The notes: generated by a model not told the origin, from the sequence alone. A DNA stretch of 32,000 bases from Puniceicoccales bacterium (GCA_031288595.1 JAITRB010000003.1:1-32000); one strand, 5' to 3'; numbered from the stretch's first letter, positions 1 through 32,000 are shown. Made by a program: numbers and translations.

Positions 1-118
1 GAAGCCTCTGGGGCCAGAAGGTAGAGAGCTCCAGAGAGAGGTCAAGGACCAATGAGTGGAAATTATCGTTGTAGAGCGGACAAAAAATCTCTTTAACAGC
101 GCTGTTTCTGGAGGAAAG

Positions 119-913
119 ATGATGCACACGGCCCTTTTAGATATTCGCGATGCCTATGTTTCCTACGACAAACGCCGCTTCTTCAGCCGTGTCGTGACGC
201 ATTTCTATGCCCTGAATGCGATTTCTCTTCAAGTCCGTCCGGGGGAGTCCGTTGGCCTGGTCGGCGAGAGCGGTAGTGGAAAATCCACGCTCGGGAAAAT
301 GGTGGTGGGTATGCTCCCATTGGCCAGAGGTTCTCTCACATTTCGCGGCCAGAGCTTTCACGGTCGGGAATTCTGCCACCAGCCACTGCGCCTGCGCAAG
401 GAGATCCAGATGGTGCACCAGGACTTTCACGGCACGCTGGATCCGAAGATGAGCATTTTCGGTACCATCGAGGAGGCCCTCGTCCTGCACTTTCCCGAGC
501 ACACCCGTGCCTGGCGGAAGCAGCGGGTGGAGCAGCTGTTGACACAGGTTGGCCTATCGCCGGCCGTGGCCTCCTACTATCCGAGGCAGCTCTCGGGAGG
601 GCAGCGGCAGCGGGTCAATATCGCCCGGGCCCTGGCCGTCGAACCGCATCTCCTGATCTGCGACGAGGTGGTGAGCGCCTTGGATGTCTCCGTTCAGGCC
701 CAGATTCTCAACCTCTTATCCTCGATCCGCGAACAGAGGCCTTTGGCCATGCTCTTCATCTCCCACGACATGGCGGTCGTCGAGCGCATGTGCGACTTCG
801 TATGCGTCCTGAATGCGGGCAAGATGGTCGAAAAGGGTACGGTCGAGGAGGTCTGCTACCATCCCCGTGACCCCTACACCCAAAAGCTCATCCAAGCGGT
901 ACCGGATTTGTAG
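119..913 (+). CDS. ABC transporter ATP-binding protein, peptide/nickel (OppF/DppF-like) family
   Basis: Walker A GESGSGKST, ABC signature LSGGQRQRV and Walker B LLICDEVVSALD are present, with a C-terminal HPRDPYTQKLI oligopeptide-type tail. The ORF opens at a GTG at 56, but the ATG at 119 follows a GGAGGA Shine-Dalgarno. An upstream reading frame closes with TGA at 53-55. Confidence 0.85.
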   Translation: MMHTALLDIRDAYVSYDKRRFFSRVVTHFYALNAISLQVRPGESVGLVGESGSGKSTLGKMVVGMLPLARGSLTFRGQSFHGREFCHQPLRLRKEIQMVHQDFHGTLDPKMSIFGTIEEALVLHFPEHTRAWRKQRVEQLLTQVGLSPAVASYYPRQLSGGQRQRVNIARALAVEPHLLICDEVVSALDVSVQAQILNLLSSIREQRPLAMLFISHDMAVVERMCDFVCVLNAGKMVEKGTVEEVCYHPRDPYTQKLIQAVPDL

Positions 914-2357
914 CGCCGCGAAGCCGAAGGGAATTCTGATCCATTTGCTCATCGCATTTTAGGGCCCATCTGCGCATCGCAGCTGGGTGCCACGTAGGCA
1001 GGTGGGAAAATATCTCTGTTCCCTCTTTCATCAGGAAGAGCCGTTGATCTGTTGCCGGATGAGGGACAGATAGGGTCGAAAATAGAGCTAGGGCCAAAAG
1101 GGAGAAGGTGAAGGGACAGAAACCCTCGTGAAGCGCTTTGAATGATGGAAAAACGCTAAACCTTCGAGTGAAGGAGGATATGCAAAAATGTTCCACCGAT
1201 GAGAGCTAATGACTTACCGAGAGGAAGCGCTCTGGTTCCATGGCGTTCCGGCATCGGCGCTGTTGAGCAGTTTCTCGGCTGAGAAAGAGCCGCGGTCCCT
1301 TTTGCCGGGATAATGATTTGGCCGAAGCGACCGGCAGGGCTTGCCTTAGCCTCTGCGAAAAGTAAGGCCTCTGACGACCGAGTCGTGATCTATGCCGTCG
1401 TGACGAAACCGCTGCCGGCAAGGCATGGGCAGGAATTCCGAAAGCTCGAGCGCCTGTTTCGCGGAAAGGTGTAATCCGTCTCTATGACGAAGGGCAGAAG
1501 AGGCAGCCGCTATGGCGATCCTTAGAGGCATCAGGCATGGAGCGTGACCCATGGCCGCATCGGCGAGACTATTGCTTCTTTCCGGAAATTTACCCAAGGG
1601 GATCTATCTCGATGGCGATTTTTTGCTTCTGAGTTCCTTAGGGTACACATTACCCCTGAATCCTTGTGCCTTGGCGAGCGTGCCGGAGGGGCATTGCGAT
1701 GCCGGATCAATTTTTGCCGGGGTTCAGCAGGAGCCCATGGATGTATGCCTCGGAATGGGTATCGCCGTTTTGCATCAATTCAAGACTTCTGTTCTTGGAT
1801 CTCGAGGGGATACACCGGGAGCGGCTTTTTCCCAAAATGATCCAGTGGTCTGCGGATCATCATCCCGTCTTTCTGGATCAGGATGCCATTAGTGCCGTGT
1901 TTCATGGGTATATTGGGGAGTGTGAAGGTCCTGCAGTGCTGCTACCCAGGCGAATAATAATATTTATTTCCATGATGCATTTTGCCAGATCGCGTGATCC
2001 CTGGAGCATTAATTTCTTTCTCCCGGTGGATCCTTAGTGGCAACTGAAACATTGGAATCAACTCTGGAAATATATCGCGACATACCCGCCGATATCTGGC
2101 ACCGCCAGAGGCAGGAATTCCCTTGGCGACGTCCTGCAGGACTGTATCTCGTCGAACTCGAGCCTTCAATACGAAGAAACAGGGGACCATCTCTATTCCC
2201 ATCTTTACCTTGCTCGCGATTTTCCTCTTTTTGTTCCTCTAGCTCTACCAGTCTCCCTATTGGGAAATGTAAGAACTAGGCGACCGGTGTCAACTCACTC
2301 CCATTTTACTCATTGCACTTTGGGGCCCTAAGGGCAAGCTTGGCGAAAGGTATTTTT

Positions 2358-3116
2358 ATGTCATCATCCATTGGGAAGATTTTGTCGGAAAAACGCCTGG
2401 AGCTCGGCCTTGCGCTTGAAGAGGTAGCGAACACGACCAGGATTCGGGTCGATTATCTAGAGGCAATTGAGCAGGATCAATTGGACTTCAACTTACCGGA
2501 TATCTACAAGCGCGGTTTCATCAAAGCCTATGCCGAGCATCTGGGCCTCGATATTGGAGAAGTGATGAAGGCATGCCCGATTCCCTCCTATGAGGCCCTG
2601 GTATCGAATGAAAAGCGAAGGGGAATGGTCTCGACGGTTGCGCGTAAGCAGGCAGCCTATGTGGCGATAGAAGCGGAGGCGGTGGATGAGGATATGAGTG
2701 CGGAGCATGACAGGCCTTCAGAAGTCCAGGAAGAGCATTTCTCTTATAGGAAAATTGGAATTATCACGGCGGTCGTCGTCGTGTTTTTGGCGACCCTCGT
2801 CGGGATTTTCCATCTCTCTCCAAAACACGCAAAACCGTCCAAGTCTGTGTCGAGTCCTGCGCTGTCCTTTGAAAAAATCGCTCCACATCGGGAAATCCTT
2901 CTGCGGGCGAAGGGAGCTGTGAAGCTCATCGTGCGGGACCGCGATTCCAAGGAAAGAATCTACACCGGTTCTCTGCAGGATGGCGAAGAGCGCTATATCG
3001 AGTACGAAAAGCCCATCCAGGTCTATTACGATAGGGGTGAATTGCTCTCGCTGGAGATGGCCAATGGAGAAATCCTACATCCGGATAAGGGTCGCGGCGG
3101 GATTGAGATCAAATAG
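2358..3116 (+). CDS. RodZ-like cytoskeleton/cell-shape protein (HTH domain, TM segment, DUF4115-like C-terminus)
   Basis: N-terminal HTH IGKILSEKRLELGLALEEVANTTRIRVDYLEAIEQD, a central TM segment IGIITAVVVVFLATLVGIF, and a beta-rich C-terminal tail (LLRAKGAVKLIVRD...GELLSLEMANGE). The ORF opens at a TTG at 2313; the first ATG is at 2358. Confidence 0.7.
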   Translation: MSSSIGKILSEKRLELGLALEEVANTTRIRVDYLEAIEQDQLDFNLPDIYKRGFIKAYAEHLGLDIGEVMKACPIPSYEALVSNEKRRGMVSTVARKQAAYVAIEAEAVDEDMSAEHDRPSEVQEEHFSYRKIGIITAVVVVFLATLVGIFHLSPKHAKPSKSVSSPALSFEKIAPHREILLRAKGAVKLIVRDRDSKERIYTGSLQDGEERYIEYEKPIQVYYDRGELLSLEMANGEILHPDKGRGGIEIK

Positions 3117-3153
3117 ACTATTCCTCTAAAAACAATACCACAAGCCTTGGTTC

Positions 3154-4653
3154 ATGCTGCCGCCGGCCGGAAAGATGAAGAGGGATGCCAAGGATTTTTC
3201 CCGTTACGCGCTCTACCGAAAGCTGAGCCGCTGGGTCTGGATAAGCATCGGCATCGCCATTTTTCTCAGTGTATTCTTCTTCTCGCAAAAATATTTCGTG
3301 CGCTACGACCTTCACAAGAATCGCGCCTCTGTGCTCTCCTCAGAACTCGTCGATGTCCTGAAGGGGCTCAAGGAGCGCGTTGACATCCACGTCATCCTGC
3401 CTGTCCGCGACGATGACTGGACCCAGGACTTCTTGTACTACGTGCGGCGGCTGTTGCGCGAATGCGTGGCCCTCTGTCCCCAAAAATTGCGCGTCCATTA
3501 CGCGAACGCAATACAAGTATCCGCTGCTCTGAGAAATCTGGGAAGCGATCCCTCCTTATCTTTGGAGGATTATTCCTTGCTGTTGATCTCTCGGGAGAGT
3601 GTCCGCACTATCGACGGGAAAAAACTCTTCCGCCTCTGCCCGAGGGGCCGCATGGAATTTCATGGAGAGTCTGAGTTGCAGCATCAGCTGCAGGTGCTGC
3701 AACAGCCCTTTAGGAAGAAGATTTATTTCCTCACCGGGCATGGCGAAATGGCCCTGCGCAGTACGCATGAGACCAAGGGCCTTTCCGGCGCCACTTCATT
3801 TCTGGAAAAGAATCACTATCGACTGGAGGAGCTGGAGCTGATGCAGAGGGCAGAAGTTCCCCAGGATGCCGATGCCATTGTGATCGTCGGCGCCATATCT
3901 CCGCTGATGAAGGCGGAACTTGCCCTCTTAGAACGCTATCTGGATGAGCGCTCGGGACGGATTCTAGTCTTTCTCTCCCCGCTCTGTCCGCATGGTTTGG
4001 AATGGCTATTCTTCCATCGTGGCATCTGGGCGGACCCTCATCGGGTGGCCGAAGCCCCTCCGGAAAGCCGACTGCCATCCGATGAGATCATCGTCCGTCG
4101 CTTTGCCGAACATGCGGCGATGGAGACGGTATACCAGAAGGGGCTGGGTGTGCTGATGAGCCGCGTGCAGGCCGTTCAGCCCGATATCGGTGCCCCTTTG
4201 CTCGACCACCAACACGTCATCCCTCTCCTCTGGACCTCCGATAACGCCCATCTTCTGGATGAAGAGTTCCCGAAAGAAGAGAGGGGAGGGGAGGCCGCAT
4301 CTTCGCCGGAGAGGACGAACGGACTCTTCTCCTTAGGCAGTCTTTCGGAGCGCACTTCGCCCCCCGAACTGGGAGTCGCGATGGATCACGGCAAACTCAT
4401 CGTGATTGGCAATGCCGATGCTCTGGGCAATACCTGCATCCAATCGCTGGGCAATCGTTATTTCCTGCTGGGGCTTCTCCAATACCTCCTGAATGAGAGC
4501 GCTGATCTCTCGCTGCCTTCGGTGGAAGTGGCCGAATATCGCCTGCAGCTGACGAGGGCCCAGCTCCAGAAATGCTGGAAACTCTTTTTTCTCCCGGGAC
4601 TTTTGGCCCTGTTTTTTGGTTTTGGCGTCTATCTAGCCCGACGGGATTCCTGA
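3154..4653 (+). CDS. GldG-like auxiliary protein (ABC-type uncharacterized transport system family)
   Basis: N- and C-terminal TM anchors (WVWISIGIAIFLSVFFF and FFLPGLLALFFGFGVYL) flank a large extracytoplasmic domain. Segments typical of GldG-type proteins are present (KIYFLTGHGE, ADAIVIVGAISPL, KLIVIGNADAL). An alternative ATG lies at 3175. Confidence 0.55.
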   Translation: MLPPAGKMKRDAKDFSRYALYRKLSRWVWISIGIAIFLSVFFFSQKYFVRYDLHKNRASVLSSELVDVLKGLKERVDIHVILPVRDDDWTQDFLYYVRRLLRECVALCPQKLRVHYANAIQVSAALRNLGSDPSLSLEDYSLLLISRESVRTIDGKKLFRLCPRGRMEFHGESELQHQLQVLQQPFRKKIYFLTGHGEMALRSTHETKGLSGATSFLEKNHYRLEELELMQRAEVPQDADAIVIVGAISPLMKAELALLERYLDERSGRILVFLSPLCPHGLEWLFFHRGIWADPHRVAEAPPESRLPSDEIIVRRFAEHAAMETVYQKGLGVLMSRVQAVQPDIGAPLLDHQHVIPLLWTSDNAHLLDEEFPKEERGGEAASSPERTNGLFSLGSLSERTSPPELGVAMDHGKLIVIGNADALGNTCIQSLGNRYFLLGLLQYLLNESADLSLPSVEVAEYRLQLTRAQLQKCWKLFFLPGLLALFFGFGVYLARRDS

Positions 4654-4655
4654 AA

Positions 4656-5570
4656 ATGTCCCTGCCACTTCGCCTCTTTTCCCTCCTCGCGCTCTTTTTC
4701 GCTTCGCTCTTCCTCAGCCTTAGGTGCTACCGGATGCTTATCGCTCCTCATGAACCCGGGACAATCGGGGGTGAAACGCCACCGAGGGTGATTCGGCTGA
4801 TCGATTTGAACTCCGGTGCTCGATGGGAGTGGCATCAGGAGGCACACCGTCTCGGTTGGCAGATGCGGTATCCTGTATCTTGGCCGGCCAATCCGTTCTT
4901 CGTCGATCAACTGCTCTCTGGACTGGCCTCGGTGAAGAACCTGGAGCTGAAGGGGGAGCCTCTTCCCTTGGAAAAATCCCATGAGGGAAAGATGGAACTG
5001 AGTTTCCTTTCCGCCGAAAGGGAGGATTCGTTCGTGCTCTCCGGAACGGCTGTTTGGAGCAAGGGGCAAAAACGCGATCTTCCCTTGCCGGAGGACTGGA
5101 AGGCAGTGCTCAATCCTCTATGGCAAGAGATGCTGATGACAAGGCTCTGGGATTGGGAATTGGCTGCCGTCGATGGGATGATTTTGGAATTCCCCAAAAA
5201 GGAGGAACGCCATGTTTTTTCGAGACGGGAGGGCATTTGGAGCGCAGAGAACTTTCCTGCTCTATCCTCGGAAAAGCTGGACACTTTGCTGGCTTCGATT
5301 TTACGCTTGGAAGTCGAACAATTCCTGCCAGAGCAGGAAGAGAATGTCTTGACCCTGGGCCTCCAGGTGCCCGATTGCCGCCTGACCCTGTTCTGCAGGT
5401 ATGAGTCCCATGTGCTGGAAATCGGAAAGTCGTTCTATAAGAAATCCCAGCTGCGCTTCGCCAAGAGGCCGCCCTGTGGAGCGATTTTTTCCCTACCCTG
5501 CGATTTTTTACAGGGACTCTCCGATCCTCATGGCTACTTTGGCGAGGATTTTCCCCAAAATGCCTCCTGA
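4656..5570 (+). CDS. membrane-anchored hypothetical protein, probable DUF4340-like partner of the GldG-like protein
   Basis: Signal-anchor MSLPLRLFSLLALFFASLFLSL. The ATG at 4656 lies 2 nt after the GldG-like stop codon (TGA 4651-4653), which is the usual genomic position of DUF4340 proteins. I recognise no catalytic motif. The tracked ORF start at 4572 overlaps the upstream gene. Confidence 0.4.
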   Translation: MSLPLRLFSLLALFFASLFLSLRCYRMLIAPHEPGTIGGETPPRVIRLIDLNSGARWEWHQEAHRLGWQMRYPVSWPANPFFVDQLLSGLASVKNLELKGEPLPLEKSHEGKMELSFLSAEREDSFVLSGTAVWSKGQKRDLPLPEDWKAVLNPLWQEMLMTRLWDWELAAVDGMILEFPKKEERHVFSRREGIWSAENFPALSSEKLDTLLASILRLEVEQFLPEQEENVLTLGLQVPDCRLTLFCRYESHVLEIGKSFYKKSQLRFAKRPPCGAIFSLPCDFLQGLSDPHGYFGEDFPQNAS

Positions 5571-5594
5571 GCGGAAATTCATCCTCTGTTCCGC

Positions 5595-6707
5595 ATGGCC
5601 ATGAAGTCGCATCGCATCCTCATCGCCTGTGGAGGTTCTGGTGGACATTTGGCTCCGGGCATCGCTCTGGCCGAGGAGCTGTCGGGGCGCGGCTACCAGC
5701 CGGTGCTTTTCGTGAGCTCGAAGGCAGTGGATCGCCAGATTTTGGCCAAATATCCCCCATGGCCGGTCTTTTTTTTACCGGCGATACCCTTTTCGAAAAA
5801 ACTGTGGACCTTCCCCCGTTTCAGCTATCTGCAATTTATCTCCTTCATCCAAACGTTTCATTTTCTGAGCAGGAGTCCCGCTGCAGCGATCATCGTGACG
5901 GGAGGTTTCACCTCGCCACCGGTGGCGTTGGCTGGGTTTTTAAAAAAAATTCCCATTTTCATCCACGAGTCCAACCGGATTCCCGGGAAAGTGACGCGCC
6001 ATCTGGCGAGGCTTGCCCAGCGCGTCTACATGCCGTCGGAATGGGCCATGGGCAGAACTTCTCCGAGCTGGCAGCGCAGGTTTAAACCCATGGGCTATCC
6101 CCTGCGCTCGGAATTTTTCAGCCCCGAGGCCATTCCCCAGGAGAGTTTCCCGAAGAATGATGAAAAGGGCCTGAGTTTTCTCCTGCTCGGAGGAAGTCAG
6201 GGCGCATGGGCGCTCAATCGGTGGTTCGGCGAGCACGTTGAAGAACTGGTCCCTCTAGCGGGCCATTGGGTCTGCGTGACCGGCCAGAGCTATTACGAGG
6301 AATATGGGGAAGATTTAAGAAAAATACGGCAAAAACATCCCTCGGTGGAGTTTCTTCCCTTCTGCGAACATATGCCTCTGCTGTTGGCCGAAGCCGATCT
6401 CGTCATCGCCCGTGCAGGGGCCGGTAGCATCGCGGAATGCCTGCACTGCGAAGCGCCGATGGTGCTCGTTCCCTTGCCGTCGTCGGCCGATGATCACCAG
6501 CAGGCCAATGCGGCATGGGTCCAAGCCCTGGGCTGTGCCTGTGTGGTCAGACAGGAAAATTTAGATCTCCTGCTACCGCTACTCCGGTGGCTCCACGCGG
6601 CGACTGGTATTTTGCAGCACATGCGCCGCAAGATCCGTGATAGGGCCAAAGCGGATGTACGTCGATTAATCGCAGACGATATGGTGGCCTCCATAGATGG
6701 AGCTTAG
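5595..6707 (+). CDS. murG: UDP-N-acetylglucosamine--N-acetylmuramyl-(pentapeptide) pyrophosphoryl-undecaprenol N-acetylglucosamine transferase
   Basis: N-terminal glycine loop ILIACGGSGGHLAPGIALAEEL, mid-protein LLLGGSQGA, and the C-terminal donor-binding region ARAGAGSIAE...PLPSSADDHQQANA. The length (370 aa) is typical of MurG. Confidence 0.85.
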   Translation: MAMKSHRILIACGGSGGHLAPGIALAEELSGRGYQPVLFVSSKAVDRQILAKYPPWPVFFLPAIPFSKKLWTFPRFSYLQFISFIQTFHFLSRSPAAAIIVTGGFTSPPVALAGFLKKIPIFIHESNRIPGKVTRHLARLAQRVYMPSEWAMGRTSPSWQRRFKPMGYPLRSEFFSPEAIPQESFPKNDEKGLSFLLLGGSQGAWALNRWFGEHVEELVPLAGHWVCVTGQSYYEEYGEDLRKIRQKHPSVEFLPFCEHMPLLLAEADLVIARAGAGSIAECLHCEAPMVLVPLPSSADDHQQANAAWVQALGCACVVRQENLDLLLPLLRWLHAATGILQHMRRKIRDRAKADVRRLIADDMVASIDGA

Positions 6708-6808
6708 GGAGGATTGGAATTTTAAAAGAGGAGCCGTGCACAGGCGAGTTTCAAAAAAGACCCTCCTCATCCCGGCCGATCAGCATTCAGAGGCACGGCG
6801 GGCAGCTA

Positions 6809-6901
6809 TGGCGGAGAGAGAGGGATTCGAACCCTCGGATCCCCTTTTGGAGGATCACCTTCTTAGCAGGAAGGCGCTTTCGACCACTCAGCCATCTCTC
6901 C
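6809..6901 (-). tRNA. tRNA-Ser(GCT), class II with long variable arm, CCA encoded
   Basis: The reverse complement reads GGAGAGATGGCTGAGTGGTCGAAAGCGCCTTCCTGCTAAGAAGGTGATCCTCCAAAAGGGGATCCGAGGGTTCGAATCCCTCTCTCTCCGCCA. It has a 7-bp acceptor stem GGAGAGA/TCTCTCC, an anticodon loop CTGCTAA and a T-arm GAGGG-TTCGAAT-CCCTC. Confidence 0.93.
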
Positions 6902-6981
6902 CGGATCTTCCTCGTTGGCAACTAAAAGGACATCCTCCGAAGGTCAAGGTCGCTCTCAGGGTGAATGGCCTGTCCTTGGGT

Positions 6982-7079
6982 TTGCCGCCTTTGGAGCCCT
7001 TCGGGCTCCGGCCCGCGCAGCGGGCCGTGCCGAGAGAAAATGAACTTGTCTTTCATTTTCTCTCGGCCAAAGGCGGCAA
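6982..7079. repeat. structured intergenic palindromic element, copy 1 (four-way junction)
   Basis: 13-bp closing stem TTGCCGCCTTTGG (6982-6994) / CCAAAGGCGGCAA (7067-7079). It encloses hairpins AGCCC-TTC-GGGCT (6995-7007), GGCCCGC-GCA-GCGGGCC (7010-7026) and CCGAGAGAAAATGAA-CTTGTCT-TTCATTTTCTCTCGG (7030-7066). Confidence 0.8.
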
Positions 7080-7151
7080 CAAACAAGCCATAAATTCTAG
7101 CCGATCGAGCTGGATTAGCTCCGATTGAGCCAGATCACCTGGATTTTCGAC

Positions 7152-9143
7152 TCAAGCGGAAGGCCCACTGCGCCGCAGCGCATCCGACTGCAGCTCGGAT
7201 TTCAGGAGAGCCAGATGCTCCTCCAGCTCTGCTTTGGCCCCGTCCAAGGTCTCTTCTTCAGCCGGCTTCTTTTGCCCAAAGAGGTAGAATTTGATCTTGG
7301 GCTCCGTTCCACTGCTTCGTACAGCGAAGCGATAGCCATGGGCCAAGGTGAAGAAGAGGAAATTTTCAGAGGGAATGGGTTCTCCTTCCTCATCGTAAAG
7401 GGCGCCGGTGATGAAATCCTGCAGCCGGATGATGGGAATGCCCAAAAATTCCTTCGGGGAGCATTCGCGGTACGAGCGGAGGATTTTCTGAATTTTCCGT
7501 GCCCCTGTCTCGCCTTCGAAACTGATGTTGAGAATGGATTCGCCGAAATAGCCATATTGTCGGTAGATTTCTTCCCGAAAATCGGCGATGGACTTCCCCT
7601 CTCTGCCTAGGTCAGCGACCATTTCGCAGGCCATGAGGAGGGCCGCATGGGCATCTTTGTCACGGACGCGATCGCTGGCGAGATAGCCACAGCTCTCCTC
7701 TCCACCGAAGACGAAGAAATGTCCTCCCCGCAGCATCGCCTGCCGACGGGCCTCCCTCTTCTCCCAAACATTTTCTGCGGATTTTCCGCTTTGCCGGCAA
7801 TATTCCTCGAGTTCCTTCTCATAACGGAGGAGTTTGGCTCCGATCCACTTGAAACCCGTGAGGGTATTGATGCAAAGAACCCCATGCCGGGTGGCTATGG
7901 CTTCCAGAAGTGGCGTCGTGACGAAGCTCTTGATCAGAACTGCGCGGGTCGTCCCTTCCGGTGCTAGCCAACCGAGGCGCTTCATCTTCCGGAGGCGGAA
8001 TTCGGCCAGAAGGGCCGCTGTCGTATTGCCCGAGAGCAGCTCCATCGCCCTTTGATGATTGCGGATTCCTAGAGCCATGCGATCGGCATCGGGATCCGTT
8101 CCGATGGCGAGCTCGCACGATGCCGCCTCGGCCATTTGGAGCGCCCGCTGCATCGTGGCAGCGTACTCGGGATTGGGTGAATCGACTGTCGGGAAGCGCG
8201 GATCCTGTACGAGCTGTTCCTCGACGTAGCGGGCGTCGATGCCGAGTCTGGAGAATAGTTTTTCGGCCATGGAGATACCCGTACCGTGGAGAGGGGTATA
8301 GATCAATTGCGGTGTGCGTTGCTGGAAAATGTCTTTCTCCAGAATGTTTTCCTCCAAAGCTTCCAGATAGCGCTCTTCCGTCCTCGCCGAGAGGGTGTGG
8401 ATTCTGGAAGAAGGCCCGAGCTGCGGCAGGATGGCCAAAACCTCTCCCAGCGAAATGGAGCGGTAGTGCTCGATGACAGCGGACGCATGGGGTTCGGTCA
8501 TCTGGGCACCGTCGCGAAAGTAGGCCTTGTAGCCGTTGTCGTGAGGTGGGTTGTGGCTGGCGGTGATGACGACACCGGCCATCGCTCCGAGCTCCCGAAC
8601 CGTAAAGCTCAGCTGTGGCGTCGAACGCGGGCCGTCGAAGACGTAGCAGATCCCTCCCCGCAAGACCCAGGTCTGGGCAACTAATTGGCAGAAATAGGAT
8701 GAGAAATGGCGCACGTCATGGGCGACCACCAAGACCAGGTCCTCGGACTGATTTTCCTTTTGACTGATCCCAAAGTCGGCACAGTAGCGGTGGAGGGCCA
8801 GCGTTGCGCGGATGAGGTTAAAATCATTGAGACAGGCGCTGCCAACCGCCGGATGTTCGGGGCTTCCCTGTGGAGAAAGGGTAGCCCTTTCGGCCTTGGT
8901 GGAAATGCTCCCGATGGTACGGCCCCGAAGTCCGCCGGTACCGAAGGAGAGCTCCTGGCAGAAGCGACTCTGCAGCTCTTCCCAGGCCTCCTGCCGAATC
9001 AGCTCATCGAGCGATTGTCTGGCCCAGAGTGGCAATTGGCTTTCCTGAAGCCAGGCTTGAAGGCGATGGGCCGCTTCTAGATTTAGGAGGCCCTGCCCAA
9101 GAGCCCTTTGAAGCGCCGCTTCGTAGTGACTTTCCATATCCAA
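7152..9143 (-). CDS. phosphoglucomutase/phosphomannomutase family protein (PgcA/PGM2-like alpha-D-phosphohexomutase)
   Basis: Catalytic serine loop VITASHNPPHDNGYK, metal-binding loop GTDPDADR and sugar-binding loop GGEESCG. The N-terminal FGTGGLRG motif is typical of the PgcA subgroup. Confidence 0.85.
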   Translation of the reverse strand: MDMESHYEAALQRALGQGLLNLEAAHRLQAWLQESQLPLWARQSLDELIRQEAWEELQSRFCQELSFGTGGLRGRTIGSISTKAERATLSPQGSPEHPAVGSACLNDFNLIRATLALHRYCADFGISQKENQSEDLVLVVAHDVRHFSSYFCQLVAQTWVLRGGICYVFDGPRSTPQLSFTVRELGAMAGVVITASHNPPHDNGYKAYFRDGAQMTEPHASAVIEHYRSISLGEVLAILPQLGPSSRIHTLSARTEERYLEALEENILEKDIFQQRTPQLIYTPLHGTGISMAEKLFSRLGIDARYVEEQLVQDPRFPTVDSPNPEYAATMQRALQMAEAASCELAIGTDPDADRMALGIRNHQRAMELLSGNTTAALLAEFRLRKMKRLGWLAPEGTTRAVLIKSFVTTPLLEAIATRHGVLCINTLTGFKWIGAKLLRYEKELEEYCRQSGKSAENVWEKREARRQAMLRGGHFFVFGGEESCGYLASDRVRDKDAHAALLMACEMVADLGREGKSIADFREEIYRQYGYFGESILNISFEGETGARKIQKILRSYRECSPKEFLGIPIIRLQDFITGALYDEEGEPIPSENFLFFTLAHGYRFAVRSSGTEPKIKFYLFGQKKPAEEETLDGAKAELEEHLALLKSELQSDALRRSGPSA

Positions 9144-9258
9144 TACCTTTCTTCTCTAGCGTGATTTTCCTCCCCAACATTTTGGAGAAGATGGAGAAAA
9201 AGGCCATCCTGTTTTGGAGTAGAGCGGATGAAGAAGAGGATTGGTGATGGGAAAAGCT

Positions 9259-10704
9259 TTATTCGATATAGCTCCCCTCGGCGATGTTCGGTTTCAGCGG
9301 CAGGGTCGCCCATCGGTCGAGAAAAGTCCGCTCGTTATCGGCAAAGAGAGGACTGATTTCGATGGCGAACGGTGGAAGTCCCGTGTTATCAGTAGGGATC
9401 TCTTGTCCGGCCCTGAGGAGCCAATGGGTAAATAGCTTTAGCTGATCCTGATGACAGGTTTGAAGGGAATTCAGTCCCTGGGCATTTTTAATGGGGCTGA
9501 ATATCTGCTCACGTCTGCCTTCAAGCAGGAGAAAGCGGGAAGCTAAGGTGAGGAGGTCAGGCAAGACCTGTTCGAATTTTAGACCGTTGGGTGAGTCTGT
9601 TGAAATCGGGTGCCCCTCGAGGTCGATCGTGGGAACTTTTTTTCTGGCTATGTGGAGGGATAGGCTGTAATCGCCACGACCAAAGGTCTGAACAAACTCG
9701 CGGTCCAGAAGGTAGATACCGGCATTGGCGACGTGCAGTTGGAGTTTGCCGGATGGCTCTTGGGCCAATAGCTGTTCCTGCTGAAGACTCGTGTACTCGA
9801 TAAAAATAGTTTTCCCTTCACGGGCGGCGAAAATTCCAACCGGCTCTTCCGGATAGCTCTTCTGGATCACGCGGAAGGATATTTCTGATTTTTGTTGGAG
9901 ATGAAATCCGATAAAATGGGGATCGATGACGTTGACGAGTGGGTTTTCAACTTGGCAAAGGCTGATGATATCGACGCCTAGGTCTCTTAGTATTTTGACG
10001 GAACCGCTGCTGACCAGTGCCGGAATGGCCCCGCCACTCCCATTGGGCTGCATGGTGATGTGGTCCTTAGCCTCCAGGAGAATTTTCCCCTGAAAATCCA
10101 CGGCCGGCAGGAGACCCTGTTGGAAAAAGTGAATATTCTGAAGGCCGAAGGACTTGTGTTGCCTGAAGAATTGCAAGGTCGCTTCATGGTTCTGCCGACT
10201 GGTCATGAGGAACCAGTGAATCGGCCGGCCATACCTCTGCTCCGCAAAGCGAATCTTCTCCGCAAGGACCTGAAAGAGGGATTTCTTCCGTACGGGCGTT
10301 ACCTCTAGGGTCCCCTTGGGCTCTACTCGTCCCAGACGGGTTGCCTGCCCGCCGGCGAGGGTGAGGACGGCGACTCGTCCATCAGCCAAGGCCGCCTCTC
10401 CTTCTTTGTAGGCTTCCTCCCAAATGATTTGCTCAGACCTCGTTTCGGGGAGGTTTAGATAGGGCGGCGAGGAGAGATTTTTGGCCGGAGCATCACCTGT
10501 CTTGGAGTGTTTCGGAAAGAGAAACTGGCGGACGTATTCCGAAATTTTCGGAAGATCGAGCTGTTCCGCTTCCTGGAGAAGGCCAAGGCGTTGCTCCCCG
10601 CTGAGCGTATCCCAAAAGCGGAAGACCTGCCCCTGACCGTAGCACACAAAACGTTCGATCGTCTCGGCTGCTCTGTCCTCCAGCGGGCGATTTTCTCCTT
10701 TCAT
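9259..10704 (-). CDS. UDPGP type 1 family nucleotidyltransferase (UAP1-like UDP-N-acetylhexosamine/UDP-sugar pyrophosphorylase)
   Basis: Nucleotide-binding loop LTLAGGQATRLG followed by PKG and SLFQ, as in eukaryote-type UAP1 enzymes. At 481 aa the length fits the family. The start codon abuts the stop of the upstream FtsB-like gene. Confidence 0.75.
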   Translation of the reverse strand: MKGENRPLEDRAAETIERFVCYGQGQVFRFWDTLSGEQRLGLLQEAEQLDLPKISEYVRQFLFPKHSKTGDAPAKNLSSPPYLNLPETRSEQIIWEEAYKEGEAALADGRVAVLTLAGGQATRLGRVEPKGTLEVTPVRKKSLFQVLAEKIRFAEQRYGRPIHWFLMTSRQNHEATLQFFRQHKSFGLQNIHFFQQGLLPAVDFQGKILLEAKDHITMQPNGSGGAIPALVSSGSVKILRDLGVDIISLCQVENPLVNVIDPHFIGFHLQQKSEISFRVIQKSYPEEPVGIFAAREGKTIFIEYTSLQQEQLLAQEPSGKLQLHVANAGIYLLDREFVQTFGRGDYSLSLHIARKKVPTIDLEGHPISTDSPNGLKFEQVLPDLLTLASRFLLLEGRREQIFSPIKNAQGLNSLQTCHQDQLKLFTHWLLRAGQEIPTDNTGLPPFAIEISPLFADNERTFLDRWATLPLKPNIAEGSYIE

Positions 10705-11016
10705 CTACAAGTTCGTCACCGCGCCTTCGAAGTGGAAAAGCAGTTCGTTATCCTGGAGACAGCCCGTGCGCTGTTTGACAATGTGCTCGAAGAATTCCTC
10801 ATCGGTCAAAAGGTGCTGGAGATGGGCCTGCTGCTGTTGGTGAGTGCGCCGCCGCTGATCCAACTTCTGCCCCTGTTTTTTCTCCACCTGCAGCAGGTAG
10901 CGGTATTCCCGGTAAGCACTGTTGAGCTGCGCACCCATGAAAAATAGCAGGGCTGCCAAACCACTCCAGACTCCCGCCAGAGTGGTCTTCTGTAAAATAG
11001 CGACGAATGGGGACAT
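10705..11016 (-). CDS. septum formation initiator family protein (FtsB/DivIC-like), start uncertain
   Basis: A single TM segment (LAGVWSGLAALLFFMGAQL) is followed by a Gln/Lys-rich coiled coil and a C-terminal EEFFEHIVKQRTGCLQDNELLFHF segment, which resembles the FtsB/DivIC tail. The ORF extends to an ATG at 11217, but that codon overlaps the divergent M16 start. Internal ATGs at 11118 or 11016 give a typical protein of 100-135 aa. Confidence 0.45.
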   Translation of the reverse strand: MSPFVAILQKTTLAGVWSGLAALLFFMGAQLNSAYREYRYLLQVEKKQGQKLDQRRRTHQQQQAHLQHLLTDEEFFEHIVKQRTGCLQDNELLFHFEGAVTNL

Positions 11017-11215
11017 GAGATCAGGCCTCTCCCAGGTTAGCTCTTCAAGGGCGAGGGGCAAGATCTTTTTGCGAATTTTGGGCGAAAAATGAGGAACGCG
11101 CTGCAGAAAAAATGGCATCCGACCCCGCCGATGGGAATGGACTCTTTTATGCTTTTCATCTCCACCTATCCGGCAGATTATTCGCCGTGCACCAGTTAAA
11201 AGCGAGAGATTTGTC

Positions 11216-14200
11216 ATGAAAAATAGAAAAGGGGGAAGTTCGGGGACCTGGGGATATGTCTTTTACGGCCTCAGTCTCGGCCTTTGCAGTGCCCTATTGG
11301 CGGGAAACGATGTGACCGGCCACGAAGCTAGTTCCTCTAAAATACTCTCCAGGGAGCTCAGCTCCTCTCAGCCTGAAGGTGCAGCTCTTCCGCTCTCGGA
11401 CGAAACGGACAAACCCGAAGCTATTTGGCAGGCCGAATCAGCGTATTCGGCTGCAGAGGCGGCAGAGGCTTTGGAGGAGCCGCTTCCGGGAGGAGTAGCT
11501 TCGCTCCCGCCCCTGGAGTCCTATCTGCACGACGATTCGAAGATTTTGGCCGGAACCTTAGCCAATGGTTTCCGCTATGTGCTCTACCCCCATCCCAAGG
11601 AGCGCATCTATGCCATCTTGTGCGTGCAGGCAGGGAGCTTGATGGAGCGACCGGTAGCGGGAGGTGTGGCGCACTTTTTGGAGCACATGGCCTTCTGTGG
11701 TTCGAGACATTTCCCCAAAAGAGAATTGGTTCATTATTTGGAAAAACTGGGGATGGCCTTTGGCCCTGACCTCAATGCCTTTACCGCGCTTGAGTACACG
11801 TGCTACTTACTGGATTTGCCTCGGGGCGATGAGGGACTCTTCGGCACGGCGCTCGATGTTTTTCACGACTATGCCTGCGGTCTTGAAATTTCCTCCGAGG
11901 AGGTAGAGCGCGAAAAGGGAGTTATTTTGGCTGAGGTGCGCGACCGCGACGGACCTGCGCTGCGCGTTTTTCGTCGGCTTGTCCAGCATATGTTTGCCGA
12001 GACGCTTTTCGCTGATGCCATTTCCGTCGGTGAACCGGAGATCATCCGGAAGATAGGCGCTCCGCAGCTGAGGGAATTTTACCAAAGATGGTACACGCCG
12101 GACCGCATGATCCTGGTCATCGTGGGGGATTTTGTTCCGGAGAAATGGCGCCCACTGGTGGAATCAAAGATGTCCTCCATTCCGGTAAAGGCCAAACTAG
12201 CCAACCCTTACGAGGGGGAATTCCCCTCTTTGAAACGAAGGGTCTTCCGCTATCTGAGGGACGAGCAACTGGACAAAGTGGCTATCAGTGTGGCCGCTCT
12301 GAGTCCCGCCCTACCGAAGGGGGATTCCGTCGAGAGACAGCGTAAGGAAGTGAGCCGACTGATGGCGCAGGAGATTTTGAGGGAGCGCCTACTGGATAGA
12401 AATCGCGAGCGGAACAACCTTTTCCTGAGCCCTATAGTCGAGCAGTGCGAGCTATTTCCTGGCTGCCATTACAGCAATGTTTTCCTCGGCGGTCTGAATG
12501 ACTGGCGGTCTGCTTTGGTCGTTCTCGAGCAGGAACTGCGGCGAATCCAGCTCTTCGGCTTTCAGGCGGAAGAGATCGACCGAATCCGCCGGAAGCTGCT
12601 CAGCGGTTTAGAACATACCTACCGCCGATTCGAGAGCTTGCGGTCGTCGGACTTGGCTCTTTCCCTTATGAATAGTCGGCATAGGGATCTGTACTGGCCC
12701 TCGCCTCAGGATAGTTGTGAGCTTAGCCGACGCCTCCTGAAAGACCTAGGGCCGTCGGAAGTAACCGAAGCCTGGAATGAGCTGTGGGCTTATCCGAATC
12801 GCTTTGTATTCATGAGTGGACCGGAAGTCCTTCCGGAGACGATTCATGGGGAAATCCAAAAGATTTTTGAGGACTCTTCTCAAGCGCCGCTCGAACCTAT
12901 GCCGACCAGGAGACCGGAGGATTTCGGCTACGAGATCCCTTCGTCCAAGGAGGCGATTCCCTCTCTTGTGGAAGCGCACCACTACGTCGAGGATCTCGAT
13001 TTTCACCAGGTCGTTTTTAAAAACCGCGTGCGCCTGAATGTGAAGACCACCGGTTTCAAGAAGGATTATGTCAAGGTGGCGATGCATTTCGGCCAGGGTC
13101 TGCTGGGACAGGAGAAGGGCCAAGAGGGCCTAATGGAGATGCTGGGTTCCCTTTTTAAGGAAGGGGGATTGGGCAAGCATTCCCTGGAGGAGCTGCGGAA
13201 AATTTGGGCCGACCGTGTACTGAGTTTCCAGTTCGACGTGGAGGGAGATGCGTTCGTGATGTATGCTAACAGTTCCTCACGGGACTTCCGTTTCCTTTGC
13301 GAGCTCGCAAGGGCCTATTTCGAGGATCCGGCTTACCGAGGAGAGGCTAGACAGGATGCGCTCAAGTACTTCCGGCAACGGGAGGAAGCGGAGTCGAAAT
13401 CACCTGGAGCCGTCTATGCGCAGCGGGTCCCCTATCGCTTGAGCGGGGAACACTTCGCCTTTCGTCGGGCACGATGGGCCGAAATCGAGCGCTGGAGTGC
13501 GGAAGATGTGGCCCAATATTTCGAAAATATCCTAAAAAGGGCCTATCTGGAAATCTCCGTTGTGGGAGATATTTCGTCAGAAGAAGCGATCTGTTCCGTC
13601 GGGGAAACTTTAGGCCGACTACCGGCACGGGAGGATTTCCCAGAGTCACTGGAGAGGAATAGGATTCTGAAAATTCCCTCGGCGGAGCGTGTGGAGCTGA
13701 GCTACTGCGCAGCGGGCAGCGAGCACCCGACGGCGGAACTGCATCTCTTCTGGCCAGGTTTATTGGAGGAGAATACCGAGCTTTACCGGCGCCAGTGCCT
13801 CTTGGCTAAGCTTCTGTCCGGACGCCTGTTCGAGCGCATTCGCCACGACTTGGGCGAGGCCTATTCGCCCTATGCCCGCTACCTGGAGAGCGAGGTGTTC
13901 CCCGCCTATCGCTGGATACATGCCGATATTTCCGTCGATCCGAAGAAGATCAGGGCACTGGAATCGACCATCCTTGCCGAGGTGGAACACCTGCGAAAAG
14001 AGGGAATTTCGGAGGATGAGTTCCAGCGGATCTTGGAACCTGAGCGCCAGGCGATACGAGATCGCAGAAAGAGAAATGGCTACTGGTTATATGTCCTGTC
14101 CCGCTCTCAGGCGGACGGACGCTCACTGTCCTATGCCCGAACGCTGGAAAACTTTTATCAGCAGGTCCGAAGGGAGGATTTAGAGGAGGTGGCACGTCGG

Positions 14201-14299
14201 GTATTGCGTCGAGAGGCTCTGCATTGCTACCATATCCGCCCCGATGATCTGCGGAAGGAGAGGAAAAGGGCTCTCTTCAGGCACAGGGGGCATCGCTGA
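11216..14299 (+). CDS. M16 family zinc metallopeptidase (insulinase/PqqL-like, two tandem M16 units), secreted
   Basis: Inverted zincin motif HFLEHMAFCGS (HxxEH) with a downstream Glu region. The N-terminus looks like a signal peptide (YVFYGLSLGLCSALLAG). The 1027-aa length is consistent with the duplicated active plus inactive M16 domain pairs of PqqL-type proteases. Confidence 0.8.
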   Translation: MKNRKGGSSGTWGYVFYGLSLGLCSALLAGNDVTGHEASSSKILSRELSSSQPEGAALPLSDETDKPEAIWQAESAYSAAEAAEALEEPLPGGVASLPPLESYLHDDSKILAGTLANGFRYVLYPHPKERIYAILCVQAGSLMERPVAGGVAHFLEHMAFCGSRHFPKRELVHYLEKLGMAFGPDLNAFTALEYTCYLLDLPRGDEGLFGTALDVFHDYACGLEISSEEVEREKGVILAEVRDRDGPALRVFRRLVQHMFAETLFADAISVGEPEIIRKIGAPQLREFYQRWYTPDRMILVIVGDFVPEKWRPLVESKMSSIPVKAKLANPYEGEFPSLKRRVFRYLRDEQLDKVAISVAALSPALPKGDSVERQRKEVSRLMAQEILRERLLDRNRERNNLFLSPIVEQCELFPGCHYSNVFLGGLNDWRSALVVLEQELRRIQLFGFQAEEIDRIRRKLLSGLEHTYRRFESLRSSDLALSLMNSRHRDLYWPSPQDSCELSRRLLKDLGPSEVTEAWNELWAYPNRFVFMSGPEVLPETIHGEIQKIFEDSSQAPLEPMPTRRPEDFGYEIPSSKEAIPSLVEAHHYVEDLDFHQVVFKNRVRLNVKTTGFKKDYVKVAMHFGQGLLGQEKGQEGLMEMLGSLFKEGGLGKHSLEELRKIWADRVLSFQFDVEGDAFVMYANSSSRDFRFLCELARAYFEDPAYRGEARQDALKYFRQREEAESKSPGAVYAQRVPYRLSGEHFAFRRARWAEIERWSAEDVAQYFENILKRAYLEISVVGDISSEEAICSVGETLGRLPAREDFPESLERNRILKIPSAERVELSYCAAGSEHPTAELHLFWPGLLEENTELYRRQCLLAKLLSGRLFERIRHDLGEAYSPYARYLESEVFPAYRWIHADISVDPKKIRALESTILAEVEHLRKEGISEDEFQRILEPERQAIRDRRKRNGYWLYVLSRSQADGRSLSYARTLENFYQQVRREDLEEVARRVLRREALHCYHIRPDDLRKERKRALFRHRGHR

Positions 14300-14316
14300 G
14301 AAGCTTGGGGAAATTT

Positions 14317-15120
14317 ATGGACTTTTTTGGCTTGAAGGACAAGAACTTCCTCGTCGCTGGCTTGGCCAACCGCAAGAGCGTCGCATGGCATGTGGGACAG
14401 GGTCTGGAGGCCTGTGGCGCCAGGGTTTTCTACAGCGTCCGCTCCGAAGCCCGTAAACTTTCGCTCAAGACACTCCTCGGGGAACGGGAGGTCTTTGTCT
14501 GCGACGTCGAGGAGGAAGGCCAGATCCGGTTGCTAGCCCAGGGTCTTACCAATAGGGGAATGGGACTGGATGGCTTCTTTCATTCCCTGGCATTTGCCAA
14601 TTACAGCCGAGGGATTCGACCTTTTCACGAGACGCTGCGCGAGGACTTTCGGCAGGCGATGGAGATCTCTTGCTTTTCGCTAGTGGAGTTTGCGAGGGCC
14701 CTGAAGCCACTTTTAAAGAGAGATGCATCGATGGTGGCGATGGGAATTTCCTCGCAGGTGGTGGCGGAGAATTATGGCTATATGTCCCCGGTCAAGGCGG
14801 CGCTAGAGAGCACGGTGCGATTTTTGGCCAAGTCCTTCAGCCATGACACTGAGGTGCGCTTCAACTGCGTGAAGGCGAGCCCGCTGAAGACGAGTGCCTC
14901 GGCCGGGATTCCGGGCTATCTGGAGCACTATCTCTATGCCGAGAAGATGACCCTGCGGAAACGGGCACTCACGACACAGGAAGTGGCGAATGTGGTCATT
15001 TTTCTGCTCAGCCCGATGTCCAGTGGCATCAATGGCCAGGGTATTGTGGTCAACGCCGGCATGGATATGAACTACTTCGACCACAAACTGGTATTTCGAG
15101 ATGGGGATGGGGCGGAATAG
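14317..15120 (+). CDS. fabI: enoyl-[acyl-carrier-protein] reductase (NADH), FabI
   Basis: N-terminal Rossmann segment FLVAGLANRKSVAW, HSLAFAN, and the catalytic Y-x6-K (YGYMSPVKAALE). Colinear similarity to E. coli FabI runs throughout. The ORF opens with a TTG at 14305; the first ATG is at 14317. Confidence 0.85.
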   Translation: MDFFGLKDKNFLVAGLANRKSVAWHVGQGLEACGARVFYSVRSEARKLSLKTLLGEREVFVCDVEEEGQIRLLAQGLTNRGMGLDGFFHSLAFANYSRGIRPFHETLREDFRQAMEISCFSLVEFARALKPLLKRDASMVAMGISSQVVAENYGYMSPVKAALESTVRFLAKSFSHDTEVRFNCVKASPLKTSASAGIPGYLEHYLYAEKMTLRKRALTTQEVANVVIFLLSPMSSGINGQGIVVNAGMDMNYFDHKLVFRDGDGAE

Positions 15121-15147
15121 CAGAGCTCGAAGGGCTGGGAAAAGGCC

Positions 15148-15254
15148 GGCGCGATGGCCCGTGAAGGGGAGCCGCCGGAGTCGGCTCCCCTTCACGGCGG
15201 CGCTCCCGCGGAGCGGGAGCGCCGGACTTGGCTTGGCCAAGTGGCCATCGCGCC
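15148..15254. repeat. structured intergenic palindromic element, copy 2 (divergent or permuted member)
   Basis: 12-bp closing stem GGCGCGATGGCC (15148-15159) / GGCCATCGCGCC (15243-15254). It encloses a 15-bp hairpin (15160-15196), a 12-bp hairpin CGGCGCTCCCGC-GGA-GCGGGAGCGCCG (15198-15224) and the short hairpin CTTGGC-TTG-GCCAAG (15227-15241). Confidence 0.65.
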
Positions 15255-15343
15255 CAAGCTGAGCCGAGCTCCGGCATCAAGCAGACCGGGCCTGCCGGTA
15301 TTACTTCATTCCTTCCGACCGCTTCGATGGGTGCACGGTTTCT

Positions 15344-16375
15344 CTAGCCTCTCGGATGGGCCTTCCGGTGGATTTTTTTCATGTGAGCCACGTCCACGTG
15401 GGTGTAGATCTGCGTCGTGGAGAGATTTTCGTGCCCGAGGAGCTCCTGAACGCTGCGGAGGTCGGCCCCACGGTTGAGCAGGTGGGTCGCGTAGGAGTGG
15501 CGGAGCTTGTGCGGCGACAGGTCGAGTGGCAGGCCGGCCCGGGCCAGATAGTCCTTCAGCCGCTGCTGGATGCAGCGGGCGGAGAGGGCCCTCTGCGGCG
15601 TGCGCTGAGCGAAGAGAACAGGGCCATCAGGGGGAGCGAGGCAGGAATCTCGTGATTGCAGAAAGCTTTGCCACCGAAGCAAGGCGTCGACGGCCTGCTG
15701 ACCAATGGGGCAGAGGCGTTCCTTGGCGCCCTTGCCGTGGACTTTGATCCAACGTTGGGAGAGCTGAACCTGAGACCAGCGCAGGGAGACCAGTTCACCG
15801 ATGCGGCAGCCCGTGCTGTAAAAAAGTTCCAGAATTAATGTGTCGCGATGGGCGACGAAGGGCTCCAGTCGGGAGAGGGAAAGGAGCCGCATCGGCTCTT
15901 GAATCAAGGCGTCGACCTGCGCCTCGGAGAGAAACTTCGGCAAAGTTTTTTCCTTCCGCGGAAGGGTCAATCCGCGGCAGGGATTGTTTTCCAAATTCTT
16001 TCGCGACTGCCGATAGCGAAAAAACGAGCGGATGGCCGCGACGCGCGCATGCAGGGTTGATTTTTTATGGTCGTGCTGGACTTCGATCATCCACTGCCGG
16101 ATGTGCTCCGTTACAACTCCTCTCCAGGAGGGGCTGAGCTGGTATTTGCGGAGATAGGCCCGAAACTGGGAGAGCGATTCCCGATAGGCGCTCAGCGTAT
16201 GTGGGGAGAAGTTGCGCTCACAGCTGAGAAAACTGAGGAAATCATCGAACTCCAGTTCGTCCTGAACCGAAACTTTTAGTGCTGAAGGAGTTTCCTCTGG
16301 AATCTTGGGCGGAGTCTTGGCCTTTGGCCTCTTCTGGGCATTGACTTGCGGGGGAAGGTGGGCTTGCCTCTTCAT
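15344..16375 (-). CDS. site-specific tyrosine recombinase, XerC/XerD family
   Basis: N-terminal SAM-like core-binding domain (FLSFLSCERNFSPHTLSAYRESL). Catalytic residues appear in TGCRIGELVSLRW, HKLRHSYATHLL and LLGHENLSTTQIYTHV. I place the start at the ATG at 16375, because the longer tracked ORF (to 16834) runs antisense through the ferredoxin gene. Confidence 0.85.
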   Translation of the reverse strand: MKRQAHLPPQVNAQKRPKAKTPPKIPEETPSALKVSVQDELEFDDFLSFLSCERNFSPHTLSAYRESLSQFRAYLRKYQLSPSWRGVVTEHIRQWMIEVQHDHKKSTLHARVAAIRSFFRYRQSRKNLENNPCRGLTLPRKEKTLPKFLSEAQVDALIQEPMRLLSLSRLEPFVAHRDTLILELFYSTGCRIGELVSLRWSQVQLSQRWIKVHGKGAKERLCPIGQQAVDALLRWQSFLQSRDSCLAPPDGPVLFAQRTPQRALSARCIQQRLKDYLARAGLPLDLSPHKLRHSYATHLLNRGADLRSVQELLGHENLSTTQIYTHVDVAHMKKIHRKAHPRG

Positions 16376-16426
16376 GAAAAGACTTGACGCTTGGATGGGC
16401 TTGTGGAACTTGCTCAGAGAGAGAGT

Positions 16427-16660
16427 ATGGCCAACAGCGCGAACAAGTCGCCCAAAAATGTTTCGGGACGTTTTTACGTGGATGACCAGTGCATCGACTG
16501 CGACCTCTGCCGTGAACTGGCCCCCGACTGTTTCACCCGTGACCACGATGCGGGCAGTTCTTTCGTGGGCCGCCAGCCCTCCACCGCCGAAGAGGAAGAG
16601 ATGTGCCGAGAGGCTCTGGAGAGCTGTCCCGTGAGCGCCATAGGGGACGACGGCGAGTGA
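16427..16660 (+). CDS. ferredoxin (single Fe-S cluster domain)
   Basis: YVDDQCIDCDLCRELAPDCF ... EALESCPVSAI gives a CxxCxxC...CP cluster-ligand pattern in a 77-aa protein. The ATG at 16427 lies inside the tracked ORF 16391-16660. Confidence 0.75.
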   Translation: MANSANKSPKNVSGRFYVDDQCIDCDLCRELAPDCFTRDHDAGSSFVGRQPSTAEEEEMCREALESCPVSAIGDDGE

Positions 16661-16724
16661 CGGAGCCGGCAAGTCTTTTTTTTTGACGAGGAGGGCAGGG
16701 CCGCGATAATCCCCCCTCAGGGGT

Positions 16725-17369
16725 ATGGGTTTTTCGAAAAAGGCCTGGAGTTCAAGGTCGGCATTCACGCTGGTGGAGCTTCTGATGACCATCGGGCTGC
16801 TCTTTTGCCTCCTGATGGTGGTGGGGCATGTCATCCGTCAGGATCTCTCCCATCGACGCTTATCCCTGGCACTCGAGGTGGTGGAAGATTTTCTCTCCCT
16901 GGCCACGACGACGGCCCGTCTGGACCACGTTTACGTGCGCATTTTATGGAATGTGGGCGATTCTTCATCAGGACATGAGTCCAGGATTTTTCTCCTCACC
17001 TCTCCTGCTATTAGCCCATCGGCCGAATGGACCCTGTCGCGCTCCGAGCCTCTGCCCGAGCATTGTCGGCTGCTGACCCAGATCGAGAATCATAATTTCC
17101 CAGCAGGTGCTAGCGTCAATGTTTCAGAGGCCTGGCTTAACGGCACTTCTACCCTTCTCTGCGAGGGCAGTGTTTCCGTTCGGGAATGCTTCTTCAATCC
17201 CGACGGAGAGCTGAGAGAGGCGGATGGGAGCAGCCCTCTTTGTCGGGCGATAGGGTTGGGTTACGGGCCCAAAGCATCCCCTCTGGGCTCTGTTTCCATC
17301 AACGCCAATGGCCATGTGCAAATCCATGAAGGAATCGAAAATGTGCAGAATTTCCTCGCGACTCTTTAG
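16725..17369 (+). CDS. prepilin-type N-terminal cleavage/methylation domain protein (pseudopilin)
   Basis: N-terminus MGFSKKAWSSRSA|FTLVELLMTIGLLFCLLMVV has a short basic leader, F at +1, E at +5 and a hydrophobic helix. I recognise no other domain. Confidence 0.65.
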   Translation: MGFSKKAWSSRSAFTLVELLMTIGLLFCLLMVVGHVIRQDLSHRRLSLALEVVEDFLSLATTTARLDHVYVRILWNVGDSSSGHESRIFLLTSPAISPSAEWTLSRSEPLPEHCRLLTQIENHNFPAGASVNVSEAWLNGTSTLLCEGSVSVRECFFNPDGELREADGSSPLCRAIGLGYGPKASPLGSVSINANGHVQIHEGIENVQNFLATL

Positions 17370-17799
17370 GGCAAGGTCTAGAGAGGGTTTTTTGCTGATT
17401 GAATTGCTGGTGGCTTTGGGAATGGTTGTTTTTGTCTATCCTCTGGCCTTTCTCTACATCTCCCGCCTGATGGATCAGCCCAAGATGGCTTCTGTGGACT
17501 TGGAAATGCGGGAAGCAGCAGCCAATATGAAGGCCTTTTTGAGCCTTTCGGGTCATTTGCCTACCCTCGCGTCCCAGAAGATATCCATAGGACATGATGC
17601 GAACGGACGGCTTTGGATCCGTCCCTTTCAGACGGACGATGAGGGCGCCTCTTCAGACGCGGATTTCCTGGCGAAGAACTACGATCAGCCTACAATTTTG
17701 TCTTCTGCTCCCGGCCAGAGCCAAATGTTCTGTAGCTTCAATGGGGGATCCTGGATACTCTGCCCAAAGAGCCAGGGAGCTATTCTCGAGCGCTTTTAA
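17341..17799 (+). CDS. prepilin-type N-terminal cleavage/methylation domain protein (pseudopilin)
   Basis: Leader ...RARSREG|FLLIELLVALGMVVFVY with G at -1, F at +1 and E at +5. Several in-frame ATGs are available (17308, 17314, 17326, 17341). The one at 17341 follows an AAGGA Shine-Dalgarno-like sequence. The gene overlaps the end of the preceding pseudopilin gene. Confidence 0.6.
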   Translation: MCRISSRLFRARSREGFLLIELLVALGMVVFVYPLAFLYISRLMDQPKMASVDLEMREAAANMKAFLSLSGHLPTLASQKISIGHDANGRLWIRPFQTDDEGASSDADFLAKNYDQPTILSSAPGQSQMFCSFNGGSWILCPKSQGAILERF

Positions 17800-17895
17800 G
17801 GAAAGGAGAAAATTCCTGTCCGTCGTTCGCCTCAGTCGCAACACCTCGGCAATAGCTGCCTTTTTTCTCGATCCGAGGTAGATTTTGGAAAAATG

Positions 17896-20208
17896 CTAGG
17901 CGAAGAGCTTCGGCTCAGCAGCCACCATTTTTTCCAGGACGGATTTCGGACCGGCCAACAGGAGGATGTCATTGCTCTCCAGCGGAGTGGAGACATCCGG
18001 TGTGATGATGTGGGAGCCACGGCGCTGGATTCCCACGATGTTGATGCCGTGCTGCTCGCGCAGCTGCGTATCGCCAATCGTCTTGCCGACGAAGGGATGT
18101 TGGGCATCGACCAGCAGCTGTTCCAGTTCTAGCGATTCACCGCTGCGCCGCGGGACCATCGATTCTCTCTGCAGCAATAAAGCCTTGGCCGCCTCGATTT
18201 GCTTTTTTTCGCCCAGCAGGAGCAATTGGTCATTGGGGAAGAGGATGTCCTTCGGATCGAGCTGGTAGGAAGTATAACCGCTTCGGGTGATGGCGACGAT
18301 GCTGACGCCCGTGAGGCGGCGAATCTCCAGCTCCCTAATGCTCTCCCCTATATGGATGGAGGAATGGGGCAGGGTAAAGGTCTCCATCTCGACCTCCCAA
18401 GGGTGCCGCGTCTGGATTTTTTCTAAAATTCTCTGCCGCTCCGTGGCTTCCTGGTGCTTCAGTTCCTGGTTGAAGCTCTTCAGGAACAGAACCTCCATCC
18501 GATTATTGATCTGGAGCAGCTGCTTCCAGGCGAAGGCACAGAGAACGGAACAGAGGGCCAGAAAGACCAGGAGCGACACCCCCCCTGGTAGATAGGGAGA
18601 AGCCGTGGCCAGAAAGGCCCCGCCGAAGAGCAGCAGCGCGAGGCCGGAGACAAAAGCTTCCAGAGCACGCCTCACCTTTTGACCGCGCTCGTTGAGGGTG
18701 ATCTCGGCCGTGAGCCGTTGAAAGAGAAGGCTGATGATCTGGCGCAGGTTGCGGACGATGCCCGCGAAAACCGGCATGCTGATACAGGCGGCCACTATCC
18801 AGAGGCCCATCGACCAGAGGCCGATGTGCTCTTGGAGCAGGGGGAAGCTTTTCTGATGAATCCGGTGCGAGAGGTAGGAGGAGACGCTGAGCGAGCCGAT
18901 GAGCAGCAGGAACATGATCCCCGTCTGCAGCAGCGGTTTTTTCAGCAGCTGCAGCAGCTCATTGCGGCGGAATTCCATCTGGGCACGCTGGCGCAGGCGC
19001 TGATAGAACTCCCCCAAACTGCGCACGCTTCGGGGAATTTTTTGGGAAATTTTTTGGTAGACCTCTTCACTGTGCTGGTTGAGCAGGGTAGAGAGGAGGA
19101 TGCTTCCGATGGAAATACTGACGGCGAGCGACATTAGGCGGGAATCCGCCACCCCATAACTCATGCCCAGTGAAGCGATGATGAAGCTGAATTCTCCGAT
19201 TTGGGATTTGCAGATGGCGGCGAAGAAGGCACTCCTGCTCTCCTCGCCGGCGAGGAATAAGCCGAACCAGCAGACCGAGACCATGGTGAGGAGGATGATG
19301 CCGGTCATGCAGAGGATGAGAAACCAGTGCTCGGCGAGATAGGACGGTTCGATCAACATCCCGATGCTGACCAGAAAGGCGCTGCAGAAGATGTAACGGA
19401 TGGGTTCCGACATATGCTCGATCTTCTCCGCAATGACCGATTGGGAGAGCACGGAACCGGCCAGGAAGGCGCCGAGTTCGGATGAGAAGTGCAAGCGGGC
19501 CGCCAGGTTGACGATGACCAGGAGAAAACCGATGCTCATGACGATCAGCAGCTCCGGTGAACCGATTCTGTCCAAGACCTTCGCGATACGAGCCGCCAGA
19601 AGCCGGCCGATGAAAAAGACCATGGCGACGAAAATGCCGACGAGGAAGGTCACCTTCCACACCGCTTCCCACTGGAAATAGCCGGTCAGGCCGATACCTG
19701 AGAGGACGACCAGCATGAGGATGGCGACCATATCGTCGAGGATCAGCATCCCGATGGCTAGCTGGGCGTAGTTGCGATCCATGGCGTTCTTGCTCCGAAT
19801 CATCGATACCGCTATCATCGTCGAGCTAACGCAGAGGAGGCCTCCTAAAAACAGACCGCCGACACCGCCAAAGCCCAGCAGTGGCGCGAGCATCTGGCCG
19901 AGAAAGAGCATGGCGGCAGTCTGGAATGCAATTGCAAGAAAGGAGGGCCCGATGGCTCGGCTGAGCTTTTCGAGATTGAACTCGAGGCCGATGTAGAACA
20001 TGAGCAGCACGACGCCCAGTTCGCTCAGCTCCTCAATCGTTCCCGTGTCGCGAATCGACGGAAAAAAATGGCAGTGTGGGCCGATGAGCATGCCACTCAG
20101 GATGTAACTCAGGAGCAGCGGAATCCGAAGATAATGCGCCACAATACCCGCCGTCCCCGCAGTGGCCGTCAGGACGGCAAGGTCTTGAATCAGTGTAATT
20201 TCTTCCAT
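17896..20208 (-). CDS. monovalent cation:proton antiporter-2 (CPA2) family protein with two C-terminal RCK_C (TrkA-C) domains
   Basis: An N-terminal polytopic Na+/H+-exchanger-type domain of about 400 aa is followed by extra TM helices. Two repeats of the RCK_C pattern then follow (HIGESIRELEIRRLTGVSIVAITRSG...NDQLLLLGEKKQIE and FVGKTIGDTQLREQHGINIVGIQRRG...NDILLLAGPKSVLE). I prefer the ATG at 20208 (MEEITLIQDL) to the non-ATG ORF start at 20250. Confidence 0.8.
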   Translation of the reverse strand: MEEITLIQDLAVLTATAGTAGIVAHYLRIPLLLSYILSGMLIGPHCHFFPSIRDTGTIEELSELGVVLLMFYIGLEFNLEKLSRAIGPSFLAIAFQTAAMLFLGQMLAPLLGFGGVGGLFLGGLLCVSSTMIAVSMIRSKNAMDRNYAQLAIGMLILDDMVAILMLVVLSGIGLTGYFQWEAVWKVTFLVGIFVAMVFFIGRLLAARIAKVLDRIGSPELLIVMSIGFLLVIVNLAARLHFSSELGAFLAGSVLSQSVIAEKIEHMSEPIRYIFCSAFLVSIGMLIEPSYLAEHWFLILCMTGIILLTMVSVCWFGLFLAGEESRSAFFAAICKSQIGEFSFIIASLGMSYGVADSRLMSLAVSISIGSILLSTLLNQHSEEVYQKISQKIPRSVRSLGEFYQRLRQRAQMEFRRNELLQLLKKPLLQTGIMFLLLIGSLSVSSYLSHRIHQKSFPLLQEHIGLWSMGLWIVAACISMPVFAGIVRNLRQIISLLFQRLTAEITLNERGQKVRRALEAFVSGLALLLFGGAFLATASPYLPGGVSLLVFLALCSVLCAFAWKQLLQINNRMEVLFLKSFNQELKHQEATERQRILEKIQTRHPWEVEMETFTLPHSSIHIGESIRELEIRRLTGVSIVAITRSGYTSYQLDPKDILFPNDQLLLLGEKKQIEAAKALLLQRESMVPRRSGESLELEQLLVDAQHPFVGKTIGDTQLREQHGINIVGIQRRGSHIITPDVSTPLESNDILLLAGPKSVLEKMVAAEPKLFA

Positions 20209-20659
20209 GAAAAAGTGAGCCAGTCCTAAGAATTTTATATCTCCCCGCAAGGCTTTGCTTTCGGGAAAGTCCTGATGCTGCTTCGCAATAGAGGAATCTC
20301 TAGCTTTGTTTTGCAGCGGAAAGATGCCTCTATCGGCGCTGAGTATTTTCCCGGGAGGGAGAATTATCCGATTTAGGAGCGCTGGAGAGCTTTACCGATG
20401 GTCCTGAGCGCGATGAGTTGCCGATAGGTGTGCAGAAACACGCATCCGCCGAGATGCTGGTAAATTGCAGTTGCTCCGTGCCTCCCTCCTTCAGAGAGAA
20501 GGATTTCCTCAAGGGAACGAGGACAACTCTCCTCCAAAATTCCTCAGCGGGCCTGCGAGAAGCGCAGTTCTTCCGCCTCTTTTAGCAGCAAAGGGGCTTT
20601 CTCGAGAAATTCCTTCTGATCTAGCCGGTAGAAATGGGATTCCCTGGCTAAAATTCTAA

Positions 20660-21787
<1,128 letters not shown>

Positions 21788-21886
21788 GATTTTGCTTTTG
21801 GCGAAAGCCCCACGGGACATTTTCTGTTAAACATGTGAGGGGAGGGGAAGCTCTTTTCCCTCAGCTGAGAGCGGCTTGGCTCACTG

Positions 21887-21973
21887 CCCGCTGCCTTTGA
21901 ATCCCGAAGGGATTGGCCCGCGGAGCGGGCCTCAAGAGCCCCTCTGCAGGGGGGCTCTTGCAAAGGCAGCGGG
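21887..21973. repeat. structured intergenic palindromic element, copy 3 (four-way junction)
   Basis: 13-bp closing stem CCCGCTGCCTTTG (21887-21899) / CAAAGGCAGCGGG (21961-21973). It encloses ATCCC-GAA-GGGAT (21901-21913), GGCCCGC-GGA-GCGGGCC (21915-21931) and CAAGAGCCCC-loop-GGGGCTCTTG (21933-21960). Confidence 0.8.
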
Positions 21974-22016
21974 AAAAGGAAGAAAAATTCCCTTTCCCGA
22001 GTCCCTCTGCCGTTCC

Positions 22017-23426
22017 CTAGCCCACCGCACCCTCCACCTCGAGCTCGATGAGGCGCTTGAGTTCCACACCGTACTCCATCGGGAATTCGCGCAGGAGCTC
22101 ATTGACGAAGCCATTGACGCTGAGGCTCAAGGCCTGGGCATGCGGAATGCCTCGCTGCTGGAGATAGAAGAGCTGCTCCTCACTGATTTTCGAAACACTC
22201 GCCTCGTGCTGGACACAGTTTCGATGACCATGAATGCGCAGGGTGGGGAAAGTGGCGCTGCAGCTACGGGCATTCAGGAGCAGAGCATCGCACTGGGTAT
22301 GGTTTTGGCATTGTCCATCGGCGGGCCGGATGTCGACGAAATTGCGAGCGGAGGCAATACCGCTGCCGAGGGATATAGATTTGGAAATAATTTGGGAACT
22401 CGTATGCCGGCCGAGGTGGATCATCTTGGCTCCGGTGTCCTGCCACTGGCCCTCGCGGGCGACGGCGATGGAGAGCACCTCGCCCCTGGCCCGTTCGCCC
22501 TGAAGCAGGATGCAGGGATACTTCATGGTCAACTTCGAGCCGATATTGCAGTCAATCCAGCGGATCTCGGCCCCCTCATGGGCAACGCCGCGCTTGGTGA
22601 CGAGGTTGAAAACATTGCGCGACCAGTTCTGGACGGAGATATACTGCAGCTTGGCGTGGGGCAAAACCACCAGCTCGACGACCGCCGAATGCAGCATGGC
22701 CTTGGAGGAAGAAGGAGCCGTACAGCCCTCCATATAGCTCACTTCAGCCCCTTCGCCGACGACGATGAGGGTGCGCTCGAATTGTCCGAAATTCTCGGCA
22801 TTGATGCGGAAATAGGCCTGCAGAGGCTGGGAGACTTTGAGTCCAGGCGGAACGTAGATGAAACTCCCACCGCTGAAAACGGCGCTGTTCAGCGCGCTGA
22901 ATTTGTTGTCCCCCACGGGGACGATTTGGCCGAAATGGGGGCGAAAGATTTCCGGATAACGGGCAAGGCCCTCGGAGGAGCTGACGAAGATGACCCCTTG
23001 GGCCTGCAGGCGTTCCTGGATACGTGCATAGGCCGCTTCGCTGTCGAACTGGGCCTCGACGCCGGCCAGGAATTTCTGCTCCTGTTCCGGAATGCCCAGG
23101 CGTTCGAAGGTTCGTTTGACCTCCGGCGACACCTCTTCCCAGGACTGCCGGCTCTCTGTTCCCTGGGCGAGGTAGTAGTGGAAGTCCTCGAATCGCAAGT
23201 CCCGCAGAACGGCCGGTGCCCATTCCCAGGGCATGGTTTTTTGGAGAAAAATATCCAGGGCCTCATGCCGCCATCGGCGAATCCATGGTTCTTCTCCCTT
23301 CGCGTCGGAGATGTAGTCGAGCGTCGCGTGCGACAATCCCTGACCCGCATCTAGGGAGTAATTTAGGGCATACCTGAAATCCCCTTTCGTCTCCTGGGCA
23401 TCTGCGATGATTTCGGGAGATTTCAT
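22017..23426 (-). CDS. sufB: Fe-S cluster assembly protein SufB
   Basis: A full-length 469-aa SufB-type sequence, including [82 protein letters not shown] and a C-terminal [19 protein letters not shown]. Its start overlaps the sufC stop codon (ATGA). Confidence 0.9.
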
Positions 23427-24172
23427 GGGGAGGCAAAGCTTGAGTAGCCCGAGTGCTCGATGTGTTCGATGAGTTCTTCGTGACCGCTGCGGACAATCCG
23501 GCCGTTGAGGAGGATATGGAGCCGATCTGGACGCAGGTACTGCAGGAGACTGGGGTGATGGGTGATGATCAGCCCCCCCATCCCGCTCTCCTTTCGGAGC
23601 TCATCCAGGCTATGGGCCATCATTTTCGTCGCATCGGCATCAAGGCCGCTGTCGATTTCATCGAGAAGGGCGAAGCGGGGGCGCAGCAGCAGCAGCTGCA
23701 GAAGCTCACAGCGCTTTTTCTCCCCACCGGAAAAGCCGACATTGAGGGAGCGGGCGCTGAAGGCGCGCTCGAGGGACAGGGCATCTAGGCAGCGGTAGAG
23801 ATGGGCATAGAACTCGGTGGCCGAAAAGCGCTCTCCTGGCCCTTGGCGCGCCTGAATGGCCGCCCGCAGGAAATTCGCGACGCTGAGGCCCTCGATTTCC
23901 ACTGGATTCTGAAAGGCGAGAAAAATTCCCATTCGGGCGATGTGGTCCGGCGATTGGCCGCAGAGCGGATTCCCGTCAAAGGAAATATCGCCCTGAAGGA
24001 TGCGGTAATCGGGATGACCGGCGATGGCTTTCGACAGCGAGCTCTTGCCAGCCCCGTTGGGCCCTAAGAGGGCATGCATTTCCCCTCCAGGCACTTCGAG
24101 GGAAAAATCCCTTAGGACGATTTTCTCCTCGACCTGCAGGGATAGCCCTCGAATGCGAAGCCCAGAATCCAT
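23423..24172 (-). CDS. sufC: Fe-S cluster assembly ATPase SufC
   Basis: Walker [13 protein letters not shown], the SufC-type signature [15 protein letters not shown], Walker [13 protein letters not shown] and an H-loop ITHH. I prefer the ATG at 24172 ([10 protein letters not shown]) to the TTG at 24202. Confidence 0.9.
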
Positions 24173-24225
24173 GAGCTCATCAGGATGACGAGGAAATCCC
24201 AAAAGGCAAAGGCAATTAGTTTCTC

Positions 24226-24756
24226 CTACTGTTCATCGGATGCGTTATCGCTATGCACCTTTCTTGTGCCGTGCATCAGTATGCGGTCGCTTTTAGAGAC
24301 TTCATCTCCCATGGGAGGAGGGCATAGGTGAGCCATGATGAGGACTAGGTGGCTTCCGGGCGTCTGTTGCTTGGTCAGGAAAGAGCGGATGATTTTCTCC
24401 CATTTGGGGATGAGAATTGTCCCCATTGAGGCACCTGAGAACCAGAGATAGGGCTGAAGGGGCTCAGGAGCAATCGAGGCAGAGCAGTGTTGGATCTCCT
24501 CAAAGTTGAGCGGAATAGGCCCGATTTCCGATTGGATCTTTCCTTCACGCAGTTTTGGCAGCATAAAGCTCAAGGCAGAGGCTATGGGGTTTGGAGGGAA
24601 GTCTTCGGTATTTCCGCCGGCAATTGCAGCCTTCATGACTCGTTTATTGGCATTGAATTCGGGTCTCCCGGATCTTCTCAAACTCGGCTTCCCCTGGATA
24701 TTCTCTGAAGCCGCCACGAGATCGGCGAACTGTAGCTGCTTGAATTTCAACTCCAT
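24226..24756 (-). CDS. hypothetical protein (no recognisable domain), first gene of the sufC-sufB transcription unit
   Basis: An open frame of 176-207 codons is co-oriented with sufC, lies 53 nt upstream of it, and is divergent from dnaN. The ATG at 24756 (MELKFKQLQFADL) is the first ATG with room for a promoter. I recognise no motifs. Confidence 0.4.
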   Translation of the reverse strand: MELKFKQLQFADLVAASENIQGKPSLRRSGRPEFNANKRVMKAAIAGGNTEDFPPNPIASALSFMLPKLREGKIQSEIGPIPLNFEEIQHCSASIAPEPLQPYLWFSGASMGTILIPKWEKIIRSFLTKQQTPGSHLVLIMAHLCPPPMGDEVSKSDRILMHGTRKVHSDNASDEQ

Positions 24757-24851
24757 CCAGACCCTCTTTCGGAAGAGTCTAAAAAGGATTACGGCAAGCG
24801 CTAACCTGGCATTGATTTTGGAAAAATTTTCCTGATCTTGGAGGGACAAAT

Positions 24852-25985
24852 ATGAAGTTCACAATTTCCAGAAACGCGTTTTCCGATGGGCTACAGCAGG
24901 TGCTCCATGCGGTTAGCTTACGGCCATCTTTGCCCATTTTATCCCATGTCAAGCTGGAGGTGCAGGGAAAGGATGTCTCGCTGACGACCACGAGCCTCGA
25001 CCTCGGCATTCAGTGCCACCTGGGGGCGACGGTCGAAGCGGAAGGTGCCATTGCGCTGCCGATGAAGAAGCTGGCGAGCATTGCCAAGGCCCTGCCGGGT
25101 CAAGAGGTTTCCGTCGAGGCCAATGCCAAGTTGCAAATCACACTCCGTTCCGGTGCTTCGACCTTTAAGATCAGCGGGCTAGACGCAGGGGAATTCCCCA
25201 AACTTCCGAGCTTTACGGATGCCCATGAACTGCGCCTGGAGCAGGAGGACTTGCGGGAGATGTTGCGGCGGGTCTCCTATTCTCAGTCTCATGACGAGAA
25301 TCGCTACCTGCTCAACGGAGTTTACTTCTCCTTCGAGGGTGAAGACCTAAATGTGGTCGCCACGGATGGCCGGCGCCTGAGCATGGTCAGTCGGACGATA
25401 GGGGAGGGGATTTCCTCTTTCCCGAGCATCATCGTGCCCGCCAAAACGGTTGCCGAGCTTGAGCGCCTCCTGGGTCATGGAAAGTACGTCGACCTGAGGT
25501 TTAATGAGAAACAGGTGTCCTTCGACATCGCGGTGGATATTTCCGATGAGCAGGCGGCGACGCTTCGGGGAAAGATCGGCTTGATTTCCAAAGTCGTGGA
25601 AGGGCGCTATCCCAATTATCGCCAGGTCTTGCCCACGTTGACCGCACACCGCATTCGGGTCGAACGCGAGCTCTTGGCGGAAACCGTACAGCGGGTGGCC
25701 CTGATGGCCAGCGAGAAGAACTACTCGGTCTGCCTGCGCATCGCCGACCATACGCTGGAGGTATCGGCCAAGAGCTCGGAGTACGGAGAGGCACAGGAAG
25801 GGTTTGCCATTCAGTATGACGAGGCACCGGTGGAAATCGCCTTCAATCCCCAGTTCCTGGTCGATCCACTGCGTATTCTGCCGGATGATGACATTTTCTT
25901 CGAATTCAAGGATGAGCTGAGTCCTGGGGTGATGAAGACATCGGGAAATTTTGTCTGTGTCGTCATGCCTCTGCGCCTGCGATGA
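24852..25985 (+). CDS. dnaN: DNA polymerase III subunit beta (sliding clamp)
   Basis: Typical N-terminus MKFTISRNAFSDGLQQV, a three-domain length of 377 aa, internal VATDGRRL and YPNYRQVLP motifs, and a C-terminal VVMPLRL. Confidence 0.92.
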   Translation: MKFTISRNAFSDGLQQVLHAVSLRPSLPILSHVKLEVQGKDVSLTTTSLDLGIQCHLGATVEAEGAIALPMKKLASIAKALPGQEVSVEANAKLQITLRSGASTFKISGLDAGEFPKLPSFTDAHELRLEQEDLREMLRRVSYSQSHDENRYLLNGVYFSFEGEDLNVVATDGRRLSMVSRTIGEGISSFPSIIVPAKTVAELERLLGHGKYVDLRFNEKQVSFDIAVDISDEQAATLRGKIGLISKVVEGRYPNYRQVLPTLTAHRIRVERELLAETVQRVALMASEKNYSVCLRIADHTLEVSAKSSEYGEAQEGFAIQYDEAPVEIAFNPQFLVDPLRILPDDDIFFEFKDELSPGVMKTSGNFVCVVMPLRLR

Positions 25986-26824
25986 CGGAGATGGGAATCG
26001 CCATGGATTCATTGGGGTTGGTTTATGTTGCCGTCCTTCTGCTTTTGGGAACGCTGGGTTGGATTATCTGTTACTGGCATCGGGAAGCGTATAAACCCTC
26101 GCTGACGGCCCTGTGGCTCTCGTGGCTGGAATTTGGGACCCTGGTCTCGGCGATTTTTCTCATCTCTTCCTTTGTTTCAACGGCCCTTCGCCGAATCCTG
26201 GGTGTTTGGCTGAACGTCACCGAGCTATGGAATGAAGCCGAGTGGTCGCTCCTGATAGATGCTTTGGATCAGCTAGCCCTGCTGCTCTTCTTCCTCCTCA
26301 TCCGGGCGAAGAAAATCTGGGTTTTGCCCAGGACCTGGGAGCGGCGCCATACACTGGGAGGTATTTTCATGAGTGCTCTGCGGGCCTTCCTCCTTCTCAT
26401 CCCGCTATTCTGGATCTCGAGTCTTGTCTGGGGAGGATTTTCTTCTTTCCTGGCCGAGCACTTTTCTCTTCCCTTTCAGCTCGAAGAGCAGGAGCTCATC
26501 CGGAACTTTTATGAGCTTCGTTCCTGGCCGATGCGCAGCATCTTCTGCCTTTGCACTCTGGTGGGGGCCCCCGTCGTGGAGGAGCTGCTCTTCCGCTACG
26601 GCCTCTATCGCTTCCTGAAGGGGAAGTGGAATGCCTCGAAAGCCTGTTGGGGTACCTCATTGGCCTTCGGCCTGATGCACGCCCATTGGCTGTCCTTCGT
26701 CCCGCTCATGGGCCTGAGCATCTTTCTCATCCGCCTCTACGAGCGCGAAAAAAATCTCCTGCCCTGTGTCCTGATGCACGCGTTTTTCAACGCCAACACC
26801 CTCCTGCTGCTCCATCTAGGGTGA
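25982..26824 (+). CDS. CPBP family intramembrane glutamic endopeptidase (CAAX protease/Abi-type)
   Basis: A polytopic membrane protein carrying the three CPBP motifs: VVEELLFRYGLY, FGLMHA and HAFFNA. Its start overlaps the dnaN stop codon (ATGA at 25982-25985). Confidence 0.8.
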   Translation: MTEMGIAMDSLGLVYVAVLLLLGTLGWIICYWHREAYKPSLTALWLSWLEFGTLVSAIFLISSFVSTALRRILGVWLNVTELWNEAEWSLLIDALDQLALLLFFLLIRAKKIWVLPRTWERRHTLGGIFMSALRAFLLLIPLFWISSLVWGGFSSFLAEHFSLPFQLEEQELIRNFYELRSWPMRSIFCLCTLVGAPVVEELLFRYGLYRFLKGKWNASKACWGTSLAFGLMHAHWLSFVPLMGLSIFLIRLYEREKNLLPCVLMHAFFNANTLLLLHLG

Positions 26825-26828
26825 TTTT

Positions 26829-27308
26829 ATGTCCTTTCTGCTGCGGGACGAAGCGCTGGAGGCCGACCTGCTGAAGGGGATTCTTTGCCCCTCACCAGAC
26901 GCAACCCATCAGCTGGCCAGACGTTTCGCCAATGTTCTGCCGGAGAACATCAGCCTCTTTCTTCACGGGAATCTCGGGGCCGGCAAGACCACTTTCGTCC
27001 AAGGGATGGCCGAATCCTACGGGATTTGGGAAGCGGTGACCAGCCCGACTTTCACGCTGTGGAACCGCTATGAGGGCCGCTGTCATCTATTCCACGTCGA
27101 TGCCTATCGCCTGAAATCCGCGCAGGAGGCGAAAGCGCTCTATCTGGAAGATTTTTTGCAAGCCCCCTACGTGCTCTGCGTGGAATGGCCGGAGAAGATC
27201 ACGGATGGGAGCCTGATACCGGATGCCCATCTATGGTTTTCCCAGCCGAGAGAGAAGCCCGATGCGCGAATTATCCACTTGTCACGAGAGGATTCTGCTC
27301 TAAGCTGA
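26829..27308 (+). CDS. tsaE: tRNA threonylcarbamoyladenosine (t6A) biosynthesis protein TsaE
   Basis: P-loop LHGNLGAGKTTFVQGMA, plus SPTFTLWNRY and HVDAYRL motifs, in a 159-aa protein. Confidence 0.88.
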   Translation: MSFLLRDEALEADLLKGILCPSPDATHQLARRFANVLPENISLFLHGNLGAGKTTFVQGMAESYGIWEAVTSPTFTLWNRYEGRCHLFHVDAYRLKSAQEAKALYLEDFLQAPYVLCVEWPEKITDGSLIPDAHLWFSQPREKPDARIIHLSREDSALS

Positions 27309-27327
27309 ATCCGTAGGAGATCGGCTC

Positions 27328-28920
27328 ATGGGCGATCGCTGGGAACATTTTCAGGAGCATTTTCTGTGGTTTGATGAGCTGGGATTCGGCCTTGACACAT
27401 CGAAGGTGCATTTCCCCGAGTCCTTTGAGGAGACCATGCAAGCACAGGTGGAAGATGCCCATCGGGCGATGATGGCACTGGAAGCGGGTGCGATGGCGAA
27501 CCTGGACGAGAACCGACAGGTCGGGCACTACTGGTTGCGAAATCCCGAGCTCGCACCGACGGCCGAGATTCGCGAGGAAATCCTAGCCATGCACCGCGAT
27601 GTGGAGGATTTCGTTCGGGGCGTACATCTCGCCGAGTTGGCCGGCGATGGCGGGGCCTTTCAATACCTGCTCTGCATCGGAATTGGCGGTTCGGCCCTCG
27701 GGACGCGCTTTGTTGCGCATGCCCTGAAGGATCGACTCCAAGTACAGCGGATGCAGCTGTATTTTTTGGACAATACAGATCCGGATGGCATCGACCAGGT
27801 CTTGGAATCTTTGAAGGACGTTTTGGGCAAAACCCTGGTCCTGGTCATTTCCAAATCGGGGACGACGCCCGAGACCTACAACGGGATGAAGGAGACCATG
27901 TTGGCCTACGAGCACCAGGGTCTCGCCTTTTCCCGCCACGCAGTGGCCATCACCTGTAGGGATAGCCTGCTTGACCAGGAGGCTCGACGGGAAGGTTGGC
28001 TGCATGTCTTTCCCCTGTGGGAGTGGGTCGGTGGCCGGACCAGCGTCATGTCGGCGGTGGGCCTACTGCCACTGGCACTTCTCGGCATCGACACGAGCTC
28101 CTTTCTAGACGGCGCACGCGCGATGGATCGCCTCACGCGCGGAACGGATGAGAATAATCCCGCCATGCGTCTGGCCCTGGCCTGGTATGTGGCCACGAAG
28201 GGAAGAGGCGAGAAGGCGATGGTCATTATTCCCTACAAGGATCGCCTCTCCCTGCTGACCCTCTATCTCCAGCAGTTGGTCATGGAATCGCTGGGCAAGC
28301 GCACGGACTTCGATGGCCATCTCGTGCGGCAGGGCTTGACGGTTTATGGGAATAAGGGCTCGACGGACCAGCATTCCTATGTCCAGCAACTGCGCGACGG
28401 CCTGCAGAACTTCTTCGTCACCTTCGTAGAGGTTTTGAGAGATAGGGAAGCATTCGGCCATCGGACGCTGCTGCCGGTGACGACGGGCGACTATCTGGAA
28501 GGATTTTTGCTGGGCACGCGGGAGGCCCTGATGGAGGAAGCCTGCGATTCGATAACCCTCACGCTGCGGGAGCTGAATGCAGCTTCGATAGGGATGCTCA
28601 TCGCCCTCTATGAGCGGACAGTAGGGTTTTACGCCCAACTCATCCGCGTCAATGCCTATCACCAGCCAGGTGTGGAGGCGGGCAAGAGGGCAGCCCAGGC
28701 GCTGCTGCAGATGCAGGAGGTCCTTCACGGGATCTTCGAATCGGCGGAGGCGGGTAGCGACTGGAGTGTGGAGGAACTGGAGGAGGAGCTACGGGCAAGG
28801 GGGAAGCTGGTGGAATTCGAGCTCATCTTCAAGATTCTCGAACACCTGGTTGCCAATAGCCGCCTGCGGGTCAGTCGTTCTGCACACATCGGCGATCAGC
28901 GCTATGCGAAGAACGCTTGA
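27328..28920 (+). CDS. pgi: glucose-6-phosphate isomerase
   Basis: SIS-domain motifs IGIGGSALG and VISKSGTTPET, a GNKGSTDQHSYVQQLRDG segment, and a length of 530 aa. Confidence 0.9.
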   Translation: MGDRWEHFQEHFLWFDELGFGLDTSKVHFPESFEETMQAQVEDAHRAMMALEAGAMANLDENRQVGHYWLRNPELAPTAEIREEILAMHRDVEDFVRGVHLAELAGDGGAFQYLLCIGIGGSALGTRFVAHALKDRLQVQRMQLYFLDNTDPDGIDQVLESLKDVLGKTLVLVISKSGTTPETYNGMKETMLAYEHQGLAFSRHAVAITCRDSLLDQEARREGWLHVFPLWEWVGGRTSVMSAVGLLPLALLGIDTSSFLDGARAMDRLTRGTDENNPAMRLALAWYVATKGRGEKAMVIIPYKDRLSLLTLYLQQLVMESLGKRTDFDGHLVRQGLTVYGNKGSTDQHSYVQQLRDGLQNFFVTFVEVLRDREAFGHRTLLPVTTGDYLEGFLLGTREALMEEACDSITLTLRELNAASIGMLIALYERTVGFYAQLIRVNAYHQPGVEAGKRAAQALLQMQEVLHGIFESAEAGSDWSVEELEEELRARGKLVEFELIFKILEHLVANSRLRVSRSAHIGDQRYAKNA

Positions 28921-28972
28921 CAATATCGGGAGCAGGCCGAGCCTTGGTCCCTCATGAGAGGAGGTGAGCGAA

Positions 28973-29173
28973 ATGTCCGTTGAAGTGAAGCTGCGCAAGG
29001 GTGAGAGCATCGACAAGGCCCTGCGGCGTCTGAAAAAAAAGCTGGACCGCGAGAACATTATCAAGGACGTGCGGGCGAAGCGCTTTTTCGAAAAGCCATG
29101 CGAGCGCCGCCGCCGCAAGGAGAAGGTCGCTAAGTTCAACAACATGTTGCGCCTGCGCTACGAAAACGCCTGA
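28973..29173 (+). CDS. rpsU: 30S ribosomal protein S21
   Basis: MSVEVKLRKGESIDKALRRLKKKLDRENIIKDVRAKRFFEKPCERRRRKEK matches the S21 pattern. A strong Shine-Dalgarno GAGAGGAGG ends 8 nt before the ATG at 28973. The tracked ORF starts at a GTG at 28964. Confidence 0.9.
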   Translation: MSVEVKLRKGESIDKALRRLKKKLDRENIIKDVRAKRFFEKPCERRRRKEKVAKFNNMLRLRYENA

Positions 29174-29208
29174 GTCTGGTGCAGACTTATAGCGGTCTCT
29201 GAAGGACT

Positions 29209-29224
29209 GGAGTTTTAGAAGATG
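29209..29224 (+). repeat. 16-bp direct repeat, left copy (GGAGTTTTAGAAGATG)
   Basis: An identical 16-mer recurs at 29615-29630. The two copies bracket structured element copy 4 plus tRNA-Ser(GGA). The left flanks are also partially similar (GAAGGACT versus GTATGACG). Confidence 0.8.
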
Positions 29225-29267
29225 TCGGGTAGGATCTCTTTGGGTATCCTAAGAGTGGGGAGGTGGT

Positions 29268-29362
29268 GCCGCCTTAAAGCCCTTTGGGCTTGCCCGCGAA
29301 GCGGGCATGCGACTAGGTAAACGAAGGCCTTAGGCCTTTGTTTGCCTAGTCGCTAAGGCGGC
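29268..29362. repeat. structured intergenic palindromic element, copy 4 (four-way junction)
   Basis: 9-bp closing stem GCCGCCTTA (29268-29276) / TAAGGCGGC (29354-29362). It encloses AAGCCC-TTT-GGGCTT (29277-29291), GCCCGC-GAA-GCGGGC (29292-29306) and a 21-bp hairpin (29309-29353, loop TTA, two G-T wobbles). Confidence 0.8.
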
Positions 29363-29467
29363 GGAGCCTCTGAGCCTGCTTCCACTCCGGTGCTGAAAAA
29401 AGTGCCTTTTGAGTTTGAGATTGACCGTAATGGGGCAAAACCTAGTGCTGGTCCTTGTTTTTTCAGA

Positions 29468-29558
29468 GGAGAGATGGCAGAGCGGTCGATTGTGCAGCAC
29501 TGGAAATGCTGTGTACCTCTTAAGGGTACCGAGGGTTCGAATCCCTCTCTCTCCGCCA
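29468..29558 (+). tRNA. tRNA-Ser(GGA), class II with long variable arm, CCA encoded
   Basis: GGAGAGATGGCAGAGCGGTCGATTGTGCAGCACTGGAAATGCTGTGTACCTCTTAAGGGTACCGAGGGTTCGAATCCCTCTCTCTCCGCCA. Acceptor stem GGAGAGA/TCTCTCC, anticodon loop CTGGAAA and T-arm GAGGG-TTCGAAT-CCCTC. Confidence 0.93.
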
Positions 29559-29614
29559 GTATCTACTTTTATGACAAGTGCTTCTTTTGCGACGTTCACT
29601 TGCTTGGTATGACG

Positions 29615-29630
29615 GGAGTTTTAGAAGATG
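29615..29630 (+). repeat. 16-bp direct repeat, right copy (GGAGTTTTAGAAGATG)
   Basis: Perfect match to 29209-29224. It lies 57 nt downstream of the 3' end of tRNA-Ser(GGA). Confidence 0.8.
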
Positions 29631-29951
29631 CCAAGATGCAAGAAGGGATAGGGCGAGACGGGGGTGCGACGTGCTACGCTAGTGCTGTGGCCGATCCTGA
29701 CGACTGCTTCGCCCAAGGAATACAAGGGGATAAATGCACCCCGTACTGCTGTCGGCTGACGCTGCATTACGCCGACCCACGACGGGCAGTTGCCGGAGGG
29801 CCAACTATCGACCACCTCCTTCGATTCATGGAGGAGAAACGCCGGCAATCCTTTTCCCCATAATGGAGAAATAATTCCCTAAACCCTTCCACTTCTTCTG
29901 CCTCCGCGCTCCGTCCATCCCTTTGCTCCCATTTTCGACGAGTATTCGAAA

Positions 29952-30392
29952 GTGCTCATCTTGGGCACGTTCCCATCCGTGAAGTCGAGGGAATCCGGTT
30001 TCTATTACGGCCATCCGCAGAATCGATTTTGGAAACTGCTCGCCGTTCTCACGGAGACGAAGGCGCTTCCGTCCAGTATCGAGTCTAAAAAACAGATCTT
30101 GCTGAAGAGCGGAATCGCCCTCTGGGATGTGGTGGCCAGCTGCGAGATCCAGGGTTCCAGCGACCTCAGCATAAGCCAGGTCGTGCCCAACGATTTGTCC
30201 GCCCTTCGGGAAAGGGCAGCGGTGAAAAAAATATTTGCCAACGGCGACAAGGCCTACAAGCTCTACGGGAAATTTTGGAGCGACTCCATCGAAAAGCTCC
30301 CTTCGACGAGTCCCGCCAATGCGAATTACTCCTTTTCAGCGCTCCTAGAAAAATGGAAGGCTCTCTTGCCCTACCTCGAAAAGATCTGTTAA
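29952..30392 (+). CDS. DNA-deoxyinosine (hypoxanthine)/uracil-DNA glycosylase superfamily protein
   Basis: LILGTFPSVKSRESGFYYGHPQNRFWKLL matches the active-site region of the small hypoxanthine-DNA glycosylase branch of the UDG superfamily. The only conventional start is the GTG at 29952, yet the frame stays open back to 29883 and encodes a family-like HPFAPIFDEYSK segment. Confidence 0.65.
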   Translation: MLILGTFPSVKSRESGFYYGHPQNRFWKLLAVLTETKALPSSIESKKQILLKSGIALWDVVASCEIQGSSDLSISQVVPNDLSALRERAAVKKIFANGDKAYKLYGKFWSDSIEKLPSTSPANANYSFSALLEKWKALLPYLEKIC

Positions 30393-30531
30393 AAGTCTGA
30401 GTTTTCTCCTGGGGAAAGTGTTCTCGGAAAAGCGGACAGCGGACTCTTTGCTTCTAAAAATGCTGAAGACGCTGAAAATTAAAAGCTTTCGAGACTCGGT
30501 TATTCACCGGCTGACCGCGGAACGGATCATC

Positions 30532-30606
<75 letters not shown>

Positions 30607-30724
30607 GAGGGATGTATGGAAACAAAGAGAAGGGACCAAGAGGCGCAAGCCGTTTCTGGGTAGGACGAAAATCTGCTTTAGTTTTTAGATTTTCATGCCA
30701 ATTTAAATCTGGATTGGGCTTGGG

Positions 30725-32000
30725 ATGGGAAGGGGGAAACAAACATACGCGCCCAGTGGGGGATTTTCGATGCTCCTGGTGCTGAGCTCGATCACGGTTC
30801 TGCTGCTCTGGATCATTTTCATCAATTTCTGCTCGGTCTTTGTCCGTGAACGCCAGCAGAAACATCGCTCCCATGAGCGTTTGCAGCTATGCGCGGAGTA
30901 TGCGCTTCAAGATGCCCTGCAGCACCTGCAGTCCGCCGCCGCAGCGGACCAAAGGGTAAGCGCCAGGGCAGAGATTTTTGATGCTACGGATGATGGGGTG
31001 CCGGAATCACAGCGCCTCTGGACGGGGGTCTGGCGTACGGAGCTGGAAGGGAGGGTGCAGGATACTCCCCAATTCTTCTCCTGGTTGGTCTCCCATCCCC
31101 ATGAAGCGGGTGCTTGCCAATACATCCACAACGAGGCTTTTCCCCGCACTCAGCTGGAGGATAAGAACAGCTATGCCTGGTCTTCCGATGAATGGAATTC
31201 TCCGCAGGTGATTCGCGCGCCCTGGGTCGACATAAGGGACAGCGAATCCCATCTCATCGGTCGCTATGCCTATTGGATCGAAGATGAGAGCCAGAAGGCG
31301 TGCTGCACGCTGCCACATCGGGAAAATTTGGAGGCCGAGGTGCTGCGTTCCTGTCCTCCGCAGAACGGCACTGACTTTCTGGATGGATTGTCGAGATTTC
31401 CCCAGAGTTCGCCGCAGTTGTCCTCCTGCGAGACATTGGAAGAGCTCGAGGCTCGGCATCCGGATTTTCAGGTGACGGGCAGTGACAATCCTTCCATCCG
31501 CAGCTTGCGTTTCTATGAACATGATTTAAGCTGCTGCTCCAAGGGGCTTTTGACGGACTCCTGCAACGGAGGATTCAGAAAAGACCTGACAGCTTTCTTT
31601 CAAGAGGCTGCGCCTGCTCCTCCCTATCCGGCGCTGACGGAGGAGATTTTTCGCGTCGAAAATGCAGATCCCGAACCGGCGCCGAGCTGGGGAATCCTGA
31701 GAAATTTTGCCCGATTGGGCGAAGGGGTTGTTTCGGGAAAACGGGAAGCTCAACTGGCGACCAAAACCTATACCCCCATCGATTACAAGGATTACAGCTC
31801 CTGGCAGCGCAGCGATCTACCCCGAGAGGAACTGCAGATTCCCGAAGTCTCTCCGCTGGCTCCCATCATCACTCATTTTTCCCTACTCATACGCGTGAAG
31901 AAAATGGCCTTGGATACTTCCTCTGGAAATGGGAGCCTTCGCTTCGAGTTCATCCCGCAGCTGACGCTCTACAATCCGCACAACGTCACCCTGAATCCCC
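30725..32000 (+). CDS. large membrane-anchored protein, 5' partial (GspK/minor-pseudopilin-like N-terminus); continues beyond the window
   Basis: My manual translation shows an uninterrupted frame of 425 codons from the ATG at 30725 to the window edge. It is missing from the ORF track because it has no stop codon in the window. The N-terminus SGGFSMLLVLSSITVLLLWIIF resembles the uncleaved hydrophobic anchor of GspK-type minor pseudopilins. The segment GRYAYWIEDESQK resembles the WxEDES motif I recall from such proteins. Confidence 0.6.
   Translation, partial: MGRGKQTYAPSGGFSMLLVLSSITVLLLWIIFINFCSVFVRERQQKHRSHERLQLCAEYALQDALQHLQSAAAADQRVSARAEIFDATDDGVPESQRLWTGVWRTELEGRVQDTPQFFSWLVSHPHEAGACQYIHNEAFPRTQLEDKNSYAWSSDEWNSPQVIRAPWVDIRDSESHLIGRYAYWIEDESQKACCTLPHRENLEAEVLRSCPPQNGTDFLDGLSRFPQSSPQLSSCETLEELEARHPDFQVTGSDNPSIRSLRFYEHDLSCCSKGLLTDSCNGGFRKDLTAFFQEAAPAPPYPALTEEIFRVENADPEPAPSWGILRNFARLGEGVVSGKREAQLATKTYTPIDYKDYSSWQRSDLPREELQIPEVSPLAPIITHFSLLIRVKKMALDTSSGNGSLRFEFIPQLTLYNPHNVTLNP

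Follow-up and report, generated by a model that had tools for sequence, protein, structure and literature searches.

Nested-palindrome repeats built as four-way junctions: a clade-specific, high-copy DNA family in Puniceicoccales of the lower-termite gut

Background

The spacer at positions 6982 to 7079 of a 32,000-nt stretch of Puniceicoccales DNA (the window, by which we mean the whole stretch that was analysed) holds a closing inverted repeat around three hairpins, and a sequence-only reading had recognized the same arrangement at three further intergenic sites. What kind of element is repeated here? The roles suggested at the outset were a REP/BIME-like element, a stabilizer of mRNA 3' ends or a terminator, and a hairpin recognized on single-stranded DNA. 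Below we describe the four sites and their neighbourhood, the family to which they belong, the covariation of its paired arms and the fate of its copies at orthologous sites, and we then weigh the possible explanations against each other.

Four-way junctions at four sites of the window

According to ViennaRNA, each of the four sites forms, as + or as - strand, a closing stem around three hairpins joined by linkers of 0-2 nt, with minimum free energies between -70 and -98 kcal/mol. The corresponding z-scores range from -7.1 to -10.5 on the + strand and from -6.9 to -10.4 on the - strand, and none of the 200 dinucleotide shuffles folds as stably as any of the four sites. With z-scores of about -7 to -10 on both strands, the four-way-junction architecture proposed from the sequence is real. 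The core motif CCCGCGNAGCGGG occurs four times in the window, always on the + strand, compared to 0.53 occurrences expected, and this count was reached in none of 100 shuffles.

Copy 1 (6982..7079, + strand) exhibits the module order short-middle-long and is recognized by the family model described below with 83.8 bits (E 1.5e-18). Its closing stem (6982-6993 / 7068-7079) is formed by TTGCCGCCTTTG and CAAAGGCGGCAA, and encloses a short hairpin, GAGCCC-TTC-GGGCTC (6994-7008), a middle hairpin, CGGCCCGC-GCA-GCGGGCCG (7009-7027), and a long hairpin of 16 bp (7029-7067). The same order is found on the + strand in two other members of the family. In copy 3 (21887..21973; 74.7 bits) the closing stem (21887-21899 / 21961-21973; CCCGCTGCCTTTG / CAAAGGCAGCGGG) is followed by the short hairpin AATCCC-GAA-GGGATT (21900-21914), the middle hairpin GGCCCGC-GGA-GCGGGCC (21915-21931) and a long hairpin of 12 bp (21933-21960). 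In copy 4 (29267..29363; 72.2 bits) the corresponding elements are the closing stem TGCCGCCTTA / TAAGGCGGCG (29267-29276 / 29354-29363), the short hairpin AAGCCC-TTT-GGGCTT (29277-29291), the middle hairpin GCCCGC-GAA-GCGGGC (29292-29306) and a long hairpin of 21 bp, including two G.T pairs (29309-29353). The long stems of copies 1, 3 and 4, initially put at 15, 10 and 21 bp, thus have to be corrected to 16, 12 and 21 bp.

Copy 2 (15148..15254) lies on the - strand and differs from copies 1, 3 and 4 both in the reversed order of its modules and in its stem sequences. On the + strand it reads long-middle-short, with a closing stem GGCGCGATGGCC / GGCCATCGCGCC (15148-15159 / 15243-15254), a long hairpin (15160-15196), a middle hairpin CGGCGCTCCCGC-GGA-GCGGGAGCGCCG (15198-15224) and a short hairpin ACTTGGC-TTG-GCCAAGT (15226-15242). 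The family model scores it at only 15.9 bits. Consequently, the view of all four sites as a single family has to be narrowed: copies 1, 3 and 4 are indeed homologous module by module, at 72-84 bits, while copy 2 is a divergent relative, with its 15.9 bits and one conserved gene border.

Gene neighbourhood and polarity

Copy 1 is located 80 nt upstream of a tRNA-Ser(gct) gene (6809..6901, - strand) and 73 nt downstream of the stop codon (7152) of the gene for phosphoglucomutase (PGM). Copy 2 starts 28 nt past the stop codon of a fabI-like enoyl-ACP reductase gene (14305..15120, + strand), which is convergent with an xer-like recombinase gene (15344-16834, - strand) that ends 90 nt beyond the copy. 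Copy 3 lies between the stop codon of the gap (GAPDH) gene (20663..21787, + strand) and that of its convergent partner sufB (22017-23426, - strand), and copy 4 is found 95 nt downstream of rpsU (28964-29173) and about 105 nt upstream of a tRNA-Ser(gga) gene (29468..29558, + strand). The distances to the stop codons range from 28 to 103 nt, in agreement with the 30-100 nt estimated before.

The absence of a T-tract after the copies, also predicted from the sequence, was borne out in all four by a terminator scan and by inspection: the scan called none of them, no 3' T-run is present at any, and several copies exhibit A-runs on the 3' side and T-runs on the 5' side, which is the reverse of the arrangement in a terminator. 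An intrinsic terminator can therefore be rejected, as no U-tract follows the hairpin in any copy. The window contains 22 canonical terminator-like sites, compared to 19.8 expected, and thus shows no enrichment of them. A tRNA or tRNA-like cloverleaf was likewise considered and rejected, since ARAGORN and the Rfam model RF00005 call only three true tRNAs, and the arms and triloops of the element are different.

In the wider family described below, all copies examined are intergenic and mostly located at gene 3' ends, according to a crude ORF-based gene call. By the same crude call, 11 copies lie between convergent genes, 18 between tandem genes and 5 between divergent genes, so that divergent, i.e. 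promoter-side, spacers are under-used (5/34 copies). With respect to tandem genes, the orientation of the copies is split 13:5 if judged by the strand of the GNA loop and 12:6 if judged by module order, and neither split is significant, again with crude ORF-based calls.

In the window, the G-rich + strand carries all four GNA loops. However, comparison of the GNA strand with the local GC skew for 32 copies yielded 17 with and 15 against it, which led us to reject a replication-strand polarity of the family. Given this split and the non-significant one with respect to gene direction, the common strand of the four loops in the window is most likely due to chance.

A clade-specific, high-copy family

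With a covariance model (R1) built from 20 copies, we searched 159 kb of DNA comprising the window and loci from metagenome-assembled genomes (MAGs) and obtained 46 matches at E < 1e-7, with full copies scoring 57-99 bits. Altogether, a single clade of Puniceicoccales of the lower-termite gut yielded about 60 copies in about 230 kb; the search of relatives proposed together with the initial description thus did find further copies. They include those in loci L115-L118 (8 strong matches), L120, L121, L123 and L125, which were fetched via homologues of SufB, PGM or PGI, and every one of which contains copies. Loci picked by protein rather than by motif contain one copy per 2-8 kb, from which we extrapolate several hundred copies per genome.

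The host is a member of the Puniceicoccales of the lower-termite gut. In their source entries, the proteins of the window are labelled as Puniceicoccales MAG proteins, and they have few close relatives, followed by a sharp fall in similarity: the identity of SufB is 94, 79 and 78%, and then 66%, while that of PGM is 84, 84 and about 67% (five proteins), and then 51%. When 185,579 species genomes were scanned with a pattern of the element, many contigs were matched in two MAGs, Pcl387_bin38 and Pcl387_bin136, and the family is present alike in bin38, with about 60% G+C, and in bin136, with about 47%. The "Pcl387" MAGs are described as being of lower-termite origin. The window itself is 99.9% identical to a Logan contig and derives from a JGI contig of 119 kb.

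Among 93 loci of other phyla retrieved with the seed pattern, the best score was 32.5 bits, compared to 57-99 bits inside the clade; we regard these matches (all at or below 32.5 bits) as chance two-hairpin patterns and reject the presence of the family in other phyla. A scan of viral contigs for the element gave no matches, and neither did a strict type-A pattern in JGI metagenome contigs. As the samples of the clade are apparently missing from that metagenome collection, the latter result says little about distribution. A search of Rfam 15, in both gathering and E-value modes, of the window and eight loci that hold about 25 copies identified no family, and only tRNAs passed the gathering threshold. 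The top sub-threshold match at copy 1 is to a CRISPR repeat model, at 20.9 bits against a cut-off of 35. In the literature we found no relevant description of a repeat of Puniceicoccales or of a four-way-junction repeat. The family is a previously undescribed, high-copy, clade-specific DNA repeat, and as such it is new and well supported.

Anatomy of the unit and its triloops

The unit comprises about 80-115 nt and consists of a closing inverted repeat and three internal palindromes, with arms of 10-13, 6, 6-7 and 12-21 bp and with triloops. Three parts are conserved in sequence: the junction-proximal portion of the closing stem, GCTG(T/C/G)CTTTG / CAAAG(A/G/C)CAGC, the CCC/GGG end of the short hairpin, and almost the entire middle hairpin, GCCCGC-NNN-GCGGGC. 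The long hairpin differs in sequence in almost every copy and retains its pairing, and the outer extension of the closing stem consists of a few copy-specific pairs, frequently T-runs facing A-runs. The sequences on either side of the closing stem prolong it as inverted complements, e.g. TTTTTGGGG...CCCCAAAAA.

Both small hairpins possess 3-nt loops, mainly of the form G-N-A on one or the other strand. Read in the short-middle-long orientation, about half of the copies have GNA as their middle loop and about a quarter have TNC, with other sequences in the remainder, and the short loop is mainly TTC, GAA, GGA or TCC; the GNA loops of the short and the middle hairpin are frequently on opposite strands. 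The subfamily with the CGATTCC/GGAATCG short hairpin carries mainly TNC, with the exception of L054:3828, which carries GAA, suggesting that the orientation of the loop is uncoupled from that of the element. The C-GNA-G triloop of the family corresponds to the d(GCGNAGC) mini-hairpin motif, in which a GNA triloop closed by C-G is extraordinarily stable as DNA and far less so as RNA (PMC13037366). We rely on the literature in this respect, because the DNA and RNA parameter sets of ViennaRNA assign equal energies to GCA, TGC, ACG and TTT loops and hence do not discriminate between GNA and other loops.

Covariation of the paired arms

In an alignment of 46 copies, 97.4% of the 1597 stem cells pair, compared to 70.8% in column shuffles, and the fraction drops to 43-52% when the partner columns are slid by one to three positions. 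Double-sided changes occur in 32 of the 36 pairs, with 446 cells doubly changed, and none of 500 shuffles reaches any of the five covariation measures. The differences between stems are indeed compensatory, as the comparison of the copies in the window had indicated, in 23 of 36 pairs in one alignment and in 32 of 36 in the one with 46 copies (0/500 shuffles). Even close paralogues, such as L037:5307 and L037:6680, differ by fully compensated pairs.

Every helix covaries, almost exclusively from one Watson-Crick pair to another, and G.U accounts for only 28 of the 1597 cells (1.8%, about 2%). Evolution of an RNA that folds on one strand usually passes via G.U intermediates, and a family with so few of them is in this respect atypical. 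The G.U pairs are divided equally (18:18) between the GNA strand and its complement, and the difference in folding energy between the strands is not significant (Wilcoxon p 0.46). We therefore reject the signature of a one-strand RNA; the near-exclusive Watson-Crick pairing points to a requirement that both strands pair. The pattern is that expected if both strands must pair, or if one arm is copied from the other.

Retention, turnover and nesting at orthologous sites

Copies are gained or lost between lineages, and some of them persist at the same gene border throughout the clade. Upstream of tRNA-Ser(gct), the window, L116, L120 and L121 all possess the element, which retains the closing stem TTGCCGCCTTTG and a recognizable long hairpin (GAAAAATGAAAGC...). 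In L116 this tRNA-linked element has a different upstream gene, and in L121, where PGM is only 67% identical to that of the window, the sites of both copy 1 and copy 2 are nevertheless occupied. The fold of copy 2 is maintained at the 3' end of fabI in L119 and L121. At the latter site all three hairpins differ (CATCGGAGGAGCGGC-TTT, GGCATTTC-GTT-GAAATGCC and CTTTGC-TTT-GCAAAG), and only the inner closing stem GCGATGGCC is unchanged. The closing-stem type of copy 2 is found complete only at the fabI 3' locus, and L025 ends in a partial copy. The orthologue of copy 3 (L115:2449-2529) differs from it by one linker base, by the loop of the long hairpin and by two compensated pairs in that hairpin, one of which is a transversion pair, C-G to A-T.

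On the other hand, bin38 contains a copy (L025:3388-3487) after an ORF of 163 aa for which the site in the window is empty, and a copy is located between the Rce1-like and tsaE genes in L123 and L125, where these genes abut in the window and in L126. Copy 4 is absent from the spacer between rpsU and tRNA-Ser(gga) in L123, which contains a plain 11-bp hairpin instead.

Some sites contain copies within copies. At the orthologous site of copy 1 in L120 (7890-8200), the outer closing stem, the middle hairpin and the stems of the short hairpin are preserved, and two extra full copies are present: the long arm is a composite of about 150 nt with a full inner copy (7947-8035), and the second one (8094-8178) lies within the loop of the short hairpin. 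The same composite occurs at L047:2090-2400, L054:1-260 and L112:2500-2730.

The loops, too, change between orthologues. The middle loop reads TGC in the window, GCA in L116, TGC in L121 and GCA in L120 at the tRNA-Ser(gct) site, and GTA in L123 as compared to TGC in L125 at the Rce1/tsaE site. The GNA hairpin, which had been called nearly invariant, is therefore not so: orthologous sites carry GNA in one lineage and TNC in another, and in some copies a different sequence has taken its place, which indicates that GNA does not mark a functional strand.

Comparison with known repeats and signals

REP, BIME and REPIN elements are the closest counterparts in niche and behaviour, and the REP/BIME-like element proposed from the sequence remains the best fit among the candidate roles. 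Like them, the family consists of high-copy, extragenic palindromes at gene 3' ends, in which the pairing of hairpins is conserved, and its copies occur singly, as inverted pairs (L018:3667/3799, L116:1231/1416 and L037:5134/5307) and in clusters, inserting into or beside each other; most of them, including the four in the window, are singlets. In REPIN clusters, copies also insert into or beside one another, and a "clover" fold has been proposed as the substrate of RAYT (PMC3116915). However, the unit of 80-115 nt, with four helices in a fully paired four-way junction, is unlike the REP palindrome of about 20-40 nt, there is no sequence similarity, the host belongs to the Verrucomicrobiota rather than to the Proteobacteria, and copies are kept at orthologous borders despite almost complete turnover of the sequence. 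Inspection of the alignments revealed no conserved foot of the GTAG type.

ERIC/IRU, Correia (NEMIS) and BOX/RUP elements, which comprise about 100-150 nt with terminal inverted repeats, fold when co-transcribed with genes and can alter the stability or processing of mRNA, and BOX is modular. They form a single long imperfect hairpin or exhibit MITE-like target duplications, whereas the family described here is a four-helix junction with almost no mismatches, whose modules are swapped or nested.

Abundant IS5-like insertion sequences and MITEs have ends at 20-45 nt from several copies. A link to them was rejected, because they end in ...TTTGACGACRNCCTCTAG, which is unrelated to the closing stem GCTG(T/C)CTTTG, and we treat this proximity as co-location in intergenic space. 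No direct repeats or target-site duplications were seen in the flanks, nor could a clean insertion boundary be defined. As no insertion sequence with matching ends and no direct target duplications were found, the element is not regarded as a MITE.

The loops invert between orthologues with the stems intact, and changes in one arm are complemented in the other. Such behaviour is known from hairpin inversions in chloroplast spacers and from template switching at quasipalindromes in E. coli, where loops invert with intact stems and, in quasipalindromes, the changes of one arm reappear complemented in the other arm. However, those are mutations of isolated hairpins, while the family described here is dispersed, conserved and composed of multiple hairpins. 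Finally, the middle hairpin and usually also the short one carry the C-GNA-G triloop found in the complementary-strand origin of phage G4, in plasmid ssiA and in the early promoters of phage N4, where mini-hairpins of the d(GCGNAGC) type are part of multi-hairpin folds of single-stranded DNA (PMC13037366). These signals are single-copy and strand-specific, as opposed to a family with strand-flipping loops, no polarity and, by extrapolation, hundreds of copies. Since the size and foot of REP and the diagnostic features of MITEs, terminators and Rfam families all failed to match, we place the element in no named family.

Evolutionary and functional interpretation

We propose that the sites are clade-specific, high-copy, nested-palindrome DNA repeats, REP/BIME-like in their niche and built as a perfect four-way junction, a reading to which we give about an even chance. 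It is based on the high copy number limited to one clade, the extragenic confinement, the existence of subfamilies, the gain and loss of copies, their nesting, the flips of their loops and the Watson-Crick-only covariation. The state under constraint would be folded DNA, in the form of hairpins or of a cruciform adopted while the DNA is supercoiled or transiently single-stranded, with pairing required of both strands. The complementarity of the arms would be maintained mainly by intrastrand template switching or arm-to-arm correction, together with conversion between copies, and not mainly by slow compensation of the RNA type. New copies may arise by a structure-dependent copy-in, performed by a putative enzyme, that favours existing hairpin loops and gene-distal spacers. 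Transcription of either strand would place the same four-way junction at the 3' end of an mRNA, which makes it likely that mRNA decay or processing is affected secondarily, in a REP-like manner.

It is tempting to turn this order round and to consider the elements primarily as RNA structures at mRNA 3' ends that serve the host, for instance as a bidirectional barrier to 3' exonucleases, as a processing site of the RNase III type, or as a device for U-tract-independent termination or insulation that separates convergent genes from each other and protein genes from tRNA genes. Several observations agree with such a role. The copies are intergenic and mostly at 3' ends (convergent, tandem and divergent in 11, 18 and 5 cases), and the small number in divergent spacers, together with the simple stable hairpin that relatives without the element carry after rpsU, fits a role at the 3' end of RNA. 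Canonical terminators are not enriched in the window, and the orientation with respect to upstream genes shows a trend. The retention of copies 1 and 2, in position and fold and throughout the clade, in the case of copy 2 after turnover of its sequence, is what would be expected of selection for a host function, and fits a purely selfish element only if the correction of arms is strong. Even the Watson-Crick-only pairing could be accommodated at convergent junctions, where both strands are transcribed and both would have to fold. However, the G.U pairs are rare (about 2%) and symmetric with respect to the strands, also in tandem contexts, in which only one strand should matter. Moreover, no U-tract follows any copy and several have A-runs after and T-runs before them, some copies reside in divergent spacers, the bias in orientation is not significant, and neither nested copies of 250-300 nt nor flips of loops are expected of a tuned RNA signal. 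As the primary explanation we therefore consider a host RNA function doubtful, albeit to be taken seriously. In addition to being DNA repeats, the elements may well have such a function at mRNA 3' ends.

The proposed DNA repeat could also be a structure-targeting mobile element, for which folded DNA would be both the substrate of transposition and the preferred target. A dedicated junction- or hairpin-specific enzyme would then copy the four-way junction into the loops of existing hairpins, be it those of other copies or of terminator-like structures. Mobility of this kind would explain why copies are nested, why the outer stems vary and yet remain complementary, and why gene 3' ends are preferred. 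In its full form we regard this scenario as rather unlikely.

More specifically, the elements might be classical REPs or REPINs, i.e. non-autonomous units that a single-copy RAYT excises and inserts in single-stranded form; this tyrosine transposase of the IS200-like HUH type would recognize one of the small hairpins. The absence of bias with respect to the replication-strand proxy counts against a single-stranded mechanism of the IS200/IS605 type only if such elements favour one template strand. The high copy number, the extragenic and palindromic character, and the clusters and inverted pairs speak in favour of this possibility, as do the insertions of copies into or beside each other, known from REPIN clusters (PMC3116915), and the conserved C-GNA-G hairpins, very stable in single-stranded DNA (PMC13037366). 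The size of the unit, its four helices and the lack of an evident GTAG-type foot argue against it. A tblastn search of 196 kb (a few percent of the genomes), with approximate queries for IS200 TnpA and E. coli RayT and hence with low power, revealed no IS200/RAYT-like ORF with a match better than E 0.06. On balance, we find a RAYT-driven origin quite improbable.

Highly improbable, finally, is the possibility that the elements are chromosomal single-strand signals, i.e. clusters of DNA hairpins recognized by primase, PriA or a hairpin-promoter RNA polymerase: the G4 origin, ssiA and the N4 promoters do use hairpins of the d(GCGNAGC) type (PMC13037366) and the four GNA loops in the window do share the G-rich strand, but over 32 copies the GNA strand is unrelated to GC skew (17:15), the loops flip at orthologous sites, the short and middle GNA loops frequently face opposite strands, and several hundred copies per genome, as extrapolated, far exceed what priming would need.

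Conclusions

If the proposed reading as a DNA repeat is true, it extends the REP type of "structured junk" to the Verrucomicrobiota, with an unusual geometry in which mini-hairpin modules are assembled into a perfect four-way junction. With about 60 copies, orthologous series over three or more lineages, nested gains and flips of loops, the family also provides unusually clean natural material with which selection for an RNA fold can be distinguished from self-correction of palindromes at the level of DNA. In practical terms, the elements break MAG assemblies, with several of them located at the ends of contigs, and create spurious ORF calls. If a dedicated enzyme exists, it would represent a junction- or hairpin-specific DNA tool, and the elements themselves could serve as strain markers for the Puniceicoccales of the termite gut.

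Genomic context of the elements

In the DNA sampled from the clade of Puniceicoccales from the guts of lower termites (loci from related genomes are numbered with the prefix L), a copy of the four-way-junction element lies within about 300 nt of seven of the 11 tRNA genes, usually upstream of them (the tRNA genes at 6809-6901 and 29468-29558 in the window, L015:2558-2634, L018:1-63, L116:3894-3986, L121:12447-12538 and L123:13231-13304). Because of the way in which the loci were selected, this enrichment is not clearly significant. The linkage between the element and tRNA-Ser(gct) persists although the other neighbouring gene changes. Where copy 4 is absent from a relative, a simple stable hairpin unrelated to the element occupies the spacer 3' of rpsU: one of 11 bp at L123:11903-11932 and a G+C-rich one of about 13 bp at L126:2990-3040.

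Open reading frames of 54-157 codons cross the elements and the tRNA genes (window 6697-7128 and 29390-29863 on the forward strand, 6922-7086 and 29330-29599 on the reverse strand; L116:4003-4341). One of them is a called gene in a public assembly; as a group they are almost certainly artefacts of G+C-rich palindromes.

Between positions 6000 and 24000 of the window, canonical terminator-like sites (a hairpin plus a T-run) are not enriched, with 22 found versus 19.8 expected from shuffled sequence, and matches to sigma-70-like promoters fall below expectation (3 versus 6.1). GC skew is positive in nearly all 2-kb bins of positions 1-32000 (cumulative +0.94), and the whole window therefore probably lies on one replichore.

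Nested composites and insertion sequences

The copies that hold whole copies inside their arms or loops contain, on one strand only, a G-quadruplex-like run (GGGTGGGTGGGGTGGG; L047:2150-2172, L112:about 2595-2612, L120:about 7920-7940 and, on the opposite strand, L054:about 180-200), which forms the single large asymmetric bulge of an otherwise palindromic structure.

Genomes of the clade abound in an IS5-like insertion sequence (DDE_Tnp_1 + DUF4096) and in short MITE-like elements derived from it (L022:1040-1259, L047:3266-3461, L024:533/3547, L054:3679/4067, L116:119/234/9123 and L025:1-478, with the transposase encoded at L116:8318-9133 and L123:12161-12529). Their ends read ...TTTGACGACRNCCTC, then TAG or TAA, and the distance to a four-way-junction copy is often only 20-45 nt.

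In L025, from the metagenome-assembled genome (MAG) Pcl387_bin38, one of these IS5-like copies has taken the place of the side of xer that faces fabI. At the extreme end of the contig stands a copy 2-type closing stem (L025:3617-3643; GGCGCGATGGCC, then CTCTTTGC-AGA-GCAAAGG), on the side of xer opposite to that in the window. This arrangement suggests an IS-associated rearrangement, and it also suggests that four-way-junction repeats break MAG assemblies.
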